From: Alphaproteobacteria bacterium
GTDB lineage: Bacteria; Pseudomonadota; Alphaproteobacteria; SP197
Length of the DNA stretch: 64,000 nucleotides
Reading direction: 5' to 3'
NCBI GenBank assembly: GCA_964291265.2
Contig: OZ219747.1
Location: forward strand, 4,128,001 to 4,192,000
The notes beneath the pieces are model-generated. The model saw only the letters and a list, made by a program, of their open reading frames with translations, was not told the origin of the DNA and searched no databases. The position numbers were made by a program, and so were the translations under genes. How positions within the stretch are numbered: position 1 is the stretch's first letter; each line of letters starts with the position of its first letter. This document shows, piece after piece, positions 1 through 64,000 of this stretch.

Positions 1-656
1 ACGCTCCTGACACCGGCCGCATCGAACCACTCGTCCCAGGTTGGCCAGTACCCCTTGCCGGTGGGCCAATCGAGGTGAATCAGCGTGTGACGACCGAGAT
101 CAGGTGGTTCGGTGATGGGATGCGCAGCGTGAAGAAGGGAGTGATGGCAGACCGCGAATGCTTCCTCGTCATCGAAGAGCTTCCAGGCGGCCAGCCCGGG
201 ATAGTCGCCGCCACCCCATCTGACGCCGATGTCAAAGTTCTCGCGGTCGAAGTCGACGAGGCGGTCAGAAGCATCGATGAGGACATCGAGATGCGGACAG
301 CGTTCGCGGAAACGGGCCAGCCGCGGCACCAGCCAGTTGCCGGCAAAGGTGGTTTCGGACGTGACCCGCAGAAGCGGCTCGGTCCGGGTGTCGCGCATGC
401 GGCGAACGGCTTCGGCCACGTGGTCGAATCCCCGGCGCAGCTCCGCCATGCCGGCCAGTGCAGCCGCCGTCGGCCTGATCCCGCGCCCCTCGCGCTCGAG
501 AAGGGTGACACCGAGGTCCTTCTCGAGAAGGCGGATCTGATGACTGACCGCCGCCGGCGTCACGTAGAGTTCGGCGGCAGCCCGGGTGAGGCTGAAGTGC
601 CTGCCGGCGGCGTCGAGCGCGCGCAGGGCATTGAGCGAGGGCAGGCGTCTATTCAT
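1..656 (-). CDS. LysR-family transcriptional regulator, GcvA-like (3' end outside window)
   Basis: Manual translation from ATG at 656 gives MNRRLPSLNALRALDAAGRHFSLTRAAAELYVTPAAVSHQIRLLEKDLGV, a classic GcvA/AmpR HTH. Not in the ORF track because it runs off the window. Confidence 0.9.
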   Translation of the reverse strand, partial: MNRRLPSLNALRALDAAGRHFSLTRAAAELYVTPAAVSHQIRLLEKDLGVTLLEREGRGIRPTAAALAGMAELRRGFDHVAEAVRRMRDTRTEPLLRVTSETTFAGNWLVPRLARFRERCPHLDVLIDASDRLVDFDRENFDIGVRWGGGDYPGLAAWKLFDDEEAFAVCHHSLLHAAHPITEPPDLGRHTLIHLDWPTGKGYWPTWDEWFDAAGVRS

Positions 657-751
657 TGAGGTTTTCTTGAAGGTCAATGCAACACATCTCGATTGAACAT
701 GGCCTGTTCCGACACAAGATCAAGATCAAACACCAAACCGGAGATCAAGAC

Positions 752-916
752 ATGTTTGATCGCCTCCGCAAGTCCCTCGTGCGGCGCCGGACCATCGACG
801 AGATCAGGCGTCTCGACCACCACCTGCTTCGGGATATCGGTCTCGACGGTCATGTCGACCCACCCGACCGGATCCTCCTCATGACACGGGGTCCTTTCGA
901 CCGCTATGCTTCGTGA
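752..916 (+). CDS. DUF1127 (YjiS-like) small protein
   Basis: RRRTIDEIRRLDHHLLRDIGL motif; GGAG RBS before ATG 752 (alternative start 677); divergent from a GcvA-like LysR gene, a common arrangement. Confidence 0.8.
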   Translation: MFDRLRKSLVRRRTIDEIRRLDHHLLRDIGLDGHVDPPDRILLMTRGPFDRYAS

Positions 917-1967
917 CATGGCGGTCGCCACCGGCCAGGCATCGACGCCTCTTCGACGCATCGACAGGGTGTGGGCGGCAACCGCCCTCATCCTGCTCGT
1001 CGTCCTTGCCCTCGACGGGGAACTCTTCCTTGCATCGCTGGAATTCCTTGCCACCAGCTGGCTCTGGACCCTGCCCTTCGTCCTCGTCTCCGCGGTGCTG
1101 GCGGCATCAATTGCCGCCACGGCCCTCGACCGCCCCCTTGGCGAATCCCTGCGGCGGCGTGCCGTGCAAGCCGTGCTCATCGCTGGTGTCCTGGGCGCCC
1201 TGTCACCCTTCTGCTCTGTCAGCGTGGTGCCTCTGGTGGCGGGGCTGCTTGCTGCGGGCGTGCCACTGGCACCCGTCATGGCCTTCTGGGTGGGTTCGCC
1301 GCTGATCGATCCGGAGATGTTTGTTCTCACCGCCGGGATCATCGACCTCCCGTTCGCGCTCGTGCGCACAGGCACGGCGATCGTCTCTGGACTCCTCGCC
1401 GGTTTTGCGACGCTCGCGCTCGCCCGCCTTGCCTGGGTCAAGTCCCCTCTCAAGCCCCGCGTCCCCTTCGCCGATCTGGGCACGGTCTATGGCACGGGAT
1501 GCGATCTCGTCACCGCCAGACCCGTCATGCTGGCCTTCTGGCGCGACCCCGAGAGGTGGAGCCGCTTCGTCGGTCAGTCCCGCGCCATCGGTCTCTTCAT
1601 GGTGAAGTGGCTGACCCTCGCCTTCGTCATCGAAAGCCTGCTTCTCGCCTGGGTGCCGCCCGACACCGCTGCCGATGTTCTCGGGTCGGGCGCCTGGTGG
1701 ACGGTTCCGGCAGCGGCGTTCATCGGCATGCCGACGTACCTTCACGGCTATGCTGCGGTGCCGGTCATCGACGGACTGCTGCAGCTGGGCATGGACCAGG
1801 GAGCGGCGATCGCCTTTCTCATCGGCGGCGAGATCACGAGCATTCCCACGGCCATGGCCGTCTATGTCGTCGTTCGCCACAAGGTCTTCGCACTCTACCT
1901 CGGGCTGGGTCTTGTCGCCGCCATCCTCATGGGCTGGTGCGTTCAGGCCCTGACCGGGCTCGTCTGA
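906..1967 (+). CDS. Permease, ArsP/DUF318 family
   Basis: Multi-TM protein with SPFCSVSVVP, SPLIDP and GAAIAFLIGG motifs. Confidence 0.8.
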   Translation: MLRDMAVATGQASTPLRRIDRVWAATALILLVVLALDGELFLASLEFLATSWLWTLPFVLVSAVLAASIAATALDRPLGESLRRRAVQAVLIAGVLGALSPFCSVSVVPLVAGLLAAGVPLAPVMAFWVGSPLIDPEMFVLTAGIIDLPFALVRTGTAIVSGLLAGFATLALARLAWVKSPLKPRVPFADLGTVYGTGCDLVTARPVMLAFWRDPERWSRFVGQSRAIGLFMVKWLTLAFVIESLLLAWVPPDTAADVLGSGAWWTVPAAAFIGMPTYLHGYAAVPVIDGLLQLGMDQGAAIAFLIGGEITSIPTAMAVYVVVRHKVFALYLGLGLVAAILMGWCVQALTGLV

Positions 1968-1970
1968 CCG

Positions 1971-2555
1971 TCAGGCACGACGGCGCAGAAAGAAGGCATC
2001 GACCGAGAGTGGTCCCGCACCCTTGGTCAGTGGAATGAGAAGCAGCAGAATCCACAGGGCGCGCTGATCGAGAATCTTCGCGTCGGGAACATTGTCGAAC
2101 CAGGCTCCGATGGTCGCCGCCCCGGCGCCGTGGCCGGCCACATCCACGATGCTCATGACGACAATGAAGCCGATCATCGCGAGAGCGGCGGAGCGCGTGA
2201 AGAGGCCGATGATGATGAACAGGGGCAGCAGGAATTCCGCCCACGTACCCGCCACCACAACGAACCAGGAGATCACGCCGAGTCGCGAGGCGTCATAGCC
2301 AACGGCCTCGATCTGGGCCGGTAGGATCTGGGCATAGGCACCCGTCGATGGTGAGACGATGCCCAGGATACCCTCGCCGAGCTTCGTCGTGGCCGATGTC
2401 CAGAAGAAGACTGCCAGCGTGGCCAGAAAAACCAGACGCGCCAGGGTGGTGAGAACTGCGCCGCCGAGCAGGTCGCCCAGCGGAACCATGATCCGGTTCT
2501 CGAGAGAATGCAGAGGGTTCATGACGTAGTCCCCCGTTGCCTTGGCGGTGATCAT
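1971..2555 (-). CDS. DoxX-family membrane protein (bufferin BufD-like)
   Basis: GTWAEFLLPLFIIIGLFTRSAALAMIGF motif; last gene of the DUF2282-DUF692-DUF2063 operon. Confidence 0.85.
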   Translation of the reverse strand: MITAKATGDYVMNPLHSLENRIMVPLGDLLGGAVLTTLARLVFLATLAVFFWTSATTKLGEGILGIVSPSTGAYAQILPAQIEAVGYDASRLGVISWFVVVAGTWAEFLLPLFIIIGLFTRSAALAMIGFIVVMSIVDVAGHGAGAATIGAWFDNVPDAKILDQRALWILLLLIPLTKGAGPLSVDAFFLRRRA

Positions 2556-2612
2556 ACTACGTCTTCAGCGGGCAGTGCGCCACCACGTGCCTGCTCTCGG
2601 GTCCGGTGCCTT

Positions 2613-3371
2613 TCAACCACACGAATTGGCCAGGGGAGGAACGATCTCGCGGACGGCGCAGGCATCGAGGATGACGGTAAGACTGGCGGCGAGGTCGACG
2701 CCATGGCACGTGTGTACGGCGTCCCCCAGGGAATCGCCTCTCAGGAGGTTCTCCAGGAAGCCGGCGCTTCCCGGAGGCAGCCTGTGAAGCAGAACGCGGT
2801 CACCGGGACGTGACACCAGGATGTCTTCGGAGCGGGCCGCAACCGGAGACGTGTCTTCCGTCGTGTTGTGGCGCCAGATCGACCACAAGGGGTGGCACGA
2901 ACGCACGATGACCGTCGACGCCCTGAATCCCAGGCGGGTTCCAAGCAGCAATTCCTCGTCGAGACCAGCGAGACAGCCGGGATCGGCGATATCGTCATCC
3001 GCTGCGTGAAAGGACCGCCGGCGTGCCACCTCGAGTCGCGCCAGGTCGCCCAGGTAGGGCAGCCCGTCGGCCGGTTCGAAGCCGTCGATGAAATCGGGAA
3101 AGCAGTCACCGTAGTCGACCACGCAGGGGGTTTCCGGAGGATGGGCGCGGACAAACTCGACCGCCATGGCCCGAAAGAACGCCCCGCCGACAATGGTGCG
3201 GGTCACGCTGAAGGAATCGTCCAGCACATCGATGAGGGAAGCGACGATGTTGTTGCGGTAGATATCGAAGCGTCGCGTGGCCGGTGCGCCATCGGGGCCA
3301 AGCAACCCTTCCGGGACCCGTGCCGAGGGGTCGAGAAGCGCCTCGGCGAACACGCTCTGGCTGTCAGGCAT
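2613..3371 (-). CDS. DUF2063 protein, MNIO partner (BufC/HvfC-like)
   Basis: RFDIYRNNIVASL, IVGGAFF and YLGDLARLE motifs; start overlaps the DUF692 stop. Confidence 0.85.
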   Translation of the reverse strand: MPDSQSVFAEALLDPSARVPEGLLGPDGAPATRRFDIYRNNIVASLIDVLDDSFSVTRTIVGGAFFRAMAVEFVRAHPPETPCVVDYGDCFPDFIDGFEPADGLPYLGDLARLEVARRRSFHAADDDIADPGCLAGLDEELLLGTRLGFRASTVIVRSCHPLWSIWRHNTTEDTSPVAARSEDILVSRPGDRVLLHRLPPGSAGFLENLLRGDSLGDAVHTCHGVDLAASLTVILDACAVREIVPPLANSCG

Positions 3372-4239
3372 GTCGACGCGCCGTTTCGAGAATGGCTCCG
3401 GCGCGGCTGGCTTCGGCAACCAATGAGGACCATGGTGGAACGTCGTTGTCCCACTCGATGAGCGTCGGCAGGGGGCCGGCACGCTCGCAGACATCGCGAT
3501 AGAGCGCCAGAACCTCGCCGGTCACCGTTGCACCATGGGAATCGATGAGCAACCGCGAACCATCGTCATCCCGGTCTTCATGGTGCCCGGCAAGGTGGAT
3601 CTCCGCAGCGGCGGAAAGCGGGAAGGATTCGAGCCAGTCGCGCGCATCGAATCGCAGATTGACCGCCGAGACATGGACATTGTTGAGATCGAGGAGCAGC
3701 CCGCACCCGGTGCGCCTGACCAGCTCGCCCAGGAATGCGGTTTCCTCCAAGGTGCTGCAGGCAAAGGCAAGGTAGTTCGCCGGGTTCTCGATGAGGATCC
3801 GCCGGCCGAGACACTCCTGCACCTCGTCGACGTGATCACACACCCTGCCGAGAGTGGTCTCGTCGTATGCTACCGGAAGAAGGTCGTTGAAACAGCGAGG
3901 GCCGTGGCGCGACCAGGCTAGGTGTTCCGATACCATGGCCGGTGTGAACCGCTTCACGAGACGGGCGAGGCGTTCGAGATGCTCGCGGTCAAGCGGACCG
4001 CTGGAGCCGATGGAGAGACCCACTCCGTGGCAGGACATGGCGAAACGTTCGGCAACGCATCGCAGCGCGGCCACCCTCGGGCCGCCATCGACCATGTAAT
4101 TTTCCGCGTGGACTTCCAGCCACGTCACCGGTCCAGGCGCCGCCAGAAGGTCCTCGAGGTGCCGCAGCTTGAAGCCGACGCCGACGTCTGGCGGCAGGGC
4201 CGGCATTGTCACGGGTACCCGGGAATCGACCCCGGCCAT
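3364..4239 (-). CDS. DUF692 multinuclear non-heme iron oxidase (MNIO, BufB-like)
   Basis: EVHAENY, HGVGLSIG, SEHLAW, LLDLNNVHV, EIHLAGH, IDSH and IEWDND motifs. Confidence 0.93.
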   Translation of the reverse strand: MAGVDSRVPVTMPALPPDVGVGFKLRHLEDLLAAPGPVTWLEVHAENYMVDGGPRVAALRCVAERFAMSCHGVGLSIGSSGPLDREHLERLARLVKRFTPAMVSEHLAWSRHGPRCFNDLLPVAYDETTLGRVCDHVDEVQECLGRRILIENPANYLAFACSTLEETAFLGELVRRTGCGLLLDLNNVHVSAVNLRFDARDWLESFPLSAAAEIHLAGHHEDRDDDGSRLLIDSHGATVTGEVLALYRDVCERAGPLPTLIEWDNDVPPWSSLVAEASRAGAILETARRHA

Positions 4240-4261
4240 CTGGCCGGGGTCGTCGCCGAAC

Positions 4262-4552
4262 TTATCCGGGCAGGTCGCGATCGAGTGCTTCGAGAGACCC
4301 GTTGCGATCGCCGGGAAGCTCCATGGTCAGGCAGGTTCCCTCGGGAACCAGCGACCAGGCATTGCCCTGATAGTCGACCGTGGAGGTACCTGCACAGGTG
4401 GTGCCTTCACCAGCCGCACAGTCGTTCTCGCCGGCCAGGGCCACGCCGTAACACTTCTCCTCCGCCGCCTGCACGGTCCCGGTGGTGTGGGCCGAAAGTG
4501 CGGCGGCGACGGCGCCCGCCACGGCAAGGCCCATGAACTTGCTTTGTGTCAT
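4262..4552 (-). CDS. DUF2282 secreted Cys-rich RiPP precursor (bufferin BufA1-like)
   Basis: Signal peptide followed by [43 protein letters not shown] (4 Cys); GGAG RBS. Confidence 0.9.
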
Positions 4553-4582
4553 GTCTGAATCTCCAAGGTCTGGACTGGGACA

Positions 4583-4611
4583 ATGATAGGCCAAGGGCAG
4601 GCGCCTGTCAG
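4583..4611 (-). promoter_or_regulatory. Putative sigma70-like promoter of the bufferin operon
   Basis: Minus strand CTGACA-N17-TATCAT about 30 nt upstream of the precursor ATG. Confidence 0.45.
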
Positions 4612-4628
4612 CCCGATTTTCCAGCCTC

Positions 4629-5411
4629 CTACTCGGCAGCCCGTTCGACTGCAGCCACTTCCCTCGCCTGGAAGATGCAGAAGATCTTGCGGACGGTTCC
4701 GATGCTGTCCCACTGGTAGATGGCGCCCTTGGGAACCATGAACGTATCGCCCGCAGAGTAGGTCTCGGCACGGCCGGAACCATCGGTGATCGTCACCTCT
4801 CCCTCCAGGATGTGCATGAGTTCGTTTCTTGGAAACGGTGCCGGTTTCGTATGCATCTCGCTGGTCTGCCAGACTCCGCAGACCATCTGGCGGGTGGCAT
4901 CCTCGAACAGGATCCGGATTCCCTGTTCCGGCACGCCGCCGACATAGCGTGACGTGTTCTGCTCGCCGACCGGCTCGAGGGCCGTGCCGGGATCGATGCG
5001 TCGCGCCACCAATTCCGCCGCTTCGAGCTCCTCGCCCGAATCGTCCTCGAAGATGACCCAGTACTTGAGGACATCCCCGGTCTGCTTCCAGGAGAGCGGC
5101 GTCCCCTTGGGGATGACAAAGCCCTCCCCGGCACCGAATGTCTCTTCTTCCCCGTTCGCGTACTCGAGGGTGATCGCGCCATCGAGGACCAGCATGAACT
5201 CGTTGACGTCGTAGGGACCCGGCTTCGCCACCATGGGCGTACAGTGCCAGACCCCCGAGGTCAGCTGGCCCGTGTCGTCACTGTGGTAGACATGGCCGGA
5301 CTGCACGGGATCTCCGGACACGAGAGAGTCCTTGGGAATCGGGTCCCACGGTTGAAGACCGGAATCTTCGGGGCCCCGGTTGCTGTAACGGATGGATTTC
5401 AGATCGCTCAT
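4629..5411 (-). CDS. Tandem cupin protein (DUF861/EutQ-like Cupin_3)
   Basis: Two repeats of GVWxxT..E.M.(V/I)L.G.(I/V)T..AG..F.(I/V)PKG..W. Confidence 0.85.
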
Positions 5412-6976
5412 GGACGGTGTTCTCCTTGCGGTGCCGTGACGGTGACGGGACGAAACGACAGCAGCCCGTCCCTGTCAATCTGTGCCGGGAGGCTCTTCTC
5501 CCAGGCAATGTAGCGACGCTTTGCGCCATCGGGATCGCCGAGAGTTCCGAACGGCGCCTCGCCCTGGTCATCCATGGTGCACAACGCACCCTCGTGGCCT
5601 GACGCCACCGGCAGTCCGTCGGCGATCCAGGCCTCGAGACCACCCTCCAGGACACGGGCCTCGATGCCGAGACCGGCTAGGTCCGCAACGGCGAGGGCCG
5701 CCAGGTGCCCCCCCTCGTCATCGAGCACCGCGAGCCCGCGATCCGCTGCCGGTGCACACGCTGCAAGCCTGGAACGCAAGGCCCAGAAAGCCCCCGACGG
5801 ATGGCATGACATGTACTGCAGCGATAACGAGAGGTCGAGGATTGCCCATCCTCTGGCCGTCGCTTCGCCGGGGAGGACCATCGGTGCATCAGGCGAGGGC
5901 GACGCGACAGGCAACACATGGCCCGTGTCCAGCACATGAACGTCGCTGAAGCCCATCTGTTTCAGCCAGTGACCGGCAAACCTCGAACGGGTGCCGCAGT
6001 CATCGCCCAGTACGATGCGGGCGTCGCGTACGGCAATCCAGGAGTCGGTCTCCTGGACCAGCTGCGTTCCCTCGATGGCAGTCATGCCGGCAAGGACGCC
6101 CCGAGCGTGTTCCTCGGGCGAGCGGACGTCGAACCGGTAGAGGGTTCTCGATCCATCCCTGAGCCAGTCATCGAGTGTCGCATCATCGATCTCGCCAAGC
6201 CCGGTTGCCGATGCCATGTTCCGGCATGCCTCAAGCCCCCAGGCGCGTGATGATTCCGACTCGCCGCCTGGGCGCCGGCTGGCGCCGGATTCCAGGGAGT
6301 GGCCGGCCCACTCCCAGCCGATGGTGCCGTTTTCGAGGGCATGGACAGGATTGGCAAGGCCTGCATTCCTCAGTGTCTGGGCCCCGATGATCGAGCGGGT
6401 CCTTCCTGCGCAGTTGACGACGACCGCGGTCGACGGCGAGGGCGCTAGATCCGCGATGTGGCGGAGCAGTTCGCTGTTGGGACAGCTGAGCGCACCAGGG
6501 ATGGCGAAGTCGCGGTATTCGCTGAAGGGACGGCCATCGAGAACGATGATGTCTTCGCCAGCGGCGATCCGACGATGGACCTCGGCCGCATCCAGTGCCG
6601 GGGTGGCGCATGCGCTCTCGACGCATTCGCCGAAGGCCTTGGATGGAACGTTGGTGCCCTCGAAGACCTCGCCACCGGCCGCCCGCCAGGCTTCGATCCC
6701 ACCCTCGTGGACCACGATGTCACCGTAACCCATGGCGTGCAGCACACGCGCGGCGCATGGCGCCAGCCCGTCGCCGCCATCCGTCAGCGCAACGCAGGTG
6801 GCCTGGCGCGGGAGAAGGGTGGTGACGCCGAGTTCGAGACGCGACAGCGGGATGTTGCAGGCGGCAAGGACATGGCCACGGGAATAGGGACCCGACTCGC
6901 GCACATCGACCAGCGCGAACTCTCCACCGGCGATGATCCGTTCGCGAAGTGCACGGCTGTCGATGGATGCCGTCAC
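5408..6976 (-). CDS. Multi-domain rhodanese / sulfurtransferase
   Basis: Repeated rhodanese domains (DVRE..GH, DGRP..NCAGRTRS, LEGGLEAW); GTG start at 6976 inferred. Confidence 0.85.
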   Translation of the reverse strand: MTASIDSRALRERIIAGGEFALVDVRESGPYSRGHVLAACNIPLSRLELGVTTLLPRQATCVALTDGGDGLAPCAARVLHAMGYGDIVVHEGGIEAWRAAGGEVFEGTNVPSKAFGECVESACATPALDAAEVHRRIAAGEDIIVLDGRPFSEYRDFAIPGALSCPNSELLRHIADLAPSPSTAVVVNCAGRTRSIIGAQTLRNAGLANPVHALENGTIGWEWAGHSLESGASRRPGGESESSRAWGLEACRNMASATGLGEIDDATLDDWLRDGSRTLYRFDVRSPEEHARGVLAGMTAIEGTQLVQETDSWIAVRDARIVLGDDCGTRSRFAGHWLKQMGFSDVHVLDTGHVLPVASPSPDAPMVLPGEATARGWAILDLSLSLQYMSCHPSGAFWALRSRLAACAPAADRGLAVLDDEGGHLAALAVADLAGLGIEARVLEGGLEAWIADGLPVASGHEGALCTMDDQGEAPFGTLGDPDGAKRRYIAWEKSLPAQIDRDGLLSFRPVTVTAPQGEHRP

Positions 6977-6983
6977 GGTCGTT

Positions 6984-7535
6984 TCAGTCGAAACTGCGAT
7001 AGGAGCCGGTTTCCTGATCGAACATGAGCCGGCCCTTGAGGTGGGCAAATCCCAGCCCGTAGAGATGAAGGTGCATGTTGTGCACCCCCTCTTCCATGTG
7101 AATCGAGTGGAAGTCGTTCGGCATGAGACAGACACCGGTGCCGTTGCGGACCTCGACCTCCCGGGCGAGCCTGAGCGGCGCCTCGCCCGCCGGCCCGCCG
7201 TCCCCCTCCCAGATCCTGTTGAGCTCCACGCCCTGGATGCCGACCACGACGGCCCATGTCGTGTGGTTGTGGGGAGGTGTCCAGACATGCTTGTTGGCGA
7301 CCTCGATGTAGAGCTCGTGGCGCCCGTCATCGTCACGCGACAGAACGTCAAAGACCTCGCCGCCGCCATCCGCCGGAATGGGGAAGTCCTGTTCCGCAAA
7401 GAGCTCACGGCGCTGCGCCAGGGCGATCATGTGATCGCGGATCGTCGACAGCGACTGGCGCGTAAGGCCGTCCTCGGCGCGCACCTTCTCGAGTGTATCG
7501 GCGATCGCCCGATCGCGTTCTTCCTTTCGGGACAT
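6984..7535 (-). CDS. Cysteine/thiol dioxygenase-family cupin
   Basis: PPHNHTTWAVVVGIQGVE, FHSI and HLHLYG motifs; paired with a rhodanese gene. Confidence 0.8.
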   Translation of the reverse strand: MSRKEERDRAIADTLEKVRAEDGLTRQSLSTIRDHMIALAQRRELFAEQDFPIPADGGGEVFDVLSRDDDGRHELYIEVANKHVWTPPHNHTTWAVVVGIQGVELNRIWEGDGGPAGEAPLRLAREVEVRNGTGVCLMPNDFHSIHMEEGVHNMHLHLYGLGFAHLKGRLMFDQETGSYRSFD

Positions 7536-7866
7536 GGAACCTTCCGCTCCTCAAGTGGTGGAGACAGTATTCCCGCACAGCCTTCCCCTTGGCAACGCCC
7601 CGAGCTCCCAGACCGTTCCCTCGCACCTCCCTGCCAGGCCCGGCAGGTCAAGGACCGTGGCCGTTCGGCCGGCCTGAACAATCGGGCCGCGCCTGCGGCA
7701 CCGTCCCCGGCAACGGCCTGTTCAGGAGCCGCGCAGGCCTCATCAAGTTGCGGGAAGATTGGAGGACTCCTTGGTTGCAAGGGCTGCAGAATAGCGATTG
7801 CAGCCGCACCTGGCATGCAGGTGTGCACTCTCCATGATCCGATGACGTTTCCGGATTGAGTGCGCC

Positions 7867-8190
7867 GTGACCCCTGCAAATCGGACACATCAACAGCGCC
7901 TCAGCATTTCCCGTCACCGCAGGAGAAACGCTGCCGGCCGCGCCAGGCGAGTCGAAGTCACGGTGCCCGTTCAGGACGCACCCCGCGTCAAGGCAATCGT
8001 CGGCGCCCTGCGTTCGGACGGGGAGGACACCGAACTGCCTCGGCGAACCCTGCAACCGAGACTGGCCGGCGCCAGGGCGGCGACGGGCGCCGATGCTGGT
8101 CGCCTTCTTCCGCGCTTCGCCCTTGAACGACGCTGAGCTCACGATCGAGCGTGAACACGACAAGGGGACGTTCTGCCGATCTCGCCTGAT
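7867..8190 (+). pseudogene. Frameshifted antitoxin-like relic
   Basis: RRVEVTVPVQDA in one frame continues as LVAFFRASPL..ELTIER in another, resembling antitoxins found beside PIN toxins. Confidence 0.4.
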
Positions 8191-8238
8191 GGTCTTTGCT
8201 TCTGGCGCGGACGCCACGGGATGTACTCGATCTTCTCG

Positions 8239-8345
8239 ATGCCCGACCACAGCGAGGCGAAGACGACCGCGCACTGCGCGCATCTCGCCCGGAACTCCGT
8301 GCACGAGGTCGGAGAGCGGGTCGCCGCGAGGACCGAAGGGCTGCT
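8239..8345 (+). pseudogene. C-terminal fragment of a tyrosine integrase
   Basis: DHSEAKTTAHCAHLARNSVHEVGERVA resembles integrase box II GHS...TT.RYAHL, with the catalytic Tyr replaced by Cys. Confidence 0.5.
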
Positions 8346-8512
8346 GGAACGGCACTGTCCGCCGACCCGGGCAGCCTCGACAGCGGCCTGTCATGTCCCC
8401 ACAGGCGCACAGCCTGATACGGCGTTTTTCGACAGGCCGCCGCGTTGGCCCTTGATCCCGGATAGCACAATTCGATAGCATTCTGGCTGTTATCGAATTC
8501 GGAGGCGCCAGC

Positions 8513-8770
8513 ATGAGCACAAGCATCGTCGTCCGCGACATCGACCCCGCAGACAAATCCTGGCTGCGGCGCGAGGCCCGGCAGGCCGGGGTGTCGATGG
8601 AAGAACTGGTGCGTCGCCTGATCCGCGATGCGCGCGCGAAGCGCGAACGCCGGCCAAAGCCGTCCGAAGCCTTCGCGCGGTATTTCGGGGAGGAGCACGG
8701 CGTCGAGCTCCCGCCGCCGGCCCGCCTCGGCTACAGGCCGCTGTCGTTCTCAGGAGCGCAGGAGGAATGA
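8513..8770 (+). CDS. FitA/StbC-like ribbon-helix-helix antitoxin
   Basis: SIVVRDID..LRREA..GVSMEELVRRLI; ATGA overlap with the PIN toxin. Confidence 0.85.
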   Translation: MSTSIVVRDIDPADKSWLRREARQAGVSMEELVRRLIRDARAKRERRPKPSEAFARYFGEEHGVELPPPARLGYRPLSFSGAQEE

Positions 8771-9216
8771 CGGTTCGGCTTGCATGGCTGGTCGACGCGA
8801 ATGCGGTTTCCGAAATGATGCGGCCGCGGCCGGACCCGAAGGTCGCCGCCTTCCTCGATTCCATCGCCGATGAGGGGCTGGGCATCGCTTCCGTCACCGT
8901 CTGGGAGATTCTCAACGGTATCGGCCGGCTCGATCCCGGTCGGCGCCGACGGGAACTCGCCGAACGGTTCCGGGACCTTCTCGACGACCTGTTCGAGGAC
9001 CGTGTTGTGGCGTGGTCTGCGGCGGATGCGCAGGCCTGCGCGCGGATCATGGAGGACAAGCGCCGGCGCGGCGAACCGCTGGACGACCATGTTCCGGACG
9101 CCTTCCTCGCCGCCACAGCGGCCGTGCGCGGCCTTGCCATCGTCACCCGCAACCGGGCGGAATTCCGGAACACCGGCGTGGAGACGGTGGACCCCTGGAC
9201 CGGCCGCCCGTCTTGA
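8767..9216 (+). CDS. vapC: VapC/FitB PIN-domain toxin
   Basis: DANAVSE..RPRPD, EILNGI, DAFLAATA and IVTRN..EF motifs. Confidence 0.9.
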   Translation: MTVRLAWLVDANAVSEMMRPRPDPKVAAFLDSIADEGLGIASVTVWEILNGIGRLDPGRRRRELAERFRDLLDDLFEDRVVAWSAADAQACARIMEDKRRRGEPLDDHVPDAFLAATAAVRGLAIVTRNRAEFRNTGVETVDPWTGRPS

Positions 9217-9566
9217 GCGTCGCGTCGAACGCCGAACCCTTGCCCTGCACCGGGCAGGTCGCCCGGTTCACGAACGGGCGCGACCCGAATCCCCATGAAG
9301 AGCCCGAACTCGCCGACGTGCTCCCCGACGGGCCACAGCCGTTCCGGCCACGCTCGAACGACGCCGACGCCGCCCTTCGCCGATGTACGGAATCCGGCCA
9401 TCAGTGGTGCGCGCATGGAACAGCTCGGCCATGTCGTCCGTCCGCAGCGGTCGTCGAAAGGTCGACCTTCGGGCTGACGGGAATTGCTGCAACGGTGACG
9501 TCAGCCCTTGACGGCACGAGCAATCGGCAGTTTCAATTGCTGCCAACAAATCGGGGAGAATCCTCC

Positions 9567-11036
9567 ATGAAGAAGGCAACCACCGGACTCGGACTTGTCA
9601 CGGCCCTCGCACTTGCGGCGCCTGCAGGCGCACAGGACTACAGCGGTGTCACCGTCGAGATCCTGACGCGTCCGGGTCCCGTCATTGCACAGCGCCTCGT
9701 CGAACGAGGCGAGGAGTTCACAGCCATGACCGGCGCGGAGATCCGCGTCAACGAGGTTCCGTTTGCGGAGTTGTTCCAGAAAATCCTGACGGACTGGGCG
9801 ACCGGCACGAACTCGATCGATGTCGGTGTCTTCGCGTCCGGCTGGGCGACCGAACTGGTCGACGCCGAACTGGTCGAGCCCCTCGACGGCTACATCGCGA
9901 ATGACGACAAGATCGACATCGACGACATCGCGCCCTACTTCCGCGAATTCAACCAGAAGATCGGTGGCAAAACCTACCTGATCACCGTCGATGGCGACTT
10001 CCAGATGCTCTACTATCGCCGGGACATCCTGGACGAGATGGGCCTGGAGCCGCCGCGCACCTGGGACGAGTACATGACGGTCGCCGGCGCGATGCACGGC
10101 AAGGACCTGAACGGAGACGGTGAAGCCGACTTCGGCTCGTGCATCTTCAAGAAGCGGAATGCGCAGTCGTACTTTGCCATGGGATCCATTGCTGCAGGCT
10201 TCGTGCAGACCAAGGGCACGGGAGAGGGCATCTTCTTCCACAACGACACGATGAAACCCAAGGTCGACAACGAAGCCTGGCAGGAGGCGTTCAGGGTCTA
10301 CAAGGCAACCGGCGAATTCGGCCCGCCCGACGAGTTGAACCACGACATCGGCGACACCCGTGGACTGGTCCAGTCTGGCCGGTGCGGTCTCGCCATAGAC
10401 TGGGGCGACATCGGCCCGCTGTCGATCGACCCGTCCGGAGCCGCGATCAAGGACAAGATGGGCGCCGTGATCATGCCCGGCTCACCCATGGCCCTCAACG
10501 TGGAAACCGGCAAGCTCGAGCCATGCAATGCGACACTCTGCCCGCATGCGATCGACGGCATCAACTACGCTCCGTTTGCCGCATTCGGTGGATGGGCCGG
10601 CGCGATCAACAAGAACTCCGACGCCAAGGTCAAGCAGGCGGCCTACGACTTCCTGTCCTACGTGAACCAGGCCGCTCAGTCGAACGTCGACGTGACCATC
10701 GGCTGGACGGGGTACAATCCCTACAGGAACTCGCAGCTCGAAAATGCCGAGAACTGGATCGAGGCCGGATTCAGCCCTGAATTCGCCGAGAACTATCTTG
10801 GCGCGATCAAGGACAGCCTGAACCATCCGAACATGGCGTCAGACCTCAAGATCCCCGGTGCGCAGCAGTACACCGGCGTGGTCCTCGACCGCGAATTGGC
10901 CCGCTTCCTCGCAGGTGAGATCACGGCAGAGCAGGCAACCAGGAACATCGAGGAAGCCTGGGAGGAAATCACCGAGGACTTCGGCCGCGAAAGCCAGATG
11001 ACCATCTACAATCTGTCGCTCGGCATAACGAACTGA
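9567..11036 (+). CDS. Sugar ABC transporter (CUT1) substrate-binding protein
   Basis: Signal peptide MKKATTGLGL..; DGDFQMLYYRRD and PPRTWDEY motifs. Confidence 0.9.
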   Translation: MKKATTGLGLVTALALAAPAGAQDYSGVTVEILTRPGPVIAQRLVERGEEFTAMTGAEIRVNEVPFAELFQKILTDWATGTNSIDVGVFASGWATELVDAELVEPLDGYIANDDKIDIDDIAPYFREFNQKIGGKTYLITVDGDFQMLYYRRDILDEMGLEPPRTWDEYMTVAGAMHGKDLNGDGEADFGSCIFKKRNAQSYFAMGSIAAGFVQTKGTGEGIFFHNDTMKPKVDNEAWQEAFRVYKATGEFGPPDELNHDIGDTRGLVQSGRCGLAIDWGDIGPLSIDPSGAAIKDKMGAVIMPGSPMALNVETGKLEPCNATLCPHAIDGINYAPFAAFGGWAGAINKNSDAKVKQAAYDFLSYVNQAAQSNVDVTIGWTGYNPYRNSQLENAENWIEAGFSPEFAENYLGAIKDSLNHPNMASDLKIPGAQQYTGVVLDRELARFLAGEITAEQATRNIEEAWEEITEDFGRESQMTIYNLSLGITN

Positions 11037-12194
11037 GTGTTGACCGGTTCGGAAGAATCCGTGCGGCCCGGGCCCCCTCGGGCCGCACCTTCCTCAGGCG
11101 CGCGCGAGCGGCTGTCCGACTGGATCGACCGCCGCTCGGCGCAGGTCTTCATCTGGCCGGCGGTCATCATGATCCTGGTCTTCTCGATCTTCCCGCTCGT
11201 GGCCTCCCTCATCATGGCCTTGAGCCGCATCCGATTCAGGGGCGGCACCTACAAGGTCCGCTTCGTCTGGTTCCAGAACTTCGAGAAGCAGCTCTTCGGA
11301 TCCGAACAGTTTCACTTCCTCGGAACCTTCAACGGCCTTGGGCTCATGGGCTGGGCTGTCGGCCTGGCAGTCACGCTCCTGATCGCCTGGCTCGCCATCC
11401 GCTATCTGCGCGGATCGGTCACGGCGGTCGGGCTGGTCGGCCGCCTCTTCACCTGGGGGTTGAGCCTGGGCCTGGGGTGGCTCTTTGCGACGACGCTGTT
11501 TTCGGGCCATCCATTCGGCACACTTGGTACGACGCTGTTCTATGTCTTTGTCGGCTGCGGCATTCAATTCGTGATCGGCCTGGCGCTGGCCTTTCTGTGC
11601 TCGCTGCCGATTCGGGGAAGAACCTTCTTTCGCGTGGTCTTCTTCATCCCGCTCATGATCACCCCAATCGGCGTCGGTTATGCGTTCCGCATGATGGCGG
11701 ACACGACCAAGGGGCCCTTCTCGCCCGTCTGGCAATGGGCCGGCCTTGGCGATTTCGCCTGGGCGGCGGATGCCTGGGCCGCGCGTTTCTTCATCGTCAT
11801 AGGTGACAGCTGGCAGTGGATTCCCTTCATATTCGTCGTCATGCTCGCCGCTCTCGAAAGCGTGCCGCGCGACTATGTCGAGGCGGCACAGGTCGACGGG
11901 GCCACATCGTGGGAAATCTTCAAGGACATTACTTGGCCGCAAGTCGTTCCCGTCGCCGCAACGGTCCTGCTGATCAGGGTGATCGAGGCATTCAAGATCG
12001 TGGATCTGCCGAACATCATGACTGCGGGAGGACCGGGCATAGCAACCGAATCCATGACGCTTCACGCGCTCTTCGCCTGGCGCTCGCTTGATCTGGGCCA
12101 GTCGGCAGCCGTGGCATATCTCCTGCTCTTCGTGACGGTCGTGACCTGCGTTTCATTCTTCAATCTCGTTGTCCTGAAGAGGGTGCGGGCGTGA
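11037..12194 (+). CDS. Sugar ABC transporter permease
   Basis: WQWIPF and EAAQVDGA (EAA loop). Confidence 0.9.
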   Translation: MLTGSEESVRPGPPRAAPSSGARERLSDWIDRRSAQVFIWPAVIMILVFSIFPLVASLIMALSRIRFRGGTYKVRFVWFQNFEKQLFGSEQFHFLGTFNGLGLMGWAVGLAVTLLIAWLAIRYLRGSVTAVGLVGRLFTWGLSLGLGWLFATTLFSGHPFGTLGTTLFYVFVGCGIQFVIGLALAFLCSLPIRGRTFFRVVFFIPLMITPIGVGYAFRMMADTTKGPFSPVWQWAGLGDFAWAADAWAARFFIVIGDSWQWIPFIFVVMLAALESVPRDYVEAAQVDGATSWEIFKDITWPQVVPVAATVLLIRVIEAFKIVDLPNIMTAGGPGIATESMTLHALFAWRSLDLGQSAAVAYLLLFVTVVTCVSFFNLVVLKRVRA

Positions 12195-13237
12195 ACAGGA
12201 ATGCACTGCGATGGCTCTTCGAGCCGATCTCCATCCGGCACATGGCGCCGGGAACGAAGGTGATCGTCTACGCGATACTGGCGTCCTGGACGGCATTCGT
12301 GCTGTTCCCGATCTACTGGGTGCTCATCACGTCCTTCAAGGACGCGATCGACGTCAATGCCGGACCTGTGTATCTGCCGTTCGTTGATTTCCAGCCAAGC
12401 CTGCATGCCTGGAAGGAACTGTTCGTCTTCGACTTCAAGGACACGCTCAGCGCCTACATGAACTCGCTGACGATTGCGCTCTCCGCCACTGCAGCGAGCG
12501 TCATCATCGGCTCCATGGCGTCCTACGCGCTGGCCCGCTTCGAGTATCAGCCGCGATTCGGCGTCGTGTTCATGTTCGTCCTTGTCATGATCGGCGCGTT
12601 TGTCGCGGTCGGCCGCTACGCTGTCGACTGGCGGCTGGCCTGTGCGGCGGGCGTCGCCGTCTTCTACTTTCTTGCCCGGGCGCTCGGGCGTCATTTCAAG
12701 GCGCGACTTGGCAACGGCGATATCCTCTTCTGGATGATCTCGCAGAGAATCCTGGCGCCGATCGTGGTTGTCGTGCCCATCTACATGATGTTCCAGCAGG
12801 TCTCGCTTCTCGACACCCATATCGCGATCATCCTGACCTACACGGTCATCAACCTGCCTATTGTCATCTGGCTGATGTACGATTTCTTCACGTCCATTCC
12901 CGTCGACCTGGAGGAATGCGCGCAGCTCGATGGGGCGACCCGGTTCGGCGTCTTCCGGGACATCGTGCTGCCGCTGTCGCGGTCCGGCCTTGCCGCCACC
13001 ACGCTCCTCGTCATGATCCTGAGCTGGAACGAGTATCTTCTCGCACTCTTCCTTTCAACGTCCCGCGCACAGACCATGCCCATCCTCGTGGCCGCCATGA
13101 ACGCGGGCGAGCGCGGCATTCTCTGGTGGTCGATGTCGGTCGTCATCATCGTCATGATCATCCCGGTCGTGATCCTCGCGATCATCCTTCAACGCTACAT
13201 CTCCAGGGGCCTCCTGCTGGGGGCAGTCAAGGGATAG
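12191..13237 (+). CDS. Sugar ABC transporter permease
   Basis: EECAQLDGA, WNEYL and C-terminal GAVKG. Confidence 0.9.
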   Translation: MNRNALRWLFEPISIRHMAPGTKVIVYAILASWTAFVLFPIYWVLITSFKDAIDVNAGPVYLPFVDFQPSLHAWKELFVFDFKDTLSAYMNSLTIALSATAASVIIGSMASYALARFEYQPRFGVVFMFVLVMIGAFVAVGRYAVDWRLACAAGVAVFYFLARALGRHFKARLGNGDILFWMISQRILAPIVVVVPIYMMFQQVSLLDTHIAIILTYTVINLPIVIWLMYDFFTSIPVDLEECAQLDGATRFGVFRDIVLPLSRSGLAATTLLVMILSWNEYLLALFLSTSRAQTMPILVAAMNAGERGILWWSMSVVIIVMIIPVVILAIILQRYISRGLLLGAVKG

Positions 13238-13241
13238 GACC

Positions 13242-14297
13242 ATGACTGTTGTCCTTGATGCCGTCTCGAAGTCTTTCGCGAGCGTGAAGGTCCTGCACGA
13301 ACTGTCGCTCGAGGTGCGGGATGGAGAGTTCCTGGTCCTGCTCGGCGCGTCGGGCTCCGGGAAGTCGACGGCGCTCAGGATGATCGCGGGACTGGAAACC
13401 GTGAGCGAAGGCCGCATCTTGATTTCGGGACGGGACGTGACGGATGAGCTGCCGAAGAACCGCGACGTCGCCATGGTGTTCCAGTCATACGCGCTCTATC
13501 CCCACAAGACCGTGGCCGAGAACATCGGCTACCCTCTCAAGATCCGGCGCATGAACCGCACCGACATCGGGAGCCAGGTTCGCGAGGTGGCGGCACAGGT
13601 TCGCATCGACGAACTGCTCGAACGATACCCCCGCGAGCTCTCCGGCGGGCAGCGGCAACGCGTGGCACTTGCGCGCGCCATGGTGCGACGGCCTTCGGTC
13701 TTCCTCATGGACGAACCATTGTCGAATCTCGACGCACAGTTGCGCGGCCACATGCGCGCCGAACTCAAGCACATGCAGCACGAACTCGGCATCACCACGA
13801 TCTACGTCACCCACGATCAGATCGAAGCCATGACGCTTGCACATCGCGTTGCCCTTCTCGAAGGCGGACGGCTCCAGCAACTGGCCGCACCGAAGACGAT
13901 CTACGATGATCCGGAAAACCTCTTTGTCGCCCAGTTCATCGGCTCGCCACCAATGAACGTGGTCCACGGAACACTGGATGCAGGCACGTTCGTGATCGGC
14001 GAGGACCGCGTTGCCACAGGGGGGACGGAATCCGTAGCCAACGCCGTGATCGGCCTGCGGGCCGAGGACTGCCAGGTCGTGACCCCGGAAGACGGCGCGA
14101 TCCGCGCCCAGCTCTTTGCGAACGAACTGATCGGAGACCACACGCTGGTCACCGCCAAGATCGGCAACGACATGGTCTCCATCAAGGCACCGAAGGAGTT
14201 CGAAGCGGGGTTTGACGAGGCGATCGGAATCTCCTTCGAGACGGACAAGCTCTATCTCTTCGACAGGGATACAGGGGCACGCATCCGACGATCTTGA
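13242..14297 (+). CDS. Sugar ABC transporter ATP-binding protein (MalK/UgpC-like)
   Basis: GASGSGKS, LSGGQRQR and DEPLSNLD motifs. Confidence 0.95.
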   Translation: MTVVLDAVSKSFASVKVLHELSLEVRDGEFLVLLGASGSGKSTALRMIAGLETVSEGRILISGRDVTDELPKNRDVAMVFQSYALYPHKTVAENIGYPLKIRRMNRTDIGSQVREVAAQVRIDELLERYPRELSGGQRQRVALARAMVRRPSVFLMDEPLSNLDAQLRGHMRAELKHMQHELGITTIYVTHDQIEAMTLAHRVALLEGGRLQQLAAPKTIYDDPENLFVAQFIGSPPMNVVHGTLDAGTFVIGEDRVATGGTESVANAVIGLRAEDCQVVTPEDGAIRAQLFANELIGDHTLVTAKIGNDMVSIKAPKEFEAGFDEAIGISFETDKLYLFDRDTGARIRRS

Positions 14298-14350
14298 CCG
14301 CCTCTGCAACGGGGTGCAGGGTCGTTGACAAGTTGCGTGGAGCGTTGCCG

Positions 14351-15952
14351 ATGTCGTCTGCAACCGGTTACGATTTTGTCATTGTCGGCGGTGGATCCGC
14401 AGGTTGCGTGCTGGCGGCCAGGCTCTCCGAGCTTGAAGACTGTCGTGTCTGCCTGATCGAGGCCGGCGGACGGGACTGGCACCCGCTCTATCACGTTCCC
14501 GCCGGCTTCGCGAGGATGACCAAGGGCATCGGAAGCTGGGGCTGGTCGACGGTGCCCCAGAAACACCTGGGCGGCAGATCCCTCGTCTACACCCAGGCGA
14601 AGGTCATCGGTGGCGGCTCCACGATCAACGCCCAGGTCTATACCCGCGGCAACGCGCTCGACTATGACGAATGGCGCCAGCTCGGCTGTGACGGATGGAG
14701 TTATGAGGATGTCCTGCCCTATTTTCGCAAGGCGGAGCGCAACGACACGCATGACGACTGTTATCACGGGACGGAAGGCCCCTTGGGGGTGTCGCGTCCA
14801 GCCGCAGCGCTGCCCATTTGTGACGCATTCCTGGAATCTGCCGAAACCTTGGGCATTCCCCGCAATCCCGACCTCGCCGGCGAACACCAGGAAGGCGTGG
14901 GCTACTACCAGCTTACCCAGTCGAATGCCCGTCGCTCGTCCGCGGCGATCGCCTATCTGCGGCCGGCCCTGAAGCGCCCGAATCTCGACTTGCGACTGAA
15001 CGCCCAGGTCCTGCGACTGGAGACCGACAGGGGCCGGGTGAGCGGAGTCGTCGTTGCCGACGGTACGAACGAACGGGTCATTCGCCCGGACACCGAAGTC
15101 GTCGTGTCCTCAGGTGCGATAGGTTCGCCGAAGCTCTTGATGCTCTCGGGCATAGGTCCGGCGGACCACCTGCGCTCGCACGGCGTGACGGTTGCTTGCG
15201 ACCATCCCGGCGTGGGGTCGAATCTGCAGGATCACCTGGACTTCTGCACGATTGCCGAATGCACCGGCGAACATACGTACGACAAGTACGCCCGCCCGTT
15301 CTGGTCCGCGGTTGCCGGCATGCGCTACCTGCTCACGCGTCGGGGACCGGTCGCTTCAAGCCTCTTCGAGACCGGCGGCTTCTGGTATGTCGAGGAAGGA
15401 GCGAGATCGCCTGACATCCAGTTCCATCTCGGCCTCGGATCCGGAATCGAGGCCGGCATCGCACGAATGGAGAAGGACGGTCTCACTCTCAATTCGGCCT
15501 ACATGCGGCCGCGCTCGCGCGGCACCGTCAGGCTGGCGACGACAGACCCGGCCGACCCGCCGCTCATCGATCCGAACTACTGGTCCGACACACATGACCG
15601 CGACATGGCGGTTCGGGGCCTGAAACTCGCACAGAGAATCCTCGCCGCAGCGCCCCTTGCACCCTATGTCAGCCGTGAAGTCCTGCCGGGACCGGACGTC
15701 AGGACAGACGACGACTACTTCGCCTACGCTGCCGCCATGGCGAAGACCGACCACCATCCATCGGGCACGTGCAGAATGGGATCGGACCCGGATGCCGTCG
15801 TCACTCCGCGCCTGAGTCTGAACGGCATCGACGGCCTGCGTGTCGTCGATGCCTCGATCATGCCGCGACTGATTTCCTCGAACACGAATGCGGCAACGAT
15901 CATGATCGCGGAAAAGGCCGCCGACATGATCAAGGCCGATCACGCGGGCTGA
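14351..15952 (+). CDS. GMC-family FAD oxidoreductase
   Basis: GGGSAG, GGGSTIN, GSNLQDH, HPSGTCRMG and SSNTNA motifs. Confidence 0.92.
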   Translation: MSSATGYDFVIVGGGSAGCVLAARLSELEDCRVCLIEAGGRDWHPLYHVPAGFARMTKGIGSWGWSTVPQKHLGGRSLVYTQAKVIGGGSTINAQVYTRGNALDYDEWRQLGCDGWSYEDVLPYFRKAERNDTHDDCYHGTEGPLGVSRPAAALPICDAFLESAETLGIPRNPDLAGEHQEGVGYYQLTQSNARRSSAAIAYLRPALKRPNLDLRLNAQVLRLETDRGRVSGVVVADGTNERVIRPDTEVVVSSGAIGSPKLLMLSGIGPADHLRSHGVTVACDHPGVGSNLQDHLDFCTIAECTGEHTYDKYARPFWSAVAGMRYLLTRRGPVASSLFETGGFWYVEEGARSPDIQFHLGLGSGIEAGIARMEKDGLTLNSAYMRPRSRGTVRLATTDPADPPLIDPNYWSDTHDRDMAVRGLKLAQRILAAAPLAPYVSREVLPGPDVRTDDDYFAYAAAMAKTDHHPSGTCRMGSDPDAVVTPRLSLNGIDGLRVVDASIMPRLISSNTNAATIMIAEKAADMIKADHAG

Positions 15953-16263
15953 AACGCGGCGAATGCGCTTCCCGCGCGTTGCAGGCGGCCCCGGCACAAG
16001 AGTAAGGCCGGCACGGATCGATCCGGCCTGCGGAACGGCGTCGAACGGGCCTCGGTGCCAATGCACCGACAACTCCGCCACGTCTCCGGTCTTCCCCTTG
16101 CCCACAAATTTCGCTCCAAGACCCCGCGCCACAAGCCGGGAGCGCGCCGCCTGACGGCGCAACAGGACAGCTCTGCTCGAACACTCGAAAAAGCGTGCCC
16201 GGTGAGCCCTGATGCACCGGAAGCGGCCATTGAAACCGACACCAGTGAACCCGGGGCGCCTCA

Positions 16264-16306
16264 ACATTGAGAGTCATCTGGGGGGCGGAGCGCTGATGAA
16301 GCGCAA
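16264..16306 (+). pseudogene. 43-bp fragment of a Dam-like methyltransferase gene (IESHLGGGALMKR)
   Basis: Near-identical to 46628-46666 of the methyltransferase relic. Confidence 0.6.
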
Positions 16307-16794
16307 CATGGGCGGCAGCGGCCTCGTCCGATCCGGGTCGCCGACACGATCGACAGCGCGCTGTCAGCAGGCAGAGTGCCGGGGGGGGGTGCGCGGTGGT
16401 CTCGCCGACACAGCGCCAGCCGGCCGCCAGGAAGCAACTGCCCCGATACTCCGGTACGACAAAGATCAAGGGCCAGAACCGGACGGATGCCATAGGCCGG
16501 CGCGAAGTCCCCACCTAAGCGCCGGGCCACCATGCTGATGTCGGGGTTTCGCGGTGTTCTCGCCCAAGATGCCATCCCGGCGCACCACAGCAACTCGTTG
16601 CCGATACCGGCTCATCTTCACGCAGACGGACGACTGTCGGCGGCGATTTAGAACGGCGGGATATTGGCGGAGAACCGCTCTTTTGGGCGCTGATCGTGTG
16701 AGTGGGTGACCACGACAGGAGAACGTGCGGCATTGGACGAAGGTCCGCCCGGTCTTTGTTTTCTGCCTATTGTTGGATCCCATTGGTCTTGCAT

Positions 16795-17125
16795 TGACGT
16801 TGACGATGTCGTTCCGGTCGGCGTTCTGGCGTTCGGCGTTTGTGGAACGTGATGTGGGAGGGGAGCTTCAGGCTTTTGCGCGTGGTTTCGTTCTGGCGTT
16901 CTCCGTCCTCGTCGTGGTTCGTCGGGCGGGACGATCTCGAGGCTGGAGAGCTGACGGTTTCTGTTGCGCTGGGCGAAGAGGCTGCGTGCGTTGCGGTTGC
17001 GGCGGCGCAGGGTGCGGCAGGCGTCGAGTGTTTTCGGGCGGATGCTGCGACCTGTGAGCCAGTCCGGCGGCGGATCGGGCGTTGCTGCGGCTCAGCGGCT
17101 GCGGCAGTCTCGTGATGTGGTGTCG
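16795..17125 (-). pseudogene. Diverged, internally deleted paralog of the Toprim gene (second copy about 19232-19565)
   Basis: Blocks such as gtggaacgtgatgtgggaggggagcttca and cgatctcgaggctggagagctga align by eye to the intact Toprim gene. Confidence 0.7.
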
Positions 17126-17751
17126 TTTGGACGGCCCGGGGGTTTCCCGGGGAGGCTGAGAGGCGCGTCGGGGTGAGACGTTCTCATTCCTGGATGGTAA
17201 CGCGTGACCGCGTTCAAGGGTCTTGCGAGATTACGTGTCCCTTCCGTAGCCGCGTGGCGGTTCGATGTCCTCGAGGGCCTCGATGTCGGCATCGGCGACG
17301 ATCTGCAGGCGTTCTCCGTAAGGCGTGTCACGGAGGGTTTCGGGGATGCTGTCGAGGCGGTCACGCCATTCGTCCTGCAGGGTGCGGCAGGCGTCGAGTG
17401 TTTTCGGGCGGATGCTGCGACCTGTGAGCCAGTCCGCGTTGGATCGGGCGTCGCTGCGGCTCAGAGGCTGCGGCAGTCTCGTGATGCGGTGTCGTTTGGA
17501 CGGTCCGGGTGTTTCCCGGGGAAGCTGAGAGGCGCGTCGGGATGAGACGTTCTCATTCCTGGATGGTAACGCGTGACCGCGTTCAAGGGTCTTGCGGGAT
17601 CACGTATCCCTTCCGTAGCCGCGTGGCGGTTCGATGTCCTCGAGGGCCTCGATGTCGGCATCGGCGACGCTCTGCAGGCGTTCTCCGTAAGGCGTGTCAC
17701 GGAGGCTTTCGGGGATGCTGTCGAGGCGGTCACGCCATTCGTCCTGCAGGG
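17007..17751. repeat. Nested tandem repeat of about 370 bp (also about 19446-20167)
   Basis: Units start at GCAGGGTGCGGCAGG (17007, 17377) and contain a Toprim relic, a hairpin spacer and the 3' half of the small ORF. Confidence 0.85.
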
Positions 17752-17890
17752 AGCGCAGTTCGGCCACGGCGTCGTTCCAGCGTTGCGGTCGCGAGCGCCG
17801 GTCACGGTGCTTTGGGGTGTGGACGGGAGGGATGCCGGCCTTGCGCCGTTCCCGGTATCGCCGCTGCTTTTCGGCGGGCGTGAGGGGCAT
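17600..17890 (-). CDS. Small conserved hypothetical protein, 96 aa (copy 1)
   Basis: MPLTPAEKQRRYRERRKAG..RSRPQRWNDAVAEL..IEPPRGYGRD with an AAGGAG RBS. Confidence 0.75.
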   Translation of the reverse strand: MPLTPAEKQRRYRERRKAGIPPVHTPKHRDRRSRPQRWNDAVAELRSLQDEWRDRLDSIPESLRDTPYGERLQSVADADIEALEDIEPPRGYGRDT

Positions 17891-17916
17891 GAGTGGTCTC
17901 CTTGTGACGGACGTGG

Positions 17917-18810
17917 TCATGATCTCGCTTGTGGTTCTTTGGTCCTGGCGTTGACGACGTCGTTCCAGTCGGCGTTTTCCGGCGGTCTGCGTCTGTGGAA
18001 CGAGACGTGGGAGGGGAGCTTCATCTTTTTGCGCAGGGTTTCGGCCTGTCGCTCTCCGGCCTCGTCGTGGTCCTGGGCGAGGACGATGGTCCTGACGTTG
18101 GGCAGGCTGCTTGCGGCGAGGCTGATCTGTTCGTGCTGTCTTCGCGAGGGTGCCCCGGCGGTGGAGAGGAAGGCGTGGCTGGGGGGACATTGGTCGATCT
18201 GGGCCAGGCTGAGGGCGTCGACGGCGCTTTCGGTGATGACGAGGGCCTCGAGGTCCGCGGCGGTTCCGGCGCGGACGGCGAACAGGCTTCGGGTTCCACC
18301 GGTGGCGAAGCGTTTCGGTCCGTCGGGGGGACCGATCTCGAAGCCGGTGAGCTTTCGCTTCCTGTTGCGATGGGCGAAGAGGACGCGTCCGTTGTGGTCG
18401 CGGCGGACCAGGGGGCGGCAGGTGTCGAGGGTCTCCGGGAGGATGCCGCGCCCGGTGAGCCAGTCCGGGGCCGCATCGGGCGTTGCCGCGGCCCAGAGGC
18501 TGCGGAAGTCGCGTGGCGCGGTGTCGGGTGCTGTGAAGCGGGTGCAGATGTCGGCGAAGGCCAGTCCGCGGTTGAGCATGAAGTCGATGACGGTTCCGTT
18601 GTCTTCATCGTTCTGGGTGTTGAAGTAGACCCAGTGTCCGTTGTTGAGGCACTTCGTGACGAGCTTCGGCAGGCCGGGTGCGCACAGGACGGGGTTGGCG
18701 CGTGTCGAGGCCTGTTCGTCGCGGACGTATCCCCAGTCGGCGGCGATGCGTTCGAACGGCATGCGCTTGACGGCGTCGAAGTCGACGCGGCGGGGTTTAT
18801 CGGGTTTCAC
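17917..18810 (-). CDS. DUF3991/Toprim primase-like protein (copy 1)
   Basis: DNGTVIDF, WLTGRGI, ITESAVDALS, AQDHDEAG and DWNDV motifs. Confidence 0.78.
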   Translation of the reverse strand: MKPDKPRRVDFDAVKRMPFERIAADWGYVRDEQASTRANPVLCAPGLPKLVTKCLNNGHWVYFNTQNDEDNGTVIDFMLNRGLAFADICTRFTAPDTAPRDFRSLWAAATPDAAPDWLTGRGILPETLDTCRPLVRRDHNGRVLFAHRNRKRKLTGFEIGPPDGPKRFATGGTRSLFAVRAGTAADLEALVITESAVDALSLAQIDQCPPSHAFLSTAGAPSRRQHEQISLAASSLPNVRTIVLAQDHDEAGERQAETLRKKMKLPSHVSFHRRRPPENADWNDVVNARTKEPQARS

Positions 18811-19071
18811 GCCTGAGCCGCCAGGAGTCGCTGTCGATGGAGATGAGGGTTGCGTCGTGCATGAGCCGGTCGACGGTGCCGGCGATGCCGGAGGCGCTGG
18901 GGAAGACGCGGTCCCACTGGGCGAAGGCGAGGCTTGTCGTGACCATGGTCGAGCGGCGCTGATAGCGCCGCGAGACGATGGCGTAGAGGATGTCGGCATG
19001 GTGGCTTTCGAGGGTCACGTAGCCGATTTCGTCGAGGATGAGCAGGCGGGGCCTGGCGAGGATCGCGAGGC
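18797..19071 (-). pseudogene. istB: 3' fragment of istB in the duplicated arm
   Basis: Matches 21213-21487; truncated by the IR at 19072. Confidence 0.85.
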
Positions 19072-20015
19072 TGTCGGCGGCGATTTAGAACGGCGGGATA
19101 TTGGCGGAGAACCGCTCTTTTGGGCGCTGATCGTGTGAGTGGGTGACCACGACAGGAGAACGTGCGGCATTGGACGAAGGTCCGCCCGGTCTTTGTTTTC
19201 TGCCTATTGTTGGATCCCATTGGTCTTGCATTGACGTTGACGATGTCGTTCCGGTCGGCGTTTTCTGGCGTTCGGCGTTTGTGGAACGTGATGTGGGAGG
19301 GGAGCTTCAGGCTTTTGCGCGTGGTTTCGTTCTGGCGTTCTCCGGCCTCGTCGTGGTTCGTCGGGCGGGACGATCTCGAGGCTGGAGAGCTGACGGTTTC
19401 TGTTGCGCTGGGCGAAGAGGCTGCGTGCGTTGCGGTTGCGGCGGCGCAGGGTGCGGCAGGCGTCGAGTGTTTTCGGGCGGATGCTGCGACCTGTGAGCCA
19501 GTCCGGCGGCGGATCGGGCGTTGCTGCGGCTCAGCGGCTGCGGCAGTCTCGTGATGTGGTGTCGTTTGGACGGCCCGGGGGTTTCCCGGGGAGGCTGAGA
19601 GGCGCGTCGGGGTGAGACGTTCTCATTCCTGGATGGTAACGCGTGACCGCGTTCAAGGGTCTTGCGAGATTACGTGTCCCTTCCGTAGCCGCGTGGCGGT
19701 TCGATGTCCTCGAGAGCCTCGATGTCGGCATCGGCGACGCTCTGCAGGCGTTCTCCGTAAGGCGTGTCACGGAGGGTTTCGGGGATGCTGTCGAGGCGGT
19801 CACGCCATTCGTCCTGCAGGGTGCGGCAGGCGTCGAGTGTTTTCGGGCGGATGCTGCGACCTGTAAGCCAGTCCGGCCAGCGGCTGCGGCAGTCTCGTGA
19901 TGCGGTGTCGTTTGGACGGCCCGGGAGTTTCCCGGGGAGGCTGAGCGGCGCGTCGGGGTGAGACGTTCTCATTCCTGGATGGTAACGCGTGACCGCGTTC
20001 AAGGGTCTTGCGGGA

Positions 20016-20306
20016 TCACGTATCCCTTCCGTAGCCGCGTGGCGGTTCGATGTCCTCGAGGGCCTCGATGTCGGCATCGGCGACGCTCTGCAGGCGTTCT
20101 CCGTAAGGCGTGTCACGGAGGCTTTCGGGGATGCTGTCGAGGTGGTCACGCCATTCGTCCTGCAGGGCGCGCAGTTCGGCCACGGCGTCGTTCCAGCGTT
20201 GCGGTCGCGAGCGCCGGTCACGGTGCTTTGGGGTGTGGACGGGAGGGATGCCGGCCTTGCGCCGTTCCCGGTATCGCCGCTGCTTTTCGGCGGGCGTGAG
20301 GGGCAT
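20016..20306 (-). CDS. Small conserved hypothetical protein, 96 aa (copy 2)
   Basis: As copy 1, with two amino-acid differences (S/A, R/H). Confidence 0.75.
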   Translation of the reverse strand: MPLTPAEKQRRYRERRKAGIPPVHTPKHRDRRSRPQRWNDAVAELRALQDEWRDHLDSIPESLRDTPYGERLQSVADADIEALEDIEPPRGYGRDT

Positions 20307-20332
20307 GAGTGGTCTCCTTGTGACGGACGTGG

Positions 20333-21226
20333 TCATGATCTCGCTTGTGGTTCTTTGGTCCTGGCGTTGACGACGTCGTTCCAGTCGGCGTTTTCCGGCG
20401 GTCTGCGTCTGTGGAACGAGACGTGGGAGGGGAGCTTCATCTTTTTGCGCAGGGTTTCGGCCTGTCGCTCTCCGGCCTCGTCGTGGTCCTGGGCGAGGAC
20501 GATGGTCCTGACGTTGGGCAGGCTGCTTGCGGCGAGGCTGATCTGTTCGTGCTGTCTTCGCGAGGGTGCCCCGGCGGTGGAGAGGAAGGCGTGGCTGGGG
20601 GGACATTGGTCGATCTGGGCCAGGCTGAGGGCGTCGACGGCGCTTTCGGTGATGACGAGGGCCTCGAGGTCCGCGGCGGTTCCGGCGCGGACGGCGAACA
20701 GGCTTCGGGTTCCACCGGTGGCGAAGCGTTTCGGTCCGTCGGGGGGACCGATCTCGAAGCCGGTGAGCTTTCGCTTCCTGTTGCGATGGGCGAAGAGGAC
20801 GCGTCCGTTGTGGTCGCGGCGGACCAGGGGGCGGCAGGTGTCGAGGGTCTCCGGGAGGATGCCGCGCCCGGTGAGCCAGTCCGGGGCCGCATCGGGCGTT
20901 GCCGCGGCCCAGAGGCTGCGGAAGTCGCGTGGCGCGGTGTCGGGTGCTGTGAAGCGGGTGCAGATGTCGGCGAAGGCCAGTCCGCGGTTGAGCATGAAGT
21001 CGATGACGGTTCCGTTGTCTTCATCGTTCTGGGTGTTGAAGTAGACCCAGTGTCCGTTGTTGAGGCACTTCGTGACGAGCTTCGGCAGGCCGGGTGCGCA
21101 CAGGACGGGGTTGGCGCGTGTCGAGGCCTGTTCGTCGCGGACGTATCCCCAGTCGGCGGCGATGCGTTCGAACGGCATGCGCTTGACGGCGTCGAAGTCG
21201 ACGCGGCGGGGTTTATCGGGTTTCAC
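20333..21226 (-). CDS. DUF3991/Toprim primase-like protein (copy 2)
   Basis: Toprim E..D and DxD motifs; GTG start overlaps the end of istB. Confidence 0.78.
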   Translation of the reverse strand: MKPDKPRRVDFDAVKRMPFERIAADWGYVRDEQASTRANPVLCAPGLPKLVTKCLNNGHWVYFNTQNDEDNGTVIDFMLNRGLAFADICTRFTAPDTAPRDFRSLWAAATPDAAPDWLTGRGILPETLDTCRPLVRRDHNGRVLFAHRNRKRKLTGFEIGPPDGPKRFATGGTRSLFAVRAGTAADLEALVITESAVDALSLAQIDQCPPSHAFLSTAGAPSRRQHEQISLAASSLPNVRTIVLAQDHDEAGERQAETLRKKMKLPSHVSFHRRRPPENADWNDVVNARTKEPQARS

Positions 21227-21914
21227 GCCTGAGCCGCCAGGAGTCGCTGTCGATGGAGATGAGGGTTGCGTCGTGCATGAGCCGGTCGACGGTGCCGGCG
21301 ATGCCGGAGGCGCTGGGGAAGACGCGGTCCCACTGGGCGAAGGCGAGGCTTGTCGTGACCATGGTCGAGCGGCGCTGATAGCGCCGCGAGACGATGGCGT
21401 AGAGGATGTCGGCATGGTGGCTTTCGAGGGTCACGTAGCCGATTTCGTCGAGGATGAGCAGGCGGGGCCTGGCGAGGATCGCGAGGCGGCGGCGCAGCTC
21501 GCTGCGCGAGACGGTCTCGGCGAGTGCCTCGAGCAGTTCCGGCGCCTTCTCGAAGCGGACGGTGTGGCCGTGCAGCAGGGCCTGGTGCGCCACGTTGGCG
21601 GCGATCATGGTCTTTCCGGTGCCCTGCCCGCCGACGAGCACGGCGTTGTCCGCACGGTCGACGAAGCCGAGGCCGAGGAGCGCTTCGACATGAGCCCGGC
21701 TGATGTCGCGCGGCCATGTCCAGTCGAAGTCCGCCAGGGGCTTGAAGGCGGGCAGCCGCGCCGCGGCGCGGCGGCGCTCGTGGCTGCGGGCCCTGCGGGC
21801 CTGTTCCTCGCCGCTGACCACCTCCTCGATCCATGCGGTCCCGGCGACCTCGTCCCAGCGTTCGACGAGCCCGTGGAGGCCGAGCGCCCGGGCACGCTCC
21901 CTGAGCTCGCTCAT
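21213..21914 (-). CDS. istB: IS21 helper ATPase IstB
   Basis: KPLADFDW, Walker A GGQGTGKT, Walker B LILDEIGY and DRLMH motifs. Confidence 0.95.
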   Translation of the reverse strand: MSELRERARALGLHGLVERWDEVAGTAWIEEVVSGEEQARRARSHERRRAAARLPAFKPLADFDWTWPRDISRAHVEALLGLGFVDRADNAVLVGGQGTGKTMIAANVAHQALLHGHTVRFEKAPELLEALAETVSRSELRRRLAILARPRLLILDEIGYVTLESHHADILYAIVSRRYQRRSTMVTTSLAFAQWDRVFPSASGIAGTVDRLMHDATLISIDSDSWRLRRETR

Positions 21915-23404
21915 GTCTTGTTCCTGGCGCTGGCTTCGGGCCTGTCGTAGGCGTCGAGAGCGGTCCCCCGCGGCGTCGTGCCACGGCCGCCGCGGCCGTC
22001 GTCGGCGATGCTGAGGGGCGGCAGGCCCTGCTCCCGGCGGCGCTCCTCGATGATGACGCGCACGGTTTCGGGGTGGCACGAGCCGCGCTCCAGCGCCGTG
22101 GCGACAGCCCGGTCGAGAGCGTCGGCGCCGTGCGCGTTGAGAAGCGTCTCCAGCATCCGGGCGCAGGAGGCCACGTTGCGCCCGTTGGTCCCGGCGCGCG
22201 CCAGCATCTCCTCGGCCCGCGGCACGGTGCGCAGGACCCGGTCGCGGACGCTCATGGAGCGGGCCCGCCGCTTGCCCGCGGCGATCGCCCTGGCATGCTC
22301 CGGATCGGTGACGGCCTGCTTCCTGTTGTAGGAGCGTCGGTGGCGCGCGACCTCGTCGGCGCCGTCGAGGATGCGAACCTCGTCGCGGTCGGCGACCAGC
22401 GTCAGCAGGGCCTTGGAGAAGCTACCCGGAACGCTGTAGTCGTTGGTGTCGAAGCGGGCGTGGCAGGTCTTGTCGATGCGCACCGGGCGGACCTCGTGAT
22501 GCGGGAAGGGATCGGCGGGAAGGACGATCAGGTGCTCCCTCTCCCGGGCGAAGGCGTCCCGCACCAGGAGACTGTCGTCGTCCGGCCAGGGCCGCTCCGC
22601 GGCGGCGCCGAAGCACCACTCCCGAACTGCGGCGTTGAGCTCGCCGAGCGGGACCGTGATGTCGCGCCCGGCGAAGAACCCGGTGCGCGCGAAGCGCACA
22701 CGGCGTTCCACGCGGCCCTTCTCCTGCGGGCTCCTGGGCCAGGCGGCGCTCGGTTCGAAGGCATAGTGGGCCGCGAGGCCGAGCAGCATCGGATGATAGG
22801 TGACCGCCTTGCCGCGGCGCGTCACCACGGCACTCTTCAGGTTGTCGTACAGAAGCCTCCGCGGCACACCCCCGAATGCCGCGAAAGCCTCGACATGGCC
22901 TTGCAGGAAGCTGGCCATCCGCGCGTCGTGGAACAGGCTCAGGACAGTCTGGCGCGAGTAGCTGAGGGTGACGAGAAGCCCCATGAGCCTGCGCTCCGCC
23001 CGGCCGATGCGGACCTTCCCGAACTCGGCCCAGTCAACCTGCGCCTGCTCGCCCGGAAGGAAGCTCAGCCGCAGCGACGGCTCGGGCCTCTTCACCGGCC
23101 TCAGCCCAAGGCGGCGCAGGTCGTGACGGAAGTGATCCTCGCCGCCGCGGTAGCCCAGAGCCACGACCTGTCGCCAGAGCGTGCTGGCCGGAAGGTCCGG
23201 CGACGCCTCAAGACGCTCCCCGAGGAAGGCAACGAAGGGGTCGATGAGCTTGGCCCGCGGCCGCCGCTCCTGCCCCGACGCCTTGAGCGCCCGCGTCACC
23301 GTGCCGTGGTGCACGCCGAGATGCCGGGCAATCGTCCCCACAGCCCAGCCCTCGGCCCGCGACAGCCGCACGATCGTCGCCCGCGTGTCCTCGTCGATCG
23401 CCAT
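21911..23404 (-). CDS. istA: IS21 DDE transposase IstA
   Basis: N-terminal HTH; PGEQAQVDW, LYDNLK, KGRVE (DDE triad) and NDYSVP motifs. Confidence 0.95.
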   Translation of the reverse strand: MAIDEDTRATIVRLSRAEGWAVGTIARHLGVHHGTVTRALKASGQERRPRAKLIDPFVAFLGERLEASPDLPASTLWRQVVALGYRGGEDHFRHDLRRLGLRPVKRPEPSLRLSFLPGEQAQVDWAEFGKVRIGRAERRLMGLLVTLSYSRQTVLSLFHDARMASFLQGHVEAFAAFGGVPRRLLYDNLKSAVVTRRGKAVTYHPMLLGLAAHYAFEPSAAWPRSPQEKGRVERRVRFARTGFFAGRDITVPLGELNAAVREWCFGAAAERPWPDDDSLLVRDAFAREREHLIVLPADPFPHHEVRPVRIDKTCHARFDTNDYSVPGSFSKALLTLVADRDEVRILDGADEVARHRRSYNRKQAVTDPEHARAIAAGKRRARSMSVRDRVLRTVPRAEEMLARAGTNGRNVASCARMLETLLNAHGADALDRAVATALERGSCHPETVRVIIEERRREQGLPPLSIADDGRGGRGTTPRGTALDAYDRPEASARNKT

Positions 23405-23436
23405 GAACTCCCTCCCTTTGGTTCCTCAACGCCGCA

Positions 23437-23967
23437 TCACGGGTCCCTCAGCACCACATGCGTCACGACCCGTCCGCATCTGGCGCACCGAAGCGGCGAT
23501 TCGCGCCGCTCTTGCGCCTTCACAACCGCAGGTAGGGAGGTCGGCAGCAGTCGGGAAGGGTGGTCCGTAACGATTTCTTCAGAACCGGCGTCTCCAGACA
23601 CCGCCGGAACGTCGCCAAGCAGCACCACAGCAGACGTCTGCGTGCCCATGATCTCGGCAACCATCGCCGCCCTGGCCTTCAACGCACGCGCCTCCTCCGC
23701 CTTGCGGAGCCGGTAACGCCGCTGGCGGTGACGGCCCGTCTCACGGCCCTTCAGCGTGCTCTGGTAGCGACGACGCGACGCGCGGCGCCGCTCGATCCGG
23801 GACCGCTCCCTGCACTCCTTGGAGCAATACACATGCCCCCGGTCACACGACCGGCAGAGAACAACCTGCCGCTGACACCGCCTGCAGTTGAACAGTCGTC
23901 CTGTCGTGCACACCGTCCGTCTCGAGAGCGGGGGTGGACCCGGACGCAAAATGGCTCGACAATACAC
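23437..23967 (-). CDS. Cys-rich, basic hypothetical protein upstream of istA (putative Zn finger)
   Basis: CRRC..CRSCDRGHVYCSKEC followed by an Arg-rich helix and a C-terminal CARC; start codon uncertain. Confidence 0.6.
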   Translation of the reverse strand: MYCRAILRPGPPPLSRRTVCTTGRLFNCRRCQRQVVLCRSCDRGHVYCSKECRERSRIERRRASRRRYQSTLKGRETGRHRQRRYRLRKAEEARALKARAAMVAEIMGTQTSAVVLLGDVPAVSGDAGSEEIVTDHPSRLLPTSLPAVVKAQERRESPLRCARCGRVVTHVVLRDP

Positions 23968-24231
23968 GGGAGTTCGGTCCCCCGTGACCGGCTCGTCCGG
24001 GTGCTGCGCCGGGGGGCGTCACAACTCCGCCCGGCATCGCATCGCTCTTTCTCTTGATGCCGATCTAGCATCCACCCGGGGCGGCGGCAAAGACGCCGCC
24101 CCGGGACCGGACAACGCGACCCGCCCACAGGGAAGACAAACAATCCCGCGAGTGCCTCGGAACCGGAACCCTCCCGGCAACCGTCACCAAGACCGAAGCA
24201 GAGGTCGACGGAACCCGAACCGGACCAAAAC

Positions 24232-24323
24232 GACAATAGGAAAAGACGGCGGCGCTCGGGGAGACAACCAGCCGAACACTCAAACCACGACAACAGGACG
24301 TGACAATAGGACCTGACAACAGG
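24232..24323 (+). repeat. Subterminal GACAAYAGG repeats
   Basis: Copies at 24232, 24289, 24302 and 24315; the last three have a 13-bp period. Confidence 0.7.
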
Positions 24324-24512
24324 GAAGAAACACGACCCTGACAAAGCGCGGCAAATCGCCGAAATCCCGCCGTTCTATGCAGCCATCAACAACGACACCG
24401 CCCGGCGCCCGTGCACCCAGGTCTTCATGCGCCCCTCACCTTCACGCAGGCGGACGACACCCTGGCGGGGGCGGCGGTGGAGACTTCGGGCGGCGGGCCG
24501 TGGCGGCCCTTC

Positions 24513-25589
24513 TCAGTCGCCGAGGCGCTGGCCGCTCTCCCGGTCGAACAGGTGAAGCGAATCGAGGTGCGGCATCAGGCGGATCGATTCGCCGGGCTCG
24601 AAGTCGTGCCGTTCCTTGAACTCGGCGCAGACCTCGTGCCCGGCCACCTCGCAAAACACGAGCGTGGTCGAACCGGTGGGCTCGACTACCGAGACCGTGG
24701 CTTCGACGCCTGCGCCACTGGGTGAGAGCGCCAGGTTCTCGGGGCGAATGCCATAGACGATCAGCTGCCCCTCGCCCACGCCAGCGCCCGGCGGCAGCGG
24801 TAGCGCGGTGCCGTCGTCTGCGGTCGCTGCCGGCGCGTCGCCTGCCGCGCCGCCCGAGGCCTCGATGAAGTTCATCGCCGGCGAGCCGATGAAGCCGGCG
24901 ACGAAGAGATTGGCCGGGCGGTCGTAGAGATCAAGTGGGCGGCCCACCTGCTCCACCCGGCCGAGGTTCATCACCACGATGCGCTCGGCCATGGTCATGG
25001 CCTCCACCTGGTCATGGGTCACGTAGATCGAGGTGGTGCGCAGCCGCTGGTGCAGCGCCTTGATCTCCGTCCGCATCTGCACACGAAGCTTGGCGTCGAG
25101 GTTCGACAGTGGTTCGTCGAAGAGAAACACCTGCGGGTCGCGCACGATGGCGCGGCCCATGGCCACGCGCTGGCGCTCACCGCCCGAGAGCTGGCGCGGC
25201 AGGCGATTGAGCAGATTCGTCAGCCCCAGAATCTGGGCCGCGTTGTCCACCCGTTCGCGGATCATGGTCTTGTCCGCACGGCGAAGGCGCAGGCTGAAGC
25301 CCATGTTCTGGCGCACGGTCATATGCGGGTAGAGGGCGTAGTTCTGAAACACCATGGCGACGTCACGGGCCTTGGGCGCCATGTCGTTCACCACCGTATC
25401 GCCGATCGCGATCTCGCCTTTGTTGACTTCCTCAAGGCCAGCGATCATACGGAGCAATGTCGACTTGCCGCAGCCGGACGGACCGACCAGGACGAGGAAC
25501 TCGCCGTCGTCAATGTCGATCGTCACGCCGTGGATCACGGCCGTGTCATCGAAGGACTTGTGGATCTCGCGGACCGATACCGATGCCAT
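24513..25589 (-). CDS. Sugar ABC transporter ATP-binding protein (UgpC-like)
   Basis: GPSGCGKS, LSGGERQR and DEPLSNLD motifs. Confidence 0.95.
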   Translation of the reverse strand: MASVSVREIHKSFDDTAVIHGVTIDIDDGEFLVLVGPSGCGKSTLLRMIAGLEEVNKGEIAIGDTVVNDMAPKARDVAMVFQNYALYPHMTVRQNMGFSLRLRRADKTMIRERVDNAAQILGLTNLLNRLPRQLSGGERQRVAMGRAIVRDPQVFLFDEPLSNLDAKLRVQMRTEIKALHQRLRTTSIYVTHDQVEAMTMAERIVVMNLGRVEQVGRPLDLYDRPANLFVAGFIGSPAMNFIEASGGAAGDAPAATADDGTALPLPPGAGVGEGQLIVYGIRPENLALSPSGAGVEATVSVVEPTGSTTLVFCEVAGHEVCAEFKERHDFEPGESIRLMPHLDSLHLFDRESGQRLGD

Positions 25590-25659
25590 GACTGCCTCCC
25601 AAATTCCAAGCCTCAGACTCCTTGAATGAAGCCAACAATGCACAGATGAGCCAAGTTTT

Positions 25660-26560
25660 CATCAGGCGGCAAGGGTCTGTCCCTCCCGGAGTTTGCTGAC
25701 CTCGTGGTCGAGCGAGTGGAGGATGCGTCCGAGCCTGGATGGCACCTTGTCATCGAAGGCCGCCGCCAGGGCAGGGCTGAGTGTCCGCCGATGGATGCGG
25801 CAACAGGCAGGAGCGGTCCCCTGCCCGGCGCACGTCAGACGACAGCGATGGGATGACGGTATCCTCTCGATGAGGCCCCGCAGGCGCAGGCGCCGCAGAT
25901 CATGGGTGGCCTGACGTGAGCCATAGGTGTCGGTCGACAGGAGGTCGGCAACGGCCTTGTCTCATCTGGCGATTGTTGAAGCCCATGGGGAGGAAGACAT
26001 GCAACAGGATGGCTGCGAGCACCGCCTGGATGCGTGGATCACCGAAGCGCAGGGCGGATACCCGACGTTCGTCGACGACGACAGGTTGATGCAGGGCATC
26101 GAAGGTGGCTGCTCCGATCGGACAGTCGTGACTGATGCGTTGGACGTCGAGAAGACGTCGGGTGGCGTGGAAGCCGACCTCCTTGAGGTCATCGAGGTTG
26201 ATCAGTCTGCGCTTGATGCCGAAGTCATACGTGTTGTTGATCACCTTCTGCGTTCGCAGGGCACGGCCTTCCTTGAAGGACTGCTTGATACGCGAATGCC
26301 TGTCATCCACATGCAGCGACGGCTGTACGCCGTCGGTGATGACGCGGATTCTGAACCGCGAGGTGGCCCGCCGTGTGATACGGCGGTTGAAGATCAACTG
26401 CACAGGGTCGGGACGGCCGATGTCGAGGTTCTGGCGCATGATCTCCTCGAACAGGATCCGGCCGTGAAGAGGACGGTCAAACACCTGTGTGAGCGCACAC
26501 TCCGCCTGGAGGATCGACAGGTCGTCGCGCATGCCCCTCATCGCGTCCTCATCGGTGAAG
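25660..26560 (-). pseudogene. Relic of an uncharacterised mobile-element protein with a C-terminal wHTH
   Basis: LTQVFDRP..NLDIGRPD..IKQSFKEGRALRT..ALRFGDPR, then after a frameshift DLRRLRLRGLIERIPSSHR; 5' part missing. Confidence 0.6.
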
Positions 26561-26751
26561 GGATTCTCAAGGACCTCGCCAGCGGACGTGCCATCGTCAT
26601 CTTCCGGACTCCGAACGACGGGTTCCCACATGGTGACCACAAACCATCCCAGCCCTCGGGCTGTATCGGGCGGATCACACTGCAGAGCGGAACAGCGGGC
26701 TCAAGTCCTCTTCCTCCCGCGACGTCTCTCGTCGGTCCGAGGCATGGCCCA

Positions 26752-27660
26752 TCAGCCCTTGACCGCACCGAGTGTAAGCCCACGCACGATGTAGCGCTGC
26801 GCGAACAGCGCAATCAGAACGGGCGGGATCATAGCGATGAGCGAGCGCACCGCCACGAACCAGAACTGCACGCCGCGCGAATCCACGCCGCCCGCGATAT
26901 GGACCGGCATGGTCGCCGATTCCTTGATGGTCAGGATCACCGCGAACAGATACTCGTTCCAGGCGAACGCGAACATGATCAGCGCGGACGCCGCGATCGC
27001 CGGCAGCGCAAGCGGGATTGCCACGCGGAAGAACGCAACGAAATGCGAGCCGCCGTCCACCAGCGCCGCCTCCTCCAGCTCGATCGGCAGGTCCTGGAAG
27101 GTCTGGCGCACGATCACCACCACGAAGGGCAGGATGAAGGTGGCGTTGACCAGGATCAGCGCGGCATGGGTGTCCAGCATGTCGAGAGAGGAGAAGACGA
27201 TGAAAAAGGGTACCGCGGTCGCCACGGGCGGCAGCACCCGCTGCGACAGGAACCAGATCGTGAGGTCCTTGTTCTTGATCCGCTTGAAGCGGAAGCGCGC
27301 CAGCGCATAGGCCGCCGGCAGGCCGAGGACGAGCGCAATAAGCACCGAGCAGACGGAGATGATCAGGCTGTTGCCGAAGGCGTTGGAGGCCTCCGGCGTC
27401 GAAATCTGCGATATCCAGTTCTCGAGTGTCGGCGTGAAGTCGAGGAAGGGGACGCCGAGGCCGGCCACGGTGAAGGTCTCGGCCGGGGTCCGCAGGCTGT
27501 TGGAGACCGCCCAGTATATGGGGAAGAAGAAGATCAGCGCGACGACGATTGCAATGATCGAGAAGCCGGCATCGGCGAACCAGAACCGCTTCCGCCTGGC
27601 CCGCGCCTGAGAGGGCCCGGTGAGCCGCCCGAACAGCGACTTGCCCAGGCCGCTAAGCAT
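26752..27660 (-). CDS. Sugar ABC transporter permease
   Basis: EEAALVDG, WNEYL and GAVKG motifs. Confidence 0.9.
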   Translation of the reverse strand: MLSGLGKSLFGRLTGPSQARARRKRFWFADAGFSIIAIVVALIFFFPIYWAVSNSLRTPAETFTVAGLGVPFLDFTPTLENWISQISTPEASNAFGNSLIISVCSVLIALVLGLPAAYALARFRFKRIKNKDLTIWFLSQRVLPPVATAVPFFIVFSSLDMLDTHAALILVNATFILPFVVVIVRQTFQDLPIELEEAALVDGGSHFVAFFRVAIPLALPAIAASALIMFAFAWNEYLFAVILTIKESATMPVHIAGGVDSRGVQFWFVAVRSLIAMIPPVLIALFAQRYIVRGLTLGAVKG

Positions 27661-28606
27661 AGGTCTGCCTCAGGCGGCGGAAGAAGAGCGTGACGATGAT
27701 CATCACGACGATCAGCAGCAGGTAGGCCATGGCCGACGCGTAGCCGAAATCGTTGAGCTTGAAGCTGCGCGTGAACGCCAGGTAGCTGTACGACTGGGTA
27801 GCGATGCCGGGCCCGCCCTTGGTCAGCGTCGCGATGATGTCGAAGAGCTTGACCGCCTCCGCCAGTCGCAGCAGCAGCACGATGATGATGACCGGCTGCA
27901 GCATCGGGATCACGACGATGCGCCACAGATCCCATGCCGAGCTGCTGTCCAATCGCGCACACTCCACAAGATCGTCGGGAATGCTCTGGAGCCCGGCGAG
28001 GAACACAAGAAAGCAGAACGGCGTCCATTGCCATATGTCGACAAGTATGACCGAGACGAGGGCCCAATCCGGGTGCGACAGCCATGGAATGCCCATGAAT
28101 TCGAGCGGACCGCCGATCTCGTAGAACACTGTAAAGAACAGGTACCCGACCGCGATCGGAGTCGCGAAAATCGGCAATATCATGATTGTTCGCAAGACCG
28201 CTCGCCCGAATACATACCGGTGGAAGAGGAAGGCGAGCAGGAACCCCAGGACAATCTCAAGCGTCACCGCCGTGAACACGAAGATCGCGGTAACCTTGAC
28301 CGCGGAGCCCACCTCCTCGTCGCCGAAGGCGCGGATGAAACTGGCGAAGCCGTTCCAGCTGAAGGTGGTCTGAAGCTCCCGGTGCACCAGGGTCTTGGTG
28401 CGCACCTCGCCGTTCGTCTTGAGCACGGGTTCACCGGTCTCGTCGAGCACCGGAACCTTCTCGCGCCCGGTGACCACCACCTGGCGGTCGACGTCGTGGA
28501 AGCTGATGTAGAGCGAGTAGCCGAGCGGGAAGACCGTGAACACCAGCACCCAGAACACCGCCGGCAGCAAAAAGACGAACTTGACCGGCTTGGTCCAGCG
28601 GATCAT
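27653..28606 (-). CDS. Sugar ABC transporter permease
   Basis: WQWTPF, ECARLD and GGPGIAT motifs. Confidence 0.9.
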   Translation of the reverse strand: MIRWTKPVKFVFLLPAVFWVLVFTVFPLGYSLYISFHDVDRQVVVTGREKVPVLDETGEPVLKTNGEVRTKTLVHRELQTTFSWNGFASFIRAFGDEEVGSAVKVTAIFVFTAVTLEIVLGFLLAFLFHRYVFGRAVLRTIMILPIFATPIAVGYLFFTVFYEIGGPLEFMGIPWLSHPDWALVSVILVDIWQWTPFCFLVFLAGLQSIPDDLVECARLDSSSAWDLWRIVVIPMLQPVIIIVLLLRLAEAVKLFDIIATLTKGGPGIATQSYSYLAFTRSFKLNDFGYASAMAYLLLIVVMIIVTLFFRRLRQTYA

Positions 28607-28641
28607 GGTCGGCTAGGGCTCACTGAACAAGGTGGGGTGCA

Positions 28642-28688
28642 GTGGGACGCAGGGCAGGCGCGACTTGGATGCGACCGCCCTGCGCCCC
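28642..28688. terminator. Intergenic stem-loop after the SBP gene
   Basis: GGGACGCAGGGC...GCCCTGCGCCCC inverted repeat, typical of an mRNA-stabilising hairpin in ABC operons. Confidence 0.5.
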
Positions 28689-28699
28689 GGTCGATGACC

Positions 28700-30343
28700 C
28701 TATCTGCCGTAACCGATGGCCTCCTGATACTGCTTGAGAAGCTTGTCACGGCCGAGACGGTCCGTGATCTCCTCCCAGGTCGCAGCGGTATCGGAGAGAG
28801 CCTCCTGAGCCGTCTTCTGGCCGCTCATGGCAGCGGACAGGTTCTTGTCCATGATGTCCCAGTACTCGGGCGCACCCTCAATCCTGAGATAGGTGAGGGT
28901 CGTCGGTGCGGTGAAGTTGTCGTAGTAGGCCTGCGTGTACTCGGCGACATCTTCGGCATTCCAGCCAGCGGCCACGTAGTCCTCGATCTTCGCCTCACCC
29001 AGGGGCTCCAGAAACTGGTAGTAGTATCCCGGATCGACACCGGTCCAGCCGTGATACGCGCCCCAGTTCGACGACGGCTTGATCGCCATCAGCGAGAGGA
29101 ACGAGTAGGCGGCGTCCGGGTTCTCCGAGAACGCCGAGATCACGCCGTGCCATGAGCCGCCTGTGGTGTTGCCGACGCGTTGGGGATTGTCGGTCTCGAC
29201 CCAGGTCTCGTTCTCGTGATCCCAGTACTTGTCTGATGACGGCAGGATGGCCGAACCGCAGATGCCCTTGATCTTGGACCGCGACTCGTCCTGGCAGAGC
29301 GAGCCCACGTCGCCCCAGCTGAACACGAACACCGACTTGCCGCGCAGGAAGTAGTCCCAGGCCTCGCCGAGACTCCAGCCCACCTGCGCCTCGGGGCCCG
29401 TCAGGTGCAGCTCCTGCAGGAACTCGAGTGCGGCGACATGGCCGGGACTGTCGATCATCGGAGCCATGTCGGTGGGGTCGAACCAGTAGACGTTGTGGTG
29501 CTGGGTGACCGCCTCGCCCGGCGTCATGGCGAAGGACGCGGACAGCGACTGGAAGTGATAGTGCCCCTGCTCGCCCACCTTCAGGTGCAGCACGGTGCCG
29601 CTATCAGCCTCGTCGTCGTTGGCATCCCAGTTCTTTCCGTTGAAGTACTGCGAGATATCGAGGAGCTGCTGCCAGGTCTGCGGCGGGACAGGCATGTCGT
29701 AGCCCTTCTCTGCCTTGAACGCGGCTTGGTGCTCGGGATCGTTAAGCACGTCGCGCCGGTAATAGAGCACCTGGCCGTCGGCGTCGTTGAGCACGCCGTA
29801 GCCCACGTCTCCCCAAGTGTGCAGGGTCTTGAGCGAGTCCGGCATGGAATCATAGGTCCACTGCGGATGCTCGCCGCTCTCCATGTACTCCTCGATGGGA
29901 AGCATGTAATCGCCGGCGATCAGATCGCCGTAGAAGAAGGCCCCGACGATGATCCCGTCGTAGAGGCCGGTGCCCTGACGCAGGTCGAGCATCATCTTGG
30001 CGTAAAGGTCGGTGATCGGCGTGAGCGCGATCTCAAGCTTGCCGCCGGAGAGCTCCTCCCAGATCGGGCGGAAACTGAAGATCGGCCCCGAGATCCCGCC
30101 CCGCGGACCCGAATCGAGGGTGAGCACGGTGATCGTAGTGCCCTCGAACGGCGCTTCGCCGGGCCCGAAGAGGGTGCCAAGTTCATCCCGCGAGGTCTTG
30201 ATGACGGCGCCGTCCTCCATGATCAGGTCGACTGAACCATCGTCGTGCCACACGACGTGACTGTCTTGCGCCATTGCGTCTGCCGCGGTCAGTGCTGCGA
30301 GCGCCACACAGGCCGAGACCAAACCAGCTCGTAAGGCCTTCAT
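28700..30343 (-). CDS. Sugar ABC transporter substrate-binding protein
   Basis: Signal peptide; DADGQVLYYRRD and PPQTWQQL motifs. Confidence 0.9.
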   Translation of the reverse strand: MKALRAGLVSACVALAALTAADAMAQDSHVVWHDDGSVDLIMEDGAVIKTSRDELGTLFGPGEAPFEGTTITVLTLDSGPRGGISGPIFSFRPIWEELSGGKLEIALTPITDLYAKMMLDLRQGTGLYDGIIVGAFFYGDLIAGDYMLPIEEYMESGEHPQWTYDSMPDSLKTLHTWGDVGYGVLNDADGQVLYYRRDVLNDPEHQAAFKAEKGYDMPVPPQTWQQLLDISQYFNGKNWDANDDEADSGTVLHLKVGEQGHYHFQSLSASFAMTPGEAVTQHHNVYWFDPTDMAPMIDSPGHVAALEFLQELHLTGPEAQVGWSLGEAWDYFLRGKSVFVFSWGDVGSLCQDESRSKIKGICGSAILPSSDKYWDHENETWVETDNPQRVGNTTGGSWHGVISAFSENPDAAYSFLSLMAIKPSSNWGAYHGWTGVDPGYYYQFLEPLGEAKIEDYVAAGWNAEDVAEYTQAYYDNFTAPTTLTYLRIEGAPEYWDIMDKNLSAAMSGQKTAQEALSDTAATWEEITDRLGRDKLLKQYQEAIGYGR

Positions 30344-30575
30344 CTCTCCATCCCCCCTTGTCGTGAACCGTCATCACCGCTTTCGCAGCGTGATCAGTGA
30401 ATATAGACGACGCGGCCGGCACGGTAAACCGATCAGGACTGTTTTCAGACACCCTGACCTTGCATGGCCGGGTCTTGTCCCCGTGAGCATGACGTCATCC
30501 ACGGCGGTTGGGGGCGGCAGGATGTGGACAACCCCGACTGTGGGAGAGAACCCGGTCCATGGTTGCAGGGAGATT

Positions 30576-30610
30576 CCGCTCCCCTGCTCGAGCAAGCACG
30601 GGGGAGCGGG
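30576..30610. terminator. GC-rich hairpin downstream of ilvE
   Basis: CCGCTCCCC-TGCT...AGCA-CGGGGAGCGG inverted repeat. Confidence 0.4.
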
Positions 30611-30769
30611 GTGCGGGGATCGAACGATCTCCGCGGAGGTTGGTCGGACCGCTTGGGCCTTGGCCTTGCAGAGTTCGGGAATGCTGCCGACTTCGAGATG
30701 ACGGGCGTCGAGGTCTTCGACGGCCTGGTCAGGCAGGTGAAAGCCACGCTCGAGCGTCGATGCGTCCTG

Positions 30770-31648
30770 TCAGGGATTTCTGACTTCGGCGCCGAAATCC
30801 TGCATGAGGGTGCGGCAGATGCGGCCTGGCTGGAAATGCAGGTCGCCGATCTGGCCGACCGGCGTGACCTCGGCAGCCGTGCCCGTGATGAAGACCTCAG
30901 TCGTCCGCGCCAGATCGTCGTCGGTGAGGTGGCGTTCGACGACCTCGATTCCCTGGCGGCGCGCCAGGGCGATCACTGAACGGCGGGTGATGCCGTCCAG
31001 AAAACAGTCGGGCGTCGGGGTGTGGATCTTGTCATCGATCACCAGGAACAGGTTGGCGCCGGTCGCTTCGGCCAGAAATCCTCGGTAATCGTACATCAGC
31101 GCATCGTCGTATCCCTCGCGCTCGGCCTTGTGCTTGGCAAGCGTGCAGATCATGTAGAGGCCGGCGGCCTTGGCGTGGACCGGCGCGGTATCGGGGGCCG
31201 GACGCCGCCATTCGGAAACGGCGAGGCGGATGCCGCGCATGCGCGCCTCCTCGGAGAAGTAGTTCGGCCACTTCCATGCGGCAATCGCCACGTGGATGGT
31301 GTTCTGCTGGGCCGACACACCCATCATCTCGCTGCCGCGCCAGGCCACCGGCCGCACGTAGCCATCGACGATACCGTTGGCGCGGAGCACCTCGTAGCGG
31401 GCTGCCTCCAGGGTCTCGAGCGAATACGGCAGGTCAAACCCCATGATGTTGGCGGAGCGCAGAAGACGCTTTCCATGCTCGCGCGCATGAAAGATCCTGC
31501 CGCCGTAGCAACGTTCGCCCTCGAATACGCTGCTCGCGTAGTGGAGTCCGTGGGTCAGGACATGGAGCCTGGCATCTCGCCAGTCGATCAGCCTTCCGTC
31601 GAACCAGATCGTGCCGTCCCTGTCATCGAACGGAATGAGTTCAGCCAT
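30770..31648 (-). CDS. ilvE: Branched-chain amino acid aminotransferase
   Basis: LHYASSVFEG, AKAAGLY, LDGITR and GTAAEV motifs. Confidence 0.93.
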   Translation of the reverse strand: MAELIPFDDRDGTIWFDGRLIDWRDARLHVLTHGLHYASSVFEGERCYGGRIFHAREHGKRLLRSANIMGFDLPYSLETLEAARYEVLRANGIVDGYVRPVAWRGSEMMGVSAQQNTIHVAIAAWKWPNYFSEEARMRGIRLAVSEWRRPAPDTAPVHAKAAGLYMICTLAKHKAEREGYDDALMYDYRGFLAEATGANLFLVIDDKIHTPTPDCFLDGITRRSVIALARRQGIEVVERHLTDDDLARTTEVFITGTAAEVTPVGQIGDLHFQPGRICRTLMQDFGAEVRNP

Positions 31649-31720
31649 GGCTCCTCATGTTTCAGGAATATCCGGCCGCCTGTCGTGCAACCCCTTGCCC
31701 GGGTAGAACGGTTCATCATA

Positions 31721-31741
31721 TATGTCAATATGGCTGACATA
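31721..31741. promoter_or_regulatory. Palindromic operator TATGTCA-N7-TGACATA over the marR start codon
   Basis: Perfect 7-bp inverted repeat in the divergent ilvE/marR region. Confidence 0.55.
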
Positions 31742-32194
31742 ACACGCGGATCGAATCCCCTGTTCCTGCGCGATGCCGACCTGCGCGAAGGGATCGAGAT
31801 GTTGTACTTTGCCTACCGCGACTTCACGGCCCGGCCCGATGCGATTCTCGCCGAACACGGTCTGGGGCGCGCCCATCACCGGGTCATCTACTTCGTCGGC
31901 CGTCACCCGGGAATGACCGTCAAGGACCTTCTCGCCATCCTGAAGATCACCAAGCAGAGTCTGGCGCGGGTGCTCCGCAAGGTCGTGGCCAAGGGATTCG
32001 TCGAGCAGCGGCACTGCCGGGAAGACCGCCGGCGGCGCCTTCTCTACCTTACCGAACGGGGAATCGAGCTCGAGGCCGAGCTCACGGCCGACCAGCGTGC
32101 CCGTATCGCCAAGGCGTGGCGGGAGGCGGGGCCCGAAGCGGTCGCCGGATACCGCCGCGTGCTCGGCGGCATCATCGACGATGATGGCAGGTGA
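31730..32194 (+). CDS. MarR-family regulator (PetP-like)
   Basis: LYFAYRDFT..GLGRAHHRV..ITKQSLARVL..DRRRRLL. Confidence 0.9.
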   Translation: MADITRGSNPLFLRDADLREGIEMLYFAYRDFTARPDAILAEHGLGRAHHRVIYFVGRHPGMTVKDLLAILKITKQSLARVLRKVVAKGFVEQRHCREDRRRRLLYLTERGIELEAELTADQRARIAKAWREAGPEAVAGYRRVLGGIIDDDGR

Positions 32195-32871
32195 TGAACC
32201 CCGACGGTCCCCATATCCTCGTTGTCGATGATGACCGGCGCTTGAGGACACGTCTGCAGAAATATCTCATGGCCCAGGGATTCCTGGTGAGCACGGCAGG
32301 CAATGCCGCCGACGCCGAGGCCAAGATGAAGTCGCTCGTCTTCGATCTCCTGATCGTCGATGTCATGATGCCCGGCGAGGACGGCATGAGTTTCACCCGC
32401 CGAATCAGGCAAGGAGCCGGCACTCCGATCATCATGCTCACCGCCCGCGACATGGCCGACGACCGCGTGGCCGGACTCGAAGTCGGCGCAGACGACTATC
32501 TCTCCAAGCCATTCGAGCCACGCGAACTCGTCCTGCGCATGCGCAACGCCCTGCGCCTCGTCCCGCCACCTCCTGAAGAGACCGGGGTCCTTTGCTTCGG
32601 ACCCTTCTCCTTCGACCGGCGCCGTCTGGAACTCTCCTGCGGTGGGCATCCGGTGCCCCTCACCGACGCGGAATCGTCCCTGCTCGGGGTCTTCGCCGGA
32701 TCACCGGGTGTCACGCTTTCGCGTTTCCGGCTGGCCCAGAAGGCCGCCACCGCCGAACGCTCGATCGACGTGCAGGTGTCCCGCCTGCGGCGCAAGATCG
32801 AGCGCAATCCCGGCGAGCCGCAGTATCTCAGGACGATCCGCGGCAAGGGCTACGTCCTGATCACGCCATGA
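32191..32871 (+). CDS. OmpR-family response regulator (PetR-like)
   Basis: VVDDD, DVMMPG, KPF and RSIDVQVSRLRRKIE motifs. Confidence 0.93.
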   Translation: MMNPDGPHILVVDDDRRLRTRLQKYLMAQGFLVSTAGNAADAEAKMKSLVFDLLIVDVMMPGEDGMSFTRRIRQGAGTPIIMLTARDMADDRVAGLEVGADDYLSKPFEPRELVLRMRNALRLVPPPPEETGVLCFGPFSFDRRRLELSCGGHPVPLTDAESSLLGVFAGSPGVTLSRFRLAQKAATAERSIDVQVSRLRRKIERNPGEPQYLRTIRGKGYVLITP

Positions 32872-34151
32872 GGCGCTGGCTCCCCAAGTCGATTTTCATC
32901 CGCTCCCTGCTCATCGTCCTGGTGCCGATCGTCATCCTCCAGATCGTCCTCGCCATCGTCTTCTACGAGAGGCACTGGGAGAACGTCACGCGCTACCTCA
33001 CCTCCGCCGTGGCCGGCGAGATCAATGCCCTGATGTGGACGTACACCCATCGCGAGATCGACGAGGCTCTCGCCTTCGGCAACAGCTTCTTCCGGTTTTC
33101 CTCGCGCTTCGTTCCCGGTGACGGACTACCCGGACACCTCAGCGCCGAACGCCAGACGCGGGCCGAAAGACATCTCGAGCACGCGCTGGGCGACATGCTT
33201 GCCGTGCCCTTTGCCATCGACACCACCCCGTCATCCGACGCCATCGTCAGCATCGAGTTGCCGGAAGGCCTGTTGATGATCACCATTCCGAAGAAGCGCA
33301 TGGAAAGCCGAACAACAGACCTCTTCATCTACTGGATGCTCGGTACATCCTTGGCGCTGACCCTCGTCGCCGCCTACTTCGTGCGCCAGCAGATCCGCCC
33401 GATCAACCGCCTCGCGAAGGCTGCCGAACAGTTCGGGCGTGGGATCATCGACGTCAGTTTCAGACCCTCCGGCGCGGCCGAGGTGCGTCGGGCGGCCCAT
33501 GCATTTCTGGCCATGCGCGAACGGATCCGCCGGCAGATCCAGCAGCGTACGCTCATGCTGGCCTCGGTCAGCCACGATCTGCGCAGCCCCCTGACGCGCA
33601 TGAAACTCGAACTCGCCCTCATGGGCGATACCGAGGAGGTGGCGAACCTGAAGCGCGACATCGAGGACATGGAGCACATGGTCGATATCTACCTCGCCTT
33701 TGCCAGGGGCCAGGGCGAGGAGGCTTCCGGGGCATTCGATCTCGCTGCAGTGATCCGCGAGGTGGCATCGGAGGCGCCATTGCCCGTCGAGGTCCGAGTG
33801 ACGGAACCCCTGCCGTTTGAGGGCCGGCAAGGCGCCATGAAACGCTGCCTCACCAACATCGTCGACAACGCCTGCCGATACGGACACCGGGTCGTTCTCG
33901 AAGGGCGCTCCGGAGACGGGTCCATCATCATCACCCTTGACGATGACGGCCCGGGTATCCCCGAAGCCTCCCGGCAGGAGGCCCTTCAGCCCTTTGTCAG
34001 GCTCGACTCCTCCCGTGACCCCAATCTGGGTGGCGGGGGACTGGGCCTCGCTATCGCAAGCGATGTCGTCAAGGGCCACGGCGGCGACATCGTTCTCGCC
34101 GGCTCACCTCCCGGCGGCCTCAGGGTCCGGATCACGCTGCCGTGCGACTGA
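32868..34151 (+). CDS. EnvZ-like sensor histidine kinase
   Basis: Two TMs, HAMP domain, SHDLRSPL, DDDGPGI and GLGLAI motifs. Confidence 0.92.
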   Translation: MRRWLPKSIFIRSLLIVLVPIVILQIVLAIVFYERHWENVTRYLTSAVAGEINALMWTYTHREIDEALAFGNSFFRFSSRFVPGDGLPGHLSAERQTRAERHLEHALGDMLAVPFAIDTTPSSDAIVSIELPEGLLMITIPKKRMESRTTDLFIYWMLGTSLALTLVAAYFVRQQIRPINRLAKAAEQFGRGIIDVSFRPSGAAEVRRAAHAFLAMRERIRRQIQQRTLMLASVSHDLRSPLTRMKLELALMGDTEEVANLKRDIEDMEHMVDIYLAFARGQGEEASGAFDLAAVIREVASEAPLPVEVRVTEPLPFEGRQGAMKRCLTNIVDNACRYGHRVVLEGRSGDGSIIITLDDDGPGIPEASRQEALQPFVRLDSSRDPNLGGGGLGLAIASDVVKGHGGDIVLAGSPPGGLRVRITLPCD

Positions 34152-34173
34152 CCCGGCCTTCGGGTGTCAGCGG

Positions 34174-34500
34174 TCACGCAGGGCTGAATTGCCCGTTGAA
34201 TCCGCGTGGCAGGGAGAGTGGCAGCCATGCCCGCGCCAGCGGACCATCCGCCGCACTCCTTGCGTCAAACACGGCCAGGCCCGCCGTCGAACCGTCGAGG
34301 AAGGAAGCGATCAGCCAGCCGTCATCCTCCTTCGCTGCACGTGAGAAGGGGATGGACAGGTGTTCCTCGACCTGACACCAGGAGACTGGAATCGAGCGCA
34401 CCATCGTCATTCTCGTCATGCATGGCGAAAACGGCATGGCGCCCGTCAGCAGGGTCCCGGAACACCAAGCTGAACGTGCCTGCGACCGCATTGATCCAGA
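34174..34500 (-). pseudogene. Fused relics of DUF2141 and a carotenoid-cleavage oxygenase C-terminus
   Basis: HAVFAMHDENDDGALD (DUF2141-like) abuts EDDGWLI..AVFDA..GPLARAWLPLSLPRGFNGQF (RPE65-like end, normally G.HG). Confidence 0.6.
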
Positions 34501-34778
34501 CGCCTGCCACGGCGCCCCGGTCATCTGTGGAAGCTGAGGTCGGCACGCTCCTGGTGCAGGGTCAAGAGAACGCGTCCGTCATCGAAGCGGATTCCGGTCA
34601 CGTCGATCGCCAGTTCACCCGCGAGAGCGGAGGCATGGATACCAAGGATCGCAAGGGTGAGTGTCGTCAGTCGTTTCATGATGAATGGCTACCGGTCGGT
34701 TGAAACGCTGACGCCAATTCGGCACGGTCGTGCAGAGCTTCAATCGCCACTGCGCAAAAGGCTTGGGATCCTTCGCCG

Positions 34779-35555
34779 ATGAATGTCACGTTGCCGTTCG
34801 CGTCACGCGTATCGACACGGCGCCTGCGTCGCCATCTCGTCGCCGTGGTGCTGTCGATCGCCGTTTTCTCGTGGCTGGCCCCCTTCGGCACGGCCACCCG
34901 TCTCGAACCGGGAATCCTGGTGGCCTACTGGGCCGCGGCGATTGCCGGCAACTGGCTGATTGCCATGACCACGGTTCCCTTCGCCATTCGCCTCTTCCAG
35001 AAGGCAGGCAGGCCCGCTCTTGCCGGGATTGCGGCGGGCTCGGCGATCGCCGCCCTGCCCGGCACCGGCCTCGTGTGGATGCTCGAGTGGGGACTCGCCG
35101 GCACCTCCGCCTCGGCGGCCATGCTGGCATGGCTCTACGCCTGTGTGGTGGTGGTCTACCTCGTACTGGCGTTCCTTTCCTGGCAACTCGTCGAACTGCC
35201 CCTGCAGGTGCCCGAGGAGAGCGTCACGCCGCCGCCGCCACGCCGCGCGCCCTTCCTGTCACGCCTGCCGACCCGCCTGGGCGAGGACCTGCTTCATCTT
35301 CACATGCAGGACCACTACGTCGAGGCGGCGACTCCGGGGGGAAGCGAACTCGTACTCTTGCGTTTCCGCGATGCCCTGCGCGAGGTCGAGGGCCTCGACG
35401 GCATGCAGGTCCATCGTTCCCACTGGGTGGCGCGCGGTGCTGTCAATCGCGTGGTGCGGCGTGAGGGGCGCATCTTCCTCGAACTCAGCAACGGTGCCAG
35501 GGTGCCGGTGAGCCGTTCCTTCCAGCCGGCTTTGCGGAAGAACGGCTGGTTGTAG
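34779..35555 (+). CDS. Membrane-anchored LytTR-domain regulator
   Basis: Four TMs followed by QDHYVE, QVHRSHWVA and VPVSRS motifs. Confidence 0.9.
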   Translation: MNVTLPFASRVSTRRLRRHLVAVVLSIAVFSWLAPFGTATRLEPGILVAYWAAAIAGNWLIAMTTVPFAIRLFQKAGRPALAGIAAGSAIAALPGTGLVWMLEWGLAGTSASAAMLAWLYACVVVVYLVLAFLSWQLVELPLQVPEESVTPPPPRRAPFLSRLPTRLGEDLLHLHMQDHYVEAATPGGSELVLLRFRDALREVEGLDGMQVHRSHWVARGAVNRVVRREGRIFLELSNGARVPVSRSFQPALRKNGWL

Positions 35556-35561
35556 GACGCC

Positions 35562-35906
35562 CTACCCGAGGCGGGCGCCGTCGGGGACGCTGCTGTCAGG
35601 AGAGATGAGCACGATGGCGTCGTCATGATCGGCAAACCCCAGGGTGAGGACCTCCGACATGAAGGGACCGATCTGGCGCGGAGCGAAGTTGACCACGGCC
35701 GCCACCTGGCGGCCGACAAGATCATCCGCCGTGTAGCGGTCGGTGATCTGCGCCGAACTCCTGCGCGTGCCGATCTTCTCTCCGAAGTCGATCCAGAGCT
35801 TCAGGGCCGGCCTGCGGGCCTCGGGAAAGGGTTCGGCCCGGACCACGGTGCCTGCCCGGATGTCGACATCGAGAAAGGCGTCGAACGGAATGACGGGCGG
35901 GCTCAC
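35562..35906 (-). CDS. csaA: CsaA tRNA-binding protein / chaperone
   Basis: VDIRAGTV..SSAQIT..VVNFAPRQIG..SEVLTLG. Confidence 0.92.
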   Translation of the reverse strand: MSPPVIPFDAFLDVDIRAGTVVRAEPFPEARRPALKLWIDFGEKIGTRRSSAQITDRYTADDLVGRQVAAVVNFAPRQIGPFMSEVLTLGFADHDDAIVLISPDSSVPDGARLG

Positions 35907-36508
35907 GCACCGGCCTCTTCTGGTTCCGGACCCGGCGTGCGCCAGGCGAAATTCTGCAGACGTTCGGCCAAGACCAGTCTCTTGTCGAGATGGGCCATGG
36001 TGCGCGCCATGTCGTCGCTCTCATCGAACTGCCAGACGCGAAGCACATCGAGCCAGACCAGCATGAGACCCTTCGTACGCAGGGCGCCGGCCGGACCTCC
36101 GGAATCGATCCCCGCCGCCTCCAGCATCCAACGCATCGAAGCCTGTGTCAGACAGAAGCCCTGAAGGGCCGACGCCGGGTTCCCCCGTGAAGCACGAATG
36201 ATGGACCAGGCCGCCTTGCGGTGAGCCGAAAGCACATCGAGCCGGCGCATGATGACATCGAACAGTCGATCCCTTGGCGATTCATCGCCAAGGTCGCCGG
36301 TGTCGCCGGACAGCACCGCCGCATCGATTCGGGCGGAAAACGCCTTCAGTATGGCGTTGCGTGTCGGATAGACGGCATGGAGTTCCGCCAGCGAGACACC
36401 GCTGGCCTCGGCAAGGTCACGCATGGTGAAATCGCGCCAGCCTGCCGTTGCCGCCAGGTCCAGGGCGGCGTCGAGGAGGACATCGGAAACGTCCGCTTTT
36501 CTGGCCAT
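35903..36508 (-). CDS. TetR-like protein
   Basis: N-terminal HTH; PRDRLFDVIMRR and TMAHLDKRL, a conserved alphaproteobacterial type. Confidence 0.8.
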   Translation of the reverse strand: MARKADVSDVLLDAALDLAATAGWRDFTMRDLAEASGVSLAELHAVYPTRNAILKAFSARIDAAVLSGDTGDLGDESPRDRLFDVIMRRLDVLSAHRKAAWSIIRASRGNPASALQGFCLTQASMRWMLEAAGIDSGGPAGALRTKGLMLVWLDVLRVWQFDESDDMARTMAHLDKRLVLAERLQNFAWRTPGPEPEEAGA

Positions 36509-36578
36509 TCTCCTTCCCGCCTTCACATGCACCGAGACTAGTCCGTCATCCATGACGTGGCAAACCGGAACTGCCGAG

Positions 36579-37394
36579 TCACTGCCGGCCGAGTTCCCTG
36601 GAACGCCGGGTGGCTGCAGCGACAGCCCGGTCGAACAACGACTGCATGCCGTCCTCGGCCATGAGAACGCTAAGGGCTTCAAGCGTCGTGCCTCCGGGAC
36701 TCGAGACATTGCGCCGCAGCTGGGCCGGAGTCTCCTTGGCCTGCAGCGCCAGTTCGCCTGCGCCGGCGACCGTGTGGAGAGCCAGTCTTGAGGCAACCGC
36801 TTCGGGCAGGCCGTTCGCGACACCGGCGCGGGTCAGGGTCTCGATGAGAAGAAAGACATAGGCCGGACCACCGCCGGAGAGTGCCGTCACGGCATCCATG
36901 AGCGATTCATCGTCCAGCCAGATGGTCTCCCCGACGCTTGCCAGCAAGGATTCGGCCGTTCCCCTCGATTCGCGCGTCACGTGGCTGTTCGCCACCAGGG
37001 CGGTGATTCCCCTGCCGATGGCCGCCGGCGTATTGGGCATGGTGCGGACCACCGGTACCATGGGTCCGAGATGCCGTTCGAACCAGGCGAGCGACTTGCC
37101 GGCGGCAATGGAGACAACGAGCGGGCGTCGGTCAAGCGCGTCACCAAGTGATCCGGCGACGTCCTCCATGACCTGTGGCTTGACGGCAAAGACGACCACA
37201 GCCGGTCGCAGACCCGGCGGCACCGCGTCTGCAACCTCGACGCCGTGGCACCGCCGCGCCTCCCCGGCCGCCGCCGTGTCGGGTTCCACCACAAGGATGG
37301 CACCCGGAGCCACGCTCCGGTTCACCCAGCCCGACAGCATGGCGCTGCCCATCCTGCCACACCCGAGCAGCAGGACCGGCGCCGGCAACGTCAT
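36579..37394 (-). CDS. proC: Pyrroline-5-carboxylate reductase
   Basis: GCGRMG, AVKPQ, RTMPNTP and SSPGGTT motifs. Confidence 0.95.
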   Translation of the reverse strand: MTLPAPVLLLGCGRMGSAMLSGWVNRSVAPGAILVVEPDTAAAGEARRCHGVEVADAVPPGLRPAVVVFAVKPQVMEDVAGSLGDALDRRPLVVSIAAGKSLAWFERHLGPMVPVVRTMPNTPAAIGRGITALVANSHVTRESRGTAESLLASVGETIWLDDESLMDAVTALSGGGPAYVFLLIETLTRAGVANGLPEAVASRLALHTVAGAGELALQAKETPAQLRRNVSSPGGTTLEALSVLMAEDGMQSLFDRAVAAATRRSRELGRQ

Positions 37395-37397
37395 CGC

Positions 37398-37901
37398 TCA
37401 GGCCTCGCCGACGGGATCGATGATCGCCGCCTGCACTGCCTCCTCGGCGGACTTGTCCTGCCAGATCACGTACTGGAAGGCGGGATAGAACCGCTCACAT
37501 TCCGAAATGGTGATGTCGATCACGTCGCCCAGGAGTTCCTCGGTGGGATAGCCTTGCCCGTTGAGCAGAATGGCCTGGCGAAATGTCGGCACGTTCTCGT
37601 CGGCGAACACGTCGAAATGACCGACCCACAGGCGCTCGTTCACGAAGGCGAGAAGTGAGTGAACCGACTTGATGCTGGCTTCGGGCACCTGCATGTCGAG
37701 GGCACATGACATCATGATGCAGGCCAGTTCCTCCTCCCAGCCGAACCAGATGCGGTAGACACACCAGCGGCCTGCGATCTCGACCGCCAGTTCGTTGTCG
37801 TTGACCCGCTCGTGTGTCCAGCCGTGGTAGGCGATGAACCGTTCGACCGGATCGAGCGCATGCTGATCCGGCTTGCCGGGGCGTTCCTGAAGACTTGTCA
37901 C
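37398..37901 (-). CDS. YbjN-domain protein
   Basis: NERLWVGHF and ECERFYPAFQYVIW; conserved position next to proC. Confidence 0.85.
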   Translation of the reverse strand: MTSLQERPGKPDQHALDPVERFIAYHGWTHERVNDNELAVEIAGRWCVYRIWFGWEEELACIMMSCALDMQVPEASIKSVHSLLAFVNERLWVGHFDVFADENVPTFRQAILLNGQGYPTEELLGDVIDITISECERFYPAFQYVIWQDKSAEEAVQAAIIDPVGEA

Positions 37902-37994
37902 ATGAAGGCCCTACCAGAGCGAAGGTCAGGAGATGGCGGAATCGCCGACAAACTGCCAAACTGCGGTGACGCTGGCAAGAAGTCGACGAGCGCT

Positions 37995-38255
37995 TCAGGC
38001 GCGCCGCTTGCGCTCGAACGCACTCTCGAGTGCCTTGATGCGCTCGGAAAGCCGCTCGTTCTCCTCGCGCGCCAGGGCCGCCATGTCACGGACCACCTCG
38101 AACTCCTCGCGGCGCACGAGATCCATGCGCGCCAGCAAAAGTTCGGCATGCTGGCGGGCGCGCTGACGCATCTCGGCCCTTGCGCCACCGGCGACGCTGA
38201 GTGCCCCCGACAGAACACGCGCCAAGTCGTCGAGGATCCTGTTGTCTGTCTGCAT
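37995..38255 (-). CDS. ubiK: UbiK/BMFP accessory factor
   Basis: ILDDLARV..MDLVRREEFEVVRDMA..AREENERL. Confidence 0.85.
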   Translation of the reverse strand: MQTDNRILDDLARVLSGALSVAGGARAEMRQRARQHAELLLARMDLVRREEFEVVRDMAALAREENERLSERIKALESAFERKRRA

Positions 38256-38381
38256 GGCGAACCTCCAGGCTGCCTTCCGATGATCCCATGGTTGCCGTAT
38301 CCGGCCGGCAAATCCAGACTTTCCGGCAGTGGACTCCGGCACGTTCTGCGCCTTATGTTCGGGTGTCTCCGGGTGCCGCCC

Positions 38382-39173
38382 ATGCTCGCCATCGCCTTTC
38401 CAGCCATCGATGCCACCCTGATCGAGATCGGCCCCCTTGCCATCAGATGGTATGCTCTTGCCTACATCGTCGGGATCCTGCTGGGCTGGCGCTACGCCAT
38501 CGTGCTGGCCCGCTCGTCCCCCGGACCCGTCCCGCGCACCGCTGTCGATGACTTCCTGCTCTGGGCAACACTGGGCATCATAATCGGCGGACGCCTTGGC
38601 TATGTCCTGGTCTATCAGCCCGCATGGTTCGTGAACCATCCGCTGGAAGCCTTCGCCCTGTGGCAGGGAGGCATGTCCTTTCATGGAGGCTGTCTCGGAG
38701 TCGTTGTCGCCGCCGTGTTCCATGCACGGCGCCACCAGACACCACTGCTGGCGCTTTCGGACATCGTGGCGTGTGTGGCGCCCGTCGGTCTCCTGCTCGG
38801 ACGGCTGGCAAACTTCGTCAACGGCGAACTCTATGGCCGGGCAACCGAGGTGCCATGGGCGGTCATGTTTCCGGCAGATCCGGAGACGCCGCGCCATCCA
38901 AGTCAACTTTACGAGGCGGCTTTGGAGGGGCTGGCACTCCTCGTCATCATGAGGATCGCCTGGCTGCGGCCCGGCTGGCGCGAGCGTCCTGGCCTGATGA
39001 CCGGCCTCTTTCTGACGGGTTACGCGGTGTTCCGGTCGCTGGCGGAGATGTTCCGGGAACCGGACAGTCACCTTGGATTCATCGCCGGAGCCATGACCAT
39101 GGGACAGCTGTTGTCCCTGCCCATGGCGGCGGCCGGCATCACGCTCCTCATGATGACGCGCCGTCCCGCATGA
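38382..39173 (+). CDS. lgt: Prolipoprotein diacylglyceryl transferase
   Basis: IRWYALAY, GGMSFHGG, GRLANFVNGELYGR and HPSQLYE motifs. Confidence 0.97.
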   Translation: MLAIAFPAIDATLIEIGPLAIRWYALAYIVGILLGWRYAIVLARSSPGPVPRTAVDDFLLWATLGIIIGGRLGYVLVYQPAWFVNHPLEAFALWQGGMSFHGGCLGVVVAAVFHARRHQTPLLALSDIVACVAPVGLLLGRLANFVNGELYGRATEVPWAVMFPADPETPRHPSQLYEAALEGLALLVIMRIAWLRPGWRERPGLMTGLFLTGYAVFRSLAEMFREPDSHLGFIAGAMTMGQLLSLPMAAAGITLLMMTRRPA

Positions 39174-40228
39174 CGGCCCTGGTCGGGAAAATCGGCGAGA
39201 CCGGACCGATCACCATCGAGCGCTACATGGAACTCTCCCTGCTCGATCCCGATCACGGCTACTACACCCGCCAACAACCCTTCGGTGCCGCCGGTGATTT
39301 CGTCACCGCGCCGGAAATCAGCCAGATGTTCGGCGAGCTTCTCGGCCTGTGGTGTTACGCGGCCTGGCAGGCCGCAGGAGCGCCACACCCTGCCCTGCTG
39401 GCGGAGCTCGGACCCGGAAGCGGAACACTCATGGCAGATGCCCTGCGCGCCATCGAATCGGCCACTGGCAGGCCCCAGCCCTTCGACATCGTGCTGGTCG
39501 AGGCGAGCGACCGGCTTGTCCGCCAGCAATGCGATGCCCTTTCCGGCAGGACCGTCTCGTGGTGTTCCGACGTGGAGGACCTTCCATTCCATGGGCCGGC
39601 CTTCATCATCGCCAACGAGTTTCTCGATGCTCTGCCGGTCAGGCAGTTCGTGCGCACCACCGCCGGCTGGCAGGAACGTCTCGTCATGGTCGAGGACGAC
39701 ACGATCGCATTCGTCCTTGGCACCGACACCGGCGGCCTCGCCGCGTCCCTGCCTGATGCGCCAACGGGACGGGTGTGCGAGATCTCACCGGCCCGTGACA
39801 GGATCGCGCGAGGCATCGCCGCAAGACTGGCGGCCGGGGGCGGCGCCATTCTGGTGATCGATTTCACGGCTCCCGGCATGCCGGTGCGCGATACCCTCCA
39901 GGCGGTCCGGCACCACCGGCAGGTCGACCGCCTGGCCACCCCGGGCAAGGCGGACCTCGCCGCCGCAGTGGATTTTGCCGCTCTCGGAAGAGTCGCCACA
40001 TCGCAAGGTCTGGAGGTCTTTGGTCCGATGTACCAGGGCGCTTTCCTGAAGGAGCTGGGGATTGCCGCGCGCACCGAACGCCTGAAGCAGTCCGTCACGC
40101 CGGAAACGGCAGACCGTATCGATCAGGACCTGCATCGGCTGACCTCGCCGGATGCCATGGGAGAGGACTTCCGCGTGATGGCGCTGCTTCCCGCCGGATG
40201 CATCCCGCCAGCGGGCTTCGAGCGGTGA
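39170..40228 (+). CDS. SAM-dependent methyltransferase, MidA/NDUFAF7 family
   Basis: GDFVTAPEISQMFGE, ELGPGSG and ANEFLDALP motifs. Confidence 0.92.
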   Translation: MTALVGKIGETGPITIERYMELSLLDPDHGYYTRQQPFGAAGDFVTAPEISQMFGELLGLWCYAAWQAAGAPHPALLAELGPGSGTLMADALRAIESATGRPQPFDIVLVEASDRLVRQQCDALSGRTVSWCSDVEDLPFHGPAFIIANEFLDALPVRQFVRTTAGWQERLVMVEDDTIAFVLGTDTGGLAASLPDAPTGRVCEISPARDRIARGIAARLAAGGGAILVIDFTAPGMPVRDTLQAVRHHRQVDRLATPGKADLAAAVDFAALGRVATSQGLEVFGPMYQGAFLKELGIAARTERLKQSVTPETADRIDQDLHRLTSPDAMGEDFRVMALLPAGCIPPAGFER

Positions 40229-40983
40229 TCACGGCTCCCCTTCTCACCGGCTGCCCCGGCGTGCGTCACGGATTCTTCGAGCGAAGGGGCGGCACCAGCC
40301 AGGGACTCTACGCTTCGCTCAATGTCAGCCTCGGTTCCGGCGATGACCGGCGGCGTGTCATCGCGAACCGTGCCCGCGTCGCCCGTGCCCTCGACCTGGA
40401 GCAGGACCGCCTCGTCACGCTCTATCAGGTCCACAGTGCTGATGTTGTCATAGTCAGGAACGGAGCCGAAGGCGCCACCAAGGCTGACGGCATGGTGACC
40501 GGCCAGCCGGGTCTGGGGCTCGGCGTCCTGACAGCTGATTGTGCGCCCGTGCTGCTGGCCGACGGAGAAGCCGGCATCATCGGTGCCGCACACGCCGGCT
40601 GGGGAGGCGCCTTGCGGGGAATCACCGATGCCGTCACTGCTTCCATGGTCAGCATCGGCGCCAGGCGCGAGCGGATCGTTGCCGTCGTGGGCCCGACAAT
40701 CGCCCTGGAATCGTATGAGGTCGGTCCGGAGTTTCACCAGAGATTCACCGATGACGACATCGGCAACGGGCGGTACTTCCGCACCGCCCGCCGATCGGGT
40801 CACTTCCATTTTGACCTCCCTGCCTACGTGCTCCATCGTCTTTGGCAAAACGGCATTCGCCATGCCACCTGGACGGGCGGCGACACCTGCCTCGAGGAAG
40901 AGCGTTTCTTCAGCTATCGCCGGAGCGTGCTCCGGCATGAACCGGACTATGGCCGACAGATCGCCGTCATCTGCCTTGTCTGA
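40225..40983 (+). CDS. pgeF: Peptidoglycan editing factor PgeF (YfiH)
   Basis: QVHS, TADCAPV, HAGW and FFSYRR motifs. Confidence 0.92.
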
Positions 40984-41048
40984 CAGGACTTACACTGTCG
41001 GACGCCCTTTGCTATGAGGGCCCGGCATTCGAGGGTGCTGTACATTTC

Positions 41049-41981
41049 ATGAAACTTGTTTCCGGCAACAGCAACCGGCCGATGGCCGAGGCCATGGCCT
41101 CTGATCTCGGCATCAGCCTTGCCAACGCCAGTATCCGGCGCTTCGCCGACATGGAAGTTTTTGTCGAGGTCCACGAGAATGTGCGTGGAGAGGATGTCTT
41201 CGTGATCCAGTCGACCTCCTTCCCGGCAAACGATCACGTCATGGAACTGCTGATCACGATCGATGCCTTGCGCCGCGCCTCCGCGCGGCGCATCACCGCC
41301 GTCATCCCCTACTTCGGATACGGTCGCCAGGACAGGAAGGTCGGTTCGCGCACCCCGATCTCGGCCAAGCTCGTGGCCAACCTCCTCACCGAAGCCGGCA
41401 GCAACCGCATCCTGACGCTGGACCTGCATGCCGGCCAGATCCAGGGATTCTTCGACATTCCGGTCGACAACCTCTACGCCGCTCCCGGCATCGTTCAGGA
41501 TATTCGCGCGACTCTCGGCGACAGCAACCTGACCATCGTCTCCCCCGACGTCGGTGGTGTCTTCCGCGCCCGCCAGATCGCCCAGCGGCTTGACGCGGAC
41601 CTTGCGATCGTCGATAAGCGCCGCGAGCGTGCCGGTGTTTCCGAGGTGCTGAACATCATCGGAGACGTCAGCGGCCGGCGTTGCATCATTGTAGATGATA
41701 TCGTCGATTCAGGAGGCACACTGTGCAATGCGGCCACGGCCTTGCTCGAGGCAGGCGCCTCCGGGGTTGACGCGTACATTGTTCACGGCGTGTTGTCTGG
41801 AAGTGCTGTCGAGCGGATTGATGCATCGGAGATCGCCAGCATGACGATCACGGATTCGATCGAGCCCACCCCGAGGGTTCTGGCGTCCCGGACACTGAGG
41901 GTGATCACCGTGGCTCCACTCATGGCCAGCGCCGTCCAGAGGATCAGCGAGGAAAGCTCGGTATCGAGCCTCTTCGACTAG
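41049..41981 (+). CDS. prs: Ribose-phosphate pyrophosphokinase
   Basis: [22 protein letters not shown] and DDIVDSGGT motifs. Confidence 0.97.
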
Positions 41982-42009
41982 GTGACATTTCTGCCCGGAG
42001 TGTGAACAC

Positions 42010-42669
42010 ATGGATAATCAGGCCACCATCGCAGCCAAGCTGCGCAGTCGTTCCGGAACCGGCGCCGCCCGCGAGGCACGGCGCAATGGTCTGGTCCCGG
42101 GCGTGGTCTATGGCGCCAGCCTTGAGAACATTTCCATTTCGGTGCCGCACGACATGCTGGCCCGGGAAGCCGGAACCGCGGCTTTCTTCTCCACGCTGTA
42201 TCGTCTGAAGGTGGCGGACCGGGACCTCGATGTGGTGGCGCGCGACCTGCAGCTCCATCCGGTCACGGACACCATCCTGCACGTCGACTTTCTCGCGGTC
42301 ACCGCAGACTCGACCATCACGGTCAACATTCCCGTCACCTTCCTCAATGAGGAGGACTGCCAGGGACTGCGCCGTGGAGGTGTGCTCAATGTCGTACGCC
42401 ACGAAATCGAGTGCCAATGTCCGGCCAGCGCCATTCCCGACACCATCGAGATCGATCTCGCAGGACTCGACATTGGCGACAGCATTCATATCAGCGCCGT
42501 CAGCCTGCCGGCTGAAGTGGCTCCCACGATCGACGACCGGGACTTCACCATCGCCACGATCGCCGCGCCGACGGTGGCGAGCGATCTTGTCGAGGTCGAG
42601 GGAGAAGAGGTCGAGGAAGCTGACGCCGAGGATGGCGTGGGTGCGGGAGACATCGATACCGGAGCATGA
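42010..42669 (+). CDS. rplY: 50S ribosomal protein L25 / Ctc
   Basis: VPGVVYG, QLHPVTD..HVDF and GDSIHIS motifs. Confidence 0.95.
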   Translation: MDNQATIAAKLRSRSGTGAAREARRNGLVPGVVYGASLENISISVPHDMLAREAGTAAFFSTLYRLKVADRDLDVVARDLQLHPVTDTILHVDFLAVTADSTITVNIPVTFLNEEDCQGLRRGGVLNVVRHEIECQCPASAIPDTIEIDLAGLDIGDSIHISAVSLPAEVAPTIDDRDFTIATIAAPTVASDLVEVEGEEVEEADAEDGVGAGDIDTGA

Positions 42670-42694
42670 GCCGGTCGCCCTGCACGGTCCTCAC

Positions 42695-43291
42695 ATGCTT
42701 CTGCTCGCCGGGCTCGGCAACCCCGGGTCCCGGCACGCGCACCAGCGCCACAATGTCGGGTTCATGGCCGTCGACAGGATAGCGGCGGCACACGGGTTCG
42801 GCGCCTGGCGGAAACGCTTCCACGGCGAAGCCGCCGAAGGGCGGCTCGGCGGGCTGAAGACGTTCCTGTTCAAGCCCCTCGTCTACATGAACAACTCCGG
42901 GCGGGCCCTCGGCGAGGTTGTCCGCTTCTTCCAGTTGCCGGTGTCCGCAGTGGTCGTCCTCCATGACGAGATCGACCTGGGTCTCGGCACGGTCCGGGTG
43001 AAACAGGGAGGCAGCCATGCCGGACACAACGGCATCAGGAGCGTTCACACCCACATCGGCCCGGATTACCGGCGCGTGAGGATCGGGGTCGATCATCCAG
43101 GCCACAGGGACCTCGTGATCGGACATGTGCTCAAGGACTTTCCGGCATCGGAACGTCAACGGGTGGACCGTGTTCTCGACGCGATCGTCGACGCCGCGCC
43201 ATTCCTCGCCGAAGGCGCGGATGACAGGTTCCAGAGCCGGGTTGCCCTTCTGGTCGAACCGGAGCCCGGAAACGGCGATGTCCGGCATTAG
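42695..43291 (+). CDS. pth: Peptidyl-tRNA hydrolase
   Basis: GLGNPG, RHNVGF, YMNNSG and GHNGIRS motifs. Confidence 0.96.
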   Translation: MLLLAGLGNPGSRHAHQRHNVGFMAVDRIAAAHGFGAWRKRFHGEAAEGRLGGLKTFLFKPLVYMNNSGRALGEVVRFFQLPVSAVVVLHDEIDLGLGTVRVKQGGSHAGHNGIRSVHTHIGPDYRRVRIGVDHPGHRDLVIGHVLKDFPASERQRVDRVLDAIVDAAPFLAEGADDRFQSRVALLVEPEPGNGDVRH

Positions 43292-44381
43292 GTGCGGTAT
43301 CGTCGGCCTGCCCAATGTCGGCAAGTCGACGCTGTTCAATGCCCTGACATCGACAGCAGCGGCCCAGGTCGGCAACTTCCCGTTCTCGACCATCGAACCC
43401 AACATCGGGCGCGTCAGCGTACCCGACGAGCGTCTCGATACCCTTGCTGCCATCAGCCACGCACCAAGGAGTGTCCGCAACCACGTCGAATTCGTCGACA
43501 TCGCCGGTCTCGTCAAGGGCGCCAGCCGGGGCGAGGGCTTGGGAAACCGGTTTCTCGCCAGCATCCGCGAAGTCGATGCCATCCTCCATCTGGTCCGCTG
43601 CTTCGAGGGAGGCAATGTCGCCCACGTCGATGGCGGCGTCGATCCGCTGCGTGACATCGCCACCATCGAAACGGAGCTCATGCTGGCGGATCTGGAGAGT
43701 CTGGAACGGCGCATCGAGACGACGTCAAGGCGCGCTGCGGGCGGCGACAGGGAGGCGGCAGAGATCCTGCCGCTCATGCAACGGGCGCTCGAGTCCCTTG
43801 CCGCCGGCAGGCCAGCGCTTGCCGTCCAGCTCTCCCCGAGCGAGATACGAGCATTCGCCATGCTGCACTTGCTGACCGCGCGACCGACCCTCTACGTGTG
43901 CAACGTCGACGACGACTCCATGACCGACGACAGTCCTCTCGTCCGCAAGGTCGTGCGCCATGCCGAGAGCAACGGCAGCCGCGCCATCGCCATCGCGGCC
44001 TCCCTGGAGTCCGAACTCGCCCAGCTGCCCGGTGACGGTGAACGCAAGGCCTTTTTCGAGGAGCTCGGTCTCGGAGAGCCCGGCCTCAACCGCATCATCC
44101 GCGCCGCCCACGAGCTGCTCGGGCTCATCACGTTCTTCACCGCAGGACCGAAGGAGGCACGCGCCTGGTCGGTCACGAAGGGCGCCACGGCGGCCCAGGC
44201 CGCGGGCGCCGTCCACAGCGACATGGAACGCGGCTTCATCTGTGCCGAGACCATCACCCATGGCGATCTCGTCGCCTGCGGCAGCGAGCAGGATGCACGG
44301 TCACGGGGTCTCATGCGCCGCGAGGGACGCAACTACAGGGTGATGGATGGCGATGTCTTCTGCTTCCGCTTCAATGTCTGA
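43278..44381 (+). CDS. ychF: Ribosome-binding ATPase YchF
   Basis: GIVGLPNVGKSTLFNAL, DIAGLVKGAS and C-terminal FRFNV. Confidence 0.96.
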   Translation: MSGIRCGIVGLPNVGKSTLFNALTSTAAAQVGNFPFSTIEPNIGRVSVPDERLDTLAAISHAPRSVRNHVEFVDIAGLVKGASRGEGLGNRFLASIREVDAILHLVRCFEGGNVAHVDGGVDPLRDIATIETELMLADLESLERRIETTSRRAAGGDREAAEILPLMQRALESLAAGRPALAVQLSPSEIRAFAMLHLLTARPTLYVCNVDDDSMTDDSPLVRKVVRHAESNGSRAIAIAASLESELAQLPGDGERKAFFEELGLGEPGLNRIIRAAHELLGLITFFTAGPKEARAWSVTKGATAAQAAGAVHSDMERGFICAETITHGDLVACGSEQDARSRGLMRREGRNYRVMDGDVFCFRFNV

Positions 44382-45735
44382 ACGCCGGATCCGGCGTTGT
44401 GCCGTTGCCGGATTGATCCAGCGCGAGACTGCCCGGTTTCACGAGGAGCGACCACGGTCGGCAGCCCTCGTGAGGCGCGCCGGCGAACTCATGCCGTCAG
44501 GGGTCCCCATGGCATGGATGCGGGGACTGCAGCATCACGAACCGGTCTTTGTCGAATCGGGATCCGGCGCCACCTTCACCGACGTGGACGGCCACCGCTA
44601 CGTCGACTTCAACCAGGCCGATCTATCCTCGACCGCCGGATATGCCGTGCCTGGGATCGTCGAGGCCGTGTCGCGACAGATGATGGCGGGGGCCCAGTTC
44701 CTCATGCCGTCGGAGGACGCCGTGGCGGTCGCCGGTGACCTCGCCGGCCGCTTCGCCCTCGGCCACTGGCAGTTCACGCTTTCCGCTTCGTCCGCCATGA
44801 CCGAGGCCCTGCGCCTGGCACGTCTTGCCACGGGGCGCGACGGCATCCTCATGTTTGATGGCAGCTACCATGGTCACATCGACGAGACGCTGGCCGACTA
44901 TTCCCACGATGAGCCGTCGGTCTCCTCCTGGGGACTGCCGCACGACCATGGCCGTCACACCACCATCATTCCCTACAACGATCTCGAGGCCGTTCGCCGG
45001 AAACTGGCAGGCGGGCGGATGGCCGCCCTCGTCGTCGAGCCGGCGCTCACCAATGTCGGGCTGGTGCTCGCCCGTGACGGATTTCTCCAGGACCTGCGCG
45101 CGCTCGCCGACGCTCAAGGCACGCTGCTCGTGGTCGACGAGACCCACACCCACATGTTCGCCTGGGGCGGCATGGCAGGGCACGCTGGCCTCCGCCCGCA
45201 CATTGTCGTCATCGGCAAGAACTTCGCCGGCGGAGTGCCGATCGGCGCCTACGGTTTCGAGGCGCACCTGGCGGACCTGATGGACCGCCATCTCTTCGAT
45301 CCTCTGAGTGATGCCGGCGGTCTCGCCGTCGGCGGCACTCTCTACGGCAATGCGCTCTCGTTCGCCGCCGCCCGTGCCTGTCTCGACCAGGTCATGACCC
45401 GCAAAGGCTACGAGCGGACTTCCGAACTCGGCGCCCTTCTCGCCCGGGGTATCCAGAAGATCATCGATGACGCGAACCTGGGCTGGAAGGCGCAGCAGCT
45501 GCACAACCGTGCCGGCTGGCTCTACCACCGTGAAGAACCCCGAAGCGGCGCCCAAGCGGCGCGTCTCGCCGACACCCTGCTTACCGATTCGCGGCGCATC
45601 TTCATGGCCAATCGCGGCATCTGGGAGGCCACCGCCACCGCCGGCCCGACGGTCTCCTTCGCCATGACCCGGGCCGACATCGATCTCTACCTCGATGTCG
45701 CCCGCCTCTGGATCGATACCCTGCTGACCACCTGA
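44374..45735 (+). CDS. Class III PLP aminotransferase (HemL-like)
   Basis: DVDGHRYVD, GSYHG, DETHT, GKNFAGGVPIG and GGTLYGN motifs. Confidence 0.85.
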   Translation: MSERRIRRCAVAGLIQRETARFHEERPRSAALVRRAGELMPSGVPMAWMRGLQHHEPVFVESGSGATFTDVDGHRYVDFNQADLSSTAGYAVPGIVEAVSRQMMAGAQFLMPSEDAVAVAGDLAGRFALGHWQFTLSASSAMTEALRLARLATGRDGILMFDGSYHGHIDETLADYSHDEPSVSSWGLPHDHGRHTTIIPYNDLEAVRRKLAGGRMAALVVEPALTNVGLVLARDGFLQDLRALADAQGTLLVVDETHTHMFAWGGMAGHAGLRPHIVVIGKNFAGGVPIGAYGFEAHLADLMDRHLFDPLSDAGGLAVGGTLYGNALSFAAARACLDQVMTRKGYERTSELGALLARGIQKIIDDANLGWKAQQLHNRAGWLYHREEPRSGAQAARLADTLLTDSRRIFMANRGIWEATATAGPTVSFAMTRADIDLYLDVARLWIDTLLTT

Positions 45736-45910
45736 TCTCTCCGGCCGTTTCAGCGGTCATCGCTGATGGGATTCGCTGTCATGACCACCAGGGCCTGTGC
45801 CCCCGTGGAGAGATCAGGGGAGCAGCCATCAACACGAAGATGACCTCAACTGGAAGCCTGATGAAGAGTGCTCAGAGATCCACAAGATGATGCCTGTCGC
45901 CGGAGTATCC

Positions 45911-46128
45911 ATGCGGGGGCGCAATGGGACAACAGCCTGGCGGTGCGGCTGCCCAGAGCATTGGTCAACGATCTCGACCTGAAGGCAGGAGATCATGTCC
46001 GCTGATCGCGTCGTGCGCACCCCGCGATTGCCAGGGACGAGAGCATCGAGCGCGCCATAGAACGAATGTGCGCCCTGCCCATCCCTGCCGACTGTTGACT
46101 TCGATCGGGTCGAGGCCAACGCCCGATG
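45911..46128 (+). pseudogene. AbrB/MazE antitoxin relic
   Basis: QWDNSLAVRLPRALVNDLDLKAGDHV ... FDRVEANAR, broken by frameshifts and stops. Confidence 0.65.
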
Positions 46129-46551
46129 ACGATGTTCTTCGCCGCAAGCGTTCGGTCACGCGGTGATGGGGGCGATGACAGCACTGAGCGAACAGCAGGC
46201 GAGTCCCGGGGCAATGCGCATTTGCCACTGTTGTTGTCCTCATCATCGTCACCCTTCGACCGAACACTGACAGAACGAGAGCACGGCGACACTGGTTCGA
46301 GGCCCCGGTGTTGCTGGGGAAATCGGCGACCAACAGACTCCGGGCCGCCACTGCCCCCATGTCGCTGCCCGTCGCCGTCAGCACGGCGATCTTCTGTAAC
46401 TGCCCAGGTACCTCGTCATCAGGTCTGAGTCTGTGTTGACGTTGGTCGCGTTGGGTGTCGTTTTGGTGTCGTCGGGTTGTTGATCTTGGGCGGCTTGACT
46501 CAATAGGCCGGTGAGTCTATGAGTTGCCCTCTGTCATGAGGGGAGCGGCCG

Positions 46552-47454
46552 TTGGGGTACTTCGGATCGAAGGCAACGCCGGGTTTGTGCCAGGCGCTGA
46601 TTGCGCTGATGCCGCCGCACTCTGTCTACATTGAGAGCCATCTTGGGGGCGGAGCGCTGATGAAGCCCAGACCACAGGGAAAACAGACGATCCCGCGAGT
46701 GCCTCGGAACCGAAACCCTCCCGGCAACCGTCACCAAGACCGAAGCAGAGGCCGACGGAACAACCCGAACCGGACCAAAACGACAATAGGAAAAGACGGG
46801 CGGCGCTCGGTGAGACAATCAACCGAACACTGAACCCACGACAACAGGACGTGACAATAGGACCTGACAACAGGGAAGAAACACGACCCTGACAAAGCGC
46901 GGCAAATCGCCGAAATCCCGCCGTTCTATGCAGCCATCAACAGCGCAAGCCTGCGTCTGTGCGCTCGATCGGGTGTTGACCGTGATGAGCGTGCGCTTGT
47001 GGGCCTTTGAGTGCGACTATCCGGTGGAGTTGGTGCACGACTGTGCTCACTCCTTCCTGGCTTCGTTACCGTTTCTGGGCGTTCGTCGCAGCGCTACCGC
47101 TTCGAGTACGAGGAGGCGGACCATGTTGCGCTCCTTGGACTACTCAAGGGCCTGCCCTGCTGTTGATGGTCTCGGGCCACCCGTGAAGCGCTCTATGACG
47201 ATCTTCTGGCGGGCTGGCGCCGGGTGGCGCTGCAGGTGACGACCCAGGCCCAGGTGCGGACCGAGGTGGTATGGTTCAACTTTGCCCCCGACCGGGTGCA
47301 CTGGTCGCGCTACGCGGGGCGGAACTTCACCGCACGCCAGTGCATCAAGCGCAAGGCGGCCAACTGGGGGCGGCGCTACGAGGCCATGCCGCCGGGGGAA
47401 CGTCTGGCCGTGCTGGCGGCGATCATGGCCGTCGAGGCCGGGGAGGGTTCGTGA
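46552..47454 (+). pseudogene. Dam-like (D12 class) DNA adenine methyltransferase, disrupted
   Basis: GYFGSK..LMPPHSVYIESHLGGGALMK | insertion | RKPA..FECDYPVELVH..RYRFEYEEADHV..RTEVVWFNF; frameshifts present and no DPPY segment found. Confidence 0.8.
46672..46942 (-). mobile_element. Solo left end of the IS21 transposon
   Basis: Near-identical to about 24125-24391 and ending in the same ...GCAGCCATCAACA terminus. Confidence 0.9.
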
Positions 47455-48994
47455 CCGTCTCGCGCTGGCGCGCAGACCTCGCTGCCCACGACGAGGCCTT
47501 CGTGGGCCTGCAGGATCTGTTCAGTCCACACTCCTTCGCCGTGACTGCCGTCAAGGCCCTTCGGGAATGGGGCCAGGGGATGTTGCGCCTGAGCGCGGCG
47601 CTGGTCGGGGAGATCGAGGCGCTGGAGCGGGAGAACACCGGCTTGCGCGAACGGATTGATGCACTCGAGCGTAGCGCCGCGCTCGACAGCTCCACCAGCT
47701 CCAAGCCACCGGCCAGTGACGGTCCGAAGAAGAAGAGCGAAAACCGACAGAAGCGCACCCGGAGCCAGCGCGGCAAGTCCGACAGGCCCAGTGGCGGCCA
47801 GCGCGGTCACGAGGGAGTCACCCTGAAGCAGGCCGAGAACCCGGACCATGTCGTCGATCATGCTCCGTCTGCCTGTAAGGGCTGCGGCGCGCCGCTGTCG
47901 GATGATGACCGTCACGCAGAACCCGTCTTGTCGGCAGGTCTTCGACATGCCCGAGCCGCAGCCCCTCGAGGTCACCGAACATCGCGCCCATCGCTGTCTC
48001 TGCGCCGCCTGCGGCGCCGTGACAACAGCCGCCTTCCCGCACGGCGTGAGCGCCCCGGTCCAGTACGGGCCGCGCATCACCGCCTGGGTGACCTACCTGT
48101 TGCACGCCCAGTTCATTCCCGAGAAGCGCGTCGCCGAGGTCATGAGCGACCTCTTCGCCGTCAGGATCTCAACCGCCACCATCGCCGCCATGGGCAGGCG
48201 CACCGCCCGGCGCTTCGAGAGCTTCCTCGATCATGTCGCAGAGATCATCCGCACCCAAGCCCCGGTCAAACACCACAGACGAGACCGGCATCCGCATCAA
48301 CGGCGAGACCCACTGGCTCCATGTGCTGTGCACCCCCTTGCTCACCATCCTGCGCCTCGCCACCGGGCGCAAACACATCGACGAGACACTCAACGGCATC
48401 GTCATCCATGACGACTTGGCCACTTACTTCACTCTCGAGGGCGTGCGCCACGGTGCCTGCAACGCCCATCGCTCGCGCGAACTCCAGGCCTTGATCGAGA
48501 TCGAGAAGGAAGACTGGGCCACCGCCATGCACAGGCTCCTCACCCGTGCCAACAGAGCCGCCCGCTTCGCCCGCAAGAACGACCGCGACATCCCCGCTTC
48601 ACTCCTCGCCCGCATCTCGCAAGCCTGGGACAGGATCCTCGAGCAGGCCATCGCTTCCCACGAACAGAGGCCGCCGCTCCAGCCCGGAAAGCGCGGACGA
48701 CGAAAACGCCGCATCGGCCACAACCTCGCGCTCCGCCTTCAGAAGCACAAGGACGGCTGCCTGCGCTTCCTCACCAACCCGCAAGTCCCGTTCTCCAACA
48801 ACCAGGCCGAGCAAGACTTCCGCATGAGCAAGCTGCGCCAGAAAATCTCGGGCGGCTTCCGATCCATGCAGGGCGCATGCGACTTCGCCAACCTGCGATC
48901 CGTCATCTCCACCGCCCGAAAACAGGGCTGGAATGTCCTCGAAACACTGGCCCACCCCGATCCCATACAGCTGATCCGAAAACTGCGCTTCTGA
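47451..48994 (+). pseudogene. IS66 transposase (DUF6444/TnpC type), frameshifted
   Basis: DSSTSSKPPASD, GGQRGHEG, CxxC, DETG, CNAH and NNQAEQDFRMSK motifs split over three frames (shifts near 47930 and 48278). Confidence 0.88.
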
Positions 48995-49373
48995 CATCCC
49001 CTCCTCGGCGCCACCAGACCAGAGCCTGCAATCCACCTCCCGTGATGACCCGGCGAAATCAGACCTGGGCAGTTACTGGATGATTGCATCATCACGGGGA
49101 CAAAACCTGGTCATATAAGGCGATCGAAGGTGTGCCCGATGTCGACACAAGACAGGACTTGAGATCCATCCTGCGCCAGTCGATTGTCGTGCGGCTGGTG
49201 CACATGCTGCTTCGCTCCCCTGTGGTCGTGCTGCCCGCCGCGGTCATTGCCATCGTGTCGGCGGCCCGCATCGTCGGCATGCGGCGCCTGCTCCCGCGGA
49301 TGGTTCTAACCCTGGAAGCGGGTCATCGCGACAACACCGGAGACGGTGGCGCACCCGGTGCGCCGCGGCCGAC

Positions 49374-49613
49374 TTAGCGACCCGCACCGCGACGAGCGTT
49401 CAGTCCTAGCGAGGTCAACGACTGCTCGTTCCCGTCGCCGGCGGTCTGACGCGGCCGGCGGGGCGGCAAGCTGATGTGCTCTCGGCCGGACGCCTCCTGC
49501 CTCGCACGAAGGTCGTGGAACATCGCTGACACGTCGTGATCGAAGCGTGCCGTGTAGGCATCGCGCACAGCCCACAACTCGGCGATGATCGGGTCAGGCG
49601 GACGTTTCGTCAT
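49374..49613 (-). CDS. Small putative antitoxin downstream of the PIN toxin
   Basis: DPIIAELWAVRDAYTARFDHDV; overlaps the toxin 3' end. Confidence 0.65.
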   Translation of the reverse strand: MTKRPPDPIIAELWAVRDAYTARFDHDVSAMFHDLRARQEASGREHISLPPRRPRQTAGDGNEQSLTSLGLNARRGAGR

Positions 49614-50088
49614 GGTGGCCTCCCAGGAGCTCGATCGGCGTCCGGATAGCCGGAGGATCATACCCTGCCCGGATGCACGCGTCACCAATTCGAGCACGCT
49701 TCCCGGCGTTGGCGATATGGCGGAAGTTCCAGGTCACCAGCACATCGACACCGTTCGTGGCGGCGATCGCGATATGGGCGGCATCCGCGCCGGCCTCGCG
49801 CGGCACCGCGCCGCGCTCGAAGAGCGCCGTCACAAGGCGTTCGAAATCCGGGTGCCCGGCGAGAAGTTCAACGCTCTTGAGCGCATCGAGGCGGGCGTGC
49901 GCGGCGACAGGGTCGTCGGCCGCCGCTTCCGCCACAACAAGTTGTGACGCGACAAGCCTCAGCCGTGCGCCGGCATCCCGCCACCATTCACGCGTGACCT
50001 CCTGGCGTTCGACGATGACAGGGTCCCGCGACGGCCGCGCCGTCAGATAGCTGATGACGGATGTCTCGATGTACGCCGTGCGCTTCAT
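49594..50088 (-). CDS. PIN-domain (VapC-like) toxin
   Basis: YIETSVISYL, DAAHIAIA and LVTWNFRHIAN motifs. Confidence 0.88.
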   Translation of the reverse strand: MKRTAYIETSVISYLTARPSRDPVIVERQEVTREWWRDAGARLRLVASQLVVAEAAADDPVAAHARLDALKSVELLAGHPDFERLVTALFERGAVPREAGADAAHIAIAATNGVDVLVTWNFRHIANAGKRARIGDACIRAGYDPPAIRTPIELLGGHHDETSA

Positions 50089-50326
50089 GGAGCGGATACC
50101 GCGCGCTGACTGTCGAAAACGAGACCGTCCTTCATGCCGCCACCATAGCAGGGGAACATTGCAAGAACAACCAGCAAGTCAACGCAGGTCACCAGTATTG
50201 TCAGCGTCATGGCGCCGCCGCGCCCGATCGCACCGTGGTTTCATCCTGTGCAATCTGCGCCCGCCAACCGCGCCACATGGACCCCGGACGTGCTAGACTG
50301 GCTGTCAGCAACCGCTTGACCTCCCC

Positions 50327-50794
50327 ATGGCCGCCGACCGACCCGTCCACAGCGCTCCCTGTCATCTCCGCCGGATCGCGGCCGACGACAACGTCTGGCG
50401 CTACTACACGCTCACCCTGGAGGCGGATCTCTTCGGCGGCGTCACTCTCGTACGGGAGTGGGGCCGGATCGGCCAGGACGGCGCCGTGAAGCGCCAGCAT
50501 TTCAAGGACGCCGCGGCGGCGATGCGGGAACTCGACCGCGTCGCCAGGAGCAAGGTCCGCCGCGGCTATCGGCCCCTCGACATGCGGGGTCTCGCCGCCG
50601 CCCCGGAAACCCGGCCGGCCTCGCCGCCGCCAGCCGGCCCGCGCCGCCCCATGCGTCTGCGCAACGCGCGAACGCCGCCCGCCGGCGGCCACAACCGCGG
50701 CCTGACGGTCACCGCCGCCACCCGCCATGCCATGCGCGCATTGCAGGCCTCCACCGATCGCCACCCACCGCCAGCCGAAGCATGCCGCGGCTGA
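50327..50794 (+). CDS. WGR-domain protein
   Basis: NVWRYYTL..DLFG..REWGRIG..KVRRGY. Confidence 0.8.
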   Translation: MAADRPVHSAPCHLRRIAADDNVWRYYTLTLEADLFGGVTLVREWGRIGQDGAVKRQHFKDAAAAMRELDRVARSKVRRGYRPLDMRGLAAAPETRPASPPPAGPRRPMRLRNARTPPAGGHNRGLTVTAATRHAMRALQASTDRHPPPAEACRG

Positions 50795-51139
50795 TCCCGG
50801 TCAGCACCCTCGCCCTCCACGCCGCGCGGCGGGACGCCCCGCAGACCGTGCGGCCCTCCGACGCCCGCGCAGCGCGACACGGCATCCGCTGGCACGAAGG
50901 TCTCACGGCCAGCCGCCGGCGGCGTGCGGGCGCCCGATGGGGCTGGGTCGTCACGATCTTCTACGTTATGTCTTCGCTGCCGTTCCCCCGAAAGTCCGCT
51001 CCTGCCTGCACGTCGGTTGCAGCGCAACCGGCGGCTGGGCGCCGGGAAACGCAGGCACGGCGGCGAAAGGTCTCGCCGGCCGCATGGTGCAAGCCCGCTG
51101 CGCCGCCGTGGCGGCCGCGCAGGACGGCCTCGAAAGCCC

Positions 51140-54100
51140 TCACTCGGCGGGTGCCGGCACGTCGGCGGCGGGGGCGCCTCGGCCCAGGAAGAGACGCCCG
51201 AAATCGGCCTGAATGGCGATCAGGGACGGCACGACGAACAGGACCAGAAGGGTTGCGACCATCAGCCCGAAGACCAGGGTAATCGCCATCGGGATCAGGA
51301 ACTGTGCCTGGAGGTCGGTCTCGAACAGGAGGGGCGTCAGGCCGCCGACGGTCGTCGCCGTGGTCAGGATGATGGCGCGCAGCCTGTCGCGCGAACCGTT
51401 CGCGATGGCCTCGTAGGCCGGTTCGCCGGCCTCCATTCGCTCCTTCACCACCATGACCAGGATGATGGAATTGTTGACCACGATGCCCGAGAGGCCGATC
51501 AACCCGATCATGCTGAGGCTGCTCAAGTCGAAGCCCATCAGGTAATGACCCAGCACCGCGCCGATGAAACCCATCGGGATGACAGACATGACGATCAGCG
51601 GCCGCAGATAGCCGGCAAACACCCAGGCCAGGATGATGAAGACCAGGGCAAGGCCGATGCCGGCACCGATCCGTGTGTCCTTGAAGATGCGCCTCTGTTC
51701 CTTGTCGCGCCCCTCAAAGCGGTATTCGACGCCGTATTTCCGGGCGATGTCGTCCAGTCCGGACTCCTTCATTTCGGCGACCGCCTGCTGGGTCGTCATG
51801 ACGCGGGTATTGAGATCCGCCGTCACCGCGACCTCGCGCAGCCCGTCCTCGCTCTTGATCCGGGCGAAGCCCTGTCTTTCCCGAATGCTGACGACAGCGC
51901 CCAGCGGCACGAAACTGCCGTTGGGCGCGCGAAGATGCAGGCTGTGCAGCGCCTCGGAAGTCAGCCGGTCTTTCGGGAACCGCACCCGGACGACGACCTC
52001 CTCGTCGCCGCGGGCAAACCGTTTGGCGATTGCCCCCTCGAAGGTGTTGCGGACCTGCCGGCCGACGCTTTCCGTCGTGAAGCCGAGCGCCCGGCCGCGC
52101 GGGGACAGCTCAAGGATCGTTTCGACCTTGCCGTAGGGCAGATTGTCCTCCGTCGTCAGGACGCCCGGAATCGTCTTGAGAACGAGCTTCAGCTCCTCGG
52201 CCGCCTTCTTCAGCTCGAAGGACGACGCGCCGGTCAGGCGGACGTCGACATCCCGGCCCGGCGGCCCACCGGTCGCCGACTCGATCTTCAGCTGCTGCAG
52301 CCCGGGCATGTTGCGGATCCGTTCTTTCCAGGCCGCGATGAACCGGTCCGCCTGGATCGTACGCTGGTCGGCCGGGACAAGCTGCACGAACATGCTGCCG
52401 ACATGGTCGCCCTCGATAGGCGATTCGGCAGCCGACCGAGTGCCGATGGGAAAGCCGATCACGCGGTAGCTGAAAAGGACCAGGCCGTTCTTGCCGCCGG
52501 TCAGGTCGCGTTCCGTGGCACGCATGGCCTGTTCCATCTCTTCGACCATGGTGCGGGTGTGCTCCCGCGGCGTTCCGGCGGAAAACTCCGCAGTGGCAAA
52601 GATATTGTCCAGCTCCGGATTGGCGAAGAAAACGAAGTTGATGCGCCCGCCTGCGACGATGGATGCCGCGCCGATCAGGGCGGCGAGCGCAAGTGCGACA
52701 GTCGTGTAGCGCCAGCGTATCGCGAGGCAGACGAACGGGAAGAACATCCGCTCGCGGAAAAATTCGAACGCGTGATCGAACCCGCGCTTGAACGTCATCA
52801 GGACCCGGATGAGCAGGCGGAGAGCGAGAACCGGGGGAATCAAGGGCCAGAGCCAGACGAGAGGGATGCCGAACAGCGGTGCGAACCAGCGCCTCGGGAG
52901 GCCGCGCCGGCGGTCTGTGATCGCCAGCGCATGGCGCATGTGTCCAGGCAACACCAGGAAGCACTCGACCAGGCTGGCGACGATCACGGCGATCACCACG
53001 AGCGGAATGGTCCGGATGATCGAGCCGATGACATCGGTTATCAGCAGCAGCGGCAGAAATGCCGCGATCGTTGTCAGCGCCGCGCAGAATACCGGCATCG
53101 CCATGCGCCGGGCGCCGGCTTCGGCCGCCAGCGCATGGTCATGACCCTGCCGGTGCAGCGCCTCGGAATGCTCGCCGACGACGATGGCGTCGTCGACGAT
53201 GATGCCGATCGCCATGATGATGCTGAACAGGCTGACCATGTTCACGGACTGGCCGGACACCCACATCACCAGCATCGTCGCGGCCAGCGAGATCGGGATG
53301 CCGGCAGCCACCCAGAACGCCACCCAGCCGTTCAGGAACAGGAACAGGACGACAAGGACAATCAGCAGTCCGGTCGCGCCGTTCTCGAGCAGCAGGTTGA
53401 TGCGGCTGCGCACCAGGTCCGCCTGAACGTCGAACCGCTCCAGTTTCAGATTCGGCGGCAGGGTCGGACCGATTTCCGCAAGATACTTCTCGACCTCGTC
53501 CGCCAGGATCAGGGCATCGTCCGCAGGCGCGCGTTTGGCGTGCAGTTCGATGGCGCGGTTGCCGCCCCGCCAGTAGGTTCGTCCGTCGCTGTCGAAGGTC
53601 TCGCGCACCGTCGCGATATCGCGCAGCAGGATCTTCTCGCCGCTGGCGAGCGACTTGATCTCGATCCTGCCGAGTTCCCGGGCCGACTTGACGTCACCGA
53701 CGCTGCGCAGCTGGCGTTCCGCCCGGCCCGCGACATCGCCGGACGGAACGTCCTGCGTGATCTTGTGGATTTTCTGCGCCACCTCATTCAGGGTAAGGTT
53801 CATGCGGCGCAGCGTTTCCGGCTTGATTTCAACCAGAATCTCCTCGTCGCGCCCACCGCCGATGTCGATCTTGTCGATCCCCCGCCGGAGAAGTCCGTCG
53901 CGAACCTGCTTGGCGTATGCCTTGAGGGCCGATTCCGAGTACGGCCCGGACACCAGGATACGCGACAACGTATCGTATCGGACGATCCGCCGGACCGTCG
54001 GAGTCTCGGCATCCTGAGGGAGGGTGGTCACCTGGCCGATCGCGGTTTCGACATTCGCGAGCGCGCTCTGCATGTCCGAACCTGCCTCGAACTCCACCGT

Positions 54101-54460
54101 GATCAGCGCCCGCCCTTCGAACGCCGAGGATTTCACCGCCTTCACACTGTCGATGAAGCGGACTTCCCGCTCGACGGCCTGGACGATGCTGGCGTCGACA
54201 TCGCCGGCGCTGGCACCGGGCCAAGCGACGGTCACCAGCACCATATCGATGCCGAAATCGGGAAAGAACTGGGTGGTCATCCGGTTCAGGCCGAACGCTC
54301 CGGCAACGAACATGAGCACCATGAGCAGGTTCGCCGCCGTCCGGTGATGCGCGAACAGGCCGATCAGATCGCGCTTGCTGTGCACCTGGTGCGGCCCGAA
54401 GCCGACAGCGGAGCGCCAGGGGAGGGCAGGCATGGCCGGGCGGTCTTGCGGCGCTGTCAC
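51140..54460 (-). CDS. RND efflux permease (AcrB/D/F family)
   Basis: AANLLM, GIIVDDAIVVGE, GIVVNNSI and RLRAIILT motifs. Confidence 0.95.
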   Translation of the reverse strand: MTAPQDRPAMPALPWRSAVGFGPHQVHSKRDLIGLFAHHRTAANLLMVLMFVAGAFGLNRMTTQFFPDFGIDMVLVTVAWPGASAGDVDASIVQAVEREVRFIDSVKAVKSSAFEGRALITVEFEAGSDMQSALANVETAIGQVTTLPQDAETPTVRRIVRYDTLSRILVSGPYSESALKAYAKQVRDGLLRRGIDKIDIGGGRDEEILVEIKPETLRRMNLTLNEVAQKIHKITQDVPSGDVAGRAERQLRSVGDVKSARELGRIEIKSLASGEKILLRDIATVRETFDSDGRTYWRGGNRAIELHAKRAPADDALILADEVEKYLAEIGPTLPPNLKLERFDVQADLVRSRINLLLENGATGLLIVLVVLFLFLNGWVAFWVAAGIPISLAATMLVMWVSGQSVNMVSLFSIIMAIGIIVDDAIVVGEHSEALHRQGHDHALAAEAGARRMAMPVFCAALTTIAAFLPLLLITDVIGSIIRTIPLVVIAVIVASLVECFLVLPGHMRHALAITDRRRGLPRRWFAPLFGIPLVWLWPLIPPVLALRLLIRVLMTFKRGFDHAFEFFRERMFFPFVCLAIRWRYTTVALALAALIGAASIVAGGRINFVFFANPELDNIFATAEFSAGTPREHTRTMVEEMEQAMRATERDLTGGKNGLVLFSYRVIGFPIGTRSAAESPIEGDHVGSMFVQLVPADQRTIQADRFIAAWKERIRNMPGLQQLKIESATGGPPGRDVDVRLTGASSFELKKAAEELKLVLKTIPGVLTTEDNLPYGKVETILELSPRGRALGFTTESVGRQVRNTFEGAIAKRFARGDEEVVVRVRFPKDRLTSEALHSLHLRAPNGSFVPLGAVVSIRERQGFARIKSEDGLREVAVTADLNTRVMTTQQAVAEMKESGLDDIARKYGVEYRFEGRDKEQRRIFKDTRIGAGIGLALVFIILAWVFAGYLRPLIVMSVIPMGFIGAVLGHYLMGFDLSSLSMIGLIGLSGIVVNNSIILVMVVKERMEAGEPAYEAIANGSRDRLRAIILTTATTVGGLTPLLFETDLQAQFLIPMAITLVFGLMVATLLVLFVVPSLIAIQADFGRLFLGRGAPAADVPAPAE

Positions 54461-54470
54461 GGCAGCTGCG

Positions 54471-55858
54471 CTAGCGGCGGTTCTGGACGGACCCGGTCGG
54501 AACGTCGACCTTCAGGCCCTGGCCGATTTCGGGAAAGATGCGCGCCACGATCCGCTCGCCGTCCGCAACGTGCCCGTGCACCAGGATATCGTTGCCGACG
54601 CGGCCCGCTACCGTCACGTCGCGGCGGGCCAGGCGCTGGTCGCCGTCCACGACATAGACGAAGCGATCCTCGTGCAGTGCGTCGTCCGGCAGCCGGTAGA
54701 CATCCCGGTAGGTCTTGTCCGCCATTTCGATTTCGACGAACAGGCCCGGCCGCAGCAGGGTCGACGTGTCGGTGGCCCGAAGCCGGGCGAACAGGTTCAC
54801 GCCACCGCTCGCACTCGACACCAGGTCGGAGACCCGAGCGATGGCCGCCGGAAAGACGAAGCTCCGCCCACCGGTCCGCCAGACGACGGAGACCGGCCGG
54901 CCGACCACACGGCCTTCGCGGACGAGACGTCCGTACTGAGCGTCGCTGACCTGGAATTCCGCCTCGAAACTGCCGGCGTCGGTCAGACGGGCGATCTTGT
55001 CGTTGCCGCCGACCTTCTTGCCGATCCCGGTGGAAATGTCGCCCAGGAAGCCATCGAACGGCGCCACCAGGCGTGTGTCGCGCAAGTTCCTCTCAGCGCG
55101 GGTGAGCGCCCATTCCGCCCGCGCAATCACCGCCTGCTGCTGGGCGAGGCGTGCTTCCAGGATCGCGGCCCGACGGATCCGCTCGTCCAGCTTCTGCTGC
55201 TGACCGCTCAATGCCAGCTTGGCGTCGTCGAGAAGTTTCTCGGTGCCGGCGCCACGGTCGAGCAGCGACTGGTGCCGGGCAAGGTCGCGCTGGCGCAGCA
55301 CGGCCTGGGCCCGCTCCTGTTCGATCAGGGCCTCCTCGCCCTTCAAGTCGGCCTCGATCTCGGTCAGGCGGGCCCGGGCCTCGTCGAGCCGGGCCTTGCC
55401 TTCTGTCACCGCGATCCGGTAGTCGAACGGATCGATCTCGACCAACAGGTCGCCCTTGCGCACGATGCCGCCGTCGGCAAATGTCCCGGCGACGCGAACG
55501 ACCTGGCCGGAGACCAGGGGCCGCAGATCGACCTGTCGCCGGGCGACGATGGTGCCGTAGAGCACCAGTTGCGGCGTGACCGCGCTTTTCCGCGCCGTCA
55601 CGGTATCGACGAAGAAGACCTTCTCCGCCACCGGCGTGCGAACGACGGCCGGCTTCGTCGCCAACATGTACTGAAAGATCATGATGGCGCCGCCGAGCAC
55701 GGCCAGCGGGACGGCCGCCTTGAACAGCAGAAGCACGATGCGTCCGAACGCACGGAACAGGCCGCCCCCGCGGGCCAGGCGCACCCGAGGCACGGCTGTC
55801 TCCTCGTCCGGAGGCGAAAGCGCCGAAGGACCGTCACGATGCGCTTCGACAACCATTG
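54471..55858 (-). CDS. RND membrane fusion protein
   Basis: N-terminal TM, VSGQV..KGDLLVEID, coiled coil and APFDG motif; start codon uncertain. Confidence 0.88.
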
Positions 55859-56839
55859 TAGTGCTGGCTTTCCCGAAGTTGCGGCCGGTCGGCGTGACGG
55901 CCGTGCATGCGACACAATAGGCGAAACGGGCCGCAGATGCCAATCCGTCGCAGTTCCATGGGCACGTCGGGCCGGTTGCGGCAAAATCAGACGCAGGGAC
56001 CGGGATTTCAGCTCAGCGATGTTTCATGATGCATACGGCCCACCTTGTTCGGCGCAGTGTGATGGCGTAGTGGAGAATGTTGCGTTACACTTTGTTATTA
56101 TGTTGTTTTTCCACGCGCCAATGCATGAGGTGGTCCCGGTTCGTCTGACAGCCTGGCGGGCGGCTGCCGAGCGCCGAGTGGACCTCCCGGCATTGTAGAA
56201 GCCGGTCCCTTCGCCGATCATGCTCGGGTGGCGAATGCGTCAGCGGTCTCGTTAAGGTGGACCGCAACACTCCAAACACTCAGCAACGAGGACAGCGCCA
56301 GGAATGCTGCCGCTACTGGCCGGCTGATCGACAATTTTGCAAGAAGCTCAACTCGATTGCCGTTGACATGCTGGGGGCGCGTAGCCTAACCTCGGGCCGT
56401 ATCAAGCTCGCATCGCTCGGTCGGGTTGGGGTGAGCGGTTGCGGTTTCTTGAATTGGATCGACGATGTCCCACGTTTCGCTTCCGAACTGCGTGAGCGTG
56501 ACGGATGGCTACCGTGTCTGCAGTGCTGCAGGGCCGCGGCGGTGAGCGTTCGATGCGCGGCGACGCGGCCTTTTGCTTCCGCACTGAGTGGGTAGAACGT
56601 CTTGACGATCGGCGGCGACATACCCGGATGGCGCAGTTCCGAGTTGGTCGAACAGCTCGAAACCGCCGACATCGGCAGCAGCAGGACGGCTGGGGAGGTC
56701 AGGTCGCGCGCTGGCAACCGCCAGCCATTACGCCGCCCATGTCATCTGGACGGCCAAGCAAGCCGTTGTTGTCGAAGCGGCGCTATCTCATTCTTTTTGC
56801 CAATGTCTCCGCGGTTGCGCAGGTCACCGGGATCGTTTG

Positions 56840-56989
56840 CAGGATCGATTCAAGCACGCGGAAGCAAAGGTGCGCAGAGACGATCCCGTGAACTTCACCG
56901 GGATCGATGCTCCTTGCCAACTGCGGGTCGATACGACGACGATGACGATGGACCTCGCCGCGGACGCAGTCGTTCGGTTGCTGGATTGA
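56840..56989 (+). pseudogene. cysC: C-terminal relic of adenylyl-sulfate kinase (CysC)
   Basis: AKVRRDDPVNFTGIDAP..LRVDTTTMTMDLAADAVVRLLD* resembles the CysC tail KARRGE.KNFTGIDSPYE..L.DT. Confidence 0.6.
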
Positions 56990-57083
56990 TGTCTGGATAC
57001 CCCCTGCGTTGCACTGGACGCACTCCCTTGTCCGCCGGTTGTCATGGCGGGCGAAGGGCCGCAAGACGACCGGCAGGCATTCG

Positions 57084-58130
57084 ATGACCACCCGGAGATT
57101 GCCCTATCCACCGGTTATCGTTCTCAGTTCCGGCCGTTGCGGGTCGACGATGTTGTCCAACATGCTGAACCTGCATCCGGACATTCTCAGCATCTCCGAG
57201 TTCTTCACCCTTCACAGTACCGCCCTATTCAGTCGTTGGCGGATGAGCGGAAACGGAATGTGGCATGTCCTTACCCATCAGCCGCAACTGGTTCGTTATC
57301 TGCTGCGAGAGGACTACGATGAACTGCTCTACCCATTCGACGATCCCGATTCGCGTTTTGGACGAAGGACTGTCCCTCCGGTTCTCTGCGTGACGCTTCC
57401 TCATTTGACACGTGAGTACGAAGCGCTTTTCGATGAACTGGAATCGGTTGTACGAAGCTTCCCGTGGCAATCCCCTGCAGACCATTGCCGCAGTCTTTTC
57501 GATTGGTTGTGTCAGAGATTCGACCGAAAGGTCTGGGTGGAACGCTCTGGCGGGTCTTCCATGTACGCATCGAGACTCATGTACAGGTTCCCGGAAGCCA
57601 AGGTGATCAACATGCATCGGGACGGACGGGATGTAGCGCTTTCCATGTTTCGGCATCATCCATTCAGAGGAATTGCGCCCTACGTCATCGCGCTCCAGAA
57701 GCGAAGATACGATCCCTTCAGAGTTGAAGCGAAACATGGCGAATTCTGGGATTCCGTGGCGCTGCGCCTGCAACCGTTGAAGTACTTGTCGCGATTCCCG
57801 ATCCCCATGTCCGCCGACCGGTTGGAGGTCGCGCACTTCGGTGCCATATGGAGCTCGATGGTAGGAGCAGCTCAGGACTTCGTCCAGAACTTGCCGTCAG
57901 AGCAGGTCCTGGATGTGCGGTTCGAAGATTTGCAGCAACATGCGGAGCGCGAACTGCATCGTATAATCCGGTTTGTTTCCTGCGACCTGGAAAACGAGGA
58001 TTGGGTGCGGGAAGCAGCCGGAGTACCGAAGCCGTCCCGGTCCAAGTTTGCCCGGCTCGATCCAGAGGAGCGGGCCGCCTTGACTGAGGCCTGCCGGCCG
58101 GGCCTGGAGCGGCTCGGCTACGCCGTGTAG
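57084..58130 (+). CDS. PAPS-dependent sulfotransferase
   Basis: 5'-PSB GRCGSTML, 3'-PB HRDGRDVALS and VRFEDL motifs; visibly more AT-rich than its neighbours. Confidence 0.88.
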   Translation: MTTRRLPYPPVIVLSSGRCGSTMLSNMLNLHPDILSISEFFTLHSTALFSRWRMSGNGMWHVLTHQPQLVRYLLREDYDELLYPFDDPDSRFGRRTVPPVLCVTLPHLTREYEALFDELESVVRSFPWQSPADHCRSLFDWLCQRFDRKVWVERSGGSSMYASRLMYRFPEAKVINMHRDGRDVALSMFRHHPFRGIAPYVIALQKRRYDPFRVEAKHGEFWDSVALRLQPLKYLSRFPIPMSADRLEVAHFGAIWSSMVGAAQDFVQNLPSEQVLDVRFEDLQQHAERELHRIIRFVSCDLENEDWVREAAGVPKPSRSKFARLDPEERAALTEACRPGLERLGYAV

Positions 58131-58169
58131 AGCGCGGCGAAGTAGCGGCGGGACCGGAGCGCGGAACGA

Positions 58170-59684
58170 GTGTCCGATGTCGACGGACCGACGACGCCAG
58201 AAGACCGGTGCCCATGCGGAAAGAGGGCCCCGGGAGTTCGCAACCGGGGCCGCCCGATGAGCGACCGCACGGCGCCGCCGTGTCCGACCGACGCTTCCGC
58301 GGCGCGGAGTACGGCAGAGGGCGTCTATACGACCGGCCCGGTCGGGCGCCACCTGCTGCGCATGGCCGCACCCGCTTCGACGGCTCTGCTGTTCATCTTC
58401 CTGGCCGACCTTGTGACCCTCTTCTATATCTCGCTGTTGCGCGACGAGCGGTTGATCGCTGCTGTCGGACTCGCGAGATTCATCGAGTATCTTGTCATTT
58501 CCATCGGGCTCGCCTTCGCGTCTGCGGCGACCGTGCAGGTCAGCCAGTCGCTCGGCGCAGGCGACAAGGCGCTGGCCGCGCGGCAAGCAACCTCATGCCT
58601 GGTCGTCACCCTCGCGGTTCTGTGCGCCGCCGTCGGGTTGGTGCAGATCTTTCGCGGCGGAGCTCTCGCCTCCTTCGTGGAGCCCGGCGCGGTCTTCGAC
58701 GCCGCGGACCTCTATCTGAAGATCGCTCTGTATTCCGTCCCCCTGGCGGCGGTGAGCCTGGCAACGGGCGCGATACTGCGCGGCGCCGGCGACGTGCGCC
58801 GATCCGTCGCAGTGACCGTTTCGGGCAGCCTGGCAGCCCTGGCGGTCAGCCCAGCGCTGATTTTCTGGGCCGGCCTGGGCCTGGAGGGAGCCGCCTGGGC
58901 GTTGCTTGCCGACCGCGCGATCAGTGCGGCGCTCGGCATCGGGTTCGTCATCCGCAAATACCGTCTTCTGAAGCTTCCCGTCATTTTCGAGACGGTTCGC
59001 GACGCCGGGGCCGTTCTGGCGATCGCGGGGCCGGCCGTGCTGTCGGAACTTGCGACGCCCGCAATCTGGTTGCTGGCAACCTGGTGGGTCGCGGCGTTTG
59101 GGGACAGCGCCCTCGCCGCGTGGGCGTTGCTCGCACGTCTCACCTTGATCGCGGGGTGCGGGATCATGGGACTGACCATCGCGCTCAACCCGGTTCTGGG
59201 GCAGAACTACGGCGCTGGCGACACCGCCCGGACCGCCGCCAGTCTTCGCAGCGCGGCGGTTTTCTCGGTCTGCTACGTCATGGCCGTCTGGGCGCTGTTC
59301 GCGTCGATGTCCGGCCAGATCTCCCGAATGTTCGATCTGACGACGGAAGCGTCGGACATCGTGCATGTCTATGCCCTGTACGGTTTCGCCGCCATGATCC
59401 CGGCAAGCATGGCGGCACTCTGCAGGCCGGTATTCTACCATTTCGGACGCTCCTTCTGGACGACGGCCCTGGATTGGATGGCGAACGTCCTGACTCTGCT
59501 GGCGCTGGTCCTGCTTGTGGGAATGCCTGACGGGGAGCCGGTCGCGTTCGCGCTTGGCGCGGCTGCGGCGGTGTGCGCCGTGCCGATCGGCAGAGCTCTC
59601 GCCGGTTCTCTCTCGTTTGGCCTTGCCTGGCGCCTTGTTGCACGAATGCGGGTGGCGGAACCATCGCCGAAGGATGTCGCATGA
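58170..59684 (+). CDS. MATE-family transporter
   Basis: About 12 TMs; SQSLGAG, ILRGAGD, GLEGAAWA and GQNYGAG motifs; start may be 58257. Confidence 0.88.
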   Translation: MSDVDGPTTPEDRCPCGKRAPGVRNRGRPMSDRTAPPCPTDASAARSTAEGVYTTGPVGRHLLRMAAPASTALLFIFLADLVTLFYISLLRDERLIAAVGLARFIEYLVISIGLAFASAATVQVSQSLGAGDKALAARQATSCLVVTLAVLCAAVGLVQIFRGGALASFVEPGAVFDAADLYLKIALYSVPLAAVSLATGAILRGAGDVRRSVAVTVSGSLAALAVSPALIFWAGLGLEGAAWALLADRAISAALGIGFVIRKYRLLKLPVIFETVRDAGAVLAIAGPAVLSELATPAIWLLATWWVAAFGDSALAAWALLARLTLIAGCGIMGLTIALNPVLGQNYGAGDTARTAASLRSAAVFSVCYVMAVWALFASMSGQISRMFDLTTEASDIVHVYALYGFAAMIPASMAALCRPVFYHFGRSFWTTALDWMANVLTLLALVLLVGMPDGEPVAFALGAAAAVCAVPIGRALAGSLSFGLAWRLVARMRVAEPSPKDVA

Positions 59685-62107
59685 GACGGAGGACGAGGCT
59701 GTGGATGGCACTGCCGGCGGCGCTCGCCGTCGCGGTCCTCCTTGCAGGCGCAGCGGGCTGGTTCTGGCTGCGCACATCGTTGCCGCGACTCGACGGAGAG
59801 ATCCGGCTTCCGGGCCTCCAGGAGCGGGGAGAAGTGATCTACGATGCCAACGGCATTCCCCATATCCGGGCAGCGACGGTCGACGATGCCTATTTCCTTC
59901 TTGGTTACGTGCATGCGCGCGACCGGATGTTCCAGATGGACTTCGCGCGCCGGATCGGCAACGGAACGCTTTCCGAAGTCGTCGGCGAGCGAACGCTCTC
60001 CATAGACCGCATGGCGCGGACGCTCGGGACGGAGCGGAATGCGGAGCGGATACTCTCGCGCCTGCCGGAGGATGCGGTCGGGGTTCTCGATGCCTATTCC
60101 GCCGGCATCAACACCTGGCTGACAACGCGGTCCGGCGCGCTGCCGCCCGAATTCGTCCTGCTCGGTTACGAACCGGAACTGTGGCGGCCGAAGGATTCGC
60201 TGGCGCGGAGCGGCATCAAACTGGCCAACCTGGTCTGGGAGTGGGAGAATGAAGCCCTTCGTGGCGCGCTTGCGGCAAGATTGTCTCCCGCGCAACTCTC
60301 CGACCTTTTCCACGAGGACGTCAATGGCGCCTTGTCCAGCGCCCGTCGTTCCCGGTCGATGGCGGGACACGCGCCCCATGCCGCCCAATGGAGATCACTG
60401 TGGAGGGCCATGTCCGGTGGCTCGCAATCGGAGTTGCAGGCGTCCAATGCGTGGGCGGTTGCGGGCGGCAGGACGGCAAGCGGCCTCCCCATACTGGCCA
60501 GCGACCCTCATCTCGCGCTGACATCTCCGGGACTCTGGTATCTCGCGCGCATGGAAGCGCCGGGACTCAGTCTGGCGGGCGCAACGGTTCCAGGAGGACC
60601 CGTTTTCGTTCTGGGTCACAACGGCACCATTGCGTGGGGCGTGACCAATGCCGGCAGCGACTTTCAGGACTTCTTCGTGGAACGCATCAGCGAAGGCGAG
60701 CCGGGGCGGTACGACGCGCCCGGCGGGTCGCGCGCGTTCGACGAGCGGACCGAAACCATTGCCGTGAAGGGGCAGGAACCCGTGGAGCTGATCGTCCGGG
60801 AAACGCGCCACGGCCCGGTGGTTTCCGACCTCGCGCCCGACTTCGCTGTCCTCGATGGTCACTATCCCGGGAAGCGGGATCACGTCGTCGCATTCTCGTC
60901 CACGCTCCTGCGCGACGATGACATGACCATTCTCGCCTTTCTCAGGCTGAACAGGGCGCGCAACTGGGACGAATTCACGTCCTCCCTGGAGAATTTCCAT
61001 TCTCCTCATGTCAGCATTACCTATGCCGATACGGATGGGAACATCGGTTTCCTGTCGTCGGGGCGGGTTCCGATACGCAGTGCCGGTGACGGTTGGCTCC
61101 CCTCCGCCGGCTGGACCGGCGAAGGGGATTGGGCCGGGTTCGTGCCGTACGATGCGCTTCCGCGCGCCTTCAACCCGCCTTCAGGCCTCATCGTGCACGC
61201 CAACCAGCGCATCGTCCCTGCCGACCATCCGTGGTTCCTCGCCCGTCGCTGGCCGCCGCCATACCGGGCGGAACGGATCAAGGCGCACGTGGAGCAGGTC
61301 GCTCCGCGCACGGTTGCAACGGAAACGGCGCTGCAGCACGACGAGTTCTCCGGCGCCGCGGCTGACCTCGTCCCCCTGTTGCTGAAGCTCGCCGAACCCG
61401 CCCGAATGGACGAAAACGCGAAGCGCGCATTGTCCCTGCTTCGTGGCTGGGACTTGCGTATGGCGCGCACATCGGCGGCGCCGCTGATCTTTGTTGCCTG
61501 GCTCGCAGAGGTGAACCGCGGTCTCTACGCCGATGAGCTCGGCAACCTCTTCCAGCCTTTTTTCGGCCTGCGGCCGGGCACGGTCGCCCACATGCTGACG
61601 AGCCGTCTGGCATGGTGCGACGATGTGACGACATCCCCCGTCGAGACGTGCGGCCAGACCGTCTCCGCCGCTCTGTCACGTGCTCTCGACGATCTGGCGC
61701 GCCGCTTTGGAGACGACATGAAGGACTGGCATTGGGGCGAGGCGCACCGGGCCGTGTTCAGCCATATCCTGCTCGGCCGCATTCCGGTCCTGAAGCGGTT
61801 GGCGGATGTCCGCATCGAGACGGGAGGTGGTGGCTTCACGGTCAATCGCGGGCGGCACAACATCGCCAATGAAGAGGCACCCTTCGCCGCCAACCACGGT
61901 TCCGGTTATCGCGCGGTGTACGATCTGTCCGATCTCTCGAACTCCGTGTTCTCCGTCGGAACCGGCGCCAGCGGCAATGTCCTGTCCTGGCGCTACGACA
62001 ACACGACCCACCGGTGGCGGGACGGCGACTACATGCGCATTCCGCAAACCCGCGCCGAGGTCCTGCAGTCGGCCACGGGGGTGCTGACGCTCCTGCCGGA
62101 GCAATAG
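59681..62107 (+). CDS. Penicillin/AHL acylase family Ntn-hydrolase
   Basis: GIPHI, GYVHARDRMFQMD, nucleophile SNAW and DPHL motifs. Confidence 0.93.
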   Translation: MRRRTRLWMALPAALAVAVLLAGAAGWFWLRTSLPRLDGEIRLPGLQERGEVIYDANGIPHIRAATVDDAYFLLGYVHARDRMFQMDFARRIGNGTLSEVVGERTLSIDRMARTLGTERNAERILSRLPEDAVGVLDAYSAGINTWLTTRSGALPPEFVLLGYEPELWRPKDSLARSGIKLANLVWEWENEALRGALAARLSPAQLSDLFHEDVNGALSSARRSRSMAGHAPHAAQWRSLWRAMSGGSQSELQASNAWAVAGGRTASGLPILASDPHLALTSPGLWYLARMEAPGLSLAGATVPGGPVFVLGHNGTIAWGVTNAGSDFQDFFVERISEGEPGRYDAPGGSRAFDERTETIAVKGQEPVELIVRETRHGPVVSDLAPDFAVLDGHYPGKRDHVVAFSSTLLRDDDMTILAFLRLNRARNWDEFTSSLENFHSPHVSITYADTDGNIGFLSSGRVPIRSAGDGWLPSAGWTGEGDWAGFVPYDALPRAFNPPSGLIVHANQRIVPADHPWFLARRWPPPYRAERIKAHVEQVAPRTVATETALQHDEFSGAAADLVPLLLKLAEPARMDENAKRALSLLRGWDLRMARTSAAPLIFVAWLAEVNRGLYADELGNLFQPFFGLRPGTVAHMLTSRLAWCDDVTTSPVETCGQTVSAALSRALDDLARRFGDDMKDWHWGEAHRAVFSHILLGRIPVLKRLADVRIETGGGGFTVNRGRHNIANEEAPFAANHGSGYRAVYDLSDLSNSVFSVGTGASGNVLSWRYDNTTHRWRDGDYMRIPQTRAEVLQSATGVLTLLPEQ

Positions 62108-62289
62108 AGTCCTTCCCCGGCGCTTGTCCACGATGTGCAGGGCATGAACCGCTCGAGATTGGCGGTCAGCTGTCCGACATCGTCAGCGCCGCATCGGTCC
62201 TGAACAGGGAAGGTCTCTCATCCTTGCAGGCCTGACTCTGGTTGAACGCGCCGTCAAGCGCGGCGATTCCGTCGCAGGAGCTCTTCAAC

Positions 62290-62700
62290 TCGGTCATGGT
62301 CAGGAGCCGTGAGACCGTTCACCAACAGCGCGACCCCGGGTCGACGGAGCGCCGTCCCTGGATCACCGCGAACCGGTTCGCCGCCAGGCAGTCGTTGGCC
62401 TCGATGTCGTCGTGGTCGATCCGACGGCTGGCGTTGCCGCCGATGCCGCCTCAATCGACACACTCGCCGTCAGACAGCGATGCAAGCAGCGGTTCTCCAT
62501 GTCGGCGCCGTCGTCCTGTTGTGCATGCCCGCCACTTGCCAGAAGACTTATGCCCCTGCTGTTCGACGGCAAGAATGCCGAAAGCGCCGAGGCCCGGGCC
62601 AACGCGGCAACGAAGAGGACGCCCGGGGGCTGATCCGGCGCACAACTCTCGCCGCGGACCACTCTCGACCGATGGAGGCCGCCCCGGCCTCGCTTTCTGC
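62290..62700 (+). pseudogene. Highly decayed IS1634-like transposase relic
   Basis: Fragments WITANR, VLLCM, RRLMPLLFD and AATKRTPGG recall conserved IS1634 segments. Confidence 0.4.
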
Positions 62701-62785
62701 ATCATCGGAGCGCTGAACGTGAAGAACCGGGGAACCGGGACACGGGTCAGCGCGGAACAGACAGTCGATGAACAGAGGTACCGTT

Positions 62786-64000
62786 TCAGCTGCCCCCCCC
62801 TGCATCGGGGCCGGGAACCGTCGCCGGACAGGCAGCGATGCGAGAGGCCGCCGTCTTCGCCCGGGCAACGACTTCCTCGAAATCCCTGGCGTCGCATGCC
62901 CGGGCCACGGTGGCCTTGACTCCACTTTCCCACTGCGCCTCACCGTCCTGACCGCCGTTCACAAGCGACAGGACGCATTCCAGACCCAGCAGAAAACTCG
63001 CTGCCTCGGCTAGTTCCTCGGCAACCTGCGATTCGAGAATTCCATGTTCTCCGGCCTTCTTGAAAACAGCCGCCGAACCATCCTCACCCAACATGTCCGG
63101 ATGGCTCTTGCCATCATGCAGACGCAACGCGAGCGCTGCTCGCTGGAGACCGCTCAGACCGCCCGGTCCGTCCAGAATCGCAGGGAGCACCTCCCCCCCT
63201 TGCACGTCCGGAACTGGGGAATGAACGTCAACGGGCGGCGGCGGGGCCTGCCGGAGGAGTAGCGAGCGCCTGGCCTCCTCAAACCGTTCAGCAAACTCAT
63301 CCGCACGGTCGCCGGTCACGCACACAACCCTGGCCGACGCCAGTTCCTGCAGATAGTCCGCATCCTGCTTTCCGTCAGCGTTCACAAAACGCTCCAGCGC
63401 GCCGGTCACATTGTGCTTCCCGCTGCCCGGAGGCCGCATCTGAGCCGACCTGACAAGCATGTTGTTGGCCGACCACTGTGCCGCGACCTTGTTGAATCTG
63501 CGGCAGAACTCGCCGGCGTGGTCGTCCACGACGAAACCACTCCCGGCGATGTCCGATGCGCCATCCGCCAAGGCTATGATCTCGATTTCCGATTCGAAGC
63601 TCACTCGGCGTTCACCGAGCACTCCAAGGGCCACAAAAGCAATGCCATCTCCGGAAACCGGACCTCGCCGGGCAACAAACTCGTCGAGAACGGCCCGCGC
63701 CAGCAGAGTGACCGCCGCATCGGCCATGTTGGAGAGCGGCCGGCCGGCGTCCTGCCCCAGGACGTGCCCCTGCATCATCCTTACGCCGATCTGGAAAGCT
63801 TGGTCATTGCACCAGATCTGCGCATTTTCGGCGATTTCGTCGGCGATGTCCGTCTCCGAAAGGTCCATGTCCTCCATCATCTCTCTATAGCCGAACTCAT
63901 GGCCATAATGGAGCCGCAGCAAGCCCCTCTGAGCAAGGAGCAACTCGTCAGGACCCATGCCTATGTTGTCGGGAACTGTAATCTGCTGAAATTCGCGGCT
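62786..64000 (-). CDS. Divergent GlnE-like nucleotidyltransferase-domain protein (5' end outside window)
   Basis: FQIGVRMM..LSNMAD..FVALGVLG..ARVV..GPGGL..LRL resemble the GlnE adenylyltransferase half; the frame stays open to the window edge. Confidence 0.6.
   Translation of the reverse strand, partial: SREFQQITVPDNIGMGPDELLLAQRGLLRLHYGHEFGYREMMEDMDLSETDIADEIAENAQIWCNDQAFQIGVRMMQGHVLGQDAGRPLSNMADAAVTLLARAVLDEFVARRGPVSGDGIAFVALGVLGERRVSFESEIEIIALADGASDIAGSGFVVDDHAGEFCRRFNKVAAQWSANNMLVRSAQMRPPGSGKHNVTGALERFVNADGKQDADYLQELASARVVCVTGDRADEFAERFEEARRSLLLRQAPPPPVDVHSPVPDVQGGEVLPAILDGPGGLSGLQRAALALRLHDGKSHPDMLGEDGSAAVFKKAGEHGILESQVAEELAEAASFLLGLECVLSLVNGGQDGEAQWESGVKATVARACDARDFEEVVARAKTAASRIAACPATVPGPDAGGGS

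Follow-up and report, generated by a model that had tools for sequence, protein, structure and literature searches.

Insertion sequences of the IS21 family, such as IS21 and IS5376, carry a DDE transposase gene (istA) and a AAA+ ATPase gene (istB) between TG..CA ends and use a 5-bp insertion site with little target specificity, as set out in parts of PMC10122671 and PMC11208146. Copy-out/paste-in transposition has been proposed for them in passages of PMC11208146 and 10.1101/2023.06.07.543989, and an excerpt of PMC7780238 describes conversion of a figure-eight into a circle by replication. Priming and replication of the strand-transfer intermediate are poorly resolved steps for copy-out or replicative transposons, and are attributed to host enzymes. 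IS911 reportedly requires DnaG. Another reference element, Tn6049 of Cupriavidus metallidurans CH34, measures 3.5 kb, is present in 12 copies and encodes a GspA-like ATPase (PMC2864759, PMC4739549). Portions of PMC5512222 describe Toprim_2-type domains as active primases that prime transferred single-stranded DNA, and state that such primases always occur on elements with T4SS-like systems. Copy-out/paste-in insertion sequences are also acted on by the primase IEE PrimPol; in the sections of 10.1101/2023.06.07.543989 that describe it, it has an AEP fold fused to a helicase, is encoded outside the insertion sequence and promotes excision.

An IS21-family transposon with a primase-like gene

The window, a 64,000-nt stretch of contig OZ219747.1 from an alphaproteobacterial genome (GCA_964291265.2), contains a 5320-bp unit element with TG..CA ends at 19072..24391 on the minus strand. 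The left end (IRL, 24343..24391, minus strand; a terminal TG and a subterminal repeat) and the right end (IRR, 19072..19120, plus strand) were placed by inverted-repeat search and copy boundaries, the inverted repeat covering 35 nt at 77% identity (19086-19120/24343-24377). Its own genome holds 30 uninterrupted copies that are 98.1-100% identical, and 37 full istB genes, pointing to about 37 copies; the element makes up about 4% of the genome. Target duplications of 5-7 bp flank 27 of the 32 copies examined. TG..CA ends, inverted repeats and short target duplications are thus all present, and the element is an IS21-family transposon rather than a Tn6049-like one, and moves as a whole, primase gene included.

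The preliminary description, made from the letters of the window, had listed five co-oriented ORFs within these ends, and all five were found on the minus strand. The Cys-rich ORF1 (23437..23913; 158-176 aa, start uncertain) has no Pfam family, and its homologues also lie upstream of istA in relatives that lack the primase (loci L196-L200). The istA gene (21911..23404, 497 aa) scores 223 bits against NCBIfam NF033546 (cut-off 160), and its DDE triad is intact, as had been read, at D124/D187/E233. It overlaps the directly downstream istB gene (21213..21914, 233 aa) by 4 nt. IstB matches PF01695 at E 4e-50 and NF038214 at 191 bits, just below the cut-off of 200, with intact Walker A (G95-T102) and Walker B (D156/E157) motifs, again as described. 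The primase-like gene (20333..21226, 297 aa) comes next, followed by ORF5 (20016..20306, 96 aa), whose strong ribosome-binding site is borne out by an AAGGAG 7 nt ahead of the ATG. Among 31 copies, ORF1, istA and istB are intact in every one and the primase gene in 30, and ORF5 carries a stop codon in three. Within loci L016-L084, ORF5 adjoins the primase in just one other genome, and its homologues occur on unrelated elements as well; it is an accessory passenger. For ORF1 and ORF5, protein atlas searches returned nothing beyond hypothetical proteins. The element differs from described IS21-family members in its 5.3-kb length, the upstream Cys-rich ORF and the retained primase-like gene.

Fourteen of 31 copies lie within multicopy DNA; for random sites the figure is 20%. 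A preference for self-insertion was considered and set aside, since selection against gene disruption can explain this excess. Five nested insertions were observed among the copies. A sigma-70 promoter scan returned no sites; visual inspection suggested a possible junction promoter with its -35 box in IRR and its -10 box in IRL, but the ends of relatives do not conserve it, and it was rejected.

Predicted fold and active site of the primase-like protein

The gene starts with a GTG at 21226, within the last 14 nt of istB, which confirms the overlap noted in the preliminary description. Its product matches Toprim_2 (E 5e-13) and DUF3991 (E 8e-4, under that family's cut-off). An AF2 model with a pLDDT of 91 retrieves DnaG, T7 gp4 and Twinkle in Foldseek, and a profile match to the T7 primase has an E-value of 8.5e-10. 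The modelled fold is that of a T7-gp4/DnaG primase, not of a topoisomerase or an OLD nuclease. The catalytic Glu, the DxD motif and a C-terminal Asp motif (D281-W-N-D284) align to T7; E194, D247, D249, D281 and D284 are invariant across 39 aligned homologues. The domain family and motifs are shared with the conjugative Toprim primases RP4 TraC1 and R64 SogL and with MobV relaxase-primase fusions such as pAES1, whose C-terminus aligns to our protein in HHalign at a probability of 99. Unlike these, the window primase stands alone inside an insertion sequence that has no transfer system.

Other residues have changed. Alignment A1 contains no conserved Cys in the N-terminal domain that could serve as zinc ligands, a feature also lacking in the plasmid relatives; this clade has lost the lysine of the family GFEIK motif, and Asn replaces the second motif-IV Asp in 15 of 35 close homologues. 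Because of the lysine loss and the Asn substitution, catalytic activity is predicted only. One could picture a non-catalytic adaptor that binds single-stranded DNA or forks and steers target choice, encoded behind the AAA+ gene in the position that TniQ/TnsE genes hold in Tn7. The lost and replaced residues would suit such a protein, and the consulted part of PMC10293859 reports no target selector for IS21. We consider this improbable: the main metal-binding acidic residues are invariant, the element shows no replichore orientation bias (15/35 co-oriented, p 0.5), and no target consensus is evident among the target duplications. Pfam and NCBIfam gave no match to TniQ, TnsD or TnsE in the element.

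Conservation of the primase with istA and istB

The preliminary description had proposed that the Toprim protein is part of the mobility machinery. The gene combination on which this rested is not a one-off. Among loci of close relatives, istB lies directly upstream of the primase in 62 of 67, spread over 18 of 21 genomes, the five exceptions being 5'-truncated matches, and in each of the eight relatives read the primase gene begins inside the end of istB or directly abuts it. The unpublished genome G262 underlies none of these conclusions. These overlaps differ (4, 11 or 14 nt, or abutting), and there is no evidence for an IstB-primase frameshift fusion, which we had considered. Co-folding of IstB with the primase returned no answer (score 0.00) and counts neither way. 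Distances between primases correlate with those of IstA (rho 0.74) and IstB (rho 0.76), and none of 2000 permutations reached such values. In eight of nine listed pairs the primase dN/dS is 0.19-0.44, where istA gives 0.27-0.37, and in the ninth it is 0; over a range of 25-50% protein divergence, these sequence comparisons show purifying selection on the primase gene as on istA.

It may be asked whether the gene is simply cargo, retained for its value to the host, for some unrelated benefit or through hitch-hiking. Broken primase copies do occur in relatives, the elements have acquired further passengers, ORF5 among them, and primase-less families proliferate within the same genomes. We regard a passenger without a mobility role as doubtful nonetheless, given selection as strong as that on istA, two or more separate captures and movement of the gene between three transposon backbones (below).

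Probable plasmid origin and separate captures

Distant relatives of the primase occur in conjugative plasmid and ICE contexts, with T4SS coupling proteins, TrbI, relaxases, RepA_C, TopoIII and integrases as neighbours of the distant clade, and the domain is also the C-terminal domain of MobV relaxases. Judged by these relatives, the gene was likely captured from conjugative plasmids. Besides the element in the window, we found three further primase-bearing transposon types in these alphaproteobacteria: a Tn6049-like element with the primase; a Tn6049-like element with an AAA_25 helicase gene directly upstream of the primase, present in six copies in the window's own genome; and a second IS21 clade with the primase gene in reverse orientation. 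The two Tn6049-like types, matched by gene make-up alone, likely share the Tn6049 backbone (a DUF6431-like ORF, a DDE transposase and an ExeA/GspA-type ATPase). No primase is mentioned for Tn6049 itself in PMC2864759 or PMC4739549 (0 occurrences), and the three plasmid relatives opened also lack one. No plasmid match to the AAA_25 helicase was found at 1e-30, and the primase of the helicase-bearing type had no match at 1e-15 in 400 other genomes of a phylum sample, with few candidates scored per genome. The listings from our searches of open-access main texts gave no account of an IS21 or Tn6049-like element that carries a primase.

A single transposon clade, as one capture would produce, was rejected (p-AU 6.3e-5) on a 34-row tree that came from a quick search and whose plasmid rows are the nearest matches to each transposon clade; the first primase tree, with three stop-containing rows dropped, leaves the root unplaced. 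Related transposons therefore likely captured the primase separately, at least twice judging from these trees, and the gene has been exchanged among three transposon backbones.

The plasmid connection invites another account, in which the primase serves horizontal spread: when plasmids or chromosomal segments with the element aboard are transferred by conjugation, it would prime the single strands that enter or leave the cell. Conjugation is the ancestral context of the family, the primase is dispensable for moves within a genome (below), the reversed gene of the second IS21 clade implies no need for co-expression with istAB, and the elements are found patchily across unrelated Alphaproteobacteria. 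We think this unlikely, however: the element has no relaxase or T4SS gene, and a relaxase is also what an integrative mobilizable element would carry. Moreover, 46 of 51 DUF3991 loci opened from host genomes have IstB, ExeA-type or helicase neighbours, a DDE-plus-AAA+ setting that a generic benefit in conjugation would not predict.

A proposed role for the primase as a dispensable aid to transposition

Two parts of the earlier proposal found no support: that the primase is necessary, and that its overlap with istB marks an action specific to IstB. As to necessity, primase-less IS21 families reach 15 copies in genome G699 and eight in G701, and a helicase-only Tn6049-like element has four copies in G005. 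In G703 a derivative with the primase mostly deleted and IstA/IstB 97% identical has seven copies, against two for the primase-bearing parent; both copies checked have 7-bp target duplications of their own, and this derivative moved on its own. All five plasmid IS21 relatives that were opened (IstA 42-47%) have a 63-73 aa ORF in the primase slot instead, and all three Tn6049-like relatives likewise have a short ORF there (63-74 aa over both groups). As to IstB, the gene is reversed in the second IS21 clade, and in the Tn6049-like types the primase accompanies an ExeA-type ATPase that differs from IstB (identity about 30% or undetectable). What holds of the proposal is a conserved, co-inherited gene under purifying selection with a predicted primase fold. 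Its retention, together with the likely separate captures in related elements, suggests that the primase aids element copying during movement.

The reading we favour, with a probability of roughly 0.45, is a multicopy IS21 transposon whose T7/DnaG-fold primase, likely from conjugative plasmids, likely primes synthesis on the single-stranded DNA that copy-out would produce and is helpful but non-essential. IstA would generate either a single-strand bridge or a branched intermediate as in Mu; replication would then displace one strand, and the element's own primase, in place of the host primosome, would prime the complementary strand, the same task that such primases have on transferred single-stranded plasmid DNA. 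The primase would probably act in trans, so primase-less copies would still be able to move. Casposons and other self-synthesizing transposons also encode their own replication enzyme, in their case a family B polymerase, with a different integrase; no DNA polymerase was found among the ORFs of our element, which hence cannot be self-synthesizing.

The preliminary description had further suggested maintenance of an excised circle, for which we found no support. An episome kept replicating by the primase and by IstB as a DnaC-like loader would draw on the close paralogy of IstB to DnaC/I, stated in part of PMC11208146, and on the existence of a helicase-plus-primase version. This seems very improbable, because the same part gives target-DNA bending and IstA activation as the established role of IstB, the primase pairs with ExeA-type ATPases too, and the element has no origin or partition genes. 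No end-to-end IRR-IRL joint, whether from a circle or an (IS)2 form, appeared among contigs listed from three runs, though contigs lose rare forms.

More tentatively, the IS21 and Tn6049-like elements of these alphaproteobacteria might form an undescribed class of "self-priming" DDE/AAA+ transposons that repeatedly recruited plasmid primases, in one lineage a helicase-primase pair, for a replicative step independent of the host primosome. The natural versions of one backbone with and without a primase make the priming step directly testable, and primase-bearing elements may reveal whether copy-out/paste-in is truly the route taken by IS21. If such an effect is real, transposition could reach high copy numbers without dependence on the host.

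A compound locus

The locus is compound, which the preliminary description had missed. Adjoining the unit at 19072..24391 is a second, partial copy (16635..19071, minus strand), the 3' half of the element with the end of istB, primase, ORF5, tail and right end, 98.4% identical to 19071-21494. A 5-bp ACGAC target duplication brackets 16635..24391 (16630..16634 and 24392..24396, both plus strand) and not 19072..24391, and the empty insertion site is present in contigs of runs X2 and X3. From the position of this duplication, the half-copy likely arose by a nested insertion followed by deletion. The internal joint 19071/19072 is bridged by no contig among the matches listed; the evidence for the half-copy comes from the assembly, from its sequence differences and from the target duplication. 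Within the unit element, the 944-bp non-coding tail (19072..20015, minus strand), also overlooked in that description, is made up of duplicated, decayed stretches of the primase gene and of ORF5 (81-97% identity).

A primase-like gene lies inside a multicopy IS21 element

Re-examination bore out the five ORFs, motifs and ends that the preliminary description had placed at window positions 19072-24391 (minus strand): a Cys-rich ORF1, istA, istB, a DUF3991/Toprim primase-like gene and the 96-aa ORF5, in a unit of 5320 bp. BLAST against its own 4.83-Mb genome showed that full copies without interruption, 98.1-100% identical, number 30; together with interrupted and partial copies they make up 4.1% of the genome. 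The istB count is 37 full genes plus a single fragment. Among 32 copies examined, the flanking duplication is 5 bp in 22, 6 bp in 4, 7 bp in 1 and absent in 5, and since full copies bear such duplications the primase gene must travel inside the element ends. Across 31 copies, istA and istB are always intact, the primase in 30 and ORF5 in 28. It is a genuine member of the IS21 family, the unusual feature being the gene it has retained; the open-access papers searched yielded no account of an IS21 or Tn6049-like element that carries a primase.

The window locus itself is compound: positions 16635-19071 are a further version, 98.4% identical, of the element's 3′ half, an ACGAC duplication flanks 16635..24391, and in contigs of two public runs the site is empty and ACGAC stands there once. 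The tail, 19072-20015, is made up of duplicates of the primase gene and of ORF5 that have decayed. In the simplest history, one copy would have inserted into another's istB, and the repeated 5′ part would then have been lost. The element is also nested in its own copies elsewhere in the genome (G000:C2:295923-308929, 4058043-4075257 and 4237410-4248078), and target immunity therefore appears weak or absent. Insertions show no replichore bias, and multicopy DNA holds about 20% of random sites in this genome.

The gene product has a predicted primase fold, and its gene is linked to istB

The closest structural matches of a predicted AlphaFold model (pLDDT 91) are DnaG, T7 gp4 primase and Twinkle, and the family profile matches T7 primase (E 8.5e-10) with the catalytic Glu and DxD aligned. 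Residues E194, D247, D249, D281, N283 and D284 are invariant across 39 aligned homologues. The N-terminal domain lacks zinc ligands, another residue stands in place of the distant clade's GFEIK lysine in the window protein's clade, and the second motif-IV Asp is Asn in 15 of 35 close homologues. A role as a targeting adaptor seems quite improbable.

Genome and metagenome scans were limited to the best 80 of 260 matches (76 loci) and the best 80 of 420, respectively. Among these, 67 loci reach 50% identity or more; they all belong to 21 genomes, of which 20 are labelled Alphaproteobacteria. The istB-Toprim order, part of the synteny which the preliminary description had proposed to seek in other genomes, recurs among these best matches: istB lies directly upstream of the primase in 62 of the 67 (18 genomes), the other 5 being 5′-truncated matches. 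Multicopy relatives measure 4.0-4.7 kb and have TG..CA ends, with short duplications in most pairs. At the 89 distant loci among the matches kept (28-40% identity; many short contigs), there were no istA, istB or ExeA-type matches; recognisable neighbours among the 67 cluster representatives scanned, out of 355 ORFs, include T4SS coupling proteins, TrbI, relaxases, RepA_C, ParA, TopoIII and integrases.

Median dN/dS among 13 element variants (Nei-Gojobori; values likely inflated by high GC) is 0.44 for the primase, 0.44 for istA and 0.37 for istB, and primase distances track those of istA (rho 0.74) and istB (rho 0.76). By these sequence measures, the primase evolves like istA.

Transposons of other types also carry primases

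Three further types of primase-bearing transposon were found. Type 2 (4.0 kb, TG..CA ends) encodes a Cys-rich ORF, an rve transposase, an ExeA-type AAA_22 ATPase and the primase; it is present in 15 copies in one genome (G005) and also in G002, G009, G010, G013, G701, G703, G704 and G707. Type 3 (5.16 kb; G000:C2:460796-465956, L232) has a core of the same kind, and an AAA_25 helicase-family gene (E 5e-36) precedes its DUF3991 primase, a putative helicase-primase pair inside a DDE transposon. The window's own genome has six copies (L232 and five more), and 5-bp duplications flank each of the 5 that were checked; G699 carries the type as well, and G010 has related forms. In gene make-up, types 2 and 3 resemble Tn6049 (PMC2864759, PMC4739549). 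Type 4 (3.4-3.5 kb; L341:3747-7170 in G699, L343 in G704 and L345:6018-9536 in G703) belongs to a different IS21 clade, with an IstB about 30% identical, and its primase lies within the ends on the opposite strand, facing istB.

In a quick tree of 34 rows, the window's clade groups with conjugative plasmid and ICE primases, while the primases of types 2-4 are mixed with one another and cluster with primases fused to MobV relaxases (SH-aLRT 100). A single clade of all transposon primases was rejected on this tree (p-AU 6.3e-5). The grouping and the rejection together point to at least two captures, followed by exchange between transposon backbones.

A possible role in the replicative step of transposition

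IS911 needs host DnaG for replicating its bridged intermediate into a circle. Copy-out/paste-in is proposed for IS21 (PMC11208146; 10.1101/2023.06.07.543989); in this pathway, replication converts a single-strand-bridged intermediate to a double-stranded circle (PMC7780238). Conjugative elements are described as having active primases in the form of Toprim_2/3/4 domains, which prime the ssDNA that is transferred (PMC5512222). Because the ancestral job was second-strand priming on such DNA, the primase fits the circle-forming step, where it would prime the replication that makes the bridged intermediate double-stranded; the helicase-plus-primase version would fit this step better than primase alone. 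We put the probability that the primase helps the replicative step at roughly 0.45. The conjugative kinship would also suit retention for a conjugation-related benefit, which we consider unlikely. Support of episomal replication is highly improbable. Among the contigs listed from three runs, a kind of data that drops rare forms, none shows the element's ends joined as a circle.

An ORF of 63-73 aa occupies the primase's slot in 5 of 5 plasmid IS21 relatives opened (L196-L200), as does a small ORF in 3 of 3 Tn6049-like relatives (L337-L339), the two sets spanning 63-74 aa. Primase-less IS21 families reach up to 15 and 8 copies in the same host genomes, and a Tn6049-like element that has kept the helicase gene of the AAA_25 family and lacks a primase (L355:1492-5795, G005) has 4. 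A type-4 derivative that has lost most of its primase (L349, L350) is present in 7 copies, carries an ORF5 homologue and shows perfect 7-bp duplications in 2 of 2 copies checked; its genome contains other primase copies, able in principle to act in trans. These relatives and derivative copies count against an essential role in transposition. They would also suit a primase that is simply a passenger, a reading that is improbable beside the istA-like evolution.

Small ORFs and neighbouring repeats

The small ORFs of L196-L200 and L337-L339 directly follow the ATPase gene, most with an acidic or Pro-Phe C-terminal tail. An ORF5 homologue (78%) is a passenger in a 1975-bp IS110-family element (G000:C2:2591488-2593462, L233), which has three more copies; other homologues adjoin a serine recombinase (L242). 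Within the window, a lone 270-bp left-end remnant of the element (46672-46942, 94.8% identical) adjoins a 45-bp repeat that occurs again at 16261-16305. A sequence of about 155 bp at 16110-16265, repeated at several genomic sites at 85-89% identity, is possibly a MITE or REP-like element. On reading, an ORF at 25900-26640, between sugar ABC transporter genes, resembles a broken transposase remnant.
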